Source of the DNA: Promethearchaeota archaeon
GTDB lineage: Archaea > Asgardarchaeota > Lokiarchaeia > Sigyniarchaeales > SOKP01
Direction: 5' to 3'
NCBI GenBank assembly: GCA_029838195.1
Contig: JALGVJ010000004.1
Span: 64,001 to 128,000 of the forward strand
DNA: 64,000 bases
The notes below the pieces were generated by a model. That model was not told the DNA's origin and ran no database searches. It saw only the letters and a list, made by a program, of their open reading frames with translations. Position 1 is the first letter of the stretch. Each line of letters begins with the position of its first letter. Both the position numbers and the translations under genes were made by a program. Positions 1 through 64,000 of this stretch are shown here, one piece after another.

Positions 1-1440
1 ATAGACGATAATTGGCTCTCCAACATCAATAGGCACTTGATTGTTTATCCTCTTGGTTAGAATTTCGATCTGGAGGGGATCAATCCCACTTAAAATGTAT
101 TCTTTTGATTCTTTATTTAGTCTAAATTCCGCAGTAGGATCTGCTTGAAGCCATTTTGAAACCACTTCTCCTAATTTAGCTAAATCTTGAGGATCCTTTG
201 GTTTTATGCTTCTTGACACGACTGCTTCACAAGCATATTGAATCTTTTCAAAAGAAGGAATTAAACTTGCCTCTTCCTTATCTTTTGGAACAGCATTTGC
301 AGCGATGAAGGTCTCACCTGAAGGACAAATAAAACCATATAATGCAAACAAGTTTCCCGCCGGAATTTGAGGAATATCGAGGATATCCGTAATCTCCATT
401 ACACCCAAGCGTTTAATGCGTTTTTTAACTCTTTGGTTTACCAAGTATAAAACTTCGGATAAATCTAAGGTCCCTGAAAACACCCTGCCAATAAGCGTTG
501 GACGATACCCTTGTTTGGGATCCAAAAAGATTTTCGTGATCATCCCATAAAGAGGCCCATTTGGATCACATTTTACGAGAGCTTGTCCTAATTCGGAATT
601 TAAATCGCCCCCCCAAATCTTAGGTATTCGATATTTAGCCGCTTTAATGGGATCGGGTAAGTGATCTACCACCATTCTTAAAATGGGTTCATCAAGGGGC
701 AAATTCTCTCGTAACCAGAGTATATCTCCTTCATTATATTTCTCAAATACGGTTATCGGAGTAATTCCTTTCTCTTTCAAGATTTCATACGTAAATCCCC
801 AACCATGCTTTGCTGAACCGATAGCTACACTATTTTGAGCGAAATCAATGCTCCAATTTGAACCTTTTGGACGAACTTTCTTTATTAAATCATTCACTTG
901 CTTGGTAATCTCATCAATTCGAGCATAGGTCTTCTGAGGAGTTAATTTTAATTCACTAATTAACCGATCCACTTTATTAATAAAGAGTACCGGTTTACAA
1001 TATTCTTCTCCTACAGCAAGGCGTATGTTAGTTTCAGTTTGTGTCATTACACCTTCGAGGGCATCAACTAAAATGATTGCACCATCACTCCCTCGTAAGG
1101 CACGAGACACTTCTCCTGTAAATGAAATGTGCCCCGGCGTGTCATTTATTTGTAAAATATAAGGCTCTTTATCATCAGGTTTGCGTGGATCGGTAAAGGA
1201 AAGGAGAACGACCGAGGTAAATATCGTGATTCCTCTTTCTTGTTCTTCCTCGTCACTATCTGTCATTTGTAGTTGTCCGGCATCCTCTTCGCGCATTAGA
1301 CCCGCCCTTCTCAGCAGATAGTCACTTGCGGTTGTTTTCCCGTGATCTATGTGCGCTACAATTGAGAAAATACGCTTTTTTTCATAACTGCCCTTGGTGA
1401 CTAATCGAGAAATCTCATCAGCGTTTTTTACTTTGACCAT
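1..1440 (-). CDS. Translation elongation factor 2 family GTPase, 3' part outside the window; probably the divergent aEF-2 paralogue
   Basis: Not in the ORF track because it is truncated. Manual translation from ATG 1440 gives MVKVKNADEISRLVTKGSYEKKRIFSIVAHIDHGKTTASDYLLRRAGLM...EEQERGITIF...INDTPGHISFTGEVSRALRGSDG...LFINKVDRLI...GSAKHGW, which contains all EF-2 G1-G5 motifs. Confidence 0.93.
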   Translation of the reverse strand, partial: MVKVKNADEISRLVTKGSYEKKRIFSIVAHIDHGKTTASDYLLRRAGLMREEDAGQLQMTDSDEEEQERGITIFTSVVLLSFTDPRKPDDKEPYILQINDTPGHISFTGEVSRALRGSDGAIILVDALEGVMTQTETNIRLAVGEEYCKPVLFINKVDRLISELKLTPQKTYARIDEITKQVNDLIKKVRPKGSNWSIDFAQNSVAIGSAKHGWGFTYEILKEKGITPITVFEKYNEGDILWLRENLPLDEPILRMVVDHLPDPIKAAKYRIPKIWGGDLNSELGQALVKCDPNGPLYGMITKIFLDPKQGYRPTLIGRVFSGTLDLSEVLYLVNQRVKKRIKRLGVMEITDILDIPQIPAGNLFALYGFICPSGETFIAANAVPKDKEEASLIPSFEKIQYACEAVVSRSIKPKDPQDLAKLGEVVSKWLQADPTAEFRLNKESKEYILSGIDPLQIEILTKRINNQVPIDVGEPIIVY

Positions 1441-2219
1441 TGTTAATTTTCACTTAAAAAAATTCTGATTTTCATAAATCCAAGTTATAATTGAGGGAAA
1501 AAATGATGAAAAAAATAAAAATTTTATGAATATAAGGCATAAAACGCTTTTATTTTGAAGATTTTAAAAATCTTCTCAAATTAGGACAATGGTTTCTAAG
1601 TTTTCAGGAAAATGAGTAAAGTTTTTCCATCTAGATTAGGAGAGATTTTTATGTTGGATGATTTATTCAAAATTTTAATAATTTTTCGAAGCATGAACAT
1701 CGTGTAAAGAGTATAAAAGAGAAGAAAGACATTAATAATGAGAAATATTTGAGCAGAAATACTAACGATAAAATAATGAAAAGTTTCTAAGGGAATATTA
1801 AAAATACGTGCTAAATTTATCCAAAATTGAAAAAACTTGATTGTTGTAGAGAAAGAAAGAAAAAGTTCAATTTAACATTTAATGAAAATCCACCCGATTA
1901 ATCATTAAAGATTCCAAGTTTTAAGAAAATATTTCGAAATAATTTTCATTTTTTCTAAAGAAAATTTTAAAATGGGATGATTTATAGCAATTTCATGAAA
2001 TTTTTTACATTTAAGCTTCACTCGGGAAATAAAATTAGGAATGCATTAAATTTATCAAAAAAGATAAGATAAAAAGACGATAAAAGAAATTATCATGAGG
2101 AAAACATTTGGTTTAAAGGGAGGGATTTTTTTAAGAAATGATGTAAGAAAAAATAAAGTTTATTGAGAAAAAGAAGCATTAGAAAAAAAAATAGTCCATG
2201 ATGATAATTTTTAACTCAA

Positions 2220-2855
2220 TTAAGAGGCAGAGAGGAGATTTTTAATGTGTTTAACACCGTCGACAGCATCGGGGGCAAAATCATCCGCACCAAGCTTTTT
2301 AGCAAGTTCCATGTTTAAGGGGGCTCCTCCTACTATCAATTTCACTTTATCTCTTAACCCCGCTTCCTTAAAAGCTTTATCCACTTCCGTAATTTGTGGA
2401 ACAGTCATGGTTAAAAGCGAGCTCAAACCAATGATTTTTGCTCCAGTTTTCTTAGCTGTTTCGACGAAATCTTTAGGATCAACGTCCATACCCAGATCAA
2501 TCACCTCGTACCCCGAACTTAAAAGAAGAGTCCCCAATAGATTTTTCCCAATATCATGATTGTCCCCCTTTACCGTCCCAATAATGATTTTCTCTTTTTG
2601 TTTGGATTGGTCGCTCTCGGCAATAGCGGGTTTTAGGACATTAAATGCTTCTTTCATGGTCTCTCCCGCTAAGACGAGTTCGGCAAGGTAATAGATGTCT
2701 TGTTCATAGCGGCGGCCAACTTCATCCATGCCTTTTGTTAGGGCGTTGAGGATATCGAAGGGATCCTTACCTTCATCCAAGGCTTCTTTTACTGCATTTA
2801 CTATTTCATCTACTTCTAGTTCTATAACCAATTCTGTAATTTTTTCAAAATCCAT
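2220..2855 (-). CDS. Corrinoid (cobalamin-binding) protein, MtaC/MttC-like
   Basis: N-terminal cap domain plus the B12-binding motif GDNHDIGKN (DxHxxG), LSSLLT and VGGAP. Confidence 0.92.
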   Translation of the reverse strand: MDFEKITELVIELEVDEIVNAVKEALDEGKDPFDILNALTKGMDEVGRRYEQDIYYLAELVLAGETMKEAFNVLKPAIAESDQSKQKEKIIIGTVKGDNHDIGKNLLGTLLLSSGYEVIDLGMDVDPKDFVETAKKTGAKIIGLSSLLTMTVPQITEVDKAFKEAGLRDKVKLIVGGAPLNMELAKKLGADDFAPDAVDGVKHIKNLLSAS

Positions 2856-2969
2856 GTATTATTCACAAACGTTTTATCATTTAAGGTAGATTTAGTTTTT
2901 AAAATATTTAAAGATTAAAAATATTGAGTAATTCATGATCCTTTTCGGGTCCAATTTAGTTCAAGGGGA

Positions 2970-4424
2970 TCAAGAGCAGAAAGGCAATATCATGTTTTTT
3001 AACACGTAAAGAGCTTGCATTCCGGAGTCTGTTTTCACGTTAAAAGCATTTGATAAATTCACGAGTTTTAAATGAGAGGGGAGGTTTTTCTTTACGTGAT
3101 CTTGAAGAAAAGAAAGGAATTGATGATGGGTACGGACGGTTTCAACCCAAAGAAAGCCATTTTTAATCACGTGATTAGGGTTTACTTCTTTAAATTTTTT
3201 GGCGTGTTTTTTAGCCTTAAGAGGCGGTCCTCTCCTGAGGTATGATTTGGAAATTTCGGGATCTTCGCAATAAAGCGCTAAATTGTATTCCTCGCAGTCT
3301 ATAATAAAATATACTTCAAATTCAATCTTACCAAATTTTTTCGCATGAGAAAATTCTTTTTCTCCGTGAATTTTTATGCTTTCTCCTAAAGAATAAAGCT
3401 TGTCTCGAGCAACGGTGTAGTGGAGATTTTCTTTTCCTTTTTTAAATTCGATGATAAAAAGATGGGAGAGAAGGTCTTTATCTTTGGTTAAATCAATTGG
3501 TGGAATGGGAGTAATTTCAAAAAATTTCTTATCTGGTTGGTTTAAAAAAGCATGAATTCGATGATTGCAATAATTATAAGCCTTTTCTGAAATGGCAGAG
3601 GCGACATTTCTATTACTATCAATAGGATCAATTATAAAGAGCCAATCATTTTGAAAATGCCGGATTTGTTTTAATTGTTCTAAAGTGCGATTATTTTTAT
3701 CAAGGGGATATTCTTTAAGAGTCTCAAAATTCTGAAACACGGTAAGCAGCGTTTTATAGAAATAAATTAATAATTCAGCACTATATCCTATGAAGCCTAT
3801 TCTTCCAACAGGGCTTTTATCCCCATAACTGTGACACGCCTTAAAAAATTGCTTTAAAAGTCGAACCTCATTTTTTTGTTGAGTGTTCAATTCTTTTTGA
3901 ATAAAACGACCATGCCAAGGAGTACGATCCACAGCAGTAATGGGACCATATTTATTGATATATTCTAAAGGTAAATCAAAATACAATACGATGTCGATTT
4001 TCACTTTTTTTTCCTTATTAATATAGTCCACGGTGACATATGGGTGTTCTGCGTATAATAATCGAGCATTCTGAAATTCGGGAAGGTTTAGAGAAGGGAG
4101 GAGCCAATCATTGCATAGTCTGAGAAATTCTTTTTTAAATTCTTGTTTTTTTTTACTCTTGCTTAATCCCTTGTATTTTAATTCATAGTTTTCATAATTT
4201 AATCCGATAAAAAAATCAATATCAAAATCATCACGTAATTGGGTTTGTTTAATTCCTGTGGAACCTTGAGGTTCCATCCGAGTATACTGAATATTTAATT
4301 CATCGGCTTTTTTAATTAAAAGAGTGGTTAATAAATTGACGATATCTGAGATGAGTCGTAATTCCTTGGAAGTGGGCTTGATTTCTTCCAAGACATCATT
4401 AAATATTTGCTCAATTGTACTCAT
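2970..4424 (-). CDS. cca: Archaeal class I CCA-adding tRNA nucleotidyltransferase
   Basis: GS..x..DFDID nucleotidyltransferase motif, YAEHPYV, AVDRTPWH, IIDPIDSNRNVASA, RGPP. Confidence 0.9.
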   Translation of the reverse strand: MSTIEQIFNDVLEEIKPTSKELRLISDIVNLLTTLLIKKADELNIQYTRMEPQGSTGIKQTQLRDDFDIDFFIGLNYENYELKYKGLSKSKKKQEFKKEFLRLCNDWLLPSLNLPEFQNARLLYAEHPYVTVDYINKEKKVKIDIVLYFDLPLEYINKYGPITAVDRTPWHGRFIQKELNTQQKNEVRLLKQFFKACHSYGDKSPVGRIGFIGYSAELLIYFYKTLLTVFQNFETLKEYPLDKNNRTLEQLKQIRHFQNDWLFIIDPIDSNRNVASAISEKAYNYCNHRIHAFLNQPDKKFFEITPIPPIDLTKDKDLLSHLFIIEFKKGKENLHYTVARDKLYSLGESIKIHGEKEFSHAKKFGKIEFEVYFIIDCEEYNLALYCEDPEISKSYLRRGPPLKAKKHAKKFKEVNPNHVIKNGFLWVETVRTHHQFLSFLQDHVKKNLPSHLKLVNLSNAFNVKTDSGMQALYVLKNMILPFCS

Positions 4425-4469
4425 TTTTCTAATTTAATAATTTTAATGAAATGGGATGAGAAAAACGAT

Positions 4470-6275
4470 TCACATGCCCCACCAAGGATGTTGGGTTTCT
4501 CTCATCAACTTGATAAATTCTTGAAGGGCTTCTTTTTGGTCAGAAGTTAATTCATTCAAGAATTTGGAGATCAATTGTCTCACGTGAGATTCGGGCACAT
4601 TTACGAATAAGATTTCGTCCTTATCGATATCTCTTCCTATTTCAATTCCTCGGATGGAGATAGCCACCTCAGAGTTCGCATCTGCTTTATCAAGACTCTG
4701 CCCTTTATCTTGTATTTGATGCACGCGCCCGACTTTTTTACCCTTACTCGTGATTAAAGGTACTTTTGGTCTTAAAGTACCTGCTTCTATGCTCACGCCA
4801 AATACAGCCGGATTAGAATGCCGGAAAATGAATTCTGGAAGCATTTTAAGCTTGGCAGGCAATATTAGTTCTCCTAATTCTTTTGCAGTATCTTCTGCTT
4901 TTCTCGTTTCTCTATATTCTATATAATCTTCAAGCAAGCGATAAATCACGTCATTAGTAAAAATGCGCACGTTATCTAAATTAGCCTGCTCTCGAGCTTC
5001 AGGTAGAATGGGAACATTGAATCCTAAAATCACGGCTGAATAGGGATCAAATTGTTTCACGAGATTGGCATTAATCACATCTTCCTTTTTTATTGGCCCA
5101 ACATCCGCAATACTGATTTTGACGCCATTTTGAATGAAATGATTTTCTAATGCTTCTAATGAGCCTAAGGTGTCTGCTTTTAATACTACTCCTGCTTTTT
5201 CTGTTTTGATGCGAATGGCTTGAACCTCCGATTCAATTACTCTATAAACCTCTTCTTCTTCCGCAGAATCGGATATTCCCATGAAGGGAGAGCCTGCAAC
5301 AACATCTTCAATATTCGGTGAGAGGATTTTTACTCCTGCCGCTGCAGAAACCATATCTTGAGAATCGAACTTTTGTCGAGGATCCCGTATCTCATCCAAG
5401 GGTTTAGGAGTCAATAATGCCCGTACTTTTGATTTTACGGGGCCATTCAAGCCTCCTACGATAAAGTCGTCACCTTTTTTCAAAATTCCATCATAGATTA
5501 ACACGTCCATAGTTTTTCCGTATCCTTTCTCTTTCTTAACTTCTAGCACAACTCCTCTTGCGGGGCCTTCTGAAAATTTAAGATTTTCCTTTAGATATTG
5601 TTGGGTTAATCCTAAAAGAATCATGAGCAAGGTAGAGATGCCTTCTCCCGTAACGGCACTTGTCGGGACAATGGCTACTTTCTTTGTAAAATCTTTTATT
5701 TTATCATATCTATCACAGCCTTTAAACCCTTCTTCTAAGAAATCTCCAATTATTTGATAAATTTTTTCATCCAAGTATTCTCTCACGTGAGGCTTTTGTT
5801 TATTATAAGTATCCAAGAAGTCAGCATCTCTAATCGATTTCCACCCCGTAATTCGATCGATTTTATTGGCCGCGATGACGAAAGGAGTTCTTCTTTCCCT
5901 TAAAATTCGCACGGACTCCCAGGTAATGGGCATAGTACCTGCAGTGACATCCACGACTAAAATGGCAATATCTGCTACTGCCCCACCCCGTTTTCTAAGA
6001 TTCATGAAGGCTGCATGACCCGGGGTGTCGACGATGAGAATGCCCGGCACGAAGAATTTTTTTTCTGCAAATTCAGGTTTCGATTTTCTTAAAAATTCAA
6101 CGATGGCTTGGGTAGGAAAATAGGAAGCACCGATGTGTTGGGTGATTCCAGCAGCCTCTCTTTTTTGAACAACCGTGCCTCGAATATAATCCAAGAGCGA
6201 GGTCTTTCCATGATCAATATGGCCCAAAATGCAAGCAATGGGTGCTCTAGTGATTTTTTTTTCTTGCGCTGTCAT
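4470..6275 (-). CDS. infB: Translation initiation factor aIF5B/IF-2
   Basis: GHIDHGKT, GITQHIGA, DTPGH, NKID, KADTLGSLEAL. Start placed at MTAQEKK (ATG 6275) instead of the track start 6305. Confidence 0.96.
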   Translation of the reverse strand: MTAQEKKITRAPIACILGHIDHGKTSLLDYIRGTVVQKREAAGITQHIGASYFPTQAIVEFLRKSKPEFAEKKFFVPGILIVDTPGHAAFMNLRKRGGAVADIAILVVDVTAGTMPITWESVRILRERRTPFVIAANKIDRITGWKSIRDADFLDTYNKQKPHVREYLDEKIYQIIGDFLEEGFKGCDRYDKIKDFTKKVAIVPTSAVTGEGISTLLMILLGLTQQYLKENLKFSEGPARGVVLEVKKEKGYGKTMDVLIYDGILKKGDDFIVGGLNGPVKSKVRALLTPKPLDEIRDPRQKFDSQDMVSAAAGVKILSPNIEDVVAGSPFMGISDSAEEEEVYRVIESEVQAIRIKTEKAGVVLKADTLGSLEALENHFIQNGVKISIADVGPIKKEDVINANLVKQFDPYSAVILGFNVPILPEAREQANLDNVRIFTNDVIYRLLEDYIEYRETRKAEDTAKELGELILPAKLKMLPEFIFRHSNPAVFGVSIEAGTLRPKVPLITSKGKKVGRVHQIQDKGQSLDKADANSEVAISIRGIEIGRDIDKDEILFVNVPESHVRQLISKFLNELTSDQKEALQEFIKLMRETQHPWWGM

Positions 6276-6567
6276 TAAAATCGTCCGCCAACTCACGATA
6301 TACACATGATTTTATTTATTCATGATAAACAAAATTCAAGGTAAGATTAGAATTTTTCCATGAAGCAATGGTTTTACTGGAAAAAAAATGAGACCGTGAT
6401 TTTATTGAATTGAGAGGTAAAGGTATTTTTTTAAAGTATCTGGAGTCATGTAGAAATTTTAATTAATCTTGTTGTTTTCAAGCTTCCCCGAGCACTTTAA
6501 TGAGAAAGATAATTAATTATGGTATGCGTATGTTGGACGTTACATAATTCCTTTCATGAGATAATTT

Positions 6568-9468
6568 TTAATTACATTTCCTTTCCAAATATTTTTTTAA
6601 AAATTGGCCCGTGTAGGAATTTTTGTTTTTAATAATTTCTTCAGGCGTGCCTTCTGCAACGATTTTTCCACCATCTTCGCCCCCTTCTGGTCCCAAGTCA
6701 ATGATATAATCTGCGGATTTTATGATTTCCATGTTATGCTCTATGATTATAACCGTATTTCCTTTATCAACAAGACGTTGCAAAACTTTTAATAGAATTT
6801 GAATATCGTAAACGCTTAGTCCGGTGGTTGGTTCATCCAGAATGTATAATGTATTGCCCGTGCTTTTTTTCCGAAGCTCTCGGGCAATTTTTAATCGCTG
6901 TGATTCACCTCCACTTAATGTGGTTGATGATTGCCCCAGTTCTAAATAGCCTAATCCCACATCGATTACCGTTTTGATGGTATTAGTGAGATTAGGAAAG
7001 TTTTCAAAAAACTTAAGCGCACCGTCAAATGTCAGGGAAAGCACGTCTGAAATGTTTTTATCTTTATACTTGATTTCTAACGTTTCTCGATTATATCGAT
7101 GCCCTTTACACAAATCACATTTAATATAGACATCGGGCAAGAAATACATTTCTTTGAGAATATATCCCGTTCCGTGACATTTCTTGCATTGCCCCGATTT
7201 GTTATTAAATGAAAATCGTCCTTTTTTATATCCTCTTTCTCTAGCTTCTGGCAATGAAGCGAAAATTTCTCGGACGTAATCAAAGGCTTTTGAATAGGTG
7301 GCGGGTACTGATCTTGGAGTTTTTCCTATAGGAGACTGATCAATATTAATCACTTTATCGATTAAATTGGCTCCCATGATTTCATCAAATTCTCCCTCTT
7401 GAAGCGGCTTGCTTCTCACGTTCACGAGGTTATGTAATCCTTTATAAAGACAATCAATGATCAAGCTTGTTTTTCCCGCTCCTGAAACTCCCGTGACGCA
7501 CGTCAATACTCCCAGGGGAATTTTGACATCGATATTTTTTAAATTGTTTTCTCTTGCTCCTTTAATCAGGATATAATTGGGTTCTCCTTTCTCTTGAAAC
7601 TTTACTTCTCTTCTTTTTTTTGGTAATTGAATGCTCGCTGTTCCTGACAGATACTTGCCCGTTAGAGAATCCGCCTTTAAGATGGTGTCCAAAGGGCCTT
7701 GAGCCACAACTTGGCCCCCGTGTTCTCCTGCCCGAGGGCCCAAATCGATGATATGATCTGCATTTCGAATGATGTCTTCATCATGTTCCACCACAACGAC
7801 CGTGTTCCCGAGATCCCTTAGCTTTTTTAGCATTCTGATGAGCCTATCAATATCTCGAGCATGAAGTCCCACGCTAGGTTCATCTAATACATACAAGACA
7901 CCTACTAAACTGGAGCCGAGTTGCGTGGCAAGCCTAATTCTTTCAGCTTCTCCAACGGAGAGCGTATCTGCCCTTCTACTTAATGAGATATAATCCAATC
8001 CCACGTTATTTAAAAAGGATAACCGGGCATTAATTTCCTTCAACACTTCTTTAACAATGGCTTGCTCGGTTTCACTTAATTTTAAGTTCTTAAAGAAATT
8101 GATAGCTTCTTTAACCGATAAATCACTTAACTGGGCGATATTCAACCCATTAATCGTGACAGCTCTGCTTTCCTCTCTTAACCTACTTCCCTTACATTCA
8201 GGACATTCTACTTGGTTCATGAAACTTTCATAAATGATTCGTGCTCGTTCAGAGGAGGTTTCCATATAACGACGATGTAACATGGGAAGAATTCCCTCGA
8301 AAGGTTTTTTAAATTTATAAGAAGATTGAAAAGAGGTTTCAGTCCACCTTGAATTATAATCTCCATTACTTTTAAGATTAAATTCTATGGCTTCTTTACC
8401 CGTTCCAAATAAAATTTTTTTTAATTTTTCTTCATCCAGCTTTTTGATGGGTGTACGTTCCAAATCTATATCATAATGCCTAGCTACTTGTTTAATCATT
8501 TGCCAGCTATATCCATCCAAGGACCCAAATCCCGGAATGTTTCGAATGCCACTCTCTTGTAAGGGTACATCTAAACTAGGCCCTAAAATGAGTTTATAAT
8601 CAAACTCCATTACCATGCCTAAACCGCTGCAATATCGACAGCTACCATGGGGGATGTTAAACGAAAACATCTTATGGTCCAATGGTGGGATAGAAATTTG
8701 ACAATCAACGCATGCTAAATGTTCGGAATAGAGAACTTCTCCTTCTTCAAGGATCTCAATGATAATGATTCCATTTCCTAATTCTAACGCCGTTTCAATA
8801 GAGTCTGCCAATCTGGTTTTAATACCCTCTTTCATGACCAAGCGATCGACAATGATATTAATGTCATGCTTAACATTCTTGTCCATGGGTATTTCTTCAT
8901 CGAGTGTATATTGAATACCATCTACTTCTACTCTCACATATCCTTTCTTTTTCAAGTCCATGAGCAAGTCTCGATATTCTCCTTTTCTATTACGAATAAT
9001 AGGGGCTTTAATCAAAAATTTCTTATTTTCTTGCATGTTGGATAATACTTGTTCGATTATTTGCTGCGGAGTCTGAGGTTTTATTTCTTTTCCACATTTA
9101 GGACAATGCGGAATTCCTACATTCGCATATAACAAACGATAATAATCATATATTTCCGTGACGGTTCCTACCGTGCTTCTCGGATTTTTTGATAAGGGTT
9201 TTTGTTCAATGGCAATAGCCGGTGATAATCCTTCTATGCTATCGACATCCGGTTTATCCATTTCTCCCAAGAATTGGCGTGCATAGCTCGATAAAGATTC
9301 AAGAAATCGTCGCTGTCCTTCTGCATATAAGGTATCCATTGCTAAACTGGATTTACCGCTACCACTGATGCCCGTTATGACAACTAATTTATTTCTTGGG
9401 ATTTCTACATTAATATTTTTTAGATTGTTTTGACGAGCTCCCCTTATAATAATGGCATTATCACTCAT
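6568..9468 (-). CDS. uvrA: Excinuclease ABC subunit A
   Basis: GARQNNLKN, two Walker A motifs (GISGSGKS, GVSGAGKT), zinc fingers, LDEPSVGLH and LDEPTTGL. Confidence 0.97.
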   Translation of the reverse strand: MSDNAIIIRGARQNNLKNINVEIPRNKLVVITGISGSGKSSLAMDTLYAEGQRRFLESLSSYARQFLGEMDKPDVDSIEGLSPAIAIEQKPLSKNPRSTVGTVTEIYDYYRLLYANVGIPHCPKCGKEIKPQTPQQIIEQVLSNMQENKKFLIKAPIIRNRKGEYRDLLMDLKKKGYVRVEVDGIQYTLDEEIPMDKNVKHDINIIVDRLVMKEGIKTRLADSIETALELGNGIIIIEILEEGEVLYSEHLACVDCQISIPPLDHKMFSFNIPHGSCRYCSGLGMVMEFDYKLILGPSLDVPLQESGIRNIPGFGSLDGYSWQMIKQVARHYDIDLERTPIKKLDEEKLKKILFGTGKEAIEFNLKSNGDYNSRWTETSFQSSYKFKKPFEGILPMLHRRYMETSSERARIIYESFMNQVECPECKGSRLREESRAVTINGLNIAQLSDLSVKEAINFFKNLKLSETEQAIVKEVLKEINARLSFLNNVGLDYISLSRRADTLSVGEAERIRLATQLGSSLVGVLYVLDEPSVGLHARDIDRLIRMLKKLRDLGNTVVVVEHDEDIIRNADHIIDLGPRAGEHGGQVVAQGPLDTILKADSLTGKYLSGTASIQLPKKRREVKFQEKGEPNYILIKGARENNLKNIDVKIPLGVLTCVTGVSGAGKTSLIIDCLYKGLHNLVNVRSKPLQEGEFDEIMGANLIDKVINIDQSPIGKTPRSVPATYSKAFDYVREIFASLPEARERGYKKGRFSFNNKSGQCKKCHGTGYILKEMYFLPDVYIKCDLCKGHRYNRETLEIKYKDKNISDVLSLTFDGALKFFENFPNLTNTIKTVIDVGLGYLELGQSSTTLSGGESQRLKIARELRKKSTGNTLYILDEPTTGLSVYDIQILLKVLQRLVDKGNTVIIIEHNMEIIKSADYIIDLGPEGGEDGGKIVAEGTPEEIIKNKNSYTGQFLKKYLERKCN

Positions 9469-9492
9469 GATTTAGCGTACAATAAGATTTTT

Positions 9493-11505
9493 CTAATTAG
9501 AATACACTTTTTCTTTTATTTGATATTTCTCTTTCAATTCTTTGATTTTATCTCTCAAATAAGCTGCATCTTCGAAGCGAAGCTCATTTGCTGCCAGTAA
9601 CATTTTAGTTTCTAAATATTGAATCATCACATCAATATCTTCCATTTGTTCCAAAGTTTCATCTACAACTTTCTTTAATCGCTTGATTTCTCGTTCTTTA
9701 TATTCTTTTTCTTCTGAAAGTGATTGTAATATGTTTTTCTTAATAGTTTTGGGGGTAATTCCATGAGTCTTGTTATATAATAATTGTTTTGCACGACGTC
9801 GATTAGTCTCATTAATCGCATCTTGCATGGCTTGCGTGATTTTATTAGCATATAAAATTGCCCTTCCATTAACGTTTCGTGAAGCTCTTCCTATGGTTTG
9901 AATTAGAGATCTCGTATCTCTTAAAAATCCTAATTTATCCGCATCTAAAATGGCAACCAATTCTACTTCGGGCAAATCTAATCCTTCTCTAAGCAAGTTT
10001 ATTCCGACAATAGCATCAAAAGTACCATCTCGTAATTTTCTTAAAATATCAAAGCGTTCAACCGTATCTACTTCTGAATGCAAGTAAGCTATTTTTATAC
10101 CTAATTCAGAATAATATTCCGAGATATCCTCTGCCATTCTTTTTGTCAGCGTGGTAATTAAAATCCTTCCTCCCCGATTAATGACACCCCGCAGTTCATT
10201 AAGCAAATCATCAATTTGATTATCAGCCGGGCGCACTTCTACTTCGGGATCTACCAAGCCCGTGGGTCTGATAATTTGTTCAGCAGAAATTCCTCCGCTT
10301 TTCTTTAATTCATATTCACCGGGAGTGGCAGACATGAAAATAATATATTTAATTTTTTGTTCCCATTCTTCAAATTTTAAAGGCCTATTATCAAAAGCAC
10401 TGGGTAGTCGCCATCCATACTCAACAAGATTTTTTTTTCGAGAGATATCTCCTTCAATCATGCCGTGAATTTGGGGGATGGTAATGTGGGACTCATCCAC
10501 AACAATTAGAAAATCTTCCGGGAAATAATCGATCAAGCACATGGGTGGCGTGCCAGGAGGCCTTCCATCCAAGTGTCTAGAATAATTTTCTATTCCCTTA
10601 CAATACCCCATTTCCCGCATCATTTCTAAATCAAATTTAACCCTTTTTTCAATCCTCTGAGCCTCCGCATATTTTTTTTCTGCTTTAAACTTGGCTATTT
10701 GTTGTTCTAATTCTTTTTCGATTGATTCTAATGCTTTTTGCTTATTTTCATCCGGGATGATAAAATGAGTTGCTGGAAAGATGCGACAATTGGGCATGGA
10801 TTTAATGATATCATTACTGACGGGGTGAATTTCATGAATAGATTCAATCTCATCTCCAAAAAGAGAGATTCGTATTGCCGTGTCCAAGTAAGCGGGGAAA
10901 ACATCCACGATATCTCCTTTGACTCTTACTTGGCCTCGTTTAAATTCAACAGCACTTCTCTCATAATTCATCTTAATGAGTTTTTCTAAAATTTCTGAAC
11001 GTTTTATTTGTTGTCCCACTTCCAAGCTTATTGCAACATTGGTCCACACTTCGGGATTACCGATTCCATAAATACATGATACGGTCGCTACGATGATGAC
11101 ATCTTTTCTTGTTCTGATGGCATGAGTAGCTGCTAAGCGTAACTTTTCAATCTCCTCATTTACGCTAAAATCTTTTTCTATGTACATCCCTGTAGCGGGT
11201 AGATACGCTTCTGGTTGATAATAATCATAGTATGAAACGAAATAATGCACGGCATTATCTGGAAATAATTCTTTAAGTTCATTATATAATTGGGCAGCTA
11301 AAGTTTTATTAGGAGCCATTACTAACGTGGGTTTTTGGATTTCCTGAATGATATTCGCAATTGAAAACGTCTTGCCTGTTCCCGTCGCGCCAAGCAATGT
11401 TTGAAATCTTTTTCCTTTCATTATATTTTCTGCTAACGTTTTGATTGCTTCAGGTTGATCTCCCTTAGGAGAATAATCGGATTTTAATTTAAATTCAGAA
11501 GGCAT
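9493..11505 (-). CDS. uvrB: Excinuclease ABC subunit B
   Basis: GDQPEAI, GATGTGKT, YYDYYQPEAY beta-hairpin, DESH, GRASRN, C-terminal UVR domain (LRFEDAAYLRD). Confidence 0.97.
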   Translation of the reverse strand: MPSEFKLKSDYSPKGDQPEAIKTLAENIMKGKRFQTLLGATGTGKTFSIANIIQEIQKPTLVMAPNKTLAAQLYNELKELFPDNAVHYFVSYYDYYQPEAYLPATGMYIEKDFSVNEEIEKLRLAATHAIRTRKDVIIVATVSCIYGIGNPEVWTNVAISLEVGQQIKRSEILEKLIKMNYERSAVEFKRGQVRVKGDIVDVFPAYLDTAIRISLFGDEIESIHEIHPVSNDIIKSMPNCRIFPATHFIIPDENKQKALESIEKELEQQIAKFKAEKKYAEAQRIEKRVKFDLEMMREMGYCKGIENYSRHLDGRPPGTPPMCLIDYFPEDFLIVVDESHITIPQIHGMIEGDISRKKNLVEYGWRLPSAFDNRPLKFEEWEQKIKYIIFMSATPGEYELKKSGGISAEQIIRPTGLVDPEVEVRPADNQIDDLLNELRGVINRGGRILITTLTKRMAEDISEYYSELGIKIAYLHSEVDTVERFDILRKLRDGTFDAIVGINLLREGLDLPEVELVAILDADKLGFLRDTRSLIQTIGRASRNVNGRAILYANKITQAMQDAINETNRRRAKQLLYNKTHGITPKTIKKNILQSLSEEKEYKEREIKRLKKVVDETLEQMEDIDVMIQYLETKMLLAANELRFEDAAYLRDKIKELKEKYQIKEKVYSN

Positions 11506-11804
11506 GATATTTTTGAGGAACTAATTTTATTTTTATTTGGAACTCTAAACAACATCTAATTAATAGAAAATTATTAGTCAATAGTAATGATTTTTCATTA
11601 ATGATTTTTATTCTTATTTATTAAAACGAGGAAAATAAGGTTTAGGGAAAAATCAAACAAGAGAGATTACTATAATTAAGGGGAAATTTAATTAGAAATT
11701 ACATCATTCGAGCAAATCTGAGTATTTTAGAGGGGTGTTTCTCTTTTTATTTAAATATCGTTTTCATGAAAAAATGAGAAATTTTTATTGAATAATGATC
11801 ACAT

Positions 11805-14800
11805 TTAAGAGACCGTTTCTACATGAGCATCTTCAGCGCCTTCTGCCGTTCTTACCAAAATTTCAATCTTATTTCCAGATACAAAGGACCCTGCATTAGA
11901 TAGAGCCGTAGTCAAGGTCGTGGAGCCTCCCAATCCCTCAATGGTTTCTCCATTACTGAAGGTAAATTTAGACAAGGAAATTTGAGTACCATTAATAAAA
12001 ACGGATTCAATGGACACGTCTAACCTTGCAATATTCTCCACGTTTATTATCAAATCTCCACCTTCCGTTGCTGAGGTCCCCTCATCATTTATTCTAATGG
12101 CATGGAAGCGAGCGTCTACAGTAGCCTCTATGATTGTTTCATGAGAAGTGGCCGTCGCTGATATTTTAAGATTAATCTTATTAGATTCATTTATTTTTAG
12201 AGCAGGAATTGAAAAAGAGATGTAGGCGCATTCTTGGGGGGATAATACCTCATCTCCATGAAGAAATTCGACATCCTTGGGAATGGCTCGCGTGATGGTA
12301 TTATTAATAGTAAGTTGAGTGAGCGTGATGGCTGTATTTCCGGTATTTTTAATAACTACTTGCCCCGTTTCATTTGCTCTCACATGGGAAATGGTAATGT
12401 TATTAAATGTTTCAACTATTCTCACGCTAGGTTGTTTTTTCATGACATGAACGTATCCGACATCAGAAGCTTTAGTTTCTCCATTGAAACTCCCTGTAAT
12501 GGTAATCTTTATCTTATCATTAAGTTGAAACACATCTTTTTGCTTCGTTTCCATGATGATGGTATCGCTCTGTCCTGGAGTTAAAACAAAATCACCATAA
12601 ATCTTCGTCCAAGAATCGGGCTTGGTAAGAAGAATGGAATCGATTCCAAAAACGGTTTCTCCCGTGTTTTTTACTTCAATCTCGAGTCTGGTCTTGCCAT
12701 TATCTTGAAGAACCGCATGAGTAGAGCTTTCATTCAGTTGTATCGTATCTCTTAAAGTATCATTACCGATAGCCGTCGCTTCTGGAGAAGCGATGCGCTC
12801 TTCATTTAAAATACTTAATTCATAATTAGGATAATTTGAACTAAGGAGTAATTCATCTGAAATTCCATTTAAAGTAATAATTCCAATACTATTGGCAGTT
12901 CCAAGAGGAAAAAACGAAACTGAAGCATTCGGAAGATAGATCGAAACTTTTTCTCCCGGCGCTAAGACTTGAGACCCTTCTAAATATTCAATTTTACTGG
13001 TATTAAATCGATTTTCCGGAGTATTATTATTAATATAAAAGGTATCTAAAACCTCAATAGAACCACCATCATTCTCTACTTCTAAATAGACGTTAGCGAA
13101 AGTTTCATTAATTTGCTCCACCCGGCTATTTTCTTTATTAATTTTAATAGAACCGGGTTCAACACCTTCTACGAAAAAGTATTTTGTATAATTACTAAAG
13201 ATATATTTTTTATTTTCTAAAGCTTCCGCTTCAGCAGTTACATTGTAAAATACGGTATCTTTTAATCGAAACTCATTTAATCCCGTATCCACGAAGATTG
13301 TAGTTTTTTGTCCCGCAGGGATTAACGTGTTATTATTTAATTGGCTTGTAGTAAAGTTGTATTTAATATTATTAATATATACGTTATCAATATTTAAATC
13401 TCGTGTTCCCGTATTATGAAGAATAAATGTTCCATACCCACTATTATATATTTTTGGATTTTCAATGGAAAAACTTGATTCTAAAGCAGTATAATCAATT
13501 TTATACAATTTAACTAATCCATTTCGCGAAAAATACTCCTTATTAAAGACCTTAAAATCATATAAGCCATTAGGCGGAATGTGAGACGCATATGTATTTC
13601 CATTATCATCTTTTTGATTATTAATGTAATTAGCATAATACCCTTTTAAGGTGTTGGAACTATATAAATTGGGATTCGTGGGCTCTTCATATGTTAACAA
13701 TTTAAATAATTGAGATTGGAACCAATAATCTTCATATTTTCCCGTAGAACTGTTAATGTACTTGCTTTCATCAAAAACGGCATCTTGTTCCCAATTATCC
13801 TCTTCCCATCCTTTATCTTTATAAATTTCATAATTATCATTACAAATTCTAACCATCCACTGCCATTTTCCTTCATCTCCGGCAAAACCTGATATGAAAA
13901 ATCCAAAGTATACTAGTACATAATCAGCTTTCAATCTTTTAAAAGCCTTTGCACTATATATTTCATTTGTTTGCATCATTCCCATACCAGTAAGACCAAT
14001 TCTAGTTGAATTTACGGTCGCATTATCATTTACAGAGGTTACATTCCCTATTGGCGTGACCCAATAACCATAATCCCACCAACACGCAACCACATCATCT
14101 CCATCAAGATTATTTTCCATCCATGTCAAGGTTTCTTCCCAATCGTGAAATTGTCCATTAACAATCATCTGAGTGTACGAAAGTTGATTAATGGAAATAT
14201 TCGTCCCGTGCAAGATTTGGGCAAACACTAAAAATCCTATTATGAAATACACCGTGAAAATTTCGGATTCTCCTAATGCTCTTTTTATTTGCCTCCGTCT
14301 TTTTCTACTAATTCCGAATTTTCTTTCACCATATAAGCTTCCATAAAGTTTTAAAACATTAACTAATCCATAAGCCCCCATTAGGGAAGCTGCTGGCGCA
14401 AATAATAAGATGATTCTTATCATGCTTCCGGTAAGATAAAATAATGTTAAAAGAAAAATGATTAAAAATACATCCGATACATCCGATCGCTTAAAACAGA
14501 AAAATAATCCAAGTGGAAGAATAATCATGGGAATTAAGGTATTATAGTAAAATACACTCCACGCACTAGGCGCGTGCTCAGCAACCGAAGCTACTAAACT
14601 TAGATCTTCTCTTATTAATGGACTTAATATGCTTTTCAGTCGTGGTCCAAAACCAAGAGGAATTAAATCGGGTTTAACCCAAACAATGATTGCTAAAATC
14701 AAGACTGCTGGTATTAATCCCCACTTTATGCCATTTAAAAATCCGGCATAAAATCTCGGATATTTGCTCTTCGATTTATAGAGAAAATGATAAAAAATCA

Positions 14801-15656
14801 TTATTATAGTGAAGAGGAACACCCCTAGATTTTTATAATCAGAAAATAATTCATTATAATTATACAAAACAAACAAGGAATTGACAAGAAAGCCCATGCC
14901 TTCCACGCCAGCATAGGCGATTAATAGATTTTCATCATATTTTTTAATTAAGATTAAAACAAACGTGATTAAAGGAATCATTAAATATACATATGAATAA
15001 CCCCCCCAGCTTAATCCTAAATAACCTAAGAATAATCCTCCAATCATAGAATAGGTAATTTTCCCGGTTTTTACTGCTTTAATGAAGAATAAGAAAGTCA
15101 TTAATGTAGCAAACACGCCAATCGTCTCATTGTCGAAAAAACCAGCCATGGTACGTTGCATATGTCCCACATTAAAAGCTAAGAAAAACGCAGCGAATAA
15201 CCCACATCCGCGATTTAATATCTCTTTTCCTAAAAAATACATTACAAGAACGGTGACACCTCCCATGAAAGCGGGAAAAAAATAGCATACTTCATAAATG
15301 CTGATGGATAATCCGAAAAAATTCAAAATCTTATAAATAATGACCACGGTAAAAGTTAATCCTGGTCGGAGTGTCCCTCTATCGAAGCCTTCGGGATACC
15401 AGCTCTTGCTATCATGCCAATTAAAATATTCATAAAGTGAATGTTCAGAAAGATATTTAGCATTATAATATTGGATCCAAGGGTCAAAAGCTTTAATAAG
15501 ATAAGGTCCTCTAAGAATGGGAGTTAACCTAATCATTATAGCGAGAAGTACAGTTAAAAAAAGAGCGATAAATAAGAGAATATTTTCTCTTCGAACGTTT
15601 AATTTCGCTCTTGCGATGTCAGTTAAATTTTGAATGCTCTCGCTAATTTTAGACAT
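11805..15656 (-). CDS. aglB: Oligosaccharyltransferase AglB/STT3 with a long C-terminal Ig-like repeat extension
   Basis: FDPW, GFFDNE, SVAEH, WWDYG, DNAT and DEGKWQWMVRI (DK-type) motifs; multi-pass membrane N-terminal half. Confidence 0.93.
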   Translation of the reverse strand: MSKISESIQNLTDIARAKLNVRRENILLFIALFLTVLLAIMIRLTPILRGPYLIKAFDPWIQYYNAKYLSEHSLYEYFNWHDSKSWYPEGFDRGTLRPGLTFTVVIIYKILNFFGLSISIYEVCYFFPAFMGGVTVLVMYFLGKEILNRGCGLFAAFFLAFNVGHMQRTMAGFFDNETIGVFATLMTFLFFIKAVKTGKITYSMIGGLFLGYLGLSWGGYSYVYLMIPLITFVLILIKKYDENLLIAYAGVEGMGFLVNSLFVLYNYNELFSDYKNLGVFLFTIIMIFYHFLYKSKSKYPRFYAGFLNGIKWGLIPAVLILAIIVWVKPDLIPLGFGPRLKSILSPLIREDLSLVASVAEHAPSAWSVFYYNTLIPMIILPLGLFFCFKRSDVSDVFLIIFLLTLFYLTGSMIRIILLFAPAASLMGAYGLVNVLKLYGSLYGERKFGISRKRRRQIKRALGESEIFTVYFIIGFLVFAQILHGTNISINQLSYTQMIVNGQFHDWEETLTWMENNLDGDDVVACWWDYGYWVTPIGNVTSVNDNATVNSTRIGLTGMGMMQTNEIYSAKAFKRLKADYVLVYFGFFISGFAGDEGKWQWMVRICNDNYEIYKDKGWEEDNWEQDAVFDESKYINSSTGKYEDYWFQSQLFKLLTYEEPTNPNLYSSNTLKGYYANYINNQKDDNGNTYASHIPPNGLYDFKVFNKEYFSRNGLVKLYKIDYTALESSFSIENPKIYNSGYGTFILHNTGTRDLNIDNVYINNIKYNFTTSQLNNNTLIPAGQKTTIFVDTGLNEFRLKDTVFYNVTAEAEALENKKYIFSNYTKYFFVEGVEPGSIKINKENSRVEQINETFANVYLEVENDGGSIEVLDTFYINNNTPENRFNTSKIEYLEGSQVLAPGEKVSIYLPNASVSFFPLGTANSIGIITLNGISDELLLSSNYPNYELSILNEERIASPEATAIGNDTLRDTIQLNESSTHAVLQDNGKTRLEIEVKNTGETVFGIDSILLTKPDSWTKIYGDFVLTPGQSDTIIMETKQKDVFQLNDKIKITITGSFNGETKASDVGYVHVMKKQPSVRIVETFNNITISHVRANETGQVVIKNTGNTAITLTQLTINNTITRAIPKDVEFLHGDEVLSPQECAYISFSIPALKINESNKINLKISATATSHETIIEATVDARFHAIRINDEGTSATEGGDLIINVENIARLDVSIESVFINGTQISLSKFTFSNGETIEGLGGSTTLTTALSNAGSFVSGNKIEILVRTAEGAEDAHVETVS

Positions 15657-15837
15657 GTTTAATGGTAAAAATTCCGATTTGATTAAACTCTGCTTGTTGA
15701 ATATTAAAAATTTACTTATCTTTAAAAGATTTTTCTTAATCTTAAAGAAACGGGTAGGTATTTTAGAAATATGTTGAGAATGCTTAAGAATATTAGTGGA
15801 TTTTCATTATTCTCACTTACAAGAAAATTATGAAATA

Positions 15838-16689
15838 ATGAATGAAAAGAAATACTTGATACGATTCTATTACATTGGAAAAAAGAAATATTACGGAACG
15901 CAGAGGCAATCCCCTGACATTTTAACTATAGAACAATGCTTGATTGAAGCATTGATTAAAAGAAATTACATGCAGGAGCCAAGAAGTGCTAAGTTTGAGC
16001 TTGCAAGTCGAACGGATAGGGGGGTTTCAGCACGCGCTGCTTGTTTTTCCTTTTTTTCGATGAGAACACCAATATTAATGGAACTAAACTCCATTCTTCC
16101 TCCTTCTATAGGACTCTACTCTTTCTGTGAAGTTCCAAAAAATTTTTCTTCCCGCCATGATGCAATAATGAGACATTACAAGTATATCGTACCCATCCCC
16201 CTTTCCATTTTCAAAAAAGAAAAGGAGTTAAATTTAGATATGATGAGACAGGCTTGTAACGCCTTAAAGGGACGTCATAATTTTGTTAATTTTCATAAAT
16301 GGGGGAAGGAAAAAGTGAATACCGTTAGAGACCTTGAGGTTGCTAGCATGGAGGTAATTAGTGATTTTATAGTATTCGATTTTAAAAGTCAAGGATTTCT
16401 CAGACAACAAGTAAGGCGCATGGTAAAAAAAATCTTGGAAGTAGGAATGGGTTTGATAAAATTTGATGATTTTTTAGAATTATTTAACCCTGAAAAGGGC
16501 ATTTCTTACCAACCTGCCGATCCTGTAGGACTCATTTTATGGGATATTTTATATAATCCCGATATTAAATTCCGGCAAGATCCAAAATCGTTAAAGAGAA
16601 TGAAACGTTATTTTCAAACCCATTATTTAAAGTACCGACATAGAGCATTACTCTTTAGCCTCTTGGAGCAAGGCAATGCGAGAAAATAA
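15838..16689 (+). CDS. truA: tRNA pseudouridine(38-40) synthase TruA
   Basis: YYGTQRQ, SRTDRGVSA with catalytic Asp, GRHNFVNF, GFLRQQVRRMV. Start placed at ATG 15838. Confidence 0.9.
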   Translation: MNEKKYLIRFYYIGKKKYYGTQRQSPDILTIEQCLIEALIKRNYMQEPRSAKFELASRTDRGVSARAACFSFFSMRTPILMELNSILPPSIGLYSFCEVPKNFSSRHDAIMRHYKYIVPIPLSIFKKEKELNLDMMRQACNALKGRHNFVNFHKWGKEKVNTVRDLEVASMEVISDFIVFDFKSQGFLRQQVRRMVKKILEVGMGLIKFDDFLELFNPEKGISYQPADPVGLILWDILYNPDIKFRQDPKSLKRMKRYFQTHYLKYRHRALLFSLLEQGNARK

Positions 16690-17616
16690 TGCTTGTAGTT
16701 GAATCTCTTCTGTAGCGCCTTGGCTCAACCGATATTCAAATTCAGCCAAAATTTTAATTAATTCTAATTTTTGTTTTTCAGGTATTTCTAAATCATAGAT
16801 TTCTTGATGAATGTTTTTTATAATACTTCGACCTGAAAGGCCGTATTCCTTAATTAAATCATCCAACAATTTTAAGACTAGTGGTAAGTGTCCCTCCAGA
16901 GCGGTTTCTAAAATTTTTTTAATTTTATCAGAGGGTACCTCTCCAGCAACGCGAAATATAAGATCAGCATCTATTTTTTTCGAGAGCGTTCCACAAGATT
17001 GTAAATAGTTAATTGCCCGTCTACAATCTCCTCCCGACACATCCACTAAGGCATTTAATCCATCTTCCGTGATCTGAAGTTTTTCATTTTTTGCGACAAA
17101 TTTCACTCTTTTTTTAATATCTTCTTTACTTAACAAAGAAAATCTGAACACCACGCATCTAGATTGAATGGGAGGGATAATTTTATTGGAATAATTACAT
17201 ATCAATATCATTCTACAATTCTTCGTGTACTTTTCCATAGTTCGTCTCAAGGCTTGTTGGGCAGGTGCCGTCATGTTATCTGCCTCATCTAGAATCAAGA
17301 TTTTAAATGGAATGTCATGAGGGGGTTTGGATTTAGCAAAATCTTTAATAATTGTTCTGATAACATCAATACCGCGAGCATCACTCGCATTTAACTCGAT
17401 GTGAGTGTTATTAGGACTCATGTTCTTACCATACAATTCTCTCACGATTGCCAAGGCAGAGGTGGTTTTTCCCGTTCCAGCGGGTCCCGCAAAAATCAAA
17501 TGGGGCATTGATTGATCTTTTACAAACTGTTTTAATCGCTTGATGATTCCTTTTTGATTAATTATATCATCTAATATACGTGGTCGGTATTTTTCCACCC
17601 AAGGATATGCTGACAT
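16648..17616 (-). CDS. rfcS: Replication factor C small subunit
   Basis: PWVEKYRP, GPAGTGKT, ELNASDARG, LDEAD, QSRC. Start placed at MSAYPW (ATG 17616). No intein. Confidence 0.96.
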   Translation of the reverse strand: MSAYPWVEKYRPRILDDIINQKGIIKRLKQFVKDQSMPHLIFAGPAGTGKTTSALAIVRELYGKNMSPNNTHIELNASDARGIDVIRTIIKDFAKSKPPHDIPFKILILDEADNMTAPAQQALRRTMEKYTKNCRMILICNYSNKIIPPIQSRCVVFRFSLLSKEDIKKRVKFVAKNEKLQITEDGLNALVDVSGGDCRRAINYLQSCGTLSKKIDADLIFRVAGEVPSDKIKKILETALEGHLPLVLKLLDDLIKEYGLSGRSIIKNIHQEIYDLEIPEKQKLELIKILAEFEYRLSQGATEEIQLQALFSRIALLQEAKE

Positions 17617-17875
17617 GTTAAAATGAACAAAATTATCTATTTTTATTAATGGATAAGAAGGAATCGAAATAAATTTTATTAACAATAGATATGATGGTTT
17701 TAGATAAACCAATCTAAAAGGAATTTTTTTCCATTTTTATCATCCAAGGAGCGTTTAATTTTATTAACAAGGATATTTGAAATTTAATGAAAAGAAATAA
17801 GAGGAATGAATGAATTTTCATTTTTAATACAATTTAAAGATTACATAGTAATTAATTAAAACGAAGAGAAATCAC

Positions 17876-19177
17876 ATGGAGAGTAAAATAACAAGAATAA
17901 AATCTCGATGGATATTGGATTCACGAGGTAATCCTACGGTAGAAACGGAAATATGGGCAAATAAAATGATGGCACGAGCAGCCGTTCCTTCAGGAGCATC
18001 TACGGGGGAGAATGAAGCTTTAGAATTAAGAGATGGTGGGGATGCTTTCCTTGGAAAGCATGTATCTAAAGCTGTTGCTAACGTGAATACGGTCATTGCG
18101 AAAAAATTAATTGGGTTAGATGTTTTTAATCAAGAGGAACTTGATAAAACCATGCTTGAATTAGATGGCACGGAAAATAAAAGCAAGTTAGGAGCTAATG
18201 CGATATTATCCGTTTCCATGGCAGTTGCTAAATTAGCAGCTAAAGTGGCTGAAAAGCCCCTCTTTCAATATCTTTATGAATTAATTCACGGGAAAACTGC
18301 GAACAAGTATTTATTGCCTATGCCTTTTTCAAATATTCTTAATGGGGGTGAACATGCGGGAAATAATCTTTCCATTCAAGAATTCATGATTATACCCGTG
18401 GGTGCAAAATCATTTTCTCAAGCCCTTAAAATGATCGTGGAAGTTTATCAAACTCTCAAGCAATTGTTGACTAAGAATTATGGAAAGCCTTCAGCTAACG
18501 TGGGAGATGAGGGAGGATTTGCTCCCAATTTTTCTAAAACTAGAGAGGCTTTGGACATCATCTTGGAAGCTATAGAGAAAGCCGGGTATTTAGAAGGTAC
18601 AGATTTTGTATTGGGCTTAGATGCTGCTGCGAGCGAATTCTATAAAGAAAACATGTATCAAATTGATGGGAGAAACTTGAACGAGGATGAGTTGCTCCAA
18701 TATTATCTTGACTTGCTCCATGATTATCCCATAAATTCCATTGAAGATCCCTTTGAAGAAAATGCCTTTCGTGCGTTTGCTAAATTAACTTCTAAGCTCG
18801 ACAAGTCCATTCAAATCGTTTGCGACGATCTTACGGTTACTAATATCAAATTATTAGAGAAAGCTATAAAGGAAAATGCGGGAAATACCTTGCTTTTAAA
18901 AGTTAATCAGATAGGCTCTTTAACAGAAGCAATTAAAGCTGCTAAATTAGCTTTTGAAAATCGATTTAATGTCATGGTATCCCATCGTTCAGGAGAAACA
19001 GAAGATATTTTCATAGCAGATTTAGCCGTAGGATTATGCTCTGGCCAAATAAAAACAGGAGCTCCTGCAAGAACGGATAGGACATGTAAATATAACCAGC
19101 TCTTACGTATTGAAGATTATTTAGGCGAGAATGCTCAATTTCCGGACTATTTTGATTCGTGGAAAAAGTTTCAATAA
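17876..19177 (+). CDS. eno: Enolase
   Basis: DSRGNPTVE, VPSGASTG, GDEGG, LLKVNQIG, SHRSGETED, GQIKTG. Confidence 0.97.
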   Translation: MESKITRIKSRWILDSRGNPTVETEIWANKMMARAAVPSGASTGENEALELRDGGDAFLGKHVSKAVANVNTVIAKKLIGLDVFNQEELDKTMLELDGTENKSKLGANAILSVSMAVAKLAAKVAEKPLFQYLYELIHGKTANKYLLPMPFSNILNGGEHAGNNLSIQEFMIIPVGAKSFSQALKMIVEVYQTLKQLLTKNYGKPSANVGDEGGFAPNFSKTREALDIILEAIEKAGYLEGTDFVLGLDAAASEFYKENMYQIDGRNLNEDELLQYYLDLLHDYPINSIEDPFEENAFRAFAKLTSKLDKSIQIVCDDLTVTNIKLLEKAIKENAGNTLLLKVNQIGSLTEAIKAAKLAFENRFNVMVSHRSGETEDIFIADLAVGLCSGQIKTGAPARTDRTCKYNQLLRIEDYLGENAQFPDYFDSWKKFQ

Positions 19178-19264
19178 CCCGCTCTATTCATTTTTAAGTG
19201 ATAATTTTTCTCTCTTAAAATAATAAAAACCAAAATTTTAAACTTTAAGGAATAAAACTCCATT

Positions 19265-19918
19265 TCAAGAACTTTTAATAAATCGATATACATTTACATT
19301 TATTTTTTTGCTTTTTAGTTCATGAAAATTATATGTTTTTTCTATAATTAAAGTATGAGGAAAGTAATAATCGATCTTCCATCCTAATTTTTCAACATGG
19401 CGTTTAATAAAGGCGTGATTTTTTTCTCCTGCTAAATGCATGGAATATACCACGTAGGAAAAAGAAAATGCTTGTTGTAAGAAAATTCTATCCGCATGTC
19501 GTTTTTTTACACCAAAAGGAGGATTCATGATGGTACAAATTTGAAGGTTTTCATTAATTTTTCCCATTCTCAAGGGAAAAAATTCTATATCCGCACATAT
19601 AACGTGAATGGGCGTTATAGGTTTTAATTTTAGTAGATTCATTCTTAAAACATAAAGAGCACTGGGGTCGATATCCATGCTAAAAATGCACGAGGGATGT
19701 AGAAAAATACTGGCAAGAGTTAACCGTCCAGTACCTGCCCCCAGATCAAAAACAACCTTGTTGGTAATATCATTAAATTCTACACCAGCAAAAAAAATAA
19801 GATCCACTGCACTGGTAGCATCAATGCAGTATTGTTCAAATTTAACGTTAGGTTGGTTAAAACTGTATAATTCTTGAATTAACTCAATAATTTCTTTTTT
19901 TTTCGTCTCAACCACCAC
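19265..19918 (-). CDS. METTL5-family rRNA N6-adenine methyltransferase
   Basis: EQY motif, DLGAGTG SAM-binding loop, MNPPFG, YSMH; next to csl4 as in other archaea. Confidence 0.85.
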   Translation of the reverse strand: MVVETKKKEIIELIQELYSFNQPNVKFEQYCIDATSAVDLIFFAGVEFNDITNKVVFDLGAGTGRLTLASIFLHPSCIFSMDIDPSALYVLRMNLLKLKPITPIHVICADIEFFPLRMGKINENLQICTIMNPPFGVKKRHADRIFLQQAFSFSYVVYSMHLAGEKNHAFIKRHVEKLGWKIDYYFPHTLIIEKTYNFHELKSKKINVNVYRFIKSS

Positions 19919-20019
19919 GCTTGCGCTGTAAATTATAAAGTCTCATCCAAAAATTTATTTACCTTGAAAAATATATTTTCTATAAGATTGAGAAAGTTTA
20001 AAACCTTGTGTACATCAAA

Positions 20020-20619
20020 ATGAACGAAAATTCGAAGAAAAAAAACCAGATCGCCATTACTGGGGAAAAGCTCGGTGTTGTAGAGGAATTCTTACCCGAT
20101 AAATATTCAACATATGTGAAAGATGGAGAAATTCGTGCCTCAAAAACGGGCATGATACAACTTAATAGAAAAAAATGTAAAATCGAGATTGAAACCCATC
20201 AAAGCGACCACAGGAAAAGCGTGCGAGAAGGCGATGTTGTTTTTGGCACGGTCGCTTTTATAAGAAAATATTCTATTGGAGTAATTTTTTATACAATTAA
20301 CGGAAAATTATTACTTAATTCTCCCTACATGGGCAACATCCACGTTTCCCAAATTTCTCACAAGTATGTAGATAACATTTCTGAAGCGTTCCAGCTCACG
20401 GATATAATTAGGGCTAAAGTAGTGGCTAAAGAAGGCACTGAGTTTTCCCTCAGCACGATTGGAAAAGAATTTGGCGTGGTCCACGCAGATTGCATCATTT
20501 GTGGAGATGCTTTGGAAAAAATTGATTATAATAAATTGCGATGTCCGCGATGTGGACACGTGGAAACTCGAAAATTAGCGGATGATTATCGAAACGTACA
20601 TCACGCCTTACGATTTTAA
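20020..20619 (+). CDS. csl4: Exosome RNA-binding protein Csl4
   Basis: GEKLGVVEEF, S1 domain (IHVSQIS...DIIRAKV), C-terminal zinc ribbon (CIICG...CPRCGHVETRKLA). Confidence 0.92.
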   Translation: MNENSKKKNQIAITGEKLGVVEEFLPDKYSTYVKDGEIRASKTGMIQLNRKKCKIEIETHQSDHRKSVREGDVVFGTVAFIRKYSIGVIFYTINGKLLLNSPYMGNIHVSQISHKYVDNISEAFQLTDIIRAKVVAKEGTEFSLSTIGKEFGVVHADCIICGDALEKIDYNKLRCPRCGHVETRKLADDYRNVHHALRF

Positions 20620-20711
20620 ATTCTTAAAAATTCATTAACTATTAAATTATTATTATAAATCCCCTTGGTTCTTTTTTATATTCATGTAAATTATTGAAAA
20701 TAAAACGTATT

Positions 20712-20942
20712 ATGAAAAAAACGGGCAAAAAAATATTAAATTATTATAATCATAGTCATTCTCTCGAAAATATAATCAAATTCCTTGAAAGTATCCAAAA
20801 AAAGGTAAATTTCTTGGATCTAAACGTGTTGGTAGAGAGAAACGTTATTAGAGTGACGCTATATGGCCCTCGCGATTTACAATCTTTAGCCATAGAAAAA
20901 TTAAATGAGCTTGCTAACATGTTGTTAAAAAACCCCCCTTAA
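20712..20942 (+). CDS. Small hypothetical protein, possibly resembling the N-terminal part of DUF2067
   Basis: 76-aa ORF between csl4 and rpoL, a slot that DUF2067 occupies in Thermococcales. The family assignment is from position and loose pattern only. Confidence 0.5.
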   Translation: MKKTGKKILNYYNHSHSLENIIKFLESIQKKVNFLDLNVLVERNVIRVTLYGPRDLQSLAIEKLNELANMLLKNPP

Positions 20943-21024
20943 TTTGCATGCTTTAGAAGGAACCATAAAAAATTTATTGAAAATAGTATTAATTTACATA
21001 ATTCCATTATCAATTCCACTTATC

Positions 21025-21525
21025 ATGGCAAAGAAAAAGAAAAAGGACTTGAATGAAGATCTCGAAAACGATCTCGAATTTAGCGCAGATGTCCCGATCG
21101 AAAGCGTGTATCCTAGCATTAAAGAACAACCCTCCGAAAAAGAAGCAGCAAAAGCAGAAAAAGACGATGCCACCATCGAAACAATTCCCGAGGTAGAATT
21201 AGAAGGAGCGCTAGAGGAAGAAGGACCGGAAAAACCAAAATATAAATATTTAGATCTTCACCTCTTAAAAGATCCCGAATTTAATAACTATGAATTAACT
21301 ATTGAAGGGCAATCTCACGGATTCTGCAACTTATTGGTAAAACACTTGTTACAAACCGAAGGCGTTATTTCCGCCGCCTATAAATCTACCGAACTCGAAC
21401 CCTCTAAAGTATTCATCCAAATTCGGGATAATTTTGATATTAAAACCATTCTTCAAAAAAGCATCGGATCTTTTCGAGAAGAAGTTACTAGTGCCCAAAA
21501 ATTATTCGAACAACTTCTCAGGTAA
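21025..21525 (+). CDS. rpoL: RNA polymerase subunit L (Rpo11) with an acidic N-terminal extension
   Basis: ELTIEGQSHGFCNLL...GVISAAY matches the RpoL/RPB11 core; lies in the csl4-rpoL context. Start placed at MAKKKKKD. Confidence 0.85.
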   Translation: MAKKKKKDLNEDLENDLEFSADVPIESVYPSIKEQPSEKEAAKAEKDDATIETIPEVELEGALEEEGPEKPKYKYLDLHLLKDPEFNNYELTIEGQSHGFCNLLVKHLLQTEGVISAAYKSTELEPSKVFIQIRDNFDIKTILQKSIGSFREEVTSAQKLFEQLLR

Positions 21526-21583
21526 TTATATCTTCTCTCTATTTTTACCAATTTTAACGTGTTTCATAAAATACCGCACTCCC

Positions 21584-22036
21584 ATGTCATACAAATTCTT
21601 GCTTCAAGACCTTCAAGAAACCCCAATATCAATTGGAACGGATAAAGGCCTCGCCAAAATTGGAGATGCCCTTGTAAATCTCTCTTATTCCATTGCTAAA
21701 TCCATCATCATGTCTAAAAATAATGATACTAATAAAATCATCCGAACGGGTACTAAAGTCAGCAAAGAAATCCTCTCCAATGCGTTAAAACAAGCAGGCT
21801 TGAAATATTTTGCCAAAAAAAGAGCGGATGCTCATGACATGGCAAACACCGTAGAAGCAATTCTCGCTTATCTATGGTTGAAAAACGCCATTTCCTTGGA
21901 CGAGATCGTCTCTTTCTTGTCAGAACACTTGAAAGGTAATTTGTCAAATAGAAAGGATGAAATCGCCATTGCCATTCAAGCCTTCAAAAATCTCCTCCTC
22001 CACGTCAAATCTTCACTACCCACAAATACCCCGTGA
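21584..22036 (+). CDS. Archaeal RNase III-like domain protein
   Basis: TDKGLAKIGDALVNL and ANTVEAILAYLWL resemble the archaeal Ribonuclease_3-like family usually found downstream of rpoL. Confidence 0.75.
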   Translation: MSYKFLLQDLQETPISIGTDKGLAKIGDALVNLSYSIAKSIIMSKNNDTNKIIRTGTKVSKEILSNALKQAGLKYFAKKRADAHDMANTVEAILAYLWLKNAISLDEIVSFLSEHLKGNLSNRKDEIAIAIQAFKNLLLHVKSSLPTNTP

Positions 22037-22051
22037 AAAAGGCACCTCCCA

Positions 22052-22612
22052 ATGAAAGATCATCCCATCACCATCGGCATTGATGATTCCCCATTCCACT
22101 TTGATGATGCCTCCAGAAAAACCTCCCTCATTGCCGTGGTCTGCCAAGGTACTCGATTAATGAACGTATTGAAAGCTTACATAACAATTGACGGAAATGA
22201 CTCCACCTCAACCATCATACACCTCGTTAAACAAGCAGAAAAACACGTCCAGTACATCCTCCTCGATACAATCACCTTCGGAGGATTTAATATTTGCGAC
22301 CTTGCCACTATTTACCACGAAACCCATAAACCCGTCATTGCCGTGAGTGAAAAAAAAATTGACTTGGACGGCGTGAAAATGGCTCTCCTTAAGAAATTCC
22401 CCAGCACCTACCATGAAAAATTATATAAAATTATCAACGCTGGAAACCTTTTTGAAATAACTATTAAAACGGCAGGAGGGCCATCCACGATCTACCTCCA
22501 CTTAAAAGGAATCTCCTTAAAAGAAACAAAATCTTTATTAGAAAAAATTTGTATCGACTCTAAGCTCCCGGAATGCATTCGCATGGCTCACATCATCGGA
22601 AGAGCCTTGTAA
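22052..22612 (+). CDS. DUF99 family endonuclease V-like protein
   Basis: IGIDDSPF, IDGNDST, LLDTITFGGFNI, PECIRMAH. Confidence 0.85.
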   Translation: MKDHPITIGIDDSPFHFDDASRKTSLIAVVCQGTRLMNVLKAYITIDGNDSTSTIIHLVKQAEKHVQYILLDTITFGGFNICDLATIYHETHKPVIAVSEKKIDLDGVKMALLKKFPSTYHEKLYKIINAGNLFEITIKTAGGPSTIYLHLKGISLKETKSLLEKICIDSKLPECIRMAHIIGRAL

Positions 22613-22701
22613 AATCTTTTGACGCATTATGAGACCAAGTCTACTTCCCATCTTCCACCTTTAACTTCCTGAAGATGTACTTCCCTTGATTCCCCCTTAA
22701 T

Positions 22702-23205
22702 TTAATTAGAAATCTCCGCCTCTAAGATGGACTTTATCTTATCCCTCATCTCTCGCCGAATCGCCGACATTCCATAGGTTTTTATCCCCAATCTAGCTTG
22801 TACCTCATCCACGCTCATCGCCCCTTCCAAATCTTGCTTGTTTGCAATCGCAATCACCCGTGAACCCAATTTTCTCGAATATCTCTGGCAAATCTCCCGT
22901 GTTTTCTCCACATTACCCTCCGTAGAATCACATACCAATACCGTCAAGCCTACGCCCCTTAAAAAATCTTCCCATAAAAATTTAAACCGCTCCTGACCCG
23001 ACATATCCCAAATAGCACACTTTACCCCATTTAATACCGAATCCTCGATCTCCACGCCAATCGTCGGAGATTTCACGCTTTCTTTCCCAAGTAATAAGCC
23101 AACTAAGGTAGATTTACCTACCCGACTCTCTCCTATGAACGCAATTTTGCTCTTTCCTAACCCCATCCCTTCTTTCTCCCCACTTGCTCCTTCATTTTTC
23201 ATCAT
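22702..23205 (-). CDS. Arf-like small GTPase
   Basis: G1 GESRVGKST, G2 PTIG, G3 WDMSGQ, switch II FKFLW, G4 ANKQDLEGAMS, G5 MSA. Confidence 0.88.
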   Translation of the reverse strand: MMKNEGASGEKEGMGLGKSKIAFIGESRVGKSTLVGLLLGKESVKSPTIGVEIEDSVLNGVKCAIWDMSGQERFKFLWEDFLRGVGLTVLVCDSTEGNVEKTREICQRYSRKLGSRVIAIANKQDLEGAMSVDEVQARLGIKTYGMSAIRREMRDKIKSILEAEISN

Positions 23206-23710
23206 TTATAATAAATCGAATGACTATCAAAAAAGTAAATAATATCCGTGTATTACTCTTCGCTTTATCATTTATTTCCCCCATTTTCTATCAACTCACA
23301 TTTCCTCGTATCCTCCACGGTCTGCTCTCCTCTCAACCAATCTTACACCTATTCTCTCCATGATTTCACCCAAACTTGAACTACTCCTAAAATAGAAAAA
23401 TAAATGATTCAATTAATACATTAATTAATTTAATTAATAGATCTATTAAAAAAAATAAATGAATGAAAAAATAACACACTTAGCCATAAAACTTTCCAAA
23501 AAAGTTAATCCAATAAGAAAATTACCATGCCTCCACAAATCTGTATTCTTCTTTCAAAAACCCTAAACCTCATACCCTCTCAAGAGCATGAATTCCCTTG
23601 GTTCAAGCCTAAAAAAAGAAAAATAAAAATAGAAAAATGATAAAAATGAATCTCCTTAATCGTAAGAATAATAGAAAGAAAAAATTTTTATTATTACATG
23701 AGGCTGCCAA

Positions 23711-25015
23711 TTAACCCGTAACAATATCCTTTACAATACCCACGGCTACAGTCCTCCCCATATCCCGAATTGCAAAACGTCCCATCTCTGGAATCTCCTC
23801 ATATTTCTCAATGCAAAGCTTCTTGATCGGTTTGAACTTCACGATAGCTGACTCGTTCTTCTTAAGAAACTTTGGATTATCCTCAATAACGGCTCCCGTC
23901 TTTTGATCAAGTTTTTTCATCAGCTCCACGAATTTCGCCGCCACCTGTGCCGTATGAGCATGTATCACCGGCGTATACCCTTGTGCAATCGCCGTAGGAT
24001 GCCAAATCACGATGATCTGGCCCACCCACTCACCATTCGGTGTGATTACCGTGGGCGGATTGTCCGGATGACCAATGCAATCTCCACGCCCCACATCCTT
24101 CATCTGTAATCCACGAATGCTAATGCCGATATTGTCTCCGGGTATCGCCTCAGGAATCTCCTCATGATGCATCTCGATAGACCTTACCTCTCCTTGAAAC
24201 TCCGTTGGCATTATGATAACTTTATCTCCCTTTTTCAATACACCTGTCTCCACCCTGCCTACCGGAACTACACCCGTACCCTTGATCTTATACGCATCTT
24301 GAATGGGCAACCGCAACGGCTTGTCAATCGGCTTCTCCGGCACCTCAAACTTGTCTATCGCCTCGATTAACGTCGGTCCATCATACCACGGCATCTTATC
24401 CGATTTAGTCGTCAGATTTTCCCCTTTCAATCCGCTAACGGGAACGAAATGAATTTTCTTTATCGGAAATCCTATGTTCCGCAAGAGTTGCGAAACTGCC
24501 TCCTTGCACTCGTTAAATCGATCCTCACTATACTCATATGCATCCGCCTTGTTGATCGCCACCACTAATTGCTTCACCCCTAATGTCTGAGCTAAATACG
24601 CATGCTCCCTCGTCTGCCCGTTTGCTGCTATTCCCACTTCCATTTCTCCTTTTTTTCCAGAAACGACAAGCACCGCAGCGTCCGCCTGGCTTGCGCCCGT
24701 TATCATGTTCTTAACAAAATCGGCATGCCCGGGAGCATCGATAATGGTAAAGTACTTGCTCGGAGTTTCGAATTTTCGGAAAGCAAGATCGATGGTAATG
24801 CCTCTTTGGCGCTCCTCTTTTAGTCTATCGAATACATATGCGTAGGACCACGAATCTCTATCGTATTCTTTTGCGATTTTTTCGAGCTCTCTTGCTTCTC
24901 TTTCCGATACAGCGCCAGTTTGTATGAGAAGAGCGCCCATCATTGTTGATTTGCCGTGGTCGATGTGTCCGATGATGACGAGGTTAAGATGGGGTTTTTC
25001 TGTTTTAGACGACAT
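23711..25015 (-). CDS. tuf: Elongation factor 1-alpha
   Basis: GHIDHGKST, RGITID, DAPGH, NKAD, GRFAIRDMGRTVAVG. Confidence 0.98.
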   Translation of the reverse strand: MSSKTEKPHLNLVIIGHIDHGKSTMMGALLIQTGAVSEREARELEKIAKEYDRDSWSYAYVFDRLKEERQRGITIDLAFRKFETPSKYFTIIDAPGHADFVKNMITGASQADAAVLVVSGKKGEMEVGIAANGQTREHAYLAQTLGVKQLVVAINKADAYEYSEDRFNECKEAVSQLLRNIGFPIKKIHFVPVSGLKGENLTTKSDKMPWYDGPTLIEAIDKFEVPEKPIDKPLRLPIQDAYKIKGTGVVPVGRVETGVLKKGDKVIIMPTEFQGEVRSIEMHHEEIPEAIPGDNIGISIRGLQMKDVGRGDCIGHPDNPPTVITPNGEWVGQIIVIWHPTAIAQGYTPVIHAHTAQVAAKFVELMKKLDQKTGAVIEDNPKFLKKNESAIVKFKPIKKLCIEKYEEIPEMGRFAIRDMGRTVAVGIVKDIVTG

Positions 25016-25111
25016 TTATCTTCCACTAAATTTGTAATTTTAATTGATATAGATAAAATTTGATTCAGAATGTTAAAAATATACAGTTGATATTGTAATT
25101 AAATGATAAGG

Positions 25112-25128
25112 AATATAAATTTTTTTCG
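25112..25128 (-). promoter_or_regulatory. Putative BRE + TATA box of the EF-1alpha promoter
   Basis: The minus strand reads CGAAAAAAATTTATATT about 100 nt upstream of the tuf ATG, matching the archaeal BRE-TATA layout. Confidence 0.55.
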
Positions 25129-25387
25129 ATATTTTTTTAAATTTTTAGGTTGAGAGAGGGGAGGAGAATAGATTTCGGATTTTTTTGAGTTTCTAAGGTC
25201 CGAGAAAGTGATGTTTATGAAAATCATGAGAGATTTTTAAGGTTTTTTGAATTTGAATTCAAAATTGGATATTAAATTATTATTGACATCTTTTAAAAAA
25301 TGATCAATTTTAATCGCGTGCTGATGTAAAAAATAGGAATTTTGCTTCCATGATGTATGTATTGAACACGTTCATTTATTAATAAAT

Positions 25388-25807
25388 TTAAGAAATTTGC
25401 GAATTTCCTTTCAGATCTTCCAGGAATTCTTTTTTATTCTTTTTAAGGAGCGAAAAGATATCGTTAATTTCTCGAGTGAAAGAGATAATTTCGTGATTGT
25501 TTAACATGAAACGAGGAGGAATTTTTTTGAAAAGGAATTCCCGAAAAACGGAATCGAAGTCATATATATTGACCCTTGTTTCTCGAAAGAAATCCAGTAG
25601 GTGATGGAGGTACAATGCTTTGACATGGATATATTGGGATGAGAACTTTTTTTCCTTGTCTTTCTTGTAAAAATATTTTAATTGTCTGAGGGGAGTAGGG
25701 TCGTTTTCATTATAATAAAATTTCAAAGAACTTAAATTTTCATGTAAAAAAGATGATAAAAGTAAAAAGAGATACGATCTTAAATATATTAAATAGAATA
25801 ACTTCAT
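25388..25807 (-). CDS. Hypothetical protein
   Basis: 139-aa ORF from ATG 25807; the longer track ORF overlaps aIF2-alpha. No recognisable motif. Confidence 0.4.
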   Translation of the reverse strand: MKLFYLIYLRSYLFLLLSSFLHENLSSLKFYYNENDPTPLRQLKYFYKKDKEKKFSSQYIHVKALYLHHLLDFFRETRVNIYDFDSVFREFLFKKIPPRFMLNNHEIISFTREINDIFSLLKKNKKEFLEDLKGNSQIS

Positions 25808-25843
25808 GTTAATTATTTTGATGGTGATAGGAGAGGAATCATC

Positions 25844-26659
25844 ATGGTACGGTCTCGGACGAAGTTTCCATCGGAAGGGGAGTTTGTAGTAGCGCGAGTG
25901 AGAGAGATTCAAGATCAACACGTATACGTGGATTTGTTGGATTATGAGGGATTAGACCATGAAAAAACGGCACGAGGAATGGTCCACATCTCAGAGATAA
26001 GCTCTAGATGGGTGAAAAACATTCGAAATTATCTTCGAGAGGGGCAACGAGTGGTCTTACGTGTTTTACGAGTAGATCCCGTGAAAGGTCACGTGGATTT
26101 ATCTTATCGGCGAACGAATTCTGCCCAGCGAGAAAATCGCATGAAAGAATGGAAATATGCGATTAAATATGAGAATTTATTACAATTTTTAGCAGAAGAG
26201 ACAAACATTACGCTAGATGAAGCCTATGACATGATTGGATGGCCTGTATTAGACATGTATAACACGTATCAAGAAGCCATTGAAGAGTTAAAGGAGAATG
26301 GAGAGGAAATCCTTAGTAAATTGAAAATTCCACCTGATATCAAGGAGAAATTTTTAAAAATCGTGGATGAAAATATTAGTATTTCTACTGTGAGCGTGAA
26401 AGGCAGGATAAGGCTTACGATTCGAACGGGAGATGGGATTGAGAAATTAAAAAACATTTTATTAGAAGCAATGAAAGTGATTGACAATCCAAAACCAACG
26501 AGGAATTTAAAGTTAATTTATTTAGGTGCTCCTTATTATAAAATAGAAGTGATTTCAAAAGATTATTTAGATGCGGAAAACATTTTATCGGAAGTTTTAG
26601 ATACCATAGAATCCAAGGTGAAAGAAGTGGATGGTGTATTTGAGTTCATTCGTGATTAA
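25844..26659 (+). CDS. eif2a: Translation initiation factor aIF2 alpha subunit
   Basis: FPSEGEFV, S1 domain HISEISSRWVKNIR, KGHVDLS, YLGAPYY; SD-like GGAGAGG upstream. Confidence 0.95.
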   Translation: MVRSRTKFPSEGEFVVARVREIQDQHVYVDLLDYEGLDHEKTARGMVHISEISSRWVKNIRNYLREGQRVVLRVLRVDPVKGHVDLSYRRTNSAQRENRMKEWKYAIKYENLLQFLAEETNITLDEAYDMIGWPVLDMYNTYQEAIEELKENGEEILSKLKIPPDIKEKFLKIVDENISISTVSVKGRIRLTIRTGDGIEKLKNILLEAMKVIDNPKPTRNLKLIYLGAPYYKIEVISKDYLDAENILSEVLDTIESKVKEVDGVFEFIRD

Positions 26660-26697
26660 CTACACCATTTATAAAAAATAAGGATAAAGGGGACAAA

Positions 26698-26907
26698 ATG
26701 GTAAAATATCTCATGAAATGCCCGAATTGTGGAGAATATAGATTATACAACCCCGAGATGAGATGTAAGAAATGTGGAAGCGTTTTAATCAATCCACGTC
26801 CGGCGAAATTTTCTTTAATTGATAAATACGGCAAGCATCGATTGCAATATTTTAAAGAGAAATATCCACGCCCCGCTTTGGAGGAACAACCATCAAAAGC
26901 TAGTTAA
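26698..26907 (+). CDS. nop10: H/ACA RNP protein Nop10
   Basis: CPNCG...CKKCG zinc ribbon and PAKFSLIDKYG; follows aIF2-alpha. Confidence 0.9.
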   Translation: MVKYLMKCPNCGEYRLYNPEMRCKKCGSVLINPRPAKFSLIDKYGKHRLQYFKEKYPRPALEEQPSKAS

Positions 26908-26933
26908 TCCTTTCTTTTGTTGAACTTGCCTTC

Positions 26934-27707
26934 TCATTCCTTGATAAGAGGTTCTGCGAACTTTTCTGAAATTAATATTTTCGCATTTTTAAAAGGCAAG
27001 CATGCGATATCTTCTTTTTCAAAAGGTCCATAGTTTAATAGATCAATTCCTACTAATGCAGGAGTTTCTTTTAAAAATCTCACGATCATATATTCCTGTT
27101 TTTCCTCTTGTTCTAATTTTTGAGAAGGAAATTTAGAAAGGACGCCTTCTTTGATGATCTCTACATTTGGGGTGGAAGTAGAAGGGGCTAAATGGGAAGG
27201 CGGAAGACTAGATGGAGAAGAAGAGGGCCCAACTTGAGAATTCTTTTCAAGAAGCGTTTTTTCAGACAATTCTTCCTTCTCAATGCCTTTTTGAACGGTT
27301 TTAGAGGATACGAGCTGAGGAACAGGCATTTCTTGTACGATCTCGTGAAGCGAATGACGTAATACTTTTTCATATCCTTTTAGCGAACTCATGATGTTTT
27401 GATACAATAATTTTTCGGGTTCAATGAGAGCTTTTAAGTCAAGTTCTTGTAAAGAGAGAGCCGCATCTAAAATTTTTTGTTTTCTTAATTCAAGTAAATC
27501 ATCAAAAAGAAAATCGAAATTATTTTTAATTACTTCAAAAACATAAGATTTTATTTCATCCTCATGATTTAATTGAAAATTTTGAAGAAATGATTTACTA
27601 TTTTTGAAGCGTTTAAAATCTGCGTCCGTTAATGGGAATATGTTCTCATTTTCTAACTCTTTTAACCATCGCTCATACAAGCGCTCATATTCTGATTTGA
27701 TATTCAT
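26934..27707 (-). CDS. GINS complex subunit Gins15
   Basis: Helical A domain, Ser/Pro-rich linker, C-terminal B domain VRFLKETPALVGIDLLNYGPFEKEDIACLP; downstream of priS. Confidence 0.85.
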   Translation of the reverse strand: MNIKSEYERLYERWLKELENENIFPLTDADFKRFKNSKSFLQNFQLNHEDEIKSYVFEVIKNNFDFLFDDLLELRKQKILDAALSLQELDLKALIEPEKLLYQNIMSSLKGYEKVLRHSLHEIVQEMPVPQLVSSKTVQKGIEKEELSEKTLLEKNSQVGPSSSPSSLPPSHLAPSTSTPNVEIIKEGVLSKFPSQKLEQEEKQEYMIVRFLKETPALVGIDLLNYGPFEKEDIACLPFKNAKILISEKFAEPLIKE

Positions 27708-27808
27708 GGATAAGGTTCAAGTTCAAGAATAATTTAAATCTAACCCGCAAGAAATTACGCCAACCATTATTAGTATAATGGAAGGTAAACTACTTAAACA
27801 TATTTGAA

Positions 27809-29086
27809 TTAAATGGTTATTGCCACCTCCTTACTGAGAAAGAATACGGCTACATGATTGGGAACTTCTATAATTGCATCTTTGGTGTAGGGTCCATAGG
27901 TTTCATTTTTCATGGTAATTATCGGAACTTTTGGGACTGTGATTTTTAATTTTTGAAGATTATCACTTTCAAATACGATTGGATCAAGGGTTTCATCATT
28001 TTCATTTAAAGGATCGAAGTCTTCTAATTGTTCGTGGGAAAGTTCTGAAACTTTAAAACCCGTTTTTCCGTGTAAGGAGCCCGGATAACGTATTAACCGA
28101 TGGATATCTATTGAAACGGGTTGATCAATCTCCACTGAGATTTCTTTTACTACTGCTTCTAAAAATTTTTTCCATCGACTCATTGTCATGTGTTCAATAT
28201 TCCATATATTAGTTTCATCCTTGTAGATGACAGATAAAAGGTGATTTCCATTTCGCATGAAAGCATCTGCTATATTAGCACTAAATCCTACTTTTCGTTT
28301 ATCCGTTAAAAAAGCTTTAATCTCAGAAGGAGATTTATTTAATAAATCTTCAATGAATTGCAAAATTTTTCTTGACCATCCAATATTGGATTTGGATAAT
28401 CCATAAATGACACCTCCTTTTTCATTTAACCCAAGTAATTCAAGAGTGAGATTTTCACCCGTAAGATAATCCACGATTTCTCGTCTTTTTTCACTGGATA
28501 ACATGCGCAATTTTTCATCTTCTAATTTCACGTGATAGCCCCGATGTCCTGAAAAAGCACATTTTATTCTGGATTCTTCAATTCCAAAATCAGGAACAAG
28601 AAAATGATTAATTACTTTGAACACTTCTTTTTTAGCCTCGTTAAGACATCGTTTACAGATCCACGTGAGGGTACTTAATTTAGGACTTCCGCATTTTTTA
28701 CATGTATTTACCATTCCCTTGCCTTTAGCACCGCAACTTTTACAATACCAAAGGTCATGATTTTCTTTACAAGGTGTATAAAAATGATCCACATCAATAT
28801 CTATTAAAAAATCACAGCCCTTGTATTCTTTTTGATTCATGTCTTGATTCTCTGGATAATTATATAAAGAACCGCTGGCATACACGTGTCTTGGGCTCTT
28901 TTCAATTAAAAAATTTTTTAATTCTTCTTCAGATTCAAATCCCACGTGCCTGATCATCATGGGCTTTTCCCACGGGATAAATCCAAATTCTCTCTGTTGT
29001 AATGAATTGATGGTTGGGAGTTCACTTTTCTTTTCTTGATAATAAGCCTTAAATAATCGTTGTAAAAATATTTTAGAAGATGTCAT
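27809..29086 (-). CDS. priS: DNA primase catalytic subunit PriS
   Basis: REFGF, DIDVD, FSGHRGYH, DIHRLIRYPGSLHGKTG; Cys-rich zinc insert; GINS-B-like C-terminal domain. Confidence 0.95.
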   Translation of the reverse strand: MTSSKIFLQRLFKAYYQEKKSELPTINSLQQREFGFIPWEKPMMIRHVGFESEEELKNFLIEKSPRHVYASGSLYNYPENQDMNQKEYKGCDFLIDIDVDHFYTPCKENHDLWYCKSCGAKGKGMVNTCKKCGSPKLSTLTWICKRCLNEAKKEVFKVINHFLVPDFGIEESRIKCAFSGHRGYHVKLEDEKLRMLSSEKRREIVDYLTGENLTLELLGLNEKGGVIYGLSKSNIGWSRKILQFIEDLLNKSPSEIKAFLTDKRKVGFSANIADAFMRNGNHLLSVIYKDETNIWNIEHMTMSRWKKFLEAVVKEISVEIDQPVSIDIHRLIRYPGSLHGKTGFKVSELSHEQLEDFDPLNENDETLDPIVFESDNLQKLKITVPKVPIITMKNETYGPYTKDAIIEVPNHVAVFFLSKEVAITI

Positions 29087-30261
29087 GACTTCTCTTTCTC
29101 ACCCGTTTGTTGGGGCCTCGATGAACGATAATTCTTTATTTGGACATAAAAAAGAGGATGTCGGATGGTTCTTTGTTCCTGATATGTTTTAGAATAATAT
29201 CCTTTCAAGCAGATGGGATCATCATAGTGCTTCGCTTTACACAAAGTCAATGATTTTAAAGTAGCACAAGAATGGGGTGTATATTGCTTTTTTTTAGCAA
29301 ATTGTACTTGATAAGTAGTAATATCTCTATTAAAATCAGGTAATTTAATAAAAAGATTTACAATGTTTTCTTCAGGAAAATTAAAGGAATTGAGAAAAAA
29401 TACTAAAAAGAGTCTCTCCACATGGGTAATATTTTGTCCTTCTTCTATTTTTTTTATTATCTCTTTAACACAAGGGGGAAACATCTCTACAAGGTTATTA
29501 TTTTTATCAAATTGAAGTTCAGTAAAATAATTTATGTCTTCTTTCTTTAATTCCCATCGATTTGAAATCTCATCATACAACTCCCTAAATTCATTAATTC
29601 TCAGCATTCCTTCCTTAAAAGTTTTGACATTTTCAACGTTTCTATTTTCGTAGGGAAATACTTTTTGGCGAACGTACTCTTGTATTAAACGTGCTAATCG
29701 TCTTTCTTGTAAGTAGACAAATCCTTCATGAAGTGCATTATTTATTAACTTTCCATTTGGATCTCTAAGAGAACTCGCGAGTTCTAAATAATCAATATAA
29801 TGAATTCTAAAATGAGTACTGAGTAGAAGAATCTGGTGTTTAGACGTAATTTTTTTATAAATCCAAGGGGGATCGTTGTATTCAATATTGATTTTCAAAT
29901 CCGAACAAATTTCATACAAATTATATTCATTTTCCTGGAGAAGAAGAGCATAATTTAATTTAGAGTATAAATTAGCAACCCGATGAGAGATCATGTTATC
30001 ATTTAAACAATAGAGCAAGATTTTTAAGGTTAAGTATAAATAGATGTTTAACTCATCAATCTTATATTCTGAAAAGGTTTCGCTATTATTAAACGCATTT
30101 TCGATTAACAGAATGATTCTTTTATATAATTCTTCTCCATTTTTCCCGGTTAACACGGTCGTGATAAATTCCTCTGTACTTAAAACTTGGAGATGAGGAT
30201 AATATAATTTTAAGGAAGGAAGCCATGGATACCGATATACCAATTCTCGTCTAATTTCCAT
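29083..30261 (-). CDS. priL: DNA primase large subunit PriL
   Basis: YPWL N-terminus and Fe-S domain FPPCV...HVERL...TYQV...YTPHSCATLKSLTLC...C...HPL; ATGA overlap with priS. Confidence 0.92.
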   Translation of the reverse strand: MEIRRELVYRYPWLPSLKLYYPHLQVLSTEEFITTVLTGKNGEELYKRIILLIENAFNNSETFSEYKIDELNIYLYLTLKILLYCLNDNMISHRVANLYSKLNYALLLQENEYNLYEICSDLKINIEYNDPPWIYKKITSKHQILLLSTHFRIHYIDYLELASSLRDPNGKLINNALHEGFVYLQERRLARLIQEYVRQKVFPYENRNVENVKTFKEGMLRINEFRELYDEISNRWELKKEDINYFTELQFDKNNNLVEMFPPCVKEIIKKIEEGQNITHVERLFLVFFLNSFNFPEENIVNLFIKLPDFNRDITTYQVQFAKKKQYTPHSCATLKSLTLCKAKHYDDPICLKGYYSKTYQEQRTIRHPLFYVQIKNYRSSRPQQTGEKEKS

Positions 30262-30374
30262 GGCTTTTTTAACACCTTCTTTTTGGATTTGAAAGGGTTA
30301 TTAACAAGTTAAAAGAGGAAATTTTAAAAAATTAAGACTCTATAAATTTTCTATTATTTGAGAAAAAACCGATT

Positions 30375-31172
30375 TTAGTACTCTTCCTCTTCTTCCCCGA
30401 ATTCTGCTTCTTCCACGCGAGGCGCCAAGAAATAAATGAGTTCTCCTCCTTCTAACAAATTAAATTTCATTTTTAAGGGATGATCCGTGCGTGTAGAAAT
30501 TTCTAATTTCTCAGTAATGGATGATAGATTTAAAATTGCTTTTAGAAAAGTAAGAGAATATGCTCCCTCGCTCATTTCTGAGATATTAGCATCGAGTAAA
30601 TCATCTAATGATAAGCTATATTCCATTTCCCCTATTTGCCCGGTAGAACTAAAGATCAAGCCTTCATCTTTTACTGCCTTTATATTAATGAGCTCTGAAT
30701 AGATTTCCGCATCTTTAATTGCTTCTACGAGATATTCCGGTGACATTACCCAACTTACTGGATATTCACTGTTAAGGATGTTATCAATGGGTAACTCTTC
30801 AAATTCCATATCCAAAACAGCCAAACTAAACGTGCGGGTCCTAGAAACACCTTCCTTTTGCATTTTAATAAGGATTTTTTGGTCTTTTTCCTTGAAATTT
30901 AATTCAATAGAATCATCCGGCGCACTTCTTTTTAATATCTTATTTAGATCATCTAAATTTAATCCAACTTTAGATTCCTGGCTACATTTAAATTCATCGA
31001 AATTCTCTTTCTGAATCGAGAGTTTTAAAAGACAAATCCGACTGGGATCCATTGCAGAAATAGAAAATTCAGCAGGTGTCACCTTGAATTCCGTCTCATC
31101 AATAATGTTAGCCAAGGTCTCAATAATAACTTTTAAAATCCGACTATTTTCTAATTTTAATGTAAATGAAAT
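30375..31172 (-). CDS. pcn: PCNA sliding clamp with inferred ATT start codon
   Basis: AMDPSRICL, YSLTFL, YFLAPR. The frame extends upstream of the track start (TTG 31115) as ISFTLKLENSRILKVIIETL to ATT 31172, directly after an in-frame TAA and 7 nt after GGTG. Confidence 0.93.
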   Translation of the reverse strand: MSFTLKLENSRILKVIIETLANIIDETEFKVTPAEFSISAMDPSRICLLKLSIQKENFDEFKCSQESKVGLNLDDLNKILKRSAPDDSIELNFKEKDQKILIKMQKEGVSRTRTFSLAVLDMEFEELPIDNILNSEYPVSWVMSPEYLVEAIKDAEIYSELINIKAVKDEGLIFSSTGQIGEMEYSLSLDDLLDANISEMSEGAYSLTFLKAILNLSSITEKLEISTRTDHPLKMKFNLLEGGELIYFLAPRVEEAEFGEEEEEY

Positions 31173-31369
31173 TTATAAGCACCTTGTTTCCTTTTTTTAT
31201 GATAAGATAGAGTTATTCACACTAATTAAAAAATTTAATATTAACCTTTTATTAAACAATAATAATATTAATACCCTTATTATTCTAATGTTCAACTTAA
31301 ACTTTTAATAGTTATTTTAAATTTCTATCCTAAATTATTTTTACCATGTTCCTTCTAAGGTGATTATAA

Positions 31370-31702
31370 ATGGAATCTCAACACGCTCGGCAAAGAACTA
31401 TCGAAGATATTATAAACAACGATATTTACATTCAAATCACGGGTTATGTAAAAGAATTACTCGAAAATAATCAAATCATTTTGAAGGATAATACAGGTAA
31501 GATTAAAATTGATCTCGGTGAAATTGAATTTCCCTACAAAAAGAACGATTTGATTAATGTCATTGGAGAATTAAACATTACCATGGCAGGGGAAAAAATC
31601 ATCCAAGCTAAAATAATTCAGGACATGAGGAATTTAAACTTCGAATATTATGAAAAACTTTATAAAATCAAGAAAGAATTCATTAAACCGGATTCTTATT
31701 GA
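31370..31702 (+). CDS. Small OB-fold protein, RPA3/RPA14-like subunit
   Basis: RTIEDI..D.YIQITGYV...LKDNTG...LINVIG...AKIIQDM plus a C-terminal helix, similar in layout to Thermococcales RPA14; SD AAGGTG. Confidence 0.7.
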   Translation: MESQHARQRTIEDIINNDIYIQITGYVKELLENNQIILKDNTGKIKIDLGEIEFPYKKNDLINVIGELNITMAGEKIIQAKIIQDMRNLNFEYYEKLYKIKKEFIKPDSY

Positions 31703-31845
31703 ACTTACTTGAATCTTTAAAAATTCAAAATTTTTCACTTGAATTTTTGGGAGAGGAGTTTTTCACCTAAATTATGTGAAAAATACCTTTTTCTTTAATT
31801 AAATATTTTAACTAATTAAAAATCTAAAGAATTGGAGAAATATTC

Positions 31846-32184
31846 ATGATTCAATTTTGTCCTAAATGTGATGGCCTCCTCCGTAAACAAGTCATTAATG
31901 GAAAAGTTTATCTTGAATGTAAATGCGGTTATAAAATTGAAGCTAAAGAGGATAAGGAAAATTTAAAAAAACGTGTTCAGAGAAAAAAAGAATCCTTAGA
32001 GAAAAATTTAATTATCGTTACACAAGAAGATAAAATCTCAATACATCCAAAAGTTATTAGAACCTGTCCCAAGTGTGGCCATGAAGAGGCAGAAACTTGG
32101 CAAGAACAAACGAGGAGTGCAGATGAGCCGAGTACTCATTTTTTTAGATGTTTAAAATGTAGATATACTTGGCGGGAATATTAA
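31846..32184 (+). CDS. tfs: Transcription factor S (TFS)
   Basis: Two zinc ribbons; QTRSADEPST acidic hairpin intact. Confidence 0.93.
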   Translation: MIQFCPKCDGLLRKQVINGKVYLECKCGYKIEAKEDKENLKKRVQRKKESLEKNLIIVTQEDKISIHPKVIRTCPKCGHEEAETWQEQTRSADEPSTHFFRCLKCRYTWREY

Positions 32185-32242
32185 TTATTTGTTTAAATCT
32201 TTGAAATGTGACCTAACCAAGTTAATAATAATTAAATATTGC

Positions 32243-32446
32243 TTACGTTAGTACTTCTAAAATTTTCGTTAATATTCGAGCTTTACCACCCGTGGATTGT
32301 AAGAGGGTCTTTCCGCATACTAAACATTCCACATCTGTGGCGGCGCAACCAAAAACAATTTGTTGATTTCCACAATTAAGGCATTTGACCCTTAAAAACC
32401 TGCTTTTAGGTTGCGGTATTAATTCTTTTTTTTTCTTGTTGCGCAT
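32243..32446 (-). CDS. rps27e: Ribosomal protein eS27
   Basis: [14 protein letters not shown]...C..CG..L..STGGKA. Confidence 0.95.
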
Positions 32447-32465
32447 GAGCTTACACCTTCTTTAA

Positions 32466-32747
32466 TCAAACTTCCTGTAATTCTATTTTTTTCACACGAT
32501 ACGATTTAGCATAATGTTTTTTATTACATTCCGTGCATTCCAAAACTGGAACAGTTTTTTTGTTAATTTTAGCATTTTTATGAAAAATTTCTTTGGGAAA
32601 AGATCCATAACCTTTTTTCTTTCGTTCTAATCTTCTCCTTCCGTGATTTAACATCCGTTCTTTTCCTTTTTTATATATAGTTACATTATGCACCGTATGT
32701 GCGCGACAATAAGGACAATAACGACGGATCGTTTTAGGGTACTTCAT
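32466..32747 (-). CDS. rpl44e: Ribosomal protein L44e (eL42)
   Basis: MKYPK..RRYCPYC..HT.H.V..YKKG...CTEC. Confidence 0.95.
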   Translation of the reverse strand: MKYPKTIRRYCPYCRAHTVHNVTIYKKGKERMLNHGRRRLERKKKGYGSFPKEIFHKNAKINKKTVPVLECTECNKKHYAKSYRVKKIELQEV

Positions 32748-33008
32748 TCATCATCCCACATAAATCGAAAATAACTTAGGATTTATAATTTTATATTGAA
32801 ATTAAATTTTATTAATAAATTAGAAGTAAACTTATCTCTTTAATTAAAATCTTTATCGAAAAACTTCACGGATATGATGATGGGCACATTTGTATTATAA
32901 AATAGTTTTAACGGCGCGTGATCTCTCATTTAAAAAACGAATTTGAGGAAACAAAAAATAATTTAAATAGCACTTGATTTATTGTTATAAAAAAGGAAAG
33001 TAGTGTTC

Positions 33009-33929
33009 ATGTTTAAAGAGAAATTTCGAAAGGGCATTATTAGTGCTAAACAATTTAATAGGGAAGATCTCGAATATATTTTAAAAAAAGCAAAGGAAAT
33101 GATGAGTATTCAAAATTCCAATATTTTACAAGGAAAGATATTGGCAACCTTATTTTTTGAACCTTCTACAAGGACACGTCTCAGTTTTGAATCGGCGATG
33201 TATCGATTGGGGGGAAAGGTGATAGGATTTCAATCAAGAGAGGTTTCCTCTATCAAGAAAGGAGAATCCCTGGCAGATACCATTAGAACAGTGCAAAATT
33301 ATTGTGATTGCATTGTCATACGGCATTCATTAGAAGGAGCTGCGAAATTGGCTTCAAGATTTGCTAAAGTTCCTATCATTAATGCAGGATCGGGTAGTGG
33401 AGAGCATCCAACGCAAGCTTTACTGGATTTATTTACAATAAAAGAAGAATGTGGTACGATCGATGGATTAAATATCGGGATCATGGGTGATTTAAAATAT
33501 GGAAGAACTGTTCATTCCCTTTCCGTATTATTAATAAATTTTGATGTGAACATATATTTTATTAGTCCAAAAGAATTGGTCATGAGAGATAGCGATAAGG
33601 ATTTTTTACTCTCCCGTCAAGTAAAGGTTAAAGAAATTTTCGATTACAGAAAGGTCTTAGATATTTTAGATGTACTTTACATGACAAGAATTCAAAAAGA
33701 ACGATTTATAGATCCTGAAGAATATGAAAAAATGAAAAATATCTATAAATTCACGGAGAAGGATCTGGAGCTAACTAAAGATAATTTTATTTTACTACAT
33801 CCTCTTCCCCGGGTTACAGAGATTTCTTATAACATAGACAAATATGAAAACAAAGCAAAATATTTTAAGCAAGTATATTATGGATTGCAATTACGAAAGG
33901 CTCTTTTAGCCGAATTATTAGCAGATTAA
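33009..33929 (+). CDS. pyrB: Aspartate carbamoyltransferase catalytic subunit
   Basis: FFEPSTRTRLSFE, HPTQALLD, GDLKYGRTVHS, YMTRIQKER, HPLPR. Confidence 0.96.
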   Translation: MFKEKFRKGIISAKQFNREDLEYILKKAKEMMSIQNSNILQGKILATLFFEPSTRTRLSFESAMYRLGGKVIGFQSREVSSIKKGESLADTIRTVQNYCDCIVIRHSLEGAAKLASRFAKVPIINAGSGSGEHPTQALLDLFTIKEECGTIDGLNIGIMGDLKYGRTVHSLSVLLINFDVNIYFISPKELVMRDSDKDFLLSRQVKVKEIFDYRKVLDILDVLYMTRIQKERFIDPEEYEKMKNIYKFTEKDLELTKDNFILLHPLPRVTEISYNIDKYENKAKYFKQVYYGLQLRKALLAELLAD

Positions 33930-33949
33930 ATCTCTGTAAAATTTTAAAT

Positions 33950-35956
33950 TTATGAATTTTTAATGCTAAAAAATGGGATATTCGACTTGAATAAAAGTCG
34001 CTCTATTTCTCGAACTTCTTGATTGTCAATTGAGGGCATGAACACGTTAAATAATGACCCTCCATTCATGAATTGAGATAGTTTTTCATGTAGTTTAATT
34101 CTTTCTTGTAAGGATAACGATGTTTTTTTCTTTATTAACGTTGTATTGAATTTTATTTGAGAATTTTTCATTTCTCCTCCATATTCCCGATGTTTCTTTA
34201 ATCCTCGATTAAGGACATGAGGTTGAGTTAATGTATAATTGATATTTTCATCTTCTTTCCGCTCTTGAATCAAGGAATTCATTTCTTTTAAGATTTTTAG
34301 TCCAAAATGCATGCTACTTTGAGATTTTTCAAAATCTAGACCACAGTGGGTAATAATGGCTTCCCTAAAGTTAAAAAAACTAATAGATCGTACAGCTGAT
34401 TCCATACATTCTTTTGCGGAATCCTCAAAACATTTAGAAATAAAATAATTCCACCATTTGTTCTTTCCTATTTTTTGAGTAATAAAAGATTCTTTAAAAG
34501 AAAACAATTCAAAAACAGAATTTAACCGATCATCAACTTTTTCAAGAAAAAAATCGTCATTACCTTTAGATAATGATGCTATGGATAGAAGATTTATCAA
34601 AATTTTATCCATAATTAGTTGGTTTGCTATATGATTATTTCTTGTCTCTTTTGATATTTTAATAAGAGCGGAATTTAACAAATTAGAGTATTCATTTACA
34701 TGAAAAATAATGTTATTTTTTCCACCATTGATTAGCCGAATTTTTTGAAGAAAAGAAACTTTATCATTCTTTAAAAATCTAGGTAATTGAATTAAAATTA
34801 ATGGCTTGACAGGAAAACCACCGTAAAAACCCTCATTTTCATTTAAAATTTGAGTGATTTTCTTAAAAAATGTTAAATTCTCCTCATTTTTATCTTGTTC
34901 TTGAAGGCTCTGAGAAAAGTCTAATCCTAAATTCGGAACGAAGGAATCTCTTGTTTTATTTAAAAAATAGGTTATTCGGGATTGTAATACTGATGATATA
35001 ACAGGATTATATGAATGATTTTTGAATTTATCCAAAAAAAATTGATCAAAATCCCCTAAAATAATATCTTCTGAAAAGAATTGAGAGATATTTTCTAAAA
35101 AATCGAAACTTTTTAAGATACATTCGGTAATAGAATGTTGGTCATTATTATTAAGAGGAGGCAGATGTTCTTTTTCTTGAATAAAATTCATTAAATTGTT
35201 TGTATTCAAAAGACAAGAAAAAGGGCGTAAATTCCAAGTATTTAAATGTAATAATAAAATATCATTAGAAAGATATGAATCCGCTAAATTATTTGGTAAT
35301 AAATTTAATAATAAAAATTGTTCAGAAACATCGGAACCTAATTTTTTCAAATAATGTGCGGGCAGAATATTATTATCATTAAATAACTTAAATACCTCAT
35401 GAGGAGGACTTCCCAGACGCGTGAGTTTATGCCTAACTTTCTCAAGGCCATTTTCTATTAAAATTGCGTTAATTAATTCTCTCATCAAGGGGGCAGTAAG
35501 ATATTCTATATTTGTTTTTTGGAGCCTCTCAATAGTCTCATTTGCTATTTTTTTAGCCAAATTTTGCTCCAAATTTCCTTCTTTTATTAAATATTCCTCG
35601 ATTTTTTCGATTTTAAAAGGCTCCTTAGAATACTTTGAAGTTCGTATCATCACTGTTTCATTCTCTTCATTTAAAATATTTTCAATGGTTTCAAGACTTT
35701 TTACCATTTTTTGTCCTAAAGGCGTGAGTAAATAGCCATTTTTAGAGCTCTTAATGAGATTATTATTTTTTAATGTATTCAGGTGGAACGATAAATTAAC
35801 ATTATTCGAATAGTGCATCGAAATTTTCTTCTTTAAATAAGAAAAAGACAGGGGATGAGATGAGCGCTGCAACGATTTCAATAAATTGATTCTAACTTCA
35901 TGGCTAATAATTTTTAATTGCTCTTCTAATAATCGTGCGATTTCGTCGGCGAGCAT
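33950..35956 (-). CDS. ArsR-type winged HTH + ATP-cone + degenerate class III ribonucleotide reductase (NrdD)-like fusion
   Basis: N-terminal RINLLKSL...LSFSYL...LSFHLNTL...YLLTPLG (wHTH). Then IRTS...EYLTAPLMRELINAILIENG...TRLG (NrdD-type ATP cone). Then LPNNLADSYLSNDILL, matching NrdD ADAHxxGDIHIHDL. No C-terminal zinc ribbon or RxxGY glycyl-radical motif. Confidence 0.75.
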   Translation of the reverse strand: MLADEIARLLEEQLKIISHEVRINLLKSLQRSSHPLSFSYLKKKISMHYSNNVNLSFHLNTLKNNNLIKSSKNGYLLTPLGQKMVKSLETIENILNEENETVMIRTSKYSKEPFKIEKIEEYLIKEGNLEQNLAKKIANETIERLQKTNIEYLTAPLMRELINAILIENGLEKVRHKLTRLGSPPHEVFKLFNDNNILPAHYLKKLGSDVSEQFLLLNLLPNNLADSYLSNDILLLHLNTWNLRPFSCLLNTNNLMNFIQEKEHLPPLNNNDQHSITECILKSFDFLENISQFFSEDIILGDFDQFFLDKFKNHSYNPVISSVLQSRITYFLNKTRDSFVPNLGLDFSQSLQEQDKNEENLTFFKKITQILNENEGFYGGFPVKPLILIQLPRFLKNDKVSFLQKIRLINGGKNNIIFHVNEYSNLLNSALIKISKETRNNHIANQLIMDKILINLLSIASLSKGNDDFFLEKVDDRLNSVFELFSFKESFITQKIGKNKWWNYFISKCFEDSAKECMESAVRSISFFNFREAIITHCGLDFEKSQSSMHFGLKILKEMNSLIQERKEDENINYTLTQPHVLNRGLKKHREYGGEMKNSQIKFNTTLIKKKTSLSLQERIKLHEKLSQFMNGGSLFNVFMPSIDNQEVREIERLLFKSNIPFFSIKNS

Positions 35957-36111
35957 CAGTTATTCTGTAATGTCCCAATTTTTTTAGAAAATATCTAAAA
36001 AATAATAGGACTCTTACTTATAAAAAAATTTGGGACAGATCTCATGGAAAATTAAATTCTAATAATATCCCGGTGATATTTTATGAAAAATAGAAAATTT
36101 TTTTGTTTGTC

Positions 36112-36732
36112 TTACCGGGCAGAGACCGCAATCCTTTCAATTTCGTCTTTTCTTTTAATTGCCTTTGATTCTTGGCTATTTTGAGCCGCACTAATAAGTT
36201 CTCGGGTAATGCTTTCTTCAAATCGTCTGATAGTATTGTGGGAATCTGTCGCAATTGCTTGGACTAAAAGTTTCAATGCAAGATCTACTCTTCTTTGAGG
36301 CGAAATGTCCACGGCGGAAGCATAGGAAATGCCCCCCATGGCAATCCTAGTGGTTTCTTCTCGTGGAGCTACGTTAACGATAGCATCTACTAACACTTGG
36401 ATGGGATTTTGTCCGGTATTTAAATGAATCAAGGTAAATGCTTCCTCGACACTTCGGATAATTTTTTTCTTTTTTCCAGAATTATAGGAGGACTTATGCC
36501 CTTTTATCTTATTATCAATGAATCCCGGTGAGAGTAATCGATTAATGAATCGTTCGACAATTGAAACCTTTTGTGATTTCCAAAATTTTTTATGAGAATG
36601 ATTTCCTCCGGTACTTGGTACGATTATTTTTTTCAAATTAATGTATTTTTCCAAGCTAAAATCCTTTATTTCGATACCGTCGAAAGACCATTTGTTAAAA
36701 AGTTTAATATCTTCTTTTTTCGTTTTACTCAT
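36112..36732 (-). CDS. rps7: Ribosomal protein uS7
   Basis: KLFNKWS, IVERFINRL, NPIQVLVDAI, PREETTRI, DISPQRRVD, ERIAVSAR. Confidence 0.96.
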   Translation of the reverse strand: MSKTKKEDIKLFNKWSFDGIEIKDFSLEKYINLKKIIVPSTGGNHSHKKFWKSQKVSIVERFINRLLSPGFIDNKIKGHKSSYNSGKKKKIIRSVEEAFTLIHLNTGQNPIQVLVDAIVNVAPREETTRIAMGGISYASAVDISPQRRVDLALKLLVQAIATDSHNTIRRFEESITRELISAAQNSQESKAIKRKDEIERIAVSAR

Positions 36733-36868
36733 TGATCCACAGCATAATTAATATTAAATTACTTATTATTGTAAATAATTGCTCATTTTAATTTTTTATG
36801 ATAAGTAATCTTGAAATACAAAATTTTAAGAGATATCACGTATTAAATTTAATCATATATTATAAAAG

Positions 36869-37312
36869 GTGAATACGATCGGAAAAACGAAAGGCCTATA
36901 TGCTGCAAGAAAATTAAAAAATAATCGCAAGAAATTTCGATGGTCAAAATCTAAATATAAAAGAAAAAAATTGAAATTAAAGCAAAAAGTAGACCCTTTA
37001 GAAGGTTCACCTCAAGCTACGGGTATCGTTCTCCAGAAAGTGGGGAGAGAAAGCAAGCAACCCAACTCTGCGATTCGAAAATGTGTCCGTGTTCAATTGA
37101 AGAAAAATGGAAAAGGAATTACTGCTTTTTTACCTGGTGATGGTGCATTAAACTTTATAGATGAACATGATACCGTACTTGTAGAAGGAATTGGAGGATC
37201 AAAAGGAAGAAGTATTGGAGATCTTCCCGGAGTTCGATGGAAAGTAGTTAAGGTAAATGGTGTCAGCTTGGAGGCTCTAATTAAAGGAAAGAAAGAGAAG
37301 CCCATCCGTTAA
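36869..37312 (+). CDS. rps12: Ribosomal protein uS12; start is either GTG 36869 or ATC 36878
   Basis: [35 protein letters not shown]. No in-frame ATG near the start. Confidence 0.96.
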
Positions 37313-37424
37313 TCGAAGCTTCATTATTATTAAAAAAGTTCCACTACTCTCTTCTTGAATCTTTTTAATTATCTAAGGAATTAACGAATTAAAAGAAAGA
37401 TAATATTACGTGTTTAAAAACAAG

Positions 37425-37898
37425 CTAATTTTTCGTATTTATAATAACGTTATCCACATCAAAATGTCGTAGTACGAGATGTTTTATTTTTCTAATCATT
37501 GATCCATTTTTACCGATTGCTTTTCCTCGATCTTGGGGCCTTACGGAAATGATGACCGTTTTCTTTTCATTTCGGGACTCTCTAATCTCTATATTTTGAA
37601 TTTTAATGGAATTTCTCGAAGTATTGAGAATATATTGGATGAATTTATTGAGTTGTTCAGAAAAGGGGATCACGTCGATTTTCTTTTGAAGTCGTGCCAT
37701 TAAATCTTTCACGTGCTCTCCATCCCGACCAATAGCTTTCCCTATATCCTCTTTTTTTACCAGAAAGATTATTACTTCGGAATCATCATTTGGTAATTGA
37801 AAGGTCAAACAATCTTTAATAATAGCTCCGCTAATATTATTAAATAAAGACATTAACTCCATGGACTCCCGATCAATTTTAATATTTTTTTTCAACAT
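37425..37898 (-). CDS. nusA: Archaeal NusA-like KH-domain protein
   Basis: Two KH GxxG loops (GKAIGRDG, GKAIGKNG); follows rpl30e. Confidence 0.92.
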   Translation of the reverse strand: MLKKNIKIDRESMELMSLFNNISGAIIKDCLTFQLPNDDSEVIIFLVKKEDIGKAIGRDGEHVKDLMARLQKKIDVIPFSEQLNKFIQYILNTSRNSIKIQNIEIRESRNEKKTVIISVRPQDRGKAIGKNGSMIRKIKHLVLRHFDVDNVIINTKN

Positions 37899-37937
37899 TT
37901 TAAGAACCCAACCTGCTTTAAGAATTCACGATGCTTT

Positions 37938-38294
37938 CTATTTTTTAGGTATGACGGAGAGAATATCTGAATCTCCTGGATCCACAATTCCTAACACGGA
38001 TACCCAGTAAGGTAAAGCTAAGGCTAAACCTAGTTCGAGACTCGACCCTTTATATTTATAAATATAAGGTTTGTCCTTCAAGAGAGAAACATAATAATTA
38101 AATTGAGTTTCTAATTCTTGAGGAATATTATTCGCAATAACGAGCATTTTAAAGGGATTATTTCTCAAGGCTTTAAGAACTTGATTTTTCCCATATATTA
38201 TTTTTCCCGTCTTAAAAGCAACTTTAAGATTGGTCTCGAAATCAATTCCTTTCTTTGCTTTTTTACTTCGTGAAAAATCGATTTTACTCGACAT
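37938..38294 (-). CDS. rpl30e: Ribosomal protein eL30
   Basis: KTGKIIYG, IANNIP, GSSLELG, IVDPGDSDIL. Confidence 0.94.
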   Translation of the reverse strand: MSSKIDFSRSKKAKKGIDFETNLKVAFKTGKIIYGKNQVLKALRNNPFKMLVIANNIPQELETQFNYYVSLLKDKPYIYKYKGSSLELGLALALPYWVSVLGIVDPGDSDILSVIPKK

Positions 38295-38419
38295 ATATTC
38301 GTGTAGTATTTGTAGTTATAATTAATATATTTATTTTTAAAAAAAAAACCTTTATGTTAATTACATGTTATATTTCATGGTATTTATTAAATTGTTAGTA
38401 AATTCCTTCTTCATAAAAA

Positions 38420-41200
38420 TTATTTCTTTCTAGATTTAATAAGCTCCAGGTTTTTATCGAGATCAAACATGATATGGACCGATCCGGTGCCTATTGGCGA
38501 CACTTGTCCTACAATAACGTTTTCGGGTATTCCTAATAATCTTTCTTCCTCTCCATAAAGACCGGCATCTAAAAGTTGGTTAACGGTTACTTCGAAGGCA
38601 GCCCTGGCAAAAACGCTTGATTTTGAACCTGAAATCCCGTGTCGGCCAATGGATTGGATGGTTCCTGTACTACACATTAAATCGGCCAGAATTAATAAGT
38701 GACGCAAATCCACGTCTAACCCTTGTTGTTCTAAAACTTTTTGAGATTCTATTATGATTAAGTTACGAGCGGCTTCAATTCCGAATAATTTTTCCACTTC
38801 ATGTAAGTGATTGGAAATGGTTCTTGTAGGATCTACGCCTTCAATTTGAATGGCTCCTTGTAAATTCGTACCTTCGGTTTTAATTACCCATTCATTTCCA
38901 TCTTCGGTAGGGGTGAGAAGACCCCTTTTAATTCCTCTTATTCCTTTTATTACTTTTTTTAATATTTTTTCACGCAATTTTTGTAAACTCTGTAGATCTT
39001 CTATACCGGGGTCAATGATGATAGAATTCTTTTCTCTCTTGATAGTTCCTTTTTTCTTATACCTCTTTAAAATTTCGGGAATTTCATCAACATTAATCCC
39101 TTTTTTTTCACAAAGTTCGGGTATGAGATTTACCACGATATTCCAATTCACGAAATCAATATCCGCATCCGAGGTGATTTGCTCAATTCGTATTTGCTCA
39201 ATTCGATTATGTACCTTTATCGCTTCTTCTTCGCTCTTGTTATAAGGCTCTTCTAAATATATCGTCATCTGAGGAGTACTAGGAAATCTACGAGCATCTA
39301 CGATTTCGATTAAACGTGGAAGACCTTGCGTTACTGAAAACTCTTCTACGCCAGCGTAGTGAAATGTCCGTAATGTATTATGGGTAATTAAACCCTCCGC
39401 TGTAGTGAAATTTTCATGATTTTCAATTGAAAAATCGTATAAATATGGTGTAGGTGATTTTATTAATCTAATAGAAATAATTTCATCCCATATAATATCA
39501 CTTTGCAATGCTTTATGTAGAATATTCAATTCCTCGCTGATATCGATGCCCTCTTCTTTTGCCCTTCGTTCAAATATTTTTATATACCGATGAAGGGTTT
39601 GGCGTCTGATTTTTTGCTTGCGAGTATATTTTTTAATACTTGCTGCTAAAGCAGAATGCGCATCTATTTTTAATTTCATGTAGAGATTATTTAAAACTTT
39701 TCCAAATCCCGGAATTATATCTAAGCTATCACGTGATGAATCTTTTGATAGCTCTCTCTCCACTATTTTATTTAAAATAATATTCTTTTCAGATATGATT
39801 GAGCCAATTTTTTTCTTATATGTTGGAGCATATTTTCCTGAAATCCTTAAACAATAACAATTTTTTTCCTTGAATTTTGAAGCAATTATTCCAAATCTAG
39901 ATAATAATAAGCATATCCCATCTCTTAATTCCTTGGAACTTGTACTTGCCCTAATTTGCATTCTTTCGGCAGAAAAATTACCATCTCCATCAAAATAGGC
40001 TTGAAGTAACCCGGCTATAAAATCATCAGGCGCATTTAATGCCCACGAGGGTATAAATTTATTTCTTGCTCCTTTTCCGCAAAGTCTTTTAAAAATTGTT
40101 CCCAATAATGATGAAGAAAGAATAATTGATGAATTTGGTCCAAATTCTCCTTTTTCTTCATTTAAACTCCAAGAAATAGAATAGCTATTCGCAAAATCTA
40201 ATACTCGCTTCTTAAAATTTTCATCAATATTGGTTAATGCTATGAAATTTCCGGCATTAGTTCCTTCAGATAAATATGCTCCCATGATCCAACCAAAAGA
40301 AAAATTAAGAGGTAATTTATCCGGAATTACTATATTCGGATTCGAACAGGTTTTAGGATATATCTGACTATCTTGAAGCAAATCATTTTTCCCGGTTTTT
40401 AACGCTTTTAGTAATCCATTTACTCCAACTGGGATAGTATATTCTATATTGAATTCTTCCTTCCGGTTTCTTCCCATCCAATCTTTTGATTCTTTAACTG
40501 CATTTAACTCGGAACCAAACCAAGCCTCTTTTTTTGATACGTATTGTTTGATGTCCATGAAATCGATGGGATCTTCTGTCGGCAGATTTTTTATTAAGGG
40601 AATCCGATCTCCTATTTTTAATGTTCGCCCCTCGACAGGAATAATTTTATTATTTTTTCTCATCAAAAATGAATGTGAAAGGGTTGCCTCTATACTTCTA
40701 CCCGAACGTGTCTTTATCCTCAAAATTTCTCGTTTAGCAGGATGTCTACTTACTTGTTGAATGCGCCCCCAGTGAATCTTTTCATCTTGACCTAAACAAG
40801 GAACTTTTATTTCCTTAGAATCTAAATTTAATACTTCACAGTCGCCAACATGTTCTAAAATTTCTGCGTTTGACATTAATTCATCAATAAAATCTCCAAT
40901 ATTCAAGATTTTAGTATAGTTTCCCTCTTTTATGATTACTTTTTCTGTTCCCGGAATGCTCATCTGTGTTCCCGGTTCGCCAATAGATTGTGCGGCTACC
41001 GTGCCGACAGGTTCAGAAGCTTCCACGATTGCATTGGTATAATTAATGAAAATTTTATTCAAGAAATATTCTAATTGCTCTTCCTCTAAGTCTTCATCCT
41101 TAATTTTATCTCTAATCTTATCGATTAAATCTTCAGGAATACCATCTTCTTTCAATTCTTGTAATTTTTCTTCCAAAAACTTTTTTGTTACTTTTACCAT
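38420..41200 (-). CDS. rpoA2: RNA polymerase subunit A'' (Rpo1C) precursor containing an intein
   Basis: GTVAAQSIGEPGTQM|intein|TLRTFHYAG...TQGLPRLIEIVDAR...RAAFE...ENVIVGQ; mature protein is 398 aa. Confidence 0.96.
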   Translation of the reverse strand: MVKVTKKFLEEKLQELKEDGIPEDLIDKIRDKIKDEDLEEEQLEYFLNKIFINYTNAIVEASEPVGTVAAQSIGEPGTQMSIPGTEKVIIKEGNYTKILNIGDFIDELMSNAEILEHVGDCEVLNLDSKEIKVPCLGQDEKIHWGRIQQVSRHPAKREILRIKTRSGRSIEATLSHSFLMRKNNKIIPVEGRTLKIGDRIPLIKNLPTEDPIDFMDIKQYVSKKEAWFGSELNAVKESKDWMGRNRKEEFNIEYTIPVGVNGLLKALKTGKNDLLQDSQIYPKTCSNPNIVIPDKLPLNFSFGWIMGAYLSEGTNAGNFIALTNIDENFKKRVLDFANSYSISWSLNEEKGEFGPNSSIILSSSLLGTIFKRLCGKGARNKFIPSWALNAPDDFIAGLLQAYFDGDGNFSAERMQIRASTSSKELRDGICLLLSRFGIIASKFKEKNCYCLRISGKYAPTYKKKIGSIISEKNIILNKIVERELSKDSSRDSLDIIPGFGKVLNNLYMKLKIDAHSALAASIKKYTRKQKIRRQTLHRYIKIFERRAKEEGIDISEELNILHKALQSDIIWDEIISIRLIKSPTPYLYDFSIENHENFTTAEGLITHNTLRTFHYAGVEEFSVTQGLPRLIEIVDARRFPSTPQMTIYLEEPYNKSEEEAIKVHNRIEQIRIEQITSDADIDFVNWNIVVNLIPELCEKKGINVDEIPEILKRYKKKGTIKREKNSIIIDPGIEDLQSLQKLREKILKKVIKGIRGIKRGLLTPTEDGNEWVIKTEGTNLQGAIQIEGVDPTRTISNHLHEVEKLFGIEAARNLIIIESQKVLEQQGLDVDLRHLLILADLMCSTGTIQSIGRHGISGSKSSVFARAAFEVTVNQLLDAGLYGEEERLLGIPENVIVGQVSPIGTGSVHIMFDLDKNLELIKSRKK
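39377..40960 (-). mobile_element. 528-aa intein with LAGLIDADG homing endonuclease in RpoA''
   Basis: Starts with Ser (SIPGTE); block B TLSH; endonuclease blocks WIMGAYLSEG and LLQAYFDGDG; block F YLYDFSI; ends THN followed by Thr+1. Confidence 0.95.
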
Positions 41201-41213
41201 ATTTATTCCCTCC

Positions 41214-44195
41214 TTATTTTAATGAAGCTTTCCATTCTTTATATCCTTTAGTCATTTTCCCTCTCCAAATTGCATTTTTTCCAGTTTCCCTTTCGTATTG
41301 TGCCCGTAATTCCTCTTCGCTCATTTCTTCAATTAGTTTATGCTTGTCAATCTCCGATTCTGCAGATTCAACTTCTGCTTCTTTTTCAATTTTTGTTTCC
41401 GTCTTAGTTTTTGTTTTTTTTGATTCTTCAGCTTTAGAGATCATCTCTCTTGCTTGTTTTTCATATTTTTGAAGTTCCTCTCTTATTTTACTTACATCAA
41501 GACTCTTGGCTTTCAGAAGCAAGACATCTAAATTCACTGCATCTCCATGATCGGTCATTTGGGGATTTATTCCATCATCTCCATATTCAAATTGAATGAT
41601 ATTTTTATCTGCATTCCTTACGGTCCCATCGTTTTCAATGACCATATCTTGTAGTGCATTCACTAAACGACGTTGCATGTAGCCGCTCGTGGATGTCCGA
41701 ACTGCCGTGTCCACGAGTCCTTCCCTACCACCCATGGCATGGAAAAAGAATTCTGAAGGCTGTAGTCCATTTCGATAAGAAGAAGCAACAAAACCTCGTG
41801 CTTTTGGCGTTAAATCATTTACCTTGAAATGGGGCAATGTTCTCCACGTATATCCCCTATTAATTCGCTCTCCTCGAATAGCTTGTTGACCTACTACGGC
41901 GGACATTTGCCCTAAATTCAAAATATTTCCCCTCGCACCCGATTTCGTCATTATTACGGAATGAGCCTCATCTCCGATGTAATTAGCGGCTATTTCCATC
42001 GCTTTATTTCGAGCTTCTGCTAAGACTTGTCTTATTCGAAGTTCTAAAGTTTCTCTCATTGAACGTCCCGGAGCTCTTTTTAAAATCGTTGTATCATTAG
42101 TATAATACGCTTCAATTAATTTATCACATTCTTTGTCAGCAATCTCTAATTCTTCTTGAATTTTTTTATAGGCTTCTCCTTTCACATATACCTCATCAAG
42201 TCCCATTGTCATTCCATTTTTCCGAATGATGTATAACAACATTTTTGTTGCGCTGTCTAAAAATTCTCTACCTCGAGCATTCCCATGATCTTTAATGATT
42301 CGCTGTAATATACTGTTAGATTGCATCGGTCCAAAGGAATTTTCATCAATCGTTCCCGTGATTAATTTTCCATTCTTTATCATCACGTATGCATCATACG
42401 GACAATCTAATTCCTTACATTCCTCCCCTTCTATTGTATAACATTTCTTACAGAATTTAGAACGCACGTGAATATTTAGATCTTCCGGAAATAATGCACT
42501 AAAAATTTGTTTTCCCGAATATAAAGGTTCAGGCTCCTTAACCACGGGTTCAAAATCATTTATGGAAAAATTAGGATGCGTTTTGAAAATATCTGCCATG
42601 TAAAGTAATTTTAAAGCTTCCTTTTTTGTATAAAGAGAATCCTTACTGGTGAATTGAAATACACTGGAAATAAAATCTTGAATGCCCCCCAAAATAGGGC
42701 CCCCAAAACGAGGAGATAAAATGTGTTCTTGAACCTTTAATAAAAATTCTGCCTCTGTTCGAGCCTCTTCACTCTGGGGAACGTGTAAATTCATTTCATC
42801 TCCATCAAAATCCGCGTTGTAAGGGGGACAAACAGTAAGGTTAAGTCTAAAGGTTTTTCCATCCATGATTTTTACTTCATGGGCCATGATGGACATTCGA
42901 TGGAGGGAGGGCTGGCGATTAAAGAGGACTAAATCACCATCATTTAAGTGACGCTCCACGATAAACCCTGGTGCTAACATGTCTGCTATGATCTTCCGAT
43001 TCTTTACATATCGTAAATCAATCCGCCTGCGATCATTTCGAATGATATAATTCGCTCCAGGATGCTTGTTCGGACCATTTAATACTATTTGTTTCATTTC
43101 TTCAATGTTCCAATCATTTACATTGGTTGGAATCGTTAAAATTTTAGCGATATCGATGGGCACCCCCACTTCATTAATGCTAATGTGAGGATTAGGCGTG
43201 ATCACGCTCCGTGCTGAAAAATCTACCCGCTTGCCGCTTAAATTGCTCCGAAATCGCCCTTCCTTTCCCTTTAATCTTTGAGTAAGAGTTCTTAAAGCTC
43301 GTCCGGATCGGTGCCGTGCTGGAGGAATCCCTGAAACTTGATTGTCAAAATAAGTGGTTACGTGATATTGTAATAATTCCCATAAATCTTCTACAATCAA
43401 GTGAGGAGCACCGGCATCAATATTTTCCCTTAATCTCTGGTTAATACGGATGACATCCACTAATTTATGGGTTAAATCATCTTCTGAACGAATTCCACTA
43501 TCCAAGGTGATAGAAGGTCTCGCACAAACAGGGGGAATGGGTAATACCGTAAAAATAACCCACTCTAATCGAGCATTTTCCGGTTGAATGCCTAAAATTC
43601 GCATGTCACCATCCGGAATCTTTTTTAACCTCTCTAAAATTTCAATAGGAGTTAACCTTCGGGATCCCTTCCCCTCTTCCTCCTCATAAAAAGTTGTGGG
43701 TTTTTCTATTATGATCTTTTTTCTTTTCGTCCCACAATAAGGACAAATCCTGTTTTTCCGGGCTAATTTGAAAACATTTCGCGTGGTGTCTACATCGCCT
43801 TCAAAATACATTTGACGATGCTTTGATTGTTCTTTTCTAAACCGTTCTTTATCCTCTTCAGAAAGTAATAATCGGGAACATTCCGGACAAATCGAACGTA
43901 AGACTTTTAATACCTTTTTAGCATAACCAACATGAATGACTGGACGAGCTAATTCAATATGACCAAAATGCCCTAGACAATTCGAAACCAAATTACCGCA
44001 AGTTTGGCAACGCTGGCCAGGTTCAATCGTTCCTAAGCGCTGATCCATCAAACCAGATGGAATGGGAAGTCCATCTTCGTCGTATGTGTCTGCCGTAATT
44101 ATCCGTGCAGCAGACATTTTTCGAATCTCATCCGGACTCAATAATCCGAACTTGATTTTCTCGATTAATTTTGTTTTAGAAATGAAGTGGCTCAT
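41214..44195 (-). CDS. rpoA1: RNA polymerase subunit A' (Rpo1N)
   Basis: GHFGHIELA, GKRVDFSAR, NRQPSLH, YNADFDGDEMN active site, GGREGLVDTAVRT; charged C-terminal extension. Confidence 0.98.
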   Translation of the reverse strand: MSHFISKTKLIEKIKFGLLSPDEIRKMSAARIITADTYDEDGLPIPSGLMDQRLGTIEPGQRCQTCGNLVSNCLGHFGHIELARPVIHVGYAKKVLKVLRSICPECSRLLLSEEDKERFRKEQSKHRQMYFEGDVDTTRNVFKLARKNRICPYCGTKRKKIIIEKPTTFYEEEEGKGSRRLTPIEILERLKKIPDGDMRILGIQPENARLEWVIFTVLPIPPVCARPSITLDSGIRSEDDLTHKLVDVIRINQRLRENIDAGAPHLIVEDLWELLQYHVTTYFDNQVSGIPPARHRSGRALRTLTQRLKGKEGRFRSNLSGKRVDFSARSVITPNPHISINEVGVPIDIAKILTIPTNVNDWNIEEMKQIVLNGPNKHPGANYIIRNDRRRIDLRYVKNRKIIADMLAPGFIVERHLNDGDLVLFNRQPSLHRMSIMAHEVKIMDGKTFRLNLTVCPPYNADFDGDEMNLHVPQSEEARTEAEFLLKVQEHILSPRFGGPILGGIQDFISSVFQFTSKDSLYTKKEALKLLYMADIFKTHPNFSINDFEPVVKEPEPLYSGKQIFSALFPEDLNIHVRSKFCKKCYTIEGEECKELDCPYDAYVMIKNGKLITGTIDENSFGPMQSNSILQRIIKDHGNARGREFLDSATKMLLYIIRKNGMTMGLDEVYVKGEAYKKIQEELEIADKECDKLIEAYYTNDTTILKRAPGRSMRETLELRIRQVLAEARNKAMEIAANYIGDEAHSVIMTKSGARGNILNLGQMSAVVGQQAIRGERINRGYTWRTLPHFKVNDLTPKARGFVASSYRNGLQPSEFFFHAMGGREGLVDTAVRTSTSGYMQRRLVNALQDMVIENDGTVRNADKNIIQFEYGDDGINPQMTDHGDAVNLDVLLLKAKSLDVSKIREELQKYEKQAREMISKAEESKKTKTKTETKIEKEAEVESAESEIDKHKLIEEMSEEELRAQYERETGKNAIWRGKMTKGYKEWKASLK

Positions 44196-44640
44196 AGAAG
44201 TTTAACCTCATGAAGTTATAGAATTTTGATTATTTTTTTCATAAATGAGAGCAAACCTGCTATTAGAAAATTTTGTATTCATAGAAGAATGCACTCTTCT
44301 TCAATTTTAGATTTGATATAAGTGATAAAATGAGTTGATAAAGTACAGCACACTGTATTAGATTTAAATGTATTAAATTAAAAAAATTTTACGCTTTTTT
44401 CCATATAAAACATGATGATTCTTACATTATTATGAGTACGCAGTTGCACGTGAATGATAAACCGAAGTTGGATTTTATCTCTTTTACTTTACTCACTCAT
44501 TTCTATTCGTGGCAAAATTAACAAGTTTAGGAACAAGTTTTATAATTATTTTTTCTATTACGCTACAAACTTTTAAAAAAGAACCTTAATTTCTAAATAT
44601 TTCTATTTTTATATAAAATGTTTTATTTAATTAAATAGAA

Positions 44641-45240
44641 ATGAACAAGCTAAGAGTAATTCTGGAGAAGAAAATAGTTATTTTCATCATGCAATTCAGT
44701 TTTTTATCCTTGCTCCTTCAAGTTGGAGATTATCACGTTAATTTACTTTTTGATGAAGGCATTATAGAAGTGAGGAGAACAATCATCTCCTTTCTTGGAA
44801 GATTGATTATATATCAAACGCACCATGACTTTTTATTTCTTAATGCTTGCTGGATGTTTATTTCCTTGATCCCCTCGCTTTTATATTTAGATTATAAAAA
44901 AGCCACTTCCATGAATTTGACCACGTTTTTCATTCCTAATTTCTTTTTTTATATATTTTTTTCCCGTTATTCTCCCGATTATTTTTCTATGTATTTTACC
45001 AAATTTTTCCTTCAAACAATCATCATGGGCTTAATAATAATTTCTTTTTCAATTGCTAGTGCTTTAGTGCTATTGAAAATTAAAAATTTTTTCGCAACCA
45101 CGTGGAGGAAAGAAGCAAATAAAGTTGAATTGAATATTCAATCCAAATGTCCGTATTGTGGAACCGAATTTCAATCCATGCCAAAAATTTGCTATAATTG
45201 TTCGAAAGAATTAAAAGAAGAGGTACGGGAACATGAGTGA
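44641..45240 (+). CDS. Membrane protein with C-terminal zinc ribbon
   Basis: About four hydrophobic segments followed by CPYCG...CYNC; overlaps the start of the next gene (ATGAGTGA). Confidence 0.65.
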   Translation: MNKLRVILEKKIVIFIMQFSFLSLLLQVGDYHVNLLFDEGIIEVRRTIISFLGRLIIYQTHHDFLFLNACWMFISLIPSLLYLDYKKATSMNLTTFFIPNFFFYIFFSRYSPDYFSMYFTKFFLQTIIMGLIIISFSIASALVLLKIKNFFATTWRKEANKVELNIQSKCPYCGTEFQSMPKICYNCSKELKEEVREHE

Positions 45241-46675
45241 AAGGGATTTTCATGCTTTATTTTATCCTAAAACAGTCGTGATCCAAGAAGCAAAGGAAAA
45301 AATTGCCTTTTTCATCAAGGGATTTAAAAGACAAGGCTTTCCTTTAGAAAACTTGTATTTAATTAATTCAAGAGAGCAGAATTTACTTGGTTTAAAATGT
45401 TATCCATCCATTGACGAAATCCCCATTGAAACGATTGATTACTTGATTTTTGCAATAAGAAGAGAAAAAACAATCGACTCTCTCAATGAAATATTATCAA
45501 AGAAAAAGGTTAAATTCATTCATATTTTTACTGCTGGAATGGGAGAAGCTGATGAAATTGGAAGCCAAATTGAGAAAGAAATAAAAAATTTACTCGATAA
45601 ATATCCCAAAACTCGTGCTATAGGCCCCAATTGCATGGGCGTGTATTGTCCACGAGGAAAAAACGCATATTATTCATCTTTTCCCGTAGAAAGTGGTACT
45701 ATTGGATTAATATTTCAATCAGGCGATCTTCATTCTCGTATGATAAAATTTGGCTCTAGATTATATGGTTTGAGGTTTGCCAAGGGAATTTCCATTGGAA
45801 ATACCGTTGATCTCCAAGTCTCTGAGTTTTTGGAATATTTTAATGAAGATCCCGAAATTGAGATCATCTGTGTCTATTTTGAAGGTTTTTCTCCCCTTCA
45901 TGAAAAAGAGCCGAAACGATTTTTAGAAACCGTGAAAAAGGTTAAAAAACCCGTGCTTTTCATGCGCGGAGGACGGACTAAACGAGCCCAGACGGCTATA
46001 ATATCTCATACGGGAACGTTAGCATCCTCTCAAAAGATATGGTCAGCAATCTATAAGCAAACACCCTTGTTGGAAATACCGCCTTCCTTGGAAGATCTAT
46101 TAGATACCACCTACATGTTTAAAAATTATATATCCAGATTTAAAAACGGGAAAAATATACTATTTCCCCAAAATAAGCGGGTTTTAATCGTTTTATGGTC
46201 CGGGGGATTTGGGATTTTAGCGACAGATACCCTAACAGAATTAGGTTTTAAAATTCCTCAATTTAAAAAAAAAGCATTAGATGAATTAAAAAAGATCTAC
46301 CCCTTGAAAATTGGCTCCCTTTCGAATCCTCTTGACATGCCTTGGATCACTTCAAAAAAAGCATTTGTCGATATTACAATTAAAGCCTTAGAACAAGGCA
46401 TTGATTTCTTGATAATTGAAACGGATGCGTGGCGAAACATGGAAGGAGAAGAATTTAAAAATTATTACAATAATTTGAAAAAAATAAAGGAGCACGTGGA
46501 GAGTTCGAATAAAGTTTTTTCCATTGTGCTACATCAATATCCGAGTAGTTCAAGAGAAAAATTTTATTCCATGCTAATTAAGGATAATTTTCTCGTATAT
46601 TCCACCATAGAGAGAGCCGCAAGAGCATTTTTAAAACTTCTTGAATATGGTAAAAAAGTGGAGAAATTTACTTGA
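45233..46675 (+). CDS. CoA-binding protein, ADP-forming acyl-CoA synthetase alpha-subunit-like
   Basis: GPNCMG, QSG, SIGN..DL, SHTG (phospho-His position), SGG.G, SNPLD. Confidence 0.85.
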   Translation: MSERDFHALFYPKTVVIQEAKEKIAFFIKGFKRQGFPLENLYLINSREQNLLGLKCYPSIDEIPIETIDYLIFAIRREKTIDSLNEILSKKKVKFIHIFTAGMGEADEIGSQIEKEIKNLLDKYPKTRAIGPNCMGVYCPRGKNAYYSSFPVESGTIGLIFQSGDLHSRMIKFGSRLYGLRFAKGISIGNTVDLQVSEFLEYFNEDPEIEIICVYFEGFSPLHEKEPKRFLETVKKVKKPVLFMRGGRTKRAQTAIISHTGTLASSQKIWSAIYKQTPLLEIPPSLEDLLDTTYMFKNYISRFKNGKNILFPQNKRVLIVLWSGGFGILATDTLTELGFKIPQFKKKALDELKKIYPLKIGSLSNPLDMPWITSKKAFVDITIKALEQGIDFLIIETDAWRNMEGEEFKNYYNNLKKIKEHVESSNKVFSIVLHQYPSSSREKFYSMLIKDNFLVYSTIERAARAFLKLLEYGKKVEKFT

Positions 46676-46817
46676 TTGATAACGAGACTTAAATATAACC
46701 ATTTTGCTTCCATGAGAATCTTAAACTCTAAATCTAATCCTTAATTTTATTAAATAATTTTTAATAAAACGTCGTTTAACTTAAAACACTAAAAAATCTT
46801 TAATTGAGATTTTTATC

Positions 46818-48275
46818 ATGCCGAATTTAGACCTTCTATTTGCTCCAAAAACCGTTGCCATTTACGAGGCAAAAGAGAAATTTCAATATTTTATAGAAGG
46901 ATTTAAATCTCAAGGATTTAATCTTGAAAATCTATTTTTAATTACGCCCTCTTACGACCATTTATTTGGTATTAAATGTTATCCCTCTTTTGAAGAAATT
47001 CCCGTATCCTCCATAGATCTATTAATTTTAGCTATCGGGAGAAATAGAGTCGCTAATGAATTAGAACAAATATTAAAAATAAAGAAAGTAAAATTTATAC
47101 ATTTATTCACTGCGGGTTTGGGAGAATTTGATGAAAAGGGCATGCAAATCGAAAGAAAATTAAAGGAACTCATAGATTCCAATGAAGACGTAAGAGCTTT
47201 TGGTCCAAATTGCATGGGGGTATACTCTCCAGCAGGAAAAAACGCTTATCTTCCCGACTTTCCTGTTGTAAGCGGAAAAATTGGATTGATTTATCAATCT
47301 GGTGATCTTTTGACTCAAACCATTCGATTTGGCTACACTCGCCATGGACTCACCTTTTCTAAAGGAATTTCTGTTGGAAATTGCATGGATTTACAAGTTT
47401 CTGATTTTTTAGAATATTTTAATGATGACCCGGAAATTGAAATTATTGGAATTTATTTTGAAGGTTTCCCTAAATACCGACCAAGTGAAGGAAAAAGATT
47501 TTTTCACCGGTTGAAAAAAATAAAAAAGCCCATTCTATTTTTGAGAGGGGGAATTACAACTCGAGCTCAAACAGCGATCATGAGTCATACGGGAACCTTG
47601 AGTACGGATGATAAAATTTGGAACGGCATCTCCAGGCAATCCACCTTGATCAATGTAGAAAGTTCTTTAGATGATATGATTGACGCTCTTGCCATTTTCG
47701 ATCATATTTTTAGAAAATATCCGGCAATGTCTTTAAGAGAAAAAATTCAATTTCTTCCAAAAGGGAAGAATGCTTTGGTTCTTCTCTGGTCGGGAGGCTT
47801 GGGTGTTTTAGATACGGATACGCTAACCAAAATAGGACTCAATCTTCCTCTATTCAAGGAAGAAACAAAAGATAAATTATTGAAAATCTATCCGTTAAAA
47901 GTAGGGTCTCTTTCAAATCCCTTAGACTTACCTTGGATCACTCGTTCTGAAGTATTTTTTAAGCTATGCAAGGCGGCGATCACGGAAGAAATTGACGTTA
48001 TTATCATGCATACCAATATTTTTGTTTTACGAGATAATGAACGATTCAGGTTATATCTTGAAAATTTAAATAAATTAAAAGAGCATGTTGATTCCAACCA
48101 TAAAATTCTCATGCTAATCTTATTTGATTCCCCTGAAAAAGAATGGATTTACTATTATAACATCCTCAAGGAAAATGGTTTTCTCGTATATCCCAATTTA
48201 AAACGGGCGGCGAACGCCTTTTTAAAATTGCATGAATATCGTACAAGAATGCGATTTGATTCCTTGAAAAGATAA
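46818..48275 (+). CDS. CoA-binding protein, ACD alpha-like; tandem paralogue of the preceding gene
   Basis: Same motifs; shares RAQTAI.SHTGTL and KIYPLK.GSLSNPLD.PWIT with the neighbour. Confidence 0.85.
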   Translation: MPNLDLLFAPKTVAIYEAKEKFQYFIEGFKSQGFNLENLFLITPSYDHLFGIKCYPSFEEIPVSSIDLLILAIGRNRVANELEQILKIKKVKFIHLFTAGLGEFDEKGMQIERKLKELIDSNEDVRAFGPNCMGVYSPAGKNAYLPDFPVVSGKIGLIYQSGDLLTQTIRFGYTRHGLTFSKGISVGNCMDLQVSDFLEYFNDDPEIEIIGIYFEGFPKYRPSEGKRFFHRLKKIKKPILFLRGGITTRAQTAIMSHTGTLSTDDKIWNGISRQSTLINVESSLDDMIDALAIFDHIFRKYPAMSLREKIQFLPKGKNALVLLWSGGLGVLDTDTLTKIGLNLPLFKEETKDKLLKIYPLKVGSLSNPLDLPWITRSEVFFKLCKAAITEEIDVIIMHTNIFVLRDNERFRLYLENLNKLKEHVDSNHKILMLILFDSPEKEWIYYYNILKENGFLVYPNLKRAANAFLKLHEYRTRMRFDSLKR

Positions 48276-48745
48276 GTTAAAAGCCCGTTAATTAAGAATT
48301 AAATATTTTCCTCTTTTTTTTAATGAGCATCATTTAGGATATCCCTCCAAATTCACTTTTAACTTTATTTTAATATAGTAATAAAAAAGGTCAAAATTTT
48401 TAAAAATTTAATAATAATAAACCTGAAAAATTTGAATATTAAGGAATAATTAGCTGATAAAATAAAGATGTTAAAGAGATGTTTATTTTTGTTTCTACTT
48501 TTGCAATAGGAGTTAATATCATATCGCTCTTTATTTTTTACTGGCCGAACTTTTGATTTCCATGAAAACGTAAGGGATATACCTTAGTTTCATTAAAAAG
48601 TGTGTCTATTACACTTGTTATTAATCTTAAATTTAAAAATGAATCATCTTAATAAAGGATAAAAAATTTAGAAAAACATTGATATATCATTTTGGACTCA
48701 TCTAATTTAATCAGAACCCAATTTTAAATTAGGAATAAAAAAAAT

Positions 48746-50215
48746 ATGGTAGACAATCCTAATTTTATTATAATCATGCCCGATCAGCATAGAGCTGATG
48801 TATTAGGCATGGTAAATCCTCAAGTTAAAACACCAAACCTCGATCGACTTGCTTCTGAAGGCGTGAGATTTGCTAATGCGATCACTCAAAGTCCACTTTG
48901 TGTTCCTGCGAGAGCGGCATTCTTAGTAGGGAAGTATGTCCATGAAACAGGGGCATACACGAATAAGATGTTCATTCATAAAACCAATCCAATGTTGATA
49001 AAGGATTCTTTTTTAAATCTCTTAAAAAAGCGAGGTTATCGTAATATTGATATAGGAAAGATGCATCTTGTGCGTCATCATGGGTATGATGCTTTGAAAA
49101 AAGCGGGAGATAAAAACTTAAAAATAATTGATAATGTGAGTTTTCATTATGATAAAATGGAAGAATTAGGATTTACTGAATGCCAGGAAGTATGTGGAAA
49201 AATGGAAAGCGCTTACGTAGGCTCAAAATATATAGATTCTTTACAAGAACATGGATTTTTAAAGATATATCATGAGTGGGCAATGAAATATCCTATTCTT
49301 TTAGCAGAGCCCATGCCCATCCCGAAAGAGTTTTATATTGATTATTTCGTTGGCGATATGGCTATAAAATGGTTAGAAAATCATCTGAAAAGCCCAAAAT
49401 CTGACAAGCCATTCTGTTTATTTATTGGTTTTCCAGGTCCCCATGATCCATTTGATGTTGTAAAAGAATATGCTGATTTATATGATCCCGATGAGATTCA
49501 ATTAATTGATGAAGAGTTAGAAGAACCTAAACGACCATTTCCGAAATACATCATGCGATCAAGAATTATAAGTCGTAGCAAGCATGTAACTGAAGATTAT
49601 ATAAGAAAAGCTCGAGCAATGTATTATGGTAATGTAACATTAATAGATGAAAAGGTGGGAGAAATCAGAAAAATACTTGAAGAAAATGGGGTATTAGACA
49701 ATACTTGGATAATTTACACGAGCGATCATGGCGAACAATTAGGCTCTCATAAACTTTTCATGAAATTCGTGTTTTATCGGGAATCGGTAAATGTACCCTT
49801 GATCATTCGTCCTCCTCAAGGCATGAAAGGTAAGGTTATCGAAAATGATGTTGAGTTAATAGATGTTCCAACTACCCTTCTTGATATTCTCAATATAGAT
49901 CTTCCTCCAAACCATCGAGGAAAATCTTTATTGCCGCTGATCATGAATGAAAAGGAAGGAACTGATTACCAACATAAAGAATTATGCATTAGTCAAGTAG
50001 GGAATTATGCGATGGGGCTTACAAAAAAATGGAAATTCGTTGTCGATAGTTCAACCGGAAAATTATTAGAATTATATGAAAGAGAACATGATTATTATGA
50101 AAATAATAATTTAGCATTGATCTCAGAGGAAAAACATACAGGAGAACAACTTTATCGAAAATATTTGGAGAAAATTATTCCAAAAATAGAAATTCCAGGA
50201 GGGTTTCAATTATAG
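48746..50215 (+). CDS. Cys-type sulfatase
   Basis: PNFIIIMPDQHR, CVPAR (CxPxR), GKMHL, PHDP, SDHG. Confidence 0.92.
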   Translation: MVDNPNFIIIMPDQHRADVLGMVNPQVKTPNLDRLASEGVRFANAITQSPLCVPARAAFLVGKYVHETGAYTNKMFIHKTNPMLIKDSFLNLLKKRGYRNIDIGKMHLVRHHGYDALKKAGDKNLKIIDNVSFHYDKMEELGFTECQEVCGKMESAYVGSKYIDSLQEHGFLKIYHEWAMKYPILLAEPMPIPKEFYIDYFVGDMAIKWLENHLKSPKSDKPFCLFIGFPGPHDPFDVVKEYADLYDPDEIQLIDEELEEPKRPFPKYIMRSRIISRSKHVTEDYIRKARAMYYGNVTLIDEKVGEIRKILEENGVLDNTWIIYTSDHGEQLGSHKLFMKFVFYRESVNVPLIIRPPQGMKGKVIENDVELIDVPTTLLDILNIDLPPNHRGKSLLPLIMNEKEGTDYQHKELCISQVGNYAMGLTKKWKFVVDSSTGKLLELYEREHDYYENNNLALISEEKHTGEQLYRKYLEKIIPKIEIPGGFQL

Positions 50216-50459
50216 CTCCTAATAGTAAATTGCATGATATAAATCAAATCTATATTTAAATCCGGAATTTTATTTAGTTCAGTAGAAAAAAAGAGATCTC
50301 GTTGAATATTTTTATTTATCATAATATTGAAAATTAAAATCATAATTATAGAAAAGCAAACTCTAATGGACACGCAATCGTCGTTCTTTTATAAGAACAT
50401 GAGAAACGATGATTGTTTGAATTTTAAAATTTCCAAATAATCAAGAATTAACTTTTAAA

Positions 50460-51857
50460 ATGATTGAAGATAAACCAAACATTTTAATTTTTTTTCCGGA
50501 CCAGCATAGAGGAGATTGGATGCCTTATACTAGAGATGTATTTAAGCGTCTTGGAATGCAAGAATTACCTTTAAGGATGCCTAATATAAAGAAGATGATG
50601 AAAAACGGAGTATCATTTACAAATGCGATAACCTCCTCTCCTTTATGTGCTCCAGCAAGAGCATGTCTTGCCGCGGGATTGCGATATAAAAACTGTAAAG
50701 TAAAGGGAAACCATGAAAATTTTCCTATTGATCAGAAGGTTTATTATTCCATATTAAAGGAACATGAATATAGTGTCGGATCTGTTGGTAAATTAGATTT
50801 ACATAAACCATCACTTTATTGGGGTTTAAATGGGTGGATTCCAGATCTGGAAATGCTCGGTTTTACCCATGTGATCGATTGTGAAGGAAAATGGGATGCA
50901 ATATTATCTGTAATCATGGAAAATGATGATAAAGAGAAGAAAAAAAGGGTAAAACCAAAGGATTTTAAACCTAAAGGTCCCTATCTAAAATATCTTCAAG
51001 AAAATGACTTGTTAATTACCCATGTTAAAGATTTCTTAAAACGATTTGGTAAAAGAAATTTTAATACAGAACCAACACCCTTACCTGAAGATGCATATTG
51101 CGATAACTGGATTGGAAGAAAAGCGATAGAAATGCTGAGAAGATTTCCTGAAGATAAACCATGGCATCTAGTTGTCAATTTCACGGGACCTCATGATCCT
51201 TGGGACGTGACTAAAAGAATGAAGAAAGCATGGGAACATGTTTCTTTTCCAGCACCTCATGCCGGAAATGAAGAGACGGTTGATGATGAAATTAAAGTAA
51301 GGCAAAATTATGCTGCAATGTTAGAAAATATTGACCGCAATATTGGTTTGATTCTTGAGGAAGTAAAAAAAGCAGGTCAATTATCAAACACGATTGTTAT
51401 CTATACGAGTGATCACGGGGAAATGTTAGGTGATTTCAAACGATATGGCAAAACTAGACCTGAAAGAGGGTCAGTAAAAATTCCCTTGGTTATAACGGGG
51501 CCAAATATAGAAAAAGGGAAATATTCAGATGCACTTGTTGAGCTTCAAGATTTAACAAAAACGATCCTCGATTATGCGGGAGCAGAAATGAGAGAAGCAA
51601 GGGATTCACTCTCCTTTAGGAAAATCCTCGAAGGAACCGAAAAAGACCATAGGGAATGTCAAATTTCGGCTCTTGATCTTTCGGATATTGGTTCAATAAA
51701 ATGGAAGATGATATCAAATGGAAAATATAAGTTAATTATAGAAAATAGTGAAAACATTCGATTACATGATATGGAAGTGGATCCTTGGGAAGATCACAAT
51801 ATCGCAGAAAAACGTCCATCCGTTGTAGCTGAATTATTAAAAAAATTAAATTGCTAA
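50460..51857 (+). CDS. Cys-type sulfatase
   Basis: PNILIFFPDQHR, CAPAR, GKLDL, PHDP, SDHGE, DPWE..N. Confidence 0.92.
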   Translation: MIEDKPNILIFFPDQHRGDWMPYTRDVFKRLGMQELPLRMPNIKKMMKNGVSFTNAITSSPLCAPARACLAAGLRYKNCKVKGNHENFPIDQKVYYSILKEHEYSVGSVGKLDLHKPSLYWGLNGWIPDLEMLGFTHVIDCEGKWDAILSVIMENDDKEKKKRVKPKDFKPKGPYLKYLQENDLLITHVKDFLKRFGKRNFNTEPTPLPEDAYCDNWIGRKAIEMLRRFPEDKPWHLVVNFTGPHDPWDVTKRMKKAWEHVSFPAPHAGNEETVDDEIKVRQNYAAMLENIDRNIGLILEEVKKAGQLSNTIVIYTSDHGEMLGDFKRYGKTRPERGSVKIPLVITGPNIEKGKYSDALVELQDLTKTILDYAGAEMREARDSLSFRKILEGTEKDHRECQISALDLSDIGSIKWKMISNGKYKLIIENSENIRLHDMEVDPWEDHNIAEKRPSVVAELLKKLNC

Positions 51858-51877
51858 AATCATCAATATTTCCGAAT

Positions 51878-52195
51878 TCATTTTAACACGTTTTTAATGA
51901 GCTGTTTTAGCATTCGAGCTGTATCAATAATGATGTTGTTTAAACCTGCCCCACTTTCGCTTTGGGAGCCGATAAACCATAAATTCTTAATAGGTGTTTC
52001 ATGAGGAATTTTTGGCATGTCCTTTATCGGAGCCATCCCGCCAAATGCGTGGTGTTTTACTCGGATTATTTTCTTAAAAATCTTCTGTGGTTAAGAGGAT
52101 TTTTATTTTTACGTGCTTCCGCAAGTCGGGAATGAATTTTTCTGCTTGAATTAATAATTTTTCAGTAAATCCTTCCTTTTTTTCTTCCCAGCTCC
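51878..52195 (-). pseudogene. 3' remnant of a phytoene desaturase-like (CrtI/COG1233) FAD oxidoreductase with a frameshift
   Basis: One frame reads WEEKKEGFTEKLLIQAEKFIPDLRKHVKIKILLTTEDF*. After a shift in the A5 run at 52076-52080 it continues KKIIRVKHHAFGGMAPIKDMPKIPHETPIKNLWFIGSQSESGAGLNN...NVLK*. No recognisable N-terminal part lies upstream. Confidence 0.72.
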
Positions 52196-52908
52196 TGCAT
52201 TCTAATTTATTCTCTATGAAAATAGAGAAGAGGATAAATTTTCAGCATTTATAGCAGTCTTTTAGCATTATTTTGTAAAAAAATCTCAACTATGCGTTAA
52301 TTTTAAAATTTTCATTTTAGGATATTTTATTATACCCTTTCTATTCATACTAATTCATTATGATCGTGAAACTTCTGTTTCTCGAAAAAACAAGTTTATC
52401 GGTATATTATAATCATTTATATTTAAGTAATTCTTTTACCATTATTTTTCATGATATCCTTCATGATAATTTTAAAATATTATTTCTCTTTTCTTCTACT
52501 AGAATTTTTGCCATTAATTTTTCTCAGAGAAATTGTTTATAGACTTGATGTTCTTTTCTTAAATCAATGCTTTCATTATCTAGCATTTTAGATTCTTGCG
52601 TGAAATGGATCAAGTTCCTATCCCCCAAATAAAAACCTTGCTATTTGGCATGATTAATTGATTAATCATGGGACATGGGATTCACTATTAAAAAAAAATA
52701 TATTTTCTAATAAATAGGTTTTTTGTCGAATAGAATTGAGTAAAATTTTTCATCCGGTACCCGCTATCAACCATCACATTTAAATAGGAAAAAAACCAAT
52801 ATTTAACTAAGTACCTTAAATTTATAGGACATTTCAAAATTTAAGGTATCGCATAAATAAGCAATTAGAATAAAAATATTAAATAAAAAAGTGGAGGAAT
52901 AAAAAATC

Positions 52909-53115
52909 ATGCCAGCTTTTGCATGGTCGCCCCTACGTGCTTTAATGAAAAAAGCAGGGGCAGAAATCGTAAGTCGTGCTGCTGTAGACAAATTAATGGA
53001 TTACTTAGAAGAATATGCTAAAGAATTAACCGCATGTGCTCTTGACATTGCCAAGCATTCCGGAAGAAAGAAAATTACAGCGGATGACATGAAATTAGCC
53101 ATTAAAATGGTCTAA
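52909..53115 (+). CDS. Archaeal histone (HMf-like, tail-less)
   Basis: Histone fold PLRALMKKAGAEIVS..A...L...LEE......A...AKHSGRKKITADD; SD GTGGAGG. Confidence 0.93.
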   Translation: MPAFAWSPLRALMKKAGAEIVSRAAVDKLMDYLEEYAKELTACALDIAKHSGRKKITADDMKLAIKMV

Positions 53116-53164
53116 ATTTAAAAACAATTAATTAGCACGACCAAATACTTAAAATTTTATTTTA

Positions 53165-53179
53165 TTTTTTTTTTTTTTT
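53165..53179 (+). terminator. Poly-T terminator downstream of the histone gene
   Basis: Run of 15 T about 50 nt after the stop codon. Confidence 0.6.
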
Positions 53180-53447
53180 CTTGATATAATCCATCTTATA
53201 ATTAAAGGAAAAAATTTTAGTGATTAGAAGCGAACTATAGTTCGCAAGGAATTTTTTTTATTTTAATATTTTTCAAATTTATCTATTTTCTTGTTGTCAA
53301 TCTGATTAAATACCATTAGATTTTAGAGGGGGTTATAAATCTTACCTTGTATTCATGAAAGATTGTTATTTACATTTTAGTATGAAAAAGTGTAAAAAGT
53401 AAGGGAGAAATCAAAAACGATAAAATGAAAGAAGAATTTTAAAAAAT

Positions 53448-55433
53448 ATGGATGGAGACCCTCAGAGAAGGCCTTTTACCAAATTATATTCGATCCCTTT
53501 CCATGAAGTAGAGATCACGGATGAGTTTTGGTCGAAGAAGCAAGAGATTAATGCAACAATTTCCCTGTATAAAATGTATGGAGAACTTGAGAAACACCAT
53601 CACGTGGATAATTTTAGAGTGGCGGCGGGTGTAAAGAAAGGGATTCAAATGGGAGATTTTTATTACGATTCGGATCTTTATAAGTGGTTAGAAGGGGCTT
53701 GTTATTTTTTAAAATTAAAAAAAAATTATGATTTAGAGCGAATAATTAGAGAAATTGTCGAGCTAATTAAGAAAGCACAATTAAAAGATGGATATATAAA
53801 TACGTTTTTTTCAACTAAATTTATTGAGAAGAGATTTACTAATTTTATGGTTTTTCATGAATTATACTGTGCGGGTCATCTTTTTGAAGCTGCCGTGGCA
53901 CATCATGAGACTTTTAAAAATTCAGAATTATTAGAAGTAGCTAAGCGATTTGCAAATCTATTGGTAAATTTGTTTTTAGAAGGTCAGATAGTGGATACCG
54001 CCGGACATCCTGAAATAGAATTAGCATTAATGAGATTAAATGAGATTACCGGAATAAAAGAATATGTGGAACTAACACGGAATTTAATTGAATTAAGGGG
54101 AAATTTACCGAGGTATAAGACGTATGTTTTAAGAAATTTAATCCACTTGATAAGAACATTAAATGCAGCGGAAAAAATCAAGAAAGAATACATGAAAGAA
54201 GCAGGCATTTTAGAATTACCGAAAGAGGAAGTTTCGGAATTTATTGCCGGTTTAAATATGTCTGATGGAGTACAATTTTTATTAGAAAATTTAAATGGTA
54301 AGTATTATCAATTAGATAAACCAATAAGAGAGGTTTGGGAGCCAGTAGGACATTGCGTTCGAGCTTTATATCTTTATTGCGGTGTGTTAGATTTATATTG
54401 CCTGATAGGAGATGAATCATTATTAACAGCCATGGAAAGAACGTGGTTAAAGATGGTGAAGGCTCGAATGTACGTAACCGGGGGTGTAGGGAATACGAGA
54501 GGTACAGAAGGATTCTTAAATGATTTTAATTTAAAAAATGAGGATTCATATTCAGAAACTTGTGCTACCATTGCTAATTTCTTCTGGAATTGGCGTTTAT
54601 TAAATGTAACGGGAAAAAGCAAGCACGCAGATTTAATGGAGAAGCTCATGTATAATGCTATATTAGTAGGGCAATCCTTAGATGGAAAAAAATATTTTTA
54701 TTCTAATCCGATGCTTTCAAAGGGAAAGGATGAGCGCAAGGAATGGTTCAAGTGTGCTTGTTGTCCAACAAATTTCATACGATTCATTCCAACTATTGGT
54801 CAATATATTTATGGTTTTAATGAAAGGGGTATATGGGTCCATCAATATATTAGCAGTAAAACTACCTTGAAACTTCCATCGGGGCAAGAAATTTCTCTAA
54901 CTCAAAAAAGTGGGTTTCCATGGAAAGGAAATGTGGAGCTCCAATTAGAATCGGATAAAGATGGAAGATATTCTCTTTTTCTACGTATTCCAGAATGGGC
55001 TCAATCCACGAAACTTAGTTTAAATGATGAGCCTTATCAAGGAAATGTTCAATCAGGCAGGTATCTTCAAATTATAAAAAGTTGGAACAAGGAAGAGAAG
55101 ATTAACTTGAATTTTAAGATGGCCCCTTATCTTATTAAAAGTGATCCTCGAATAAAATCAAATAGAAATAAAATAGTAATAGCATGTGGACCATTAATTT
55201 ATTGCATGGAACAAGTTGATAATAAAGATTTTGACATCTTTCAATGTAAGATTTCAAAGCAACCGAATTTAGTTGTAAAAAAGAAACCCGACCTTTTAGA
55301 AGGGATACATGTAATTCAAGGTGAAACATCGAAGGGTAAAATTTTTACGGCAATTCCTTATTATGCCTGGTGCAATCGTGGTCCGACGGCCATGCAAGTG
55401 TGGTTACCAATCGAGACAATTGAACGAGAGTGA
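53448..55433 (+). CDS. Glycoside hydrolase family 127 (beta-L-arabinofuranosidase-like)
   Basis: DSDLYKWLE, HELYCAGH, GHPEIELAL, GHCVRA, YSETCA, CACCP, IPYYAWCNRG. Confidence 0.92.
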   Translation: MDGDPQRRPFTKLYSIPFHEVEITDEFWSKKQEINATISLYKMYGELEKHHHVDNFRVAAGVKKGIQMGDFYYDSDLYKWLEGACYFLKLKKNYDLERIIREIVELIKKAQLKDGYINTFFSTKFIEKRFTNFMVFHELYCAGHLFEAAVAHHETFKNSELLEVAKRFANLLVNLFLEGQIVDTAGHPEIELALMRLNEITGIKEYVELTRNLIELRGNLPRYKTYVLRNLIHLIRTLNAAEKIKKEYMKEAGILELPKEEVSEFIAGLNMSDGVQFLLENLNGKYYQLDKPIREVWEPVGHCVRALYLYCGVLDLYCLIGDESLLTAMERTWLKMVKARMYVTGGVGNTRGTEGFLNDFNLKNEDSYSETCATIANFFWNWRLLNVTGKSKHADLMEKLMYNAILVGQSLDGKKYFYSNPMLSKGKDERKEWFKCACCPTNFIRFIPTIGQYIYGFNERGIWVHQYISSKTTLKLPSGQEISLTQKSGFPWKGNVELQLESDKDGRYSLFLRIPEWAQSTKLSLNDEPYQGNVQSGRYLQIIKSWNKEEKINLNFKMAPYLIKSDPRIKSNRNKIVIACGPLIYCMEQVDNKDFDIFQCKISKQPNLVVKKKPDLLEGIHVIQGETSKGKIFTAIPYYAWCNRGPTAMQVWLPIETIERE

Positions 55434-55505
55434 GAATATTTAATATTCAATAATAAGAAAAAAGGTTTTTTTAGCATTTTTCGATTATTTCTTTTAAAAT
55501 TTATA

Positions 55506-56786
55506 TTACTGAGAAGAAGTTCTCTTTTTAATGAATTCTTTGAATCTACACATCCTATCTAAGGCCTTGGCTGTTAAATCAATGGATTCAAAAATGGGAA
55601 TTCCATGCTTGAAGAGTTCTTGCTTGAATTTTAATTTCTCTTTGTAATCATCCACGTTATCTATCACTTTATTCGTTAATCCACTCCCTCCTAAATCTAA
55701 AGGATTGCGAATGATCGTGTTGACCGAAGGTAAGAACTTGTTAAATTCACGCGCCGTTTCCGTTGTCAATTTTGGTACTTTTAAATTGTAAAATTCCATT
55801 TGCTCGGTTAATTCAATGGAAGAGCCTCCTCCTACTGCCACAATTCCCAAATTGCGATCAACTAATTCTATATCCAAATAATTAAAAGCCATTGCTAAGG
55901 TGACTAATTCAAAAGAATCTTGTACTAAATTTGCCCCCGTTTGACTCGCTATCGCCTTCCAAATCCTTGTAGAACCCGCCATCCCTCCTGTATGTGAAAA
56001 AATAGCTTCTCTCGCAGATTCTCCGCTTCCAACCTTCCAAAGAATTACGGGTTTTTTATTCAAAGATAATTCTTTTACAACATGTAGAAATTCTCTCCCG
56101 GTTTTTTGACTCTTAATGTTTTCCAAGTAAATTCCAATGACTTTAGTTTCTTGATCCTTCAAGAAATATTTTAAAAAATCCACGACATTTAAATCAATTT
56201 GATTTCCGATAGAAATTAGCTTGCTCACGTTCGTTCCGTAGGTATATGTCGCCATGTTAGAAATGTTTATAGAGAGTCCACCCGATTGACTGATTACTCC
56301 AAAATTACCGGACTCCGTGGTATGCCATCGACTCACGGCTAACTTTGATTTTGGATTATAAATTCCAAGACAATTGGGGCCAATTATCCTCATATTGTAT
56401 TTTCGAGCAATTTCCAGTAATTTTTTTTCCAAATCCTTGTTCCCTATTTCAGAAAAGCCCGAGGAAAAAATAGTTACAAAAGGAACACCTTTTTTACCCA
56501 CTTCTTCTAATAATTGCGGACATATGGGAGCAGGTACCGCCATGATCACGTAATCGATGGGTTCATTTTCAGGAATTTCTAAAATGGAGCCGTGGACCTG
56601 CAACCCTTCTAAAATTTGTCCTTTCAAGCGCGGATTAAATAAATAGAGGGGTCTATCAAAGCCAATGGACTTTAAACATCGTAAAAAATATCCTCCTCCA
56701 TATGGTTTATTATTTGCTCCAATTATCGCAACAGCTCTTGGATTAAATAATCGTTCAAAATCAATTTGTTCAAAATCAGCTGGCAT
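55506..56786 (-). CDS. CoA-binding protein, ACD alpha-like, with an apparent C-terminal internal deletion
   Basis: PRAVAIIGA, GPNCLG, SQSGG, SIGNQIDL, SHTG, RNPLD. Confidence 0.85.
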   Translation of the reverse strand: MPADFEQIDFERLFNPRAVAIIGANNKPYGGGYFLRCLKSIGFDRPLYLFNPRLKGQILEGLQVHGSILEIPENEPIDYVIMAVPAPICPQLLEEVGKKGVPFVTIFSSGFSEIGNKDLEKKLLEIARKYNMRIIGPNCLGIYNPKSKLAVSRWHTTESGNFGVISQSGGLSINISNMATYTYGTNVSKLISIGNQIDLNVVDFLKYFLKDQETKVIGIYLENIKSQKTGREFLHVVKELSLNKKPVILWKVGSGESAREAIFSHTGGMAGSTRIWKAIASQTGANLVQDSFELVTLAMAFNYLDIELVDRNLGIVAVGGGSSIELTEQMEFYNLKVPKLTTETAREFNKFLPSVNTIIRNPLDLGGSGLTNKVIDNVDDYKEKLKFKQELFKHGIPIFESIDLTAKALDRMCRFKEFIKKRTSSQ

Positions 56787-56885
56787 GATGAGAAAAATGA
56801 AGTTATAAGTAATTATGGAAGATAATTATTAATGTAATAATAATTTAATTCTAAGGAACTGCGAAAATACGCGCAGATATTATTG

Positions 56886-57416
56886 CTATTTTAAGACATA
56901 TTTCGCAAATAAGCATTGAGTCATTATATTAAAAGCTTTCTCAACATTCTCTCCAGTTTTTGAGCTTAATTCAATGTAATGCTTCAAATTATATTTTAAT
57001 GCCGTTAATTCCCCTTCTTTTTGTGAGACTGCTCGAAATTCATCTAAATCAAGCTTTGATCCAATTAAAATAATGGGAATATCTCCAGCGACTTCTCGGA
57101 CTATACTTGTCCAATCCGGGAGATGGGAAATTGTGAGGGCATTAGTAATATCAAAGAGGAAAAAAGCACCATTTGCGCCCTTGCAATATTGAGATAATAA
57201 ATATCTGAATCGAATTTCTCCACCAAAATCCCAGATTTGGAGTTTTACTTTTTTACCATTAAATTCCGTTATTTTGGAATAAAAATCCACGCCAATAGTG
57301 AGTCTAAGATCTTCAAGGAAATATCCTGAAACATATCTTACAGTGAGCGAGGTTTTTCCTACAGAGGCATCGCCCAACATTAATATTTTAAAAGTATAAT
57401 CGTACTCTGGAGTCAT
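56886..57416 (-). CDS. Rab-like small GTPase
   Basis: YDYTFKILMLGDASVGKTS, TIGVDF, KLQIWDFGGE, GSKLD, ELSSKTGENV. Start placed at MTPEYDY. Confidence 0.9.
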   Translation of the reverse strand: MTPEYDYTFKILMLGDASVGKTSLTVRYVSGYFLEDLRLTIGVDFYSKITEFNGKKVKLQIWDFGGEIRFRYLLSQYCKGANGAFFLFDITNALTISHLPDWTSIVREVAGDIPIILIGSKLDLDEFRAVSQKEGELTALKYNLKHYIELSSKTGENVEKAFNIMTQCLFAKYVLK

Positions 57417-57709
57417 GAATGGATTTAAATTGGAATTTGGTTTTAGAATTTGTATTTTATTAACGTTCAAATAGATATCCTAGTAAAGAAAAACAAGTCA
57501 TGTTAATTTAAAATTAATTGAAGATATATTTAATATTAATTATATTTTTAGAAATTCTCTAAGAATATTATTTTGTTTATTATAATAACCTAAAAAACTT
57601 ATTAATATTTTTACCCTTAGAAGGATAGAGTTTTCTTTTAAGGAATAAAAAATCAAAAAATCAAGGATCTCTTGGTTTTTAATTTTTAAGATTTTTATTA
57701 GGAATCAAG

Positions 57710-58969
57710 ATGACCCTTGACAGCAAAAAAATTGAGGCAATTGAAAATTTAGAAACTGAACAAATTCCTTTTGGCTTAACCAAAGAACAGATATTTTCTA
57801 ATAATTTAAAATTAATTGCTAATAAATTAATTAATCTTGAGCATCATAAAATACAATTTTCTGAATTATTATTAAAAAATTTAGATAAATTAGATTTTTC
57901 AGATTTCGTGGATGATCCTTATTTTCTTATCAAGGAAAAAAGAATCAAAACGCGCGTGGAAGCTTCCAACATTTATGGATTGAATTATGCCTGCGTGGAT
58001 GGAAGTTCAGTTCTGAAAAATTTTATGAATATCGATTTCTCTTTTTTGAAAGCTATCGTTGTCAAATATTATTTCAAGGATAATTTTAATGCCGACATCA
58101 GCTATTTTCCAGATTTAAATGGATTTAATAACTATGCCATCGAGGGCAATTATTTAAACACTGAAGAGCAAGTGATGGATGCTAAAGTCTCCTTGGATTT
58201 GAGATTCATGGAATTAAATCTACTCAATGAATTGCTTACCAGAGAATCAGATATAGATTTAATCATTATTGATGGTTCGATCTTAATTACTCCCATCAAT
58301 CTAATATTTTCTAAAAATTACGAAATTTCCCAGACATACGATAAATTATTACAAGAATACCAAAAATTATATTATAATTGTAAGGAAAATCGAGTTCTTT
58401 TAGTTGGGGTCATCAAGGATACTAAAACGAGTGCATTAACCAATGAACTTAGAGAAGCAATAAATTTATTGAAACCAAACACCATAAATCTCCAACATTT
58501 TCTTACTTCTAATTATCGCATACTCATGGATTATTTCACGGATCTTGATTTGTTTAATCGAGTATTAGAAAAAGGAGAGAGGAGTTGCGTTTTTAAAATA
58601 AAACGTGAAATCGATAAAATTAGGGATGATGGCATTAAAAAAGAGATTCCCTATTATTTTCCCTTAGATTTTCATGCTTTTTATCTCAAATCTGTTCGCC
58701 ATGATTTTCCCATTCGAATTGAATTTTTCTTGGAAAAAGGGAGCTCTCGAAATGATGTCATTTCTAAAGCAAATTTAATTGCTTCCTTGCTCCTTCCAAT
58801 ATCGAGCTGTAATGAAAATTATGCGCTTCCCATACCTCAGATTGAAGCTCATAAAAGAGCTACTTTTAAACCATCAGAAATTGATTTTCTTTTTAATAAC
58901 CTTGTTAGATCCTTACATAAACATGGTCTACAATTGGTGGAAAAAAGAAGAAACAGAAGACCTTTTTAA
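57710..58969 (+). CDS. NurA-family 5'-3' nuclease
   Basis: ACVDGS, IIIDGSI, GVIKD, PIRIEF, YALPIPQIEAHKRA. Confidence 0.82.
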   Translation: MTLDSKKIEAIENLETEQIPFGLTKEQIFSNNLKLIANKLINLEHHKIQFSELLLKNLDKLDFSDFVDDPYFLIKEKRIKTRVEASNIYGLNYACVDGSSVLKNFMNIDFSFLKAIVVKYYFKDNFNADISYFPDLNGFNNYAIEGNYLNTEEQVMDAKVSLDLRFMELNLLNELLTRESDIDLIIIDGSILITPINLIFSKNYEISQTYDKLLQEYQKLYYNCKENRVLLVGVIKDTKTSALTNELREAINLLKPNTINLQHFLTSNYRILMDYFTDLDLFNRVLEKGERSCVFKIKREIDKIRDDGIKKEIPYYFPLDFHAFYLKSVRHDFPIRIEFFLEKGSSRNDVISKANLIASLLLPISSCNENYALPIPQIEAHKRATFKPSEIDFLFNNLVRSLHKHGLQLVEKRRNRRPF

Positions 58970-59035
58970 CTGGATTAAAGAGAATTAATTTGAATAAAAA
59001 GCGAAGGTTCCATATTAACTACTACCTCTAACGTT

Positions 59036-59719
59036 TCATTTAATACTACATCGATTTAAAACGATATCCTCGAAAAATACATGTTTTTTAGTAACAATCT
59101 CGTTCTTGTATCCTTTTTCCTTCAAGATGGAATTTAATTTTGTCATGTCTGTGGCACCAGAACTAACGAAATAAATATAACATTCATGAGAAAGGTTTAA
59201 AAAAGAAGTTACTTCCTCAAAGAACCTTTTAAGAATTTCAATTCCCCCAATCCCCCCATTCCAACTTGCATCGATTTTAGCGTGGTTCTCATCCTTTTCA
59301 ATAATTAATTCTAAGGGAGGGAGATAAGGTGGATTAAAAATAATTACATCAAATAACCCTTGAAATTGAGTGGGAAAAGATTTAAAAAGATCCGATTGAA
59401 TGAATTGAATCTTATCTTTGATATGATTTATTTGCTTATTCTTTCTTAGGCTTTCTTCACTCTCTTCTAAAATATCCGACGCAACGATTCTTACTGAGGC
59501 GAAATTAGGATTAATTCTCTTAACCAAGCATAAAAATATAGCTATAATTCCGGTTCCTGTTCCAAGATCCAAAATATTTTTTACTTGATTAATGTTTAAT
59601 TCATCAAATTGATTAAGAGTAATGTTCTCTTTCAAGTAATCAATTAATAGATAAGTATCATCCGAGGGGGTATAAAGCACTTCGCTCGAGAATTCTATTT
59701 TTGGATCGGGATATTTCAT
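59036..59719 (-). CDS. HemK2/N6AMT1-like methyltransferase
   Basis: LYTPSDDTYLL, DLGTGTG, SDLF, FNPPY, WNGG..G. Confidence 0.9.
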   Translation of the reverse strand: MKYPDPKIEFSSEVLYTPSDDTYLLIDYLKENITLNQFDELNINQVKNILDLGTGTGIIAIFLCLVKRINPNFASVRIVASDILEESEESLRKNKQINHIKDKIQFIQSDLFKSFPTQFQGLFDVIIFNPPYLPPLELIIEKDENHAKIDASWNGGIGGIEILKRFFEEVTSFLNLSHECYIYFVSSGATDMTKLNSILKEKGYKNEIVTKKHVFFEDIVLNRCSIK

Positions 59720-59737
59720 TAGGAATAGGCTCCAAGT

Positions 59738-60586
59738 TTATTCATTCATTAAAGAATAAAAGATTTCGCTTAATTGGATGAGCTGATCTAGAGAGAGATT
59801 AAATACTTTACAATTTTTAAAGCCATATTGAGTTAATAGAATTAAAATGGTATCTTTTTCGAGAGTAAATTTAAAATGATGTTTTAAACCTAAATGAATG
59901 GCATTTATCAAACTTTTGTTTTTGTAAGGGAATAGAGCAGCGATAAAATCTAAATAAAATTTTCGCGTGTTCTTTTTTAATAAAAAAGACGGAATGCCGC
60001 GTTTAGGAACAGTTTTAATGATAGATAACTGAATAGAAGGAATAGGGAAAAACGCATGCCGAGGGATATCAATTTTTTTTTCTACTCGCATGAATGTACC
60101 ATGAATAATTCCAAGTCGAGAAATTTTTTTATATTCACCATGCAAAATTAATTTATCTGCAAGAGTGCGTTCAATAGTAATAACTCCAATGGGAGAGTCT
60201 TCATAATAAAATAATTTTTCTAAGAGTGGACCTGTTATGGAGTAAGGAATATTAGAAACAACTTTATCGTGTGGAGGTAATTTTGTGGTAAGAATATCGC
60301 CATTAATGAGTGTAAGATTGTCAAAATTAGAAAATTTGTTAGAAAGGTAATTATATAAAACCGGATCAATTTCAATTGCAATTACTTTTTTAGCAAGGGT
60401 TAATAATGGTTTTGTTAATGCCCCTAATCCAGCTCCAACTTCAAGGACGATATCCTGAGGAGAAATATCTGCTAACGTCACGATTTCATGACAAACTTTT
60501 TCGTTTATTAAAAAATTTTGCCCGTATTTTTTCTTAGGGGTAAATTGAAGATTATTCAGTAAGGATAAGACTTGATTTTTATTCAT
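59738..60586 (-). CDS. ksgA: rRNA adenine dimethyltransferase KsgA/Dim1
   Basis: KKYGQNFL, LEVGAGLGALT, IEID, VSNIPYSIT, F.P.P. Confidence 0.93.
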   Translation of the reverse strand: MNKNQVLSLLNNLQFTPKKKYGQNFLINEKVCHEIVTLADISPQDIVLEVGAGLGALTKPLLTLAKKVIAIEIDPVLYNYLSNKFSNFDNLTLINGDILTTKLPPHDKVVSNIPYSITGPLLEKLFYYEDSPIGVITIERTLADKLILHGEYKKISRLGIIHGTFMRVEKKIDIPRHAFFPIPSIQLSIIKTVPKRGIPSFLLKKNTRKFYLDFIAALFPYKNKSLINAIHLGLKHHFKFTLEKDTILILLTQYGFKNCKVFNLSLDQLIQLSEIFYSLMNE

Positions 60587-60608
60587 GATGTATTATTAAC
60601 ATGAAAAA

Positions 60609-61265
60609 TTATTCATATCGTTGGGTTTTACTAAAAATGTAATATTTTGCATCTCTTTGAAGTTCCTTAATAATTCGTTGAGCGATCAATTTCGCAGGGT
60701 TCGAAATACTTGTTCGATCAATGATATCTTGAAAAGTAGTAAATTTTTGACGATCACGAGCCTCTAAAATCTCCCACATGTGTTTTTGTCCAATGCCAGG
60801 TAGCAATTTTAGAGCATGCATGCGCGGGGTAATTGAACTTGAATTGTTAAAAAAATTAATGAACATCTCTTCATAATTAACTACTTCTCGTTCTAAAATA
60901 GGTTCTAAAAGAGCTTTCGAAGTAGTGGTTAAATCATCGTAGTCAATTTTTCTTAAAACATCTTTTAGTTGGCCTCTTGCGATGAAATTTTCATAGATGT
61001 CTTTATCCTGAATGTTTAGATTTGTCTCTCTCTCGCTTAATCTTACCTCATACAGAACAAAGTCAGGAAAAGTAAGAACTTGTGCGAGGGGTTGCTTGGT
61101 CCAACTCGGTCGCTCATCATCTGGATGCCCATAAGGTAATATGTCTAAGATAATCAACTCTCGAGACTTTTTTATGAACTGTTTTTTTTTTCCTTTGAGA
61201 TCTCTGTCTCGAGATTGCCGCCTGTAGGGAGGCCTCCTTTGAGTTCTCCGATAATTCCTTTCCAT
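60609..61265 (-). CDS. DUF655 family putative RNA-binding protein
   Basis: ILDILPYG, FINFFN...ITPRMHALKLLPGIGQK helix-hairpin-helix; lies between rpoF and ksgA. Confidence 0.88.
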   Translation of the reverse strand: MERNYRRTQRRPPYRRQSRDRDLKGKKKQFIKKSRELIILDILPYGHPDDERPSWTKQPLAQVLTFPDFVLYEVRLSERETNLNIQDKDIYENFIARGQLKDVLRKIDYDDLTTTSKALLEPILEREVVNYEEMFINFFNNSSSITPRMHALKLLPGIGQKHMWEILEARDRQKFTTFQDIIDRTSISNPAKLIAQRIIKELQRDAKYYIFSKTQRYE

Positions 61266-61467
61266 ACCTACCAATTTTTTTATTTAATGATTTTATAATA
61301 TTCATAATATTTGTTATTCAGCGTTCAAGAACATTATAAAAAAGTGACTTCAATTGTTGGACCGTCTATAAAGATTAAAATGATTCAAGTATATAAACTC
61401 TTTTATTTTTATAAGAAAGCCCATGTTTATTTTTAATAAGAGAAAAGTAGCGTTCTTTAGAAATTTT

Positions 61468-61830
61468 TCAAGATTTTAATTCTTCAATTTCGTATAAAAT
61501 TTGTCGCAATTGTTCCTCATCAAATGTTTTTCCATGAAAGGATTTTTCAAGAATGACGCGTAATTCCAGAGTAGTTTTTGGGTCTATATTCACGATATTT
61601 ATCGCAAATTCTTCCTCTATGTCATAAGTTTCCATGAGATGTTTAATAATTTTTTTCGCCGTTTTATCATCCATTTTCGCAAACTTCTGAACGTAGTTAT
61701 AAGTAATTTCTTGAAAATGAGAAAGTCCCTCTTCACTATCAATTTCCATAATTTTTTCATTCAAATCTTCCATAATCTTTTTAACTTCAGGGATAGAAAC
61801 CGTCCTCTCATCAATTTTTCTGCCAAACAT
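61468..61830 (-). CDS. rpoF: RNA polymerase subunit F (Rpo4)
   Basis: VSIPEVK, LSHFQ.ITYNYVQKFAK, IVNIDP....ELRVIL; conserved rpl21e-rpoF context. Confidence 0.9.
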   Translation of the reverse strand: MFGRKIDERTVSIPEVKKIMEDLNEKIMEIDSEEGLSHFQEITYNYVQKFAKMDDKTAKKIIKHLMETYDIEEEFAINIVNIDPKTTLELRVILEKSFHGKTFDEEQLRQILYEIEELKS

Positions 61831-61866
61831 TTTTATCTTTCAAGTTTTCTTTTAATTTCATGATTT

Positions 61867-62175
61867 TTATTCTTTTATAGATGCATGATTTAATCGCAGG
61901 TGTTCTCGCCCAATAATCAATAATTTCTTTTTATTTTGAAGTTTTACTTCTACCTCAAAACATCGTCCCCGTTTTCCTACAATGATTCCCGTTTTTCCAT
62001 GATATCTTCGATGTGGCAAGCCTCTTTTGTGTTGGGAAGGATCTGCTATGATATCCACGCGATCATTTATATTATAATCTACTAAATATTTTTCAACGCT
62101 TCCTAATCCTCTTTTTCTGGGTTTCTTTCGATATACTTTACGGGTTTTATTCCTATAGCCTTTATGAATGGTCAT
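61867..62175 (-). CDS. rpl21e: Ribosomal protein eL21
   Basis: KGYRNKTR, G.PHRRYHGKTG, EHLR. Confidence 0.94.
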   Translation of the reverse strand: MTIHKGYRNKTRKVYRKKPRKRGLGSVEKYLVDYNINDRVDIIADPSQHKRGLPHRRYHGKTGIIVGKRGRCFEVEVKLQNKKKLLIIGREHLRLNHASIKE

Positions 62176-62388
62176 GGTTATTTTCTCACGTATTTTACTT
62201 CTATTCAATGAATCGATTTAATTAAAAAGAAATTATATTTCTTTTAAGATAATAATGACTATTGAGTATTCTTATGAAGGATAGTTTATTTATTTTTTGA
62301 TTCTATGAACTTCATTAATAAAGATTTTGAGAACATTCTGCCATATTAAACATGATTGTTTTACAAGAAAAAAGTTTAAAATCATTTG

Positions 62389-63750
62389 TTAAGACTTTAT
62401 CTCAATAACATCTAATTCTTTGCATTTCAAGGATACTTTAAAAATCTCGTGAAAAGAGGGATGAGTCCTTCCTCCATCTCCATTTATTAGTTCTTTAATA
62501 TACGTTCCTCCTTGAGTTTCTATGATAAATTCGAAGGTCGTTGGATTCAAATATTTTCCCTTTATATTATGGATGCGTTTTATACGAACTTTATCCGCAC
62601 GGCGATGAGAAACTCGAAGAGGTGTTCTTTGTTTAATTTCCTTTCCTTCCAATGTTTCTTTAATCTTTTTCCTCAATTCTTCAAATTCTTCTTTTGATAT
62701 TTCTTTATCAATCTCTACAAGCGCTTTATAAACTTTAGCAGTATCTTTTTGTTTTTCCTTTATCTTTATGACCTCAGATTTGTCACTATACCTTAAATCT
62801 TTAATGATAATCTTACCTATATTCAATTCATTTGTCCTTTCTTGGATTTTTTTTAAGTCTAAATTTCGAATTCTTGGGTTTTTTAGTTCTAAAATAAAGG
62901 GTCTTCCTTCTCCTAACATTTTCACATCAATATCTTCTCTTCCGGCACCATGAAAAGAGGAATTAGTAGCCTTGGATTCCTTGATGAATAGAGGGCTAAT
63001 TAATTCTTCAACGCTCGTGGGATATCTTTTACCCAAATAATTGCACTCTTCACATCCCTGTCCTTCACAATTCAAGCAAATCCATTTGGTTTGGGGAATG
63101 CCTCGAATTAATTTTTGATATCTGCCATAAATGAACAATGACCTAATTTTTACCTCCACGTGAAAGGTTTCGGCATATAAATGATAAATGATTAAAATAT
63201 CTGCTCCATCAAATTTAGTTGGTACTTCTAATAATTTTGATAATTGTTTTCCTATTTCTCGATTGAAATGACTTTTAAATGCTTCTGCCTCCAAAATATT
63301 AAATTCTGATTTAAATTCATCTTCTCTATTTTCAATTTCAGAGTCCAAACTTGTTCCAACAAGAAAATTATTAAACTCTATCCCTTTTACAGCTTCTACT
63401 GCTTTTTCTATATATTTTTGTAGGTTAGAAAAAATATTATTACATAAATAACAATTCTCTTCTTGATCTTTTTTAAAATATGAAATTCCTTCCCGTTCTA
63501 ATACTTTTTGAGCAGGTAAAAAATGGGCATTTTCAGCCAGAATTTTTAAATTCTCAATAGCTTGAGACTTTTCTTGGTCGTTTCCTAATAAATATTTTCT
63601 ATGATTTTCCATGGTCAAGACCAATAAAATCGCACGACCTCGTTCATGATTTGTGGTATCCGATGCTAATAACGAAAACATCCGACCTAAACAATGACAA
63701 CAAATATATCTCGTCTTAAAAATTTTTAAAATGCGTTCAAACATGTTCAT
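62389..63750 (-). CDS. pus10: tRNA pseudouridine(54/55) synthase Pus10
   Basis: CxxCLGR, GRYQK..RGIPQT, HGAGREDIDV, GRPF, QRTP.RV.HRR, GGTYIKEL. Confidence 0.95.
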   Translation of the reverse strand: MNMFERILKIFKTRYICCHCLGRMFSLLASDTTNHERGRAILLVLTMENHRKYLLGNDQEKSQAIENLKILAENAHFLPAQKVLEREGISYFKKDQEENCYLCNNIFSNLQKYIEKAVEAVKGIEFNNFLVGTSLDSEIENREDEFKSEFNILEAEAFKSHFNREIGKQLSKLLEVPTKFDGADILIIYHLYAETFHVEVKIRSLFIYGRYQKLIRGIPQTKWICLNCEGQGCEECNYLGKRYPTSVEELISPLFIKESKATNSSFHGAGREDIDVKMLGEGRPFILELKNPRIRNLDLKKIQERTNELNIGKIIIKDLRYSDKSEVIKIKEKQKDTAKVYKALVEIDKEISKEEFEELRKKIKETLEGKEIKQRTPLRVSHRRADKVRIKRIHNIKGKYLNPTTFEFIIETQGGTYIKELINGDGGRTHPSFHEIFKVSLKCKELDVIEIKS

Positions 63751-63956
63751 GTATATGATTAATAATTAGATATTCCATATCTTATTATCTATTTTACTAA
63801 TTAAGTATCAAATCACGAAGAATTGAAAAACCTTTAAAAGAAAAATAGATTTTTTTATTTAATTTTAATAAATATACGCAATTACAATCGCAATTGAGTA
63901 TATAAGTTCATTCATATTTAATTTCCTTGATTAAAGTGTATAAAGGAACAAGTAAT

Positions 63957-64000
63957 ATGACGAAATTAAAAGGACACGTAAAATGGTTTGATCTCAAGAG
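63957..64000 (+). CDS. Cold-shock domain protein, 5' fragment at the window edge
   Basis: ATG 63957 gives MTKLKGHVKWFDLK, matching the CspA GxVKWF motif. Confidence 0.7.
   Translation, partial: MTKLKGHVKWFDLK

Follow-up and report, generated by a model that had tools for sequence, protein, structure and literature searches.

Strand-asymmetric composition has been described in several systems. Human CpG-island promoters and origins show a weak asymmetry, measured over flanks of up to 1 Mb, whose numerous scattered centres lie close to transcription starts; each side has an elevated A>G rate on its outward strand, and GC is raised at the centre (Polak and Arndt 2009, PMC2817419). The mutation footprint of human meiotic break hotspots has a fixed centre and two strand-asymmetric arms, about 2 kb long, with C>G and A>G among the changes (Hinch et al. 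2023, PMC7615360), and resection at these breaks reaches 1-2 kb to either side (PMC7615360). GRINS are duplicated regions whose GC skew is intense over kilobases and peaks at third codon positions; their GC and TA skew are correlated, and error-prone synthesis has been proposed for them (Nivina et al. 2021, PMC8256042). Among archaeal origins, a Cdc6/ORB origin shows a C-to-G polarity switch with a skew step that persists for tens of kb, and it occupies intergenic DNA beside a cdc6/orc1 gene, where inverted ORB repeats flank an AT-rich unwinding element (bioRxiv 10.64898/2026.08.15.744077); the Odinarchaeum origin was picked by its local skew minimum (PMC9246712).

Here we describe a flip of GC skew inside tuf in a 64,000-nt stretch of a Promethearchaeota contig (the window). 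The flip is an evolutionary footprint and not a sequence element, and we read it best as the trace of DNA synthesis or repair that acts locally and in this lineage only, not as that of a classical replication origin. In a search of the literature outside subscription journals, we found no description of this pattern and no mapping of replication start or break repair in Asgard archaea. The features of the locus are as follows.

20600..24700, minus strand: left arm, G excess on the outward minus strand (C excess on plus), gone by about 20.6 kb
21025..21525, plus strand: RNA polymerase subunit L, oriented toward the centre, four-fold G:C 6:21
21584..22036, plus strand: ribonuclease III-like protein (PF11469), toward the centre, G:C 5:27
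22052..22612, plus strand: endonuclease dU family (PF01949), toward the centre, G:C 7:34
22702..23205, minus strand: small Arf/Ras-like GTPase, away from the centre, coding-strand G:C 30:7
23206..23710, no strand: intergenic region of the left arm, plus-strand G:C 40:104
23711..25015, minus strand: tuf / EF-1alpha, 434 aa, single copy, intronless
24682..24782, no strand: switch point of the skew (2-log-likelihood interval), tuf codons 78-112, around the G3 DAPGH motif
24780..27000, plus strand: right arm, G excess on the outward plus strand, weaker and shorter, with traces to about 28 kb
25016..25387, no strand: AT-rich region 5' of tuf, presumed promoter, plus-strand G:C 62:25, without an ORB-like repeat
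25388..25807, minus strand: conserved hypothetical gene, 139 aa, no Pfam match
25844..26659, plus strand: aIF2-alpha, away from the centre, four-fold G:C 32:10
26698..26907, plus strand: Nop10
26934..27707, minus strand: GINS15, right-arm edge, skew not significant after codon correction

The original prediction was built on six hand-counted 60-nt rows, and a recount gives identical numbers (C21/G8, C22/G5, C24/G4, G19/C3, G20/C8 and G24/C7). The last of these, row 27181-27240, is poor evidence of skew because the Ser/Pro-rich linker of the minus-strand GINS gene is encoded there. Row 25861-25920 falls within aIF2-alpha, and 25388-25807 is the conserved 139-aa gene (26 synonymous and 14 non-synonymous codon differences from the sister species) rather than intergenic DNA. 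The skew itself survives correction for codon and strand effects. At four-fold sites of the left arm the plus-strand G:C count is 18:82 for genes on the plus strand (p=1e-8) and 19:93 for those on the minus strand (p=2e-16). The right arm has 35:15 for plus-strand genes (p=5e-4) and 40:21 for minus-strand genes, the latter with p=0.10 when set against the codon baseline of the genome, and intergenic DNA changes in the same way from left to right. The arms are unequal, about -0.65 over ~4 kb on the left and about +0.4 over ~2 kb on the right, so that the independence from gene orientation that had been claimed is firm in the left arm and weaker in the right. The change-over was correctly placed inside tuf and is now narrowed to the interval given above, 230-330 nt into the gene and at the same place in the sister species. 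Within tuf alone, position 24,700 separates a four-fold G:C count of 12:63 on the left from one of 15:5 on the right (p=1e-6), and the sister-species tuf has 15:50 and 16:12 (p=0.002). The flip, confirmed at four-fold sites of both gene strands with one switch inside tuf, ranks second to third in strength across the 4.5-Mb genome (z=7.7 with four-fold sites only, 12.1 with intergenic DNA).

A chimeric join, codon bias, amino-acid composition or chance could in principle produce such a pattern, and the source genome is a MAG with 7.9% contamination in which one counted row does reflect a Ser/Pro linker. An artefact of this kind is nevertheless hardly credible. An independent contig is 99.88% identical over 12,051-32,612 and the sister species carries the same flip, which together show that the locus is not the chimeric junction that the original prediction had named as a risk; the signal lies at four-fold sites of both strands, and the same statistic is pure noise (SD 1.0) in two relatives. 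By these four observations the artefact reading is already refuted, and the conserved gene order around the locus in relatives also speaks against it. None of the listed pieces in four shallow DNA contig sets spans the switch. A strong signal is confined to this species and its sister; the remaining species of the genus shows a mere trace and the other genera of the family do not have it. The PCNA-primase-GINS genes, which the original prediction noted 2-6 kb away, are irrelevant to the skew, because relatives keep the gene order without it.

The tuf locus is one of at least 37 flips of the same polarity in the genome, as expected of one of many dispersed, short-range sites. The extra G lies on the outward-pointing strand for 3-5 kb on each side of the EF-1alpha gene, most tRNA genes (22 of 24 have a flip) and several dozen other spots, and the centres include the 23S rRNA start, actin, hdrA and glutamate dehydrogenase. 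Skew is zero by 4-6 kb from the centres and then flat (0.002+-0.007 at 10-20 kb), with no long-range step. Around tRNA genes, whose transcripts are about 75 nt, the arms are equal (+0.18 upstream and +0.19 downstream), and the shift from baseline is about the same for genes pointing toward and away from the centre (+0.35 and +0.42), so that sense transcription is not the moving agent. These data show a process that starts from fixed sites, most clearly from tRNA genes, the 23S rRNA start and tuf, extends outward for 3-5 kb in each direction and enriches the outward strand in G whatever the gene direction. Near the centres four-fold GC climbs from 0.38 to 0.46-0.51 and silent divergence is higher (0.35 vs 0.29, p=3e-7; 0.33 vs 0.28 without the tuf locus); in tuf itself four-fold divergence from the sister species is 0.54, and in distal genes 0.33. 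The proposed link to highly expressed genes holds for strongly transcribed stable-RNA genes (tRNA and 23S) and is not a sufficient rule, because ribosomal-protein operons, three of four histone-like genes and RNase P RNA have no flip. A codon-score proxy for expression was uninformative, and the MK-D1 RPKM values seen are nearly flat. As many centres also lie at 3' ends or in convergent gaps, site choice is only partly explained.

The tuf switch had been put forward as a candidate replication-initiation site. Its polarity is the one that a bidirectional origin would have if the leading strand were rich in G (PMC2817419), and the arms at the flips are symmetric and independent of orientation. 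The idea that these are true origins without ORB boxes, dispersed over transcription-linked sites where the leading strand gains G until it reaches a nearby opposing fork or until an error-prone starter polymerase is replaced, is unlikely. The genome has two cdc6 genes (contigs C69 and C86), and one flip lies directly 3' of the cdc6 gene on C86; one relative has almost no long-range skew over 800 kb, so the missing step is not fatal to an origin. Against it, the switch lies within coding sequence, neither cdc6 gene adjoins it, and no match to the ORB or mini-ORB consensus (an Asgard-specific ORB could differ) was found within 6 kb of it, in keeping with the absence of cdc6/orc1 and ORB-like repeats that had been noted. 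If decay within 4-6 kb were due to meeting forks, about one initiation every 5-10 kb per round would be needed. The would-be lagging template has neither a C>T nor a T>A excess, and the signal is missing from relatives that share both the gene order and the Cdc6/MCM set. Improbable too is the broader proposition that ORB/Cdc6 origins have given way in this lineage to eukaryote-like initiation at dozens or hundreds of sites that are linked to transcription (tRNA genes, rRNA, strong promoters) and independent of sequence; their positions would be written into the genome by an error-prone first phase of leading-strand synthesis.

Other candidate anchors were tried and rejected. The best 4-8-mers move the jump by at most 0.1, against 0.9 at tuf; Rfam gives no RNA gene for the window, nor for 19 of 20 further flip loci. 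An intron or homing site does not fit, as the jump at the rnhB intron site is negative, the rnhB intron itself does not segregate with the skew, and tuf introns of relatives sit at several positions. Conversion driven by paralogues shows a weak trend only, and tuf is single-copy. Long operons with cancelled arms would raise GC in the ribosomal operon, which is not seen. A repeat search at the locus gave low-complexity AT repeats only, and a bacterial promoter scan gave matches at chance level.

Comparison of this species with its sister (reversible model, corrected ratios, bootstrap intervals) shows that on the outward strand C>G is the most raised change (3.4 [1.8-8.2]), followed by A>G (2.1 [1.7-2.6]) and T>G (1.7 [1.2-2.4]), while G>A (0.94 [0.78-1.13]) and C>T (1.03 [0.79-1.31]) are unchanged. 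The signature is thus one of G gain and not of cytosine deamination; the gain is x1.4-1.6 across every neighbour context, and the G:A, G:T and G:C ratios are shifted by a near-equal factor of 2.2-2.3. Such an even shift, together with the raised four-fold GC, would also be expected if mutation were ordinary and outward-strand G were favoured at fixation, by weak selection or by break-initiated gene conversion (for example, if MutS resolved G-containing heteroduplex mismatches toward the donor strand, with a GC bias in addition). Variants within the species are AT-directed near centres (12 G>A vs 2 A>G, p=0.013, in a small sample that includes constrained sites) and are no denser there, a pattern more in line with a fixation bias or an episodic process than with steady mutation. 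In MAG contig L124 the sequence passes from that of this species to that of the sister between 25,741 and 25,795, as conversion might leave, but the contig may be an assembly chimera. A pure bias of the size seen would give A>G x1.5 and G>A x0.65, neither of which lies inside the bootstrap intervals; total divergence rises, and there is no motif for selection to act on; we therefore regard fixation bias as a rather doubtful explanation. Indels appeared to cluster at centres (8 of 14 vs 9 of 43 intergenic regions, p=0.017), a result not counted because the regions near centres are the longer ones; per kb the figures are 0.95 vs 0.65.

The prominence of C>G, and the nature of the loci at the centres (tRNA genes, the 23S start, tuf, actin, hdrA, glutamate dehydrogenase), could instead point to strong promoters that fire both ways, with the displaced non-template strand damaged in R-loops and a translesion polymerase inserting C across from the damage, giving X>G on the damaged strand; transcription-linked abasic sites are seen in yeast (PMC4608483). 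Divergent transcription of this kind is quite unlikely here. It requires kilobases of antisense read-through over convergent genes, coding strands are C-rich genome-wide (-0.09), and the long ribosomal-protein operon has neither skew nor raised GC. The C>T excess is absent, and the only Y-family polymerase, a DinB-sized protein of 362 aa, appears from its length to be too short for a REV1-like architecture.

The fallback of the original prediction, a localised strand-specific mutation or repair process, is the best fit among the readings. We tentatively propose, at somewhat less than an even chance, that short error-prone synthesis tracts begin in loci with strong transcription, wherever a break, stall or R-loop occurs. 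Flip loci would frequently break, stall or form R-loops, and the DNA would be re-made outward in a short tract, either as fill-in after end resection or as primed restart synthesis; given either geometry, the outward strand would be the new strand. This synthesis may misinsert dG opposite T, A and G, or escape correction, and would stop short of becoming an error-prone long-range fork. The decay of the skew by 4-6 kb suggests a tract-like scale. We know of no programmed breaks in archaea. The genome encodes NurA, DinB, PolB2 and MutS/MutL; NucS and a UDG of family PF03167 were not found in it. No lineage-specific enzyme emerged, as DinB, PolB, RNase HII, NucS, UDG, MutS, Top6A, MCM, Cdc6 and NurA are not distinctive, and none of the enzymes compared shows a gain or loss that explains the lineage restriction. 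Sequence alone gives a map of 40-90 candidate sites; with this map, a defined signature of substitutions and close relatives that do or do not show the trait, the question is testable from population metagenomes. Two practical consequences follow for Asgard genomes: a local skew minimum need not mark an origin, and in genes such as tuf or actin silent divergence and GC content can be distorted locally.

Among known systems, the tuf locus resembles the Cdc6/ORB origin (bioRxiv 10.64898/2026.08.15.744077) in its polarity switch and in an AT-rich tract 250-450 nt off, and differs from it in that the switch is intragenic, belongs to dozens of sites and is without an ORB pair, an adjacent cdc6 or a long-range step. 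As in GRINS (PMC8256042), mean absolute GC skew exceeds 0.15 (0.27-0.37). The tuf region has two opposite arms and is single-copy; 21,000-27,400 matches only itself in the whole genome, with no duplication of >500 bp at >80% identity, and there is no net TA skew (mean about 0, absolute 0.13-0.16, correlation with GC skew -0.2 to -0.5). Nor does the bias follow gene orientation or show a non-template C>T excess, as in transcription-associated asymmetry. With human hotspots (PMC7615360) the locus shares a fixed centre from which strand-asymmetric arms extend for a few kb; there, as we read it, changes fall on the resected, inward single strand (C>N and A>N), whereas here the inward strand gains C, the outward strand gains G with G>A at x0.94, and C>T is not raised. 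Human promoter asymmetry (PMC2817419) is alike in its dispersed centres, outward A>G and central GC, and the archaeal tracts differ in being strong, in ending by 4-6 kb, in including T>G and C>G and in lying on an archaeal chromosome. In geometry, the flips are closer to these eukaryotic promoter/origin and hotspot footprints than to the chromosome-wide skews of prokaryotes.

The plus-strand skew at the tuf locus switches from C-rich to G-rich within the gene for EF-1alpha, at 24,682-24,782, and in the sister species it switches at the identical place. The genes of the locus lie in this order:

First block, plus strand: rpoL, RNase III-like gene, endonuclease dU
Second block, minus strand: small GTPase, tuf, 139-aa hypothetical gene
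Third block, plus strand: aIF2-alpha, Nop10
Last block, minus strand: GINS15, priS, priL, PCNA

The original prediction had described this flip as independent of gene orientation from six hand counts of C and G in 60-nt rows, all of which were exact on recount, and the skew survives codon and strand correction. At four-fold degenerate sites, left-arm genes have plus-strand G:C counts of 18:82 when they lie on the plus strand and 19:93 when they lie on the minus strand; the corresponding counts for right-arm genes are 35:15 and 40:21, and only the last fails to reach significance against the codon baseline. On the outward strand (the one that runs 5'-3' away from the switch) the skew falls from 0.66 over the first 2 kb to 0.39 at 2-4 kb and 0.13 at 4-6 kb, and is zero farther out. 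The flip is not an artefact of a chimeric junction: it is also found in an independent contig of this species (L125; 99.88% identity over window 12,051-32,612) and in sister-species contigs (L123 and L127), which have an identical skew profile at 80-88% identity to the window. In NCBI, proteins of this sister species carry the label Promethearchaeota. Gene order at the locus is kept throughout the family. The distance from tuf to aIF2-alpha varies from 0.4 to 8 kb among relatives, and the 139-aa gene between them (25,388-25,807, minus strand) is conserved, with no Pfam match. A further MAG contig, L124 (window 24,902-28,210), follows the window's species over 143 informative sites and from there on the sister species; the change, between 25,741 and 25,795, reflects either true crossing-over or chimeric assembly.

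The flip is one of many in the source MAG (4.5 Mb in 94 contigs, the window being C22:64,001-128,000), for which 3,687 genes were called with our own hexamer-based caller. Using four-fold sites only, 37 upward flips were found at z>4 and 14 downward, the strongest downward flips being shoulders of upward ones. In 800 kb each of a same-genus genome (G001) and a same-family genome (G024) the same statistic has an SD of 1.0 and no upward flip exceeds 4; from these null rates we estimate about 40-90 detectable sites. Among tRNA genes, picked irrespective of skew, 22/24 have a flip (mean jump +0.36, permutation p<1e-5), with equal upstream and downstream arms, and 16/19 loci are positive once clusters are merged. 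Additional intron-bearing tRNA candidates likewise coincide with flips, and the 5' end of the 23S rRNA has a strong one. Further flips map within or next to actin, hdrA, TFB, SCP2, glutamate dehydrogenase, one histone gene, small GTPases, transporters and two convergent acyl-CoA dehydrogenase genes, names mostly assigned by eye from the sequence. No flip was found at ribosomal-protein operons, three other histone-like genes or the RNase P RNA, and neither divergent nor convergent intergenic regions gave a signal as a class. The expectation that highly expressed genes are the sites thus holds for stable RNAs and not for ribosomal-protein operons: strong transcription is linked to flips for stable RNAs, and may be for some protein genes. 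Divergent transcription with translesion insertion of C we consider improbable. No ORB, repeat or short motif was found to mark the centres. Of the centres at G000:C45:11,640-11,670 and C92:41,100-41,165, one has a single palindrome, which we take to resemble a type I-E CRISPR repeat, and the other a three-copy 21-nt G-rich tandem repeat. A cdc6 gene (L191, G000:C86:78,860-81,136) adjoins a tyrosine integrase directly upstream of a flip; its sister, L198, is called as two ORFs in one sister MAG.

The pattern recurs in the sister species and more weakly in the tRNA flanks of G001, and is absent at tuf in 20 relatives. Coding-strand skew in pooled relatives against that here is -0.09 vs -0.69 for the RNase III-like gene, +0.02 vs -0.66 for endonuclease dU, -0.08 vs +0.62 for the small GTPase and -0.37 vs +0.43 for tuf. 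At tRNA genes the away-minus-toward contrast reaches +0.43 in this genome (z=12.5) and +0.13 in G001 (z=3.3); three other genera are close to zero.

Several genes show structural oddities. In the RNase HII gene (L206, G000:C23, about 65,150-65,190, minus strand) a 30-nt insert between DEAGR and GSVIGP contains an in-frame TAG, and its fold resembles that of a relaxed bulge-helix-bulge intron; 7/15 family relatives have a similar insert at this very site, and G001 has none. The tuf genes of relatives at L016, L018, L053, L057, L069 and L083 carry short inserts that form hairpins, close to codons 8, 20 and 420; these are probably tRNA-type mRNA introns, and the window's tuf has none. The S12 ribosomal gene (window 36,869-37,312, plus strand) is flanked by minus-strand S7 and NusA-like genes (names by eye), an apparent single-gene inversion within the str operon.

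GC skew usually arises from cytosine deamination. Near centres, G on the outward strand is raised 1.4-1.6-fold in all neighbour contexts, A, C and T are each reduced, and four-fold-site GC reaches 0.46-0.51. In alignments of seven loci with the sister species, skew is equal in the two (+0.40) and silent divergence is 0.35 near centres vs 0.29. Comparing the two species under a reversible model gives outward-strand rate ratios (near/far, corrected) of 2.1 for A>G, 1.7 for T>G and 3.4 for C>G, and 0.94 for G>A, 0.77 for G>T, 1.0 for C>T and 1.6 for A<>T. As C>T is unchanged while A>G, T>G and C>G are raised, deamination is ruled out as the driver. There is no T>A excess near centres. A fixation bias by itself does not fit within the intervals; it would need a local rise in mutation as well. 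Biased conversion, too, we consider improbable. Polymorphisms near centres, a small sample, number 12 G>A vs 2 A>G at a density that is not raised, opposite in direction to the substitution rate ratios.

The agent must have a fixed start point, act bidirectionally over 3-5 kb, be blind to gene direction and sequence context, and add G to the outward strand or C to the inward one. If a break, stall or R-loop were to start short DNA synthesis, the outward strand would be newly made on either side. We tentatively rank such synthesis first for this geometry and for its suitable length, although we hold it with less than even confidence. Real origins, with leading-strand synthesis outward from centres, have identical geometry but would have to initiate very densely or switch polymerase, and seem rather unlikely; the proposed replication-initiation site at tuf is compatible in geometry, has no adjacent cdc6 gene and gave no match to the ORB consensus within 6 kb. 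If resected single strands were damaged in the way known from human hotspots, the polarity would, by our reading of PMC7615360, be the opposite. No gene gain or loss in ten replication and repair families follows the trait. NucS was not found in the 25 genomes searched, nor PF03167 uracil-DNA glycosylase in this genome and 13/15 family relatives; MutS, DinB and endonuclease dU are retained (family f1). This genome has three NurA-family matches (window 57,989-58,744; G000 C87 and C89) and most relatives one. Its MCM (C38; 1,141 aa) matches the domain in separate pieces, as would be expected if it contained an intein.

Our literature search found no published account of a short, tRNA-centred, two-armed gain of G in an archaeon. 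Membership tests place the flips neither among Cdc6/ORB origins nor among GRINS, the duplicated, intensely GC-skewed regions. In behaviour they resemble the asymmetries, likewise dispersed and bidirectional, at promoters, origins and hotspots of eukaryotes.

Follow-up and report, generated by a model that had tools for sequence, protein, structure and literature searches.

A probable AUU start of the PCNA gene in an Asgard archaeon as one instance of apparent near-cognate initiation across its family

The PCNA locus

The analysed window, a 64-kb stretch of the AT-rich genome (G000) of a Loki-type Asgard archaeon, carries the gene for the sliding clamp PCNA on its minus strand (Table 1). The gene reads as 265 codons from an ATT codon, followed by a TAA stop (30375-30377). 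Its 5' end on the minus strand is AAGGTG CTTA TAA ATT TCA TTT ACA, and with more of the upstream sequence ...AAGGTGCTTA TAA ATT TCA TTT ACA TTA AAA.... After the ATT, 18 further sense codons without ATG, GTG or TTG lead up to a TTG (31115-31113), and in translation this extension is I-SFTLKLENSRILKVIIET-L. The in-frame TAA directly before the ATT (31175-31173) rules out any start further up in this frame, which is closed again by another TAA 7 codons above; there is no ATG upstream of the ATT. A listing of open reading frames with canonical starts gives only a 246-aa product, from the TTG. The sequence-only reading of this DNA had described a 19-codon extension above the TTG, devoid of ATG, GTG and TTG and preceded by a TAA, and every descriptive detail of it proved correct. 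The divergent neighbour of PCNA encodes an OB-fold protein with a weak Ten1_2 match (E=2e-6).

Table 1. Features around the PCNA start in the window, and genes with apparent near-cognate starts elsewhere in the genome
Feature	Location	Strand	Start codon or motif	Basis
PCNA CDS	30375..31172	-		Translation; Pfam PCNA_N and PCNA_C; PDB chains from residue 3
Probable initiation codon, aligned with orthologue Met1	31170..31172	-	ATT	Comparison with relatives
In-frame stop directly upstream of ATT	31173..31175	-	TAA	Sequence
Shine-Dalgarno (SD) motif, 7 nt before ATT	31180..31184	-	AGGTG	16S 3' end complementarity, spacing, conservation
18 N-terminal PCNA codons (first strand and start of first helix)	31116..31169	-	No canonical start	Substitutions relative to G001, coding score
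Leu codon 20, start used by the ORF caller (246 aa)	31113..31115	-	TTG	TTA in G001
Conserved A/T-rich block, putative BRE/TATA	31230..31253	-	AATAAAAGGTTAATATTAAATTTT	Identical or near-identical in G000, G001, L185
Ribosome-binding context and ATG of divergent OB-fold (Ten1/RPA3-like) gene (31370-31702)	31357..31372	+	ATG	Ten1_2 match
MinD/CbiA-type ATPase	C35:164345-165148 (L031)		CTG	Pfam-verified
C5 DNA methylase			ATA/ATC; first canonical codon 114 codons down	Pfam-verified
SDR and two Zn-ADHs			ATT	Pfam-verified
Three Ras-like GTPases			Near-cognate	Pfam-verified
Phosphodiesterase			ATA	Pfam-verified
Response regulator			ATA	Pfam-verified
XPD			ATA	Pfam-verified
ABC ATPase			ATT	Pfam-verified
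aIF5A			ATT	Pfam-verified
Rad50/SMC-like ATPase			ATA	Pfam-verified
Acyl-CoA synthetase			ATC	Pfam-verified
eS26	C40:1919-2191 (L052)		ATT, 7 nt after GAGGT	
Rpo7	C22:14699-15283 (L053)		ATT, 8 nt after GGTG; first canonical codon 48 codons down	
aIF1/SUI1	C92:9631-9954 (L051:1417-1740), outside the window		First ATG in zinc knuckle (C-S-M-C); upstream ATT codons only	

The N-terminal extension of PCNA

The product read from the ATT contains both domains of a sliding clamp (PF00705 and PF02747) at full length from the first beta strand. Its residues 3-124 match positions 2-123 of the Pfam PCNA_N profile (E=1.3e-20), and residues 134-251 match PCNA_C. Residues 3-255 align with residues 3-249 of PDB chain 1ge8. 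Since solved archaeal PCNAs pair residue 3 with residue 3, the ATT lies exactly at the Met1 position, aligned with Met1 of Pyrococcus PCNA.

An open stretch of 19 codons is by itself unremarkable at 33.5% GC, and it is the coding score together with the Pfam and PDB matches that sets this one apart: its hexamer score ranks among the highest 1% of those for stop-free non-coding windows in the genome. Over the 19 codons, including the ATT, this genome and that of a congener (G001) are separated by 3 conservative replacements and 7 synonymous changes, and such mostly synonymous change is the signature of a translated region. PCNA has one match in the 4.5-Mb, 96.6%-complete genome, so this copy must be the working clamp. 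Its stop-free frame, its 79% identity to the G001 protein and the mostly synonymous change at its 5' end are those of a functional, non-decaying gene; judged from these substitutions, the PCNA N-terminus is under purifying selection.

Conservation of the PCNA start

The codon at position 1 of PCNA was read across 40 relatives. The congener G001 has the identical GAAGGTGCTTA TAA ATT TCA TTT, and GGTGCTTATAAATT is shared with three more public assemblies, L184 (GCA_054387035.1), L186 (GCA_029838155.1) and L185 (GCA_054386595.1), the last of which represents a more distant strain or species of the same genus. ATT is found at the PCNA start in all five assemblies of the genus (G000, G001, L184, L185 and L186), with a lowest protein identity of 79%. 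In other genera of the family the aligned codon is ATG at 17 of 20 loci and the start is shifted by 1-2 codons at 3; one additional locus has a longer N-terminus started by ATG, and another is cut by a contig end. ATG is also present at 6/6 PCNA loci of other families. The concern that all close relatives might carry ATG is thereby removed, the congeners all having ATT and the other genera ATG. Sister genera read TAA ATT/ATA/ATC ATG AGC/TCG TTT at this place and the genus reads TAA ATT TCA TTT, so the genus form could stem from a single 3-nt deletion of the ATG or from a G-to-T change.

Codon 20 of PCNA, the TTG in this genome, is TTA in G001 and CTT, CTA or TTA in most other genera. The first canonical codon of G001 PCNA is number 30, and the TTG at 31115 therefore cannot be a conserved start.

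A G-to-T error at position 31170 had been named as a possible artefact. Contigs assembled from runs X1 and X2 (two studies, hydrothermal-vent sediment) span this position without any other letter, at a low depth of 2.75-3.7, and the contig from run X3 ends before the ATT. With the same ATT in five assemblies, a sequencing error is excluded for practical purposes. Public annotations of the gene differ: NCBI calls the PCNA CDS from the ATT in L184 and L185 (265 and 266 aa), and the 246-aa form is found in JGI and in further NCBI records.

Translation signals

The AGGTG motif upstream of the ATT is complementary to the 16S rRNA 3' end of this genome, GGATCACCTCCT, which is of the standard type. 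The spacing between GGTG and the start codon peaks at 5-11 nt genome-wide, a range that includes the 7-nt spacer of PCNA. AGGTG is kept in all five assemblies of the genus; the corresponding letters are AAGTG, AATGTG or AAGAG in several ATG-bearing sister genera, and the PCNA SD is stronger in the ATT genus. SD runs of at least 4 precede 39% of likely ATG starts in this genome and runs of at least 5 precede 14%, a minority in both cases. PCNA has the features of an SD-led near-cognate start: canonical codons are lacking from the stop up to the conserved N-terminus, the SD is at a usual distance, and the codon is conserved in relatives.

The A/T-rich block about 60-80 nt above the ATT, which is identical or nearly so in G000, G001 and L185, is a plausible BRE/TATA element and would imply a leadered mRNA; promoter scans of the sigma-70 type are inapplicable to archaea. 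The predicted folding energy between the putative transcript start and +30 is -1.6 kcal/mol, which 199 of 200 shuffled sequences equal or better.

The initiator tRNA is standard (CAU anticodon, A1:U72, GGG/CCC anticodon stem). A pattern search of the genome for an initiator-type anticodon arm (GGG[C/T]T-NNN-ANCCC in a tRNA-like context) with another anticodon returned none. With only the ordinary CAU initiator, AUU must be read with a third-position mismatch. As a separate observation, ARAGORN finds only 15-16 tRNA genes in this 96.6%-complete genome with the intron search on or off, which suggests that most tRNA genes have unusual introns or are split.

The ribosome-binding context of the divergent neighbour, AAGGTGATTATAAATG, is identical to that of PCNA at 14 of 16 positions with a 7-nt spacer in both, and rps27e (GGTG-TAAGCTC-ATG) again has a spacer of 7 nt. 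The 16-mer AAGGTGNTTATAAAT[GT] occurs at two sites only in the 4.5-Mb genome, those of PCNA and its neighbour. The identity is 12/16 in L185, and the G001 neighbour has a different spacer, of 8 nt. The near-identity claimed for the two contexts, including the spacing of rps27e, thus stands for this genome, but it is lower in L185 and G001, so that the two contexts do not form a shared element maintained across the genus.

Apparent near-cognate starts elsewhere in the genome

The start-less leaders of 4640 long ORFs were scanned for ATT, ATA, ATC or CTG behind an SD run of at least 5 and followed by coding-like sequence, yielding 68 candidate sites. Many of these visibly encode conserved N-termini, including P-loops, Rossmann motifs and MKxxV beginnings. 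In 15 of 20 candidates tested, the Pfam domain begins upstream of any ATG, GTG or TTG (Table 1). In the MinD/CbiA-type ATPase the Walker A motif lies 39 codons above the first ATG, and the CTG is placed 8 nt after AGGTG and one codon past a stop.

A second sample, blind to the SD, consisted of 20 ORFs in which the sequence ahead of the first canonical start scored highly as coding. Pfam verified three of these and refuted two, for which a canonical start fits; the others lacked an informative match. ACG was also seen as an apparent start in this sample. A longin-like plus Arf-type GTPase protein (C72:22099-23907, L202) has an apparent ACG start 6 nt after AGGTGA, and its orthologue in another genus of the family (G024, L177:10387-12717) has ATA at the same place. 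An ABC ATPase (C43:8028-8987, L198) has its Walker A above any canonical start and an ATT directly past a TAA, with no recognisable SD; this arrangement may reflect termination-reinitiation coupling to the upstream gene. A uL11-like frame (C47:5206-5688; GPPIGPAVGP...) is preceded by an open stretch unlike the usual uL11 N-terminus; a frameshift, a misassembly or one more unusual start may be the cause.

At least 21 other genes together with PCNA give a floor of about 22 starts of the SD plus ATT/ATA/ATC/CTG type, or ~0.5% of genes. The total estimated as an excess over a null is rough, ~100 genes with an intergenic null and up to 250-300 with a laxer one. A mixture estimate of coding leaders (47%, ~525 ORFs) was discarded, since the off-frame null behind it was unsuitable and inflated the figure. 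In the restricted enrichment, SD runs of at least 5 precede 12% of near-cognate codons vs 6.5% of other codons (p=0.003), a difference of only ~2-fold. Over all leader ATT codons there is almost no enrichment (3.9% vs ~3%), because most leader codons are not starts.

Start codons across relatives

The start position of eS26 in the family of this genome (f1) is occupied by ATT (6 loci), ATA (3), ACG (G001), GTT, TTG (5), GTG and ATG (7); in families f2-f4 it is ATG in 6/6 loci read. For Rpo7, the codons are ATT (10), ATC, ATA, TTG and ATG (12) in f1, with one ATA in f2. Across the genera of the family (relatives L054-L113), the starts of both genes almost always stand behind GGTG or GAGGT. Counted over the orthologues of PCNA, eS26 and Rpo7, an SD run of at least 4 accompanies 25/26 near-cognate starts vs 25/45 ATG starts, a comparison that is indicative only because kin are not independent samples.

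In aIF1, 18 of 22 f1 genomes have no canonical codon from the upstream stop to the first Cys, and a conserved ATT or ATC (I-K-D-D-D-I-C) is found instead; the remaining 4 have GTG. The nine aIF1 loci read in f2 and f4 have ATG, GTG or TTG. A conserved GGTTGTGA precedes the ATT/ATC in many of these f1 genomes; the GTG within it opens a tiny out-of-frame ORF that ends on ATT-AAA in some genomes, and is in frame in four. The aIF1 loop KRKWGR looks alike between families, judged by eye only.

In 400 kb sampled from the f1 genus G024, Pfam verified the near-cognate starts of three genes (encoding a GPN GTPase, a GFO/IDH/MocA oxidoreductase and a GT2 glycosyltransferase), and other candidates look plausible. 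The same amount of sequence from G032, a complete f2 genome, yielded one such start, in a MazF toxin.

Several loci of relatives have other irregularities. The eS26 match of G024 (C6:441741-442036) is split, with three stop codons, and the Rpo7 match of G017 (C2:124878-125450) has one TAA; gene decay, misassembly or recoding may lie behind these. Two genomes have, besides the normal clamp gene, frames of 398-417 aa with a PCNA-like region of 31-38% identity (G005:C32, G006:C45 and G006:C65), which may be fused PCNA paralogues.

Interpretation of the PCNA start

PCNA has no canonical start available, its ATT and SD are conserved in the genus, and the same pattern recurs genome-wide and family-wide. 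Sequence comparison makes it probable that the AUU of PCNA is one instance of SD-led near-cognate starts used throughout the family, not a switch specific to this gene. We infer initiation at this AUU, the insertion of Met and the efficiency of the start. In the proposed mechanism, a leadered and almost unstructured PCNA mRNA would pair its AGGUG with the 16S rRNA 3' end, setting the P site of the 30S subunit 7 nt downstream on the AUU (31172-31170). The ordinary initiator Met-tRNA (CAU) would then pair with the AUU with a mismatch at the third position, which the proofreading system of this lineage would tolerate, and the product would be the full-length clamp, (M)SFTLKLENS.... In the same way, SD-led ATT, ATA and ATC codons, and at times CTG or ACG, would serve as starts of ~0.5% (a floor) to a few percent of genes, and start codons would drift between ATG and ATH among genera of the family. 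The ATG of PCNA would have been lost in the ancestor of the genus, through a G-to-T change or a 3-nt deletion beside a pre-existing ATT.

Initiation at the TTG would leave the 19 codons untranslated and yield a 246-aa PCNA lacking the first strand and half of the first helix. This reading agrees with the TTG being the first canonical start codon of the frame and with the 246-aa product annotated in several public records, but the TTA of G001, with a first canonical codon only at number 30, the mostly synonymous changes over the 19 codons and the alignment of the extension to Pfam and PDB PCNA from residues 2-3 all contradict it, and nothing resembling an SD is evident in the codons immediately upstream of the TTG; we give it next to no credence. 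Very improbable, too, is an artefact or recoding event, whether a sequencing or assembly error of an ATG, a start at the GTG (31182-31180) followed by a +1 frameshift, or readthrough of the TAA. The contig depth is indeed low, and the 12-codon frame opened by the GTG within the SD overlaps the PCNA start. However, the same ATT is present in five assemblies from at least three species or strains, no shifty motif is present, and upstream of the ATT there is a second in-frame TAA but no ATG. A gene-specific frameshift cannot explain the more than 20 other genes in which SD, spacer and ATH lie directly past an in-frame stop.

The remaining alternative accepts the AUU start and sees in it a selected device like that of infC, with PCNA output tuned to start-codon stringency (aIF1 activity) and clamp supply coupled to the state of the translation apparatus. 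Several observations are in its favour. The aIF1 gene itself has a conserved ATT/ATC start in 18/22 family genomes, and any AUU-started gene will in principle respond to the level of aIF1, which makes a stringency feedback loop conceivable; the design is common to other information-processing genes (aIF5A, eS26, Rpo7 and XPD); and the SD is stronger in the ATT genus than in its ATG-bearing sister genera. Nevertheless, the PCNA ATT is young and confined to one genus, the other family genomes examined having ATG. The genes with this layout, many of them unrelated and non-essential, show no functional theme and include those for dehydrogenases, small GTPases, a DNA methylase, ABC ATPases and a MazF toxin, and frequent switching at one start position among genera is expected of near-neutral drift under AT pressure. 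On this evidence a selected PCNA device is unlikely, and a lineage-wide tolerance of near-cognate starts is the simpler reading. The SD-assisted near-cognate initiation proposed by the sequence-only reading is thus retained, there being no usable canonical start and the ATT being fixed in the genus, but its special infC-like device is not. The further proposal that the AUU ties clamp levels to start-codon stringency is unsupported, given an ATT limited to one genus, at least 21 unrelated genes built alike and orthologues whose starts switch.

Within the preferred reading of family-wide near-cognate initiation, start-codon stringency could be constitutively relaxed in this family through a feedback in which aIF1 is itself made from its conserved AUU/AUC (18/22); we put this forward tentatively, as a possibility with the odds somewhat against it. 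If true, the aIF1 loop would be an archaeal counterpart of the autoregulation of bacterial infC and eukaryotic eIF1, the essential genes for PCNA, Rpo7, eS26 and aIF5A could lose AUG without harm, and plastic near-cognate initiation would predate eukaryotes, being present in their closest prokaryotic relatives.

Implications for annotation and initiation

Standard gene finders allow only ATG, GTG and TTG, so that N-termini would be cut or missed in ~0.5% to a few percent of proteins. Among such proteins are replication, transcription and translation factors used in Asgard phylogenies and structure predictions. Public records already mix the correct 265/266-aa and the truncated 246-aa PCNA for the same gene. 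Archaea with eukaryote-type initiation factors appear to accept AUU, AUA or AUC as the sole starts of essential genes, given an SD. The near-cognate start of the gene for a fidelity factor makes the setting of start-codon stringency testable in the lineage closest to eukaryotes. A search of the accessible literature found no paper on near-cognate codons as sole starts in Asgard archaea. In model systems AUU starts are inefficient and aIF1 is reported to discriminate against non-AUG codons (PMC6237735), which counts against an abundant essential clamp being made from AUU.

Comparison with known systems

SD-led AUU starts are known in kind; of greater interest in the present case is the family-wide scale, together with the conserved ATT of aIF1. 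In bacteria, AUU starts behind an SD are used by E. coli infC (encoding IF3) and pcnB, and NCBI table 11 lists ATT, ATC, ATA and CTG as alternative starts. Like these genes, PCNA has its AUU at the conserved Met position, with normal SD spacing, no canonical alternative and conservation in close relatives. Unlike them, it is served by an archaeal, eukaryote-like machinery (aIF1, aIF1A and aIF2); and the design is found here in many genes instead of two or three.

The factors eIF1 and aIF1 proofread start codons, and eIF1 autoregulates its synthesis through a poor start context. The aIF1 gene of this family resembles that of eIF1 in that a fidelity factor has a weak start of its own (ATT/ATC in 18/22 family genomes). 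It differs in that the weakness lies in the codon, which stands behind an SD, and not in a Kozak-type context.

In ribosome profiling of Haloferax volcanii, near-cognate codons made up ~30% of the putative alternative sites, and the authors left them aside (PMC7261190). Both cases indicate that archaeal ribosomes can engage near-cognate codons. In H. volcanii, however, these are alternative or minor sites in a mostly leaderless transcriptome, whereas in the present family they would be the sole possible starts of conserved and essential proteins.

Follow-up and report, generated by a model that had tools for sequence, protein, structure and literature searches.

The question raised by one gene in the window, the 64,000-nucleotide stretch of archaeal DNA analysed here, is what function can be served by a protein that joins a winged helix-turn-helix (wHTH) head and an ATP-cone to a class III ribonucleotide reductase (RNR, NrdD) apparently deprived of its chemistry. 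As claimed in the first-pass annotation, the open reading frame of this gene, herein designated wHTH-NrdD, is intact, giving a product of 668 aa, and converges on pyrB. The distance to pyrB is 20 nt, and the S7 gene lies upstream on the same strand (Table 1). The reported lack of an adjacent NrdG activase holds for the whole source genome (96.6% complete), in which no NrdG or NrdG2 model scored above the cut-off. The gene order S12-S7-wHTH-NrdD with pyrB convergent is constant among carriers within the own (Loki-type) family, the convergent pyrB being present at all 44 Loki-family loci, and the pyrB neighbourhood is seen again in Bathy-, Atabey-, Odin- and Baldrarchaeia.

Table 1. Positions within the window of the wHTH-NrdD gene, its domains and its flanking features
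Feature	Position	Strand	Remarks
Whole gene, 668 codons + stop	33950..35956	(-)	wHTH + ATP-cone + catalytically dead NrdD fold
ArsR/SmtB-type winged helix, residues 1-100	35657..35956	(-)	Pfam, PDB profile, secondary structure, predicted a1/a5 homodimer
CCGACGAAA, codons 3-5, degenerate copy of family element NCCGACAAAAAT	35941..35949	(-)	
ATP-cone, residues 103-182	35411..35650	(-)	beta-hairpin + four helices
Connector + first NrdD core segment, residues 183-250	35207..35410	(-)	without NxN flap
Decayed HxHD site YLSNDILLLHL, residues 228-238	35243-35275	(-)	
Rest of NrdD alpha/beta barrel, residues 251-668	33953..35206	(-)	
Finger-loop remnant without Cys, around residues 420-436	34649-34699	(-)	
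TATA/BRE-like promoter box AAATTTTTTTATA	36019..36031	(-)	75 nt 5' of start codon
Perfect 9-5-9 inverted repeat TTTTTTAGA N5 TCTAAAAAA	35980..36002	(-)	between TATA box and start codon
pyrB, aspartate carbamoyltransferase catalytic chain	33003..33929	(+)	convergent

The C-terminal body was compared with class III NrdD at the levels of profile, predicted structure and catalytic motif. The Pfam NRDD model matched residues 453-666 with E 2e-18, covering only positions 283-505 of 562 of the profile, and NCBIfam NrdD (TIGR02487) gave 66 bits where its cut-off requires 326. The AlphaFold2 model (pLDDT 75) was searched against the PDB with Foldseek, and the 36 best matches were all class III RNRs with E values down to 3e-19. 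In this model the ten-stranded alpha/beta barrel of class III RNR is kept, and the overall fold is by prediction alike to that of class III NrdD (PF13597, TIGR02487; 8P23, 9D3X, 4COI, 1H7B). In contrast, the motifs on which NrdD activity depends, their functions being taken from PMC11226230 and PMC12662201, are gone. True NrdDs carry a finger loop of the type "CCxx" or "MGCR", the triphosphate-binding motif HxHD, the active-site flap NxN (for both, PMC11226230), two CxxC pairs and RITGY. In the finger-loop column, where true NrdDs show "CYQCCAF", "CSSCCSH" or "MGCRTRL", the window copy reads "YSNLLNS", and the T4 C79 column contains no conserved Cys (the thiyl-radical Cys and the second active-site Cys correspond to C290 and C79 of T4, for which the numbering was checked). 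The place of HxHD is occupied by L-L-L-H (family consensus, A-L-L-H), and alignment with true NrdDs indicated the absence of NxN from the connector. The C terminus, ...IPFFSIKNS, includes neither CxxC pairs nor RxxGY, the chain stopping short of both Zn ribbon and glycyl-radical loop; the same end point was found for all 27 aligned members of the subfamily, at which true NrdDs continue to SRITGY. The alignments show a pseudo-enzyme, with all radical and substrate motifs gone in the window copy and across its Loki subfamily, and the first-pass reading as a dead class III RNR is upheld, the barrel being retained by prediction.

The N-terminal head, described beforehand as an ArsR-like wHTH of about 95 aa, was identified by Pfam as DUF7347 wHTH at residues 12-87 (E 1.5e-10), and is also matched by the models HTH_45 and HTH_20. 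In the PDB, solved ArsR/CadC/HlyU repressors were matched by a profile built from the first 100 aa (best E, 1e-6), and the NCBIfam model HTH_metalloreg (NF033788) gave 37 bits where its cut-off requires 55. The predicted secondary structure follows the topology a1-a2-a3-aR-wing-a5, with the recognition helix around residues 52-66, in which N54, S56, F57, H58 and L59 are invariant. A homodimer of residues 1-190 was predicted with a score of 0.51 (best of three controls, 0.00), passing a mark that 20 of 30 known one-chain pairs, but only one of 23 proteins solved as single chains, attained; this predicted homodimer resembles solved ArsR dimers, so that the pass may reflect the predictor's exposure to such structures. 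The prediction runs share at least 84% of contacts with a partner pLDDT of at least 73, and the predicted interface is formed by residues 3-27 and 80-99, i.e. a1 and a5. As far as modelling goes, the head is an ArsR/SmtB-type wHTH with an a1/a5 dimer interface, being alike to the repressors ArsR (6J05), CadC (1U2W) and CzrA (1R1U) in topology, sequence and predicted dimerization, but different from these repressors in having a cone joined to a dead enzyme as its sensor instead of a metal site, and in belonging to a protein six times larger.

The ATP-cone between head and body was detected by Pfam (PF03477) at residues 103-174 with E 8e-4 and 20.3 bits, under the gathering score of 25.8. Its alignment by hhalign with the ATP-cone of the bona fide RNR of the source genome itself, however, gave a probability of 98.3%, and PF03477 is precomputed in about a third of the homologues among the matches listed; the domain is therefore a divergent cone. 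Homology of the cone is secure on these profile comparisons. A search of PDB sequences with the cone profile gave no match at E<=1, and hence no solved cone by sequence. The cone is of the "VRT" type, as is the N-terminal cone of a true NrdD, L033, and common ancestry with class III NrdD is indicated by the tree. In studied ATP-cones the hairpin Lys touches phosphates; in wHTH-NrdD the hairpin Arg105 is retained and the preceding Lys is replaced by Ile or Val, likewise in L033. The replacement of this Lys counts against the inference that the cone still binds ATP/dATP, although the true NrdD shares it. Conservation within the family is highest in the cone, with 40 of 80 columns invariant, followed by the connector plus first core segment (28 of 68 columns); averaged over columns, identity reaches 0.85 in the cone, 0.80 in the connector, 0.71 in the wHTH and 0.47-0.65 in the barrel. 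This pattern indicates purifying selection on sensor and head, not on the barrel.

A survey of distribution among Asgard and TACK genomes, as proposed in the first-pass annotation, indicated a family of considerable size. Homologues fall into 217 clusters at 50% identity (E<1e-30), and when the wHTH columns were left out of the tree, all the wHTH forms still made one clade with a support of 98, within which the Loki short form is nested with a support of 99. This wHTH-bearing clade covers 351 species genomes of Asgard, Bathyarchaeia and Methanomethylicia, including complete genomes such as Ca. Methanosuratincola and closed Asgard genomes; an Asgard-specific family is thus ruled out. By this phylogeny the Loki-type gene sits on a derived branch within a far larger clade. 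The wHTH is present in every member of the clade, and the radical Cys in none of the wHTH-bearing members aligned. The Zn ribbon was identified in 55 of 116 rows counted as wHTH-bearing, a count that includes P0241, P0254 and P0267, afterwards judged not to bear the wHTH, and is absent from the whole Loki subfamily. Retention of RxxGY by orthologues, which would have made the window copy a mere truncation, was not found within the subfamily, and deep relatives retain the Zn ribbon with a degenerate Gly loop; recent truncation is ruled out, since 64 of the 68 own-family genomes carry the same ~665-aa form. Most sister genomes hold, in addition, a true NrdD and a third paralogue (606-aa) without wHTH.

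Two lines of genomic context connect the family with RNR genes. Among 80 Bathyarchaeia loci, a true nrdD is located directly 3' on the same strand in 7-8 and a class II RNR gene in three, and such an operon-like arrangement with working RNR genes speaks for a link to RNR in particular. The other line is a cis-element of 9-11 nt, CCGACAAAAWT, which in sister genomes precedes all 15 nrdD-type genes examined (two shorter g7 forms and 13 of full length). Its distance from the ATG is about 65-115 nt where the start is callable; in the other two it lies about 80 nt 5' of the open frame. The same element is located 5' of one orc1/cdc6 gene in 21 of 29 genomes of several genera (21 matches against about 0.9 expected, and none on the reverse strand). 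Exact copies number only 3-9 per genome. In 42 of 44 orthologues, codons 3-6 of the wHTH-NrdD gene itself hold the element at the nucleotide level: residue 3 can be S, A, T or P, yet the "CC" never changes, Asp is without exception encoded by GAC, although GAC accounts for just 16.5% of the Asp codons there, and NCC codons represent 8-11% of their classes. This copy lies about 55 nt 3' of the likely transcription start, an odd position for an operator. The element was not found in the pyrB and L44e promoters, nor upstream of the 606-aa paralogue or the class II RNR gene. The first-pass annotation proposed a search for palindromes shared by nrd and pyr genes; the shared site is asymmetric, and it is present at nrdD but not at pyrB.

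In the source genome the situation is different. The element in its wHTH-NrdD gene is degenerate, a true nrdD and the matching orc1/cdc6 were not found (96.6% complete genome), and the class II RNR and pyrB promoters carry no element. Because of the degenerate element and the missing nrdD and orc1, the circuit looks partly dismantled in this organism. A regulon in this genome was also sought: CCGACAAAA gave 41 matches against 29 expected, mostly repeat or IS ends, and the degenerate variant gave nothing coherent. The 9-5-9 inverted repeat in front of the gene is specific to the source genome and may, weakly, represent an operator; inverted-repeat arms of 9 or more occur in 3.8% of upstream regions. 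A regulon for this repeat was rejected, since its 7-5-7 core, TTTTAGA N5 TCTAAAA, has its only exact genome copy in the promoter of the gene itself, and one mismatch gave 13 genome matches against 34 in the reversed-genome control. The TATA/BRE-like box is kept in position and sequence in most Loki-family orthologues; since good conservation of promoters and leaders is the rule in the Loki-type family, promoter conservation itself says little.

The reading favoured here, with a probability of roughly 0.55, is that wHTH-NrdD is a non-catalytic descendant of class III RNR serving as an ATP/dATP-sensing regulator analogous to NrdR, for which we infer binding of both DNA and nucleotides; its targets are probably genes for DNA precursors and replication. 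Of the corresponding proposal in the first-pass annotation, the pseudo-enzyme status and the kept (predicted) fold stood, and the regulator role gains indirect support from the ArsR-like head, the cis-element and the RNR adjacency. Two ArsR-type winged helices, paired via a1 and a5, would bind nucleic acid, the cone would read ATP versus dATP as in RNRs and NrdR, and the dead barrel would be a dimeric scaffold relaying the signal. Loki-type targets would be those marked by CCGACAAAAWT, i.e. the true nrdD, one orc1/cdc6 and the 5' end of the regulator's own gene, the last implying autoregulation; wHTH-NrdD is presumed to be the protein that reads this element, and the sign of regulation would likewise be a presumption. 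A bolder version, which we consider doubtful, puts the dead reductase, as master switch, in charge of an archaeal "S-phase" regulon, sensing ATP/dATP via the cone and perhaps dNTPs via a retained effector region, with one element coupling nrdD, orc1/cdc6 and its own synthesis.

The asymmetry of the element leaves room for other readers. wHTH-NrdD could be a co-regulated member of a replication/dNTP regulon, for instance buffering or sensing nucleotides on chromatin, with the element read by Orc1/Cdc6 or another factor. Orc1/Cdc6 are winged-helix proteins that bind asymmetric origin boxes, the element stands upstream of orc1/cdc6 itself, and a single asymmetric site is present where a palindrome would be expected for an ArsR-type dimer. 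This reading is nevertheless rather improbable: only one copy is located 5' of orc1, with no origin-like array, CCGACAAAAWT is not known to resemble any ORB consensus, the wHTH is conserved including its recognition helix, and the adjacency in Bathyarchaeia argues for a link to RNR genes in particular. Recognition of the element as RNA, in the 5' leaders of nrdD and orc1 and at the coding start of wHTH-NrdD for autogenous translational control, would agree with the last copy spanning +7 to +17 of the coding sequence, within the zone of translation initiation, and with the sense-strand position at all three genes, the orientation relative to transcription being mostly fixed. Such post-transcriptional control is quite unlikely, however, since ArsR-type domains bind DNA and leaders of 100-210 nt would be needed for orc1; moreover, genus g4 (L156) has the element the other way round, as does the region in front of a conserved ORF of 122-126 aa, and this fits DNA recognition.

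Readings that place the function in the body of the protein fare no better. The high conservation of the connector and first core segment, and the presence of a true NrdD and the 606-aa paralogue in most sister genomes, would suit a non-catalytic regulatory subunit that pairs with either of them via the NrdD dimer interface, the wHTH being secondary. The wHTH is, however, kept in every member of the clade, and the gene is intact in a source genome in which the true NrdD was not found, making this pairing slightly less likely again than control at the RNA level. An enzyme with chemistry requiring neither glycyl nor thiyl radical could account for the kept barrel fold and for barrel residues invariant within the subfamily, such as N455, D450/K451 and H537/C538; yet all substrate-binding and radical-carrying motifs are gone, the barrel is the least conserved part, and across the wide family only N455 is invariant therein, so that persistent catalysis is very unlikely.

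If wHTH-NrdD is a regulator, its nearest counterpart is NrdR, the bacterial repressor of RNR operons composed of a Zn ribbon and an ATP-cone, which is rare in archaea (PMC2795772). Both would have a DNA-binding head fused to a cone, and both are linked to RNR genes, in the present case through neighbourhood and the shared cis-element. wHTH-NrdD differs from NrdR in its ArsR-type winged helix in place of the Zn ribbon, in the additional presence of an entire dead RNR body (about 480 aa), in its candidate site, an asymmetric 9-11-mer instead of paired palindromic boxes, and in candidate targets that include orc1/cdc6. It is an analogue of NrdR, not a homologue apart from the cone. A search of the literature revealed no regulator of RNR genes for these archaea, and searches by domain architecture, DUF7347, NrdD-like regulators and inactive NrdD revealed no paper on the family; the window gene is an Asgard (Loki-type) member of a large archaeal family for which no paper was found. 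Public records label its members "anaerobic ribonucleoside-triphosphate reductase", and as pipelines thus name an active enzyme, metabolic reconstructions of Asgard and Bathyarchaeia genomes are distorted. As a regulator, wHTH-NrdD would clearly exemplify how the scaffold of an enzyme can be reused as the allosteric sensor of a transcription factor. The element common to nrdD and orc1/cdc6 offers a testable handle on the coupling of dNTP supply with replication in Asgard archaea and, if the S-phase switch is real, the supply of DNA precursors would be tied to the initiation of replication in the closest archaeal relatives of eukaryotes.

The reading frame of the putative regulator gene is open across 668 codons, and all the sequence details listed for it in the first-pass annotation are present. 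The NCBI NrdD model scored 66 bits on the 668-aa protein against a cut-off of 326. The profile of residues 1-100 matched the solved ArsR, CadC, HlyU, and CzrA repressors (best E 1e-6), with the alignment spanning the recognition helix, and the cone region matched the ATP-cone of the class II reductase of the same genome (hhalign probability, 98.3%). The suspected RNR fold was supported by structure prediction: for an AlphaFold2 model derived from 27 homologues (pLDDT 75), the best 36 PDB matches were all class III RNRs (E to 3e-19), among them the S. thermophilus and P. copri enzymes, which bear a cone. Residues 1-190 were predicted to form a homodimer via helices a1 and a5 with a score of 0.51 (attained by 20 of the 30 proteins whose solved structure is a pair of one chain and by one of the 23 solved as single chains) versus 0.00 for the best of three controls, with contact agreement of at least 84% between runs and partner pLDDT of at least 73; since a1/a5 pairing is the ArsR mode, this pass may stem from likeness to solved dimers.

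Positions of the putative regulator gene, its profile matches, and other features (L, loci; C, contigs of the source genome)
Feature	Position	Strand	Remark
Regulator gene	33950-35956	-	window
DUF7347 winged helix	residues 12-87		Pfam
ATP-cone	residues 103-174		Pfam, sub-threshold
NRDD profile, second half only	residues 453-666		Pfam
Divergent L44e/pyrB intergenic region	32748-33002		window
Class II RTPR-type reductase	L022:4437-6677		C34
606-aa NrdD-like paralogue	L023:7141-8961	+	C89

The protein was aligned with true NrdDs from related genomes (L033, L034, and P0227) and with wHTH-bearing relatives. The true NrdDs carry a finger-loop Cys ('CCxx' or 'MGCR'), an adjoining Cys (T4 C79, numbering verified), HxHD, the NxN flap, the CxxC..CxxC ribbon, and SRITGY; what HxHD, NxN, and the cone residues do was taken from PMC11226230 and PMC12662201. 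Every one of these catalytic motifs is absent from the window protein, which, as judged from sequence, is a dead enzyme. The lack of an adjacent NrdG activase extends to the whole source genome, where no match reached the cut-off. The only recognisable working RNR of the assembly is a class II, RTPR-type enzyme that has a cone of its own (TIGR02505, 444 bits). A third NrdD-like paralogue, of 606 aa and present in many sister genomes (about 603-626 aa), consists of an ATP-cone and NrdD core; it has neither wHTH nor Zn ribbon nor Gly loop, and its finger loop is deleted. A quick tree places it, on a long branch, as sister to the wHTH clade (support 84), and its 3' neighbour encodes a RagA/Gtr1-like GTPase whose N-terminal part is folliculin/longin-like.

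The wHTH/cone/NrdD architecture is that of a family and no accident. More than 460 homologues of 650-673 aa with identical architecture were detected by word-indexed search, and the closest relative is 82% identical. A total of 217 clusters were obtained at E<1e-30 by profile search of 1.84 billion representatives, most of them 600-860 aa in length and matching from the wHTH onwards, and 351 carriers by scanning species genomes. The survey of distribution and neighbourhood located carriers in both Asgard (including Jord-, Frey-, Atabey-, Baldr-, Odin-, and Helarchaeia) and TACK, the latter with many Bathyarchaeia and Methanomethylicia, including complete Ca. Methanosuratincola genomes; the short form of about 665 aa is carried by 64 of the 68 other genomes in the GTDB family of the source genome. 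In many long forms among the wHTH-bearing relatives the Zn ribbon persists, as does a degenerate Gly loop, and the finger-loop Cys motif of true NrdD is kept in none of the wHTH-bearing rows aligned. In a FastTree tree, a quick method with few outgroups, the wHTH forms made a single clade (support 98, wHTH columns left out), in which the Loki short form falls (support 99) within a ribbon-less clade, itself within ribbon-bearing forms. Mean column identity in the subfamily was 0.85 for the cone, 0.80 for the connector, and 0.71 for the wHTH versus 0.47-0.65 for the barrel.

Among 80 bathyarchaeial loci, a true nrdD lies directly 3' of the gene on the same strand in seven to eight and a class II RNR gene in three; in one Asgard genome the gene is convergent with a true nrdD (L033). 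At loci L037-L086 (Methanomethylicia, Jord-, Frey-, and Atabeyarchaeia) the gene is located just 3' of a mevalonate trio of HMG-CoA synthase, thiolase, and DUF35 (OB-fold) genes on the same strand, unlike the Loki neighbourhood.

In the Loki family, the order S12-S7-regulator gene, followed by convergent pyrB, was found at 44 of 44 loci (L44e after pyrB in 43), and convergent pyrB is retained from Bathyarchaeia to Loki at 23 of 84 loci overall. For two genes that converge, such retention is striking, and it is in keeping with a nucleotide-metabolism theme. The pyrB promoter is devoid of the shared element described below, and the adjacency is therefore taken as context only. Both promoters of the L44e/pyrB intergenic region are strongly conserved across the family (L117-L156). 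The Loki-family pyrB has no adjoining pyrI, and at Bathy-, Atabey-, Odin-, and Baldrarchaeia loci pyrI is divergent from pyrB.

A full-length true NrdD is encoded by most sister genomes in the Loki-type family. The element CCGACAAAAWT was identified upstream of 15 of 15 nrdD-type genes examined (13 full-length and two shorter forms of genus g7), about 65-115 nt 5' of the ATG where the start is callable and about 80 nt 5' of the open frame in the other two. The g7 forms (L174 and L175 of G144 and G261; 627-640 aa), with a true-NrdD-like start and a PF13597 match that stops at about position 506, may represent additional reductases with a reduced C terminus. Of 44 orthologues of the regulator gene, 42 have the same element as their codons 3-6. 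At residue 3 the amino acid is S, A, T, or P but the 'CC' of its codon does not change, and Asp is invariably GAC, in genomes where GAC makes up 16.5% of Asp codons and NCC codons 8-11% of their classes. This is selection at the nucleotide level. At L117-L156, many orthologues begin with TTG or GTG, not ATG, immediately before the element.

Exact copies number only three to nine per genome; in two genera, one of them is located about 200 nt 5' of an orc1/cdc6 gene. Allowing one mismatch at most, the element was found 93-211 nt upstream of orc1/cdc6 in 21 of 29 genomes, always forward and never on the reverse strand, against about 0.9 expected by chance (background, 0.15 per kb). In three genomes from two genera (L182, L200, and L183 of G049, G071, and G057), CCGACAAAAAT stands in inverse orientation 130-155 nt 5' of a conserved 122-126-aa ORF without Pfam or NCBIfam family; this ORF is a candidate for a further regulon member. 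The element also recurs with a 216-aa ORF and with two divergent ORFs of 93 and 342 aa.

Two alternatives to the putative regulator as reader of the element are real rivals, Orc1/Cdc6 and recognition at the RNA level, because the element is asymmetric and stands inside the regulator's own coding region, some 55 nt beyond the probable transcription start. In the regulator gene, a TATA box is conserved 75 nt 5' of the start codon. Promoter and leader DNA is generally well conserved in the family (pyrB and L44e promoters), and promoter conservation as such is therefore given no weight.

In the source genome the proposed circuit is degenerate. The element in its own copy of the gene reads CCGACGAAA, and neither a true nrdD nor an element-bearing orc1/cdc6 orthologue was found in the assembly (96.6% complete), both being present in G302 of the same genus. 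The gene is intact, and no regulon was found in this genome; either the unassembled part contains the partner genes or the circuit was rewired in the source lineage. A perfect, genome-specific 9-5-9 palindrome between the TATA box and start codon may be an operator of its own, but such repeats are present in 3.8% of upstream regions. Many contig ends of this genome (e.g., C30:50, C31:49, C38:48, and C94:49) carry two repeat families containing CCGACAAAAC, which are probably the terminal repeats of insertion sequences at which the assembly breaks.

The protein is predicted to resemble NrdR in its DNA-binding head and ATP-cone, at RNR genes, but differs in its winged-helix head and whole dead reductase; by analogy it would work most like NrdR, yet is no NrdR member. 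It is descended from NrdD but lacks every catalytic hallmark, and its ArsR-like head scores under the curated cut-off of that family. A literature search on the wHTH/cone/NrdD architecture found no paper. New here are the degenerate circuit of the source genome, the placement of the short Loki form within TACK/Asgard forms that bear the ribbon, the proof from codons that selection acts on the nucleotides of the element, and the link to orc1/cdc6.
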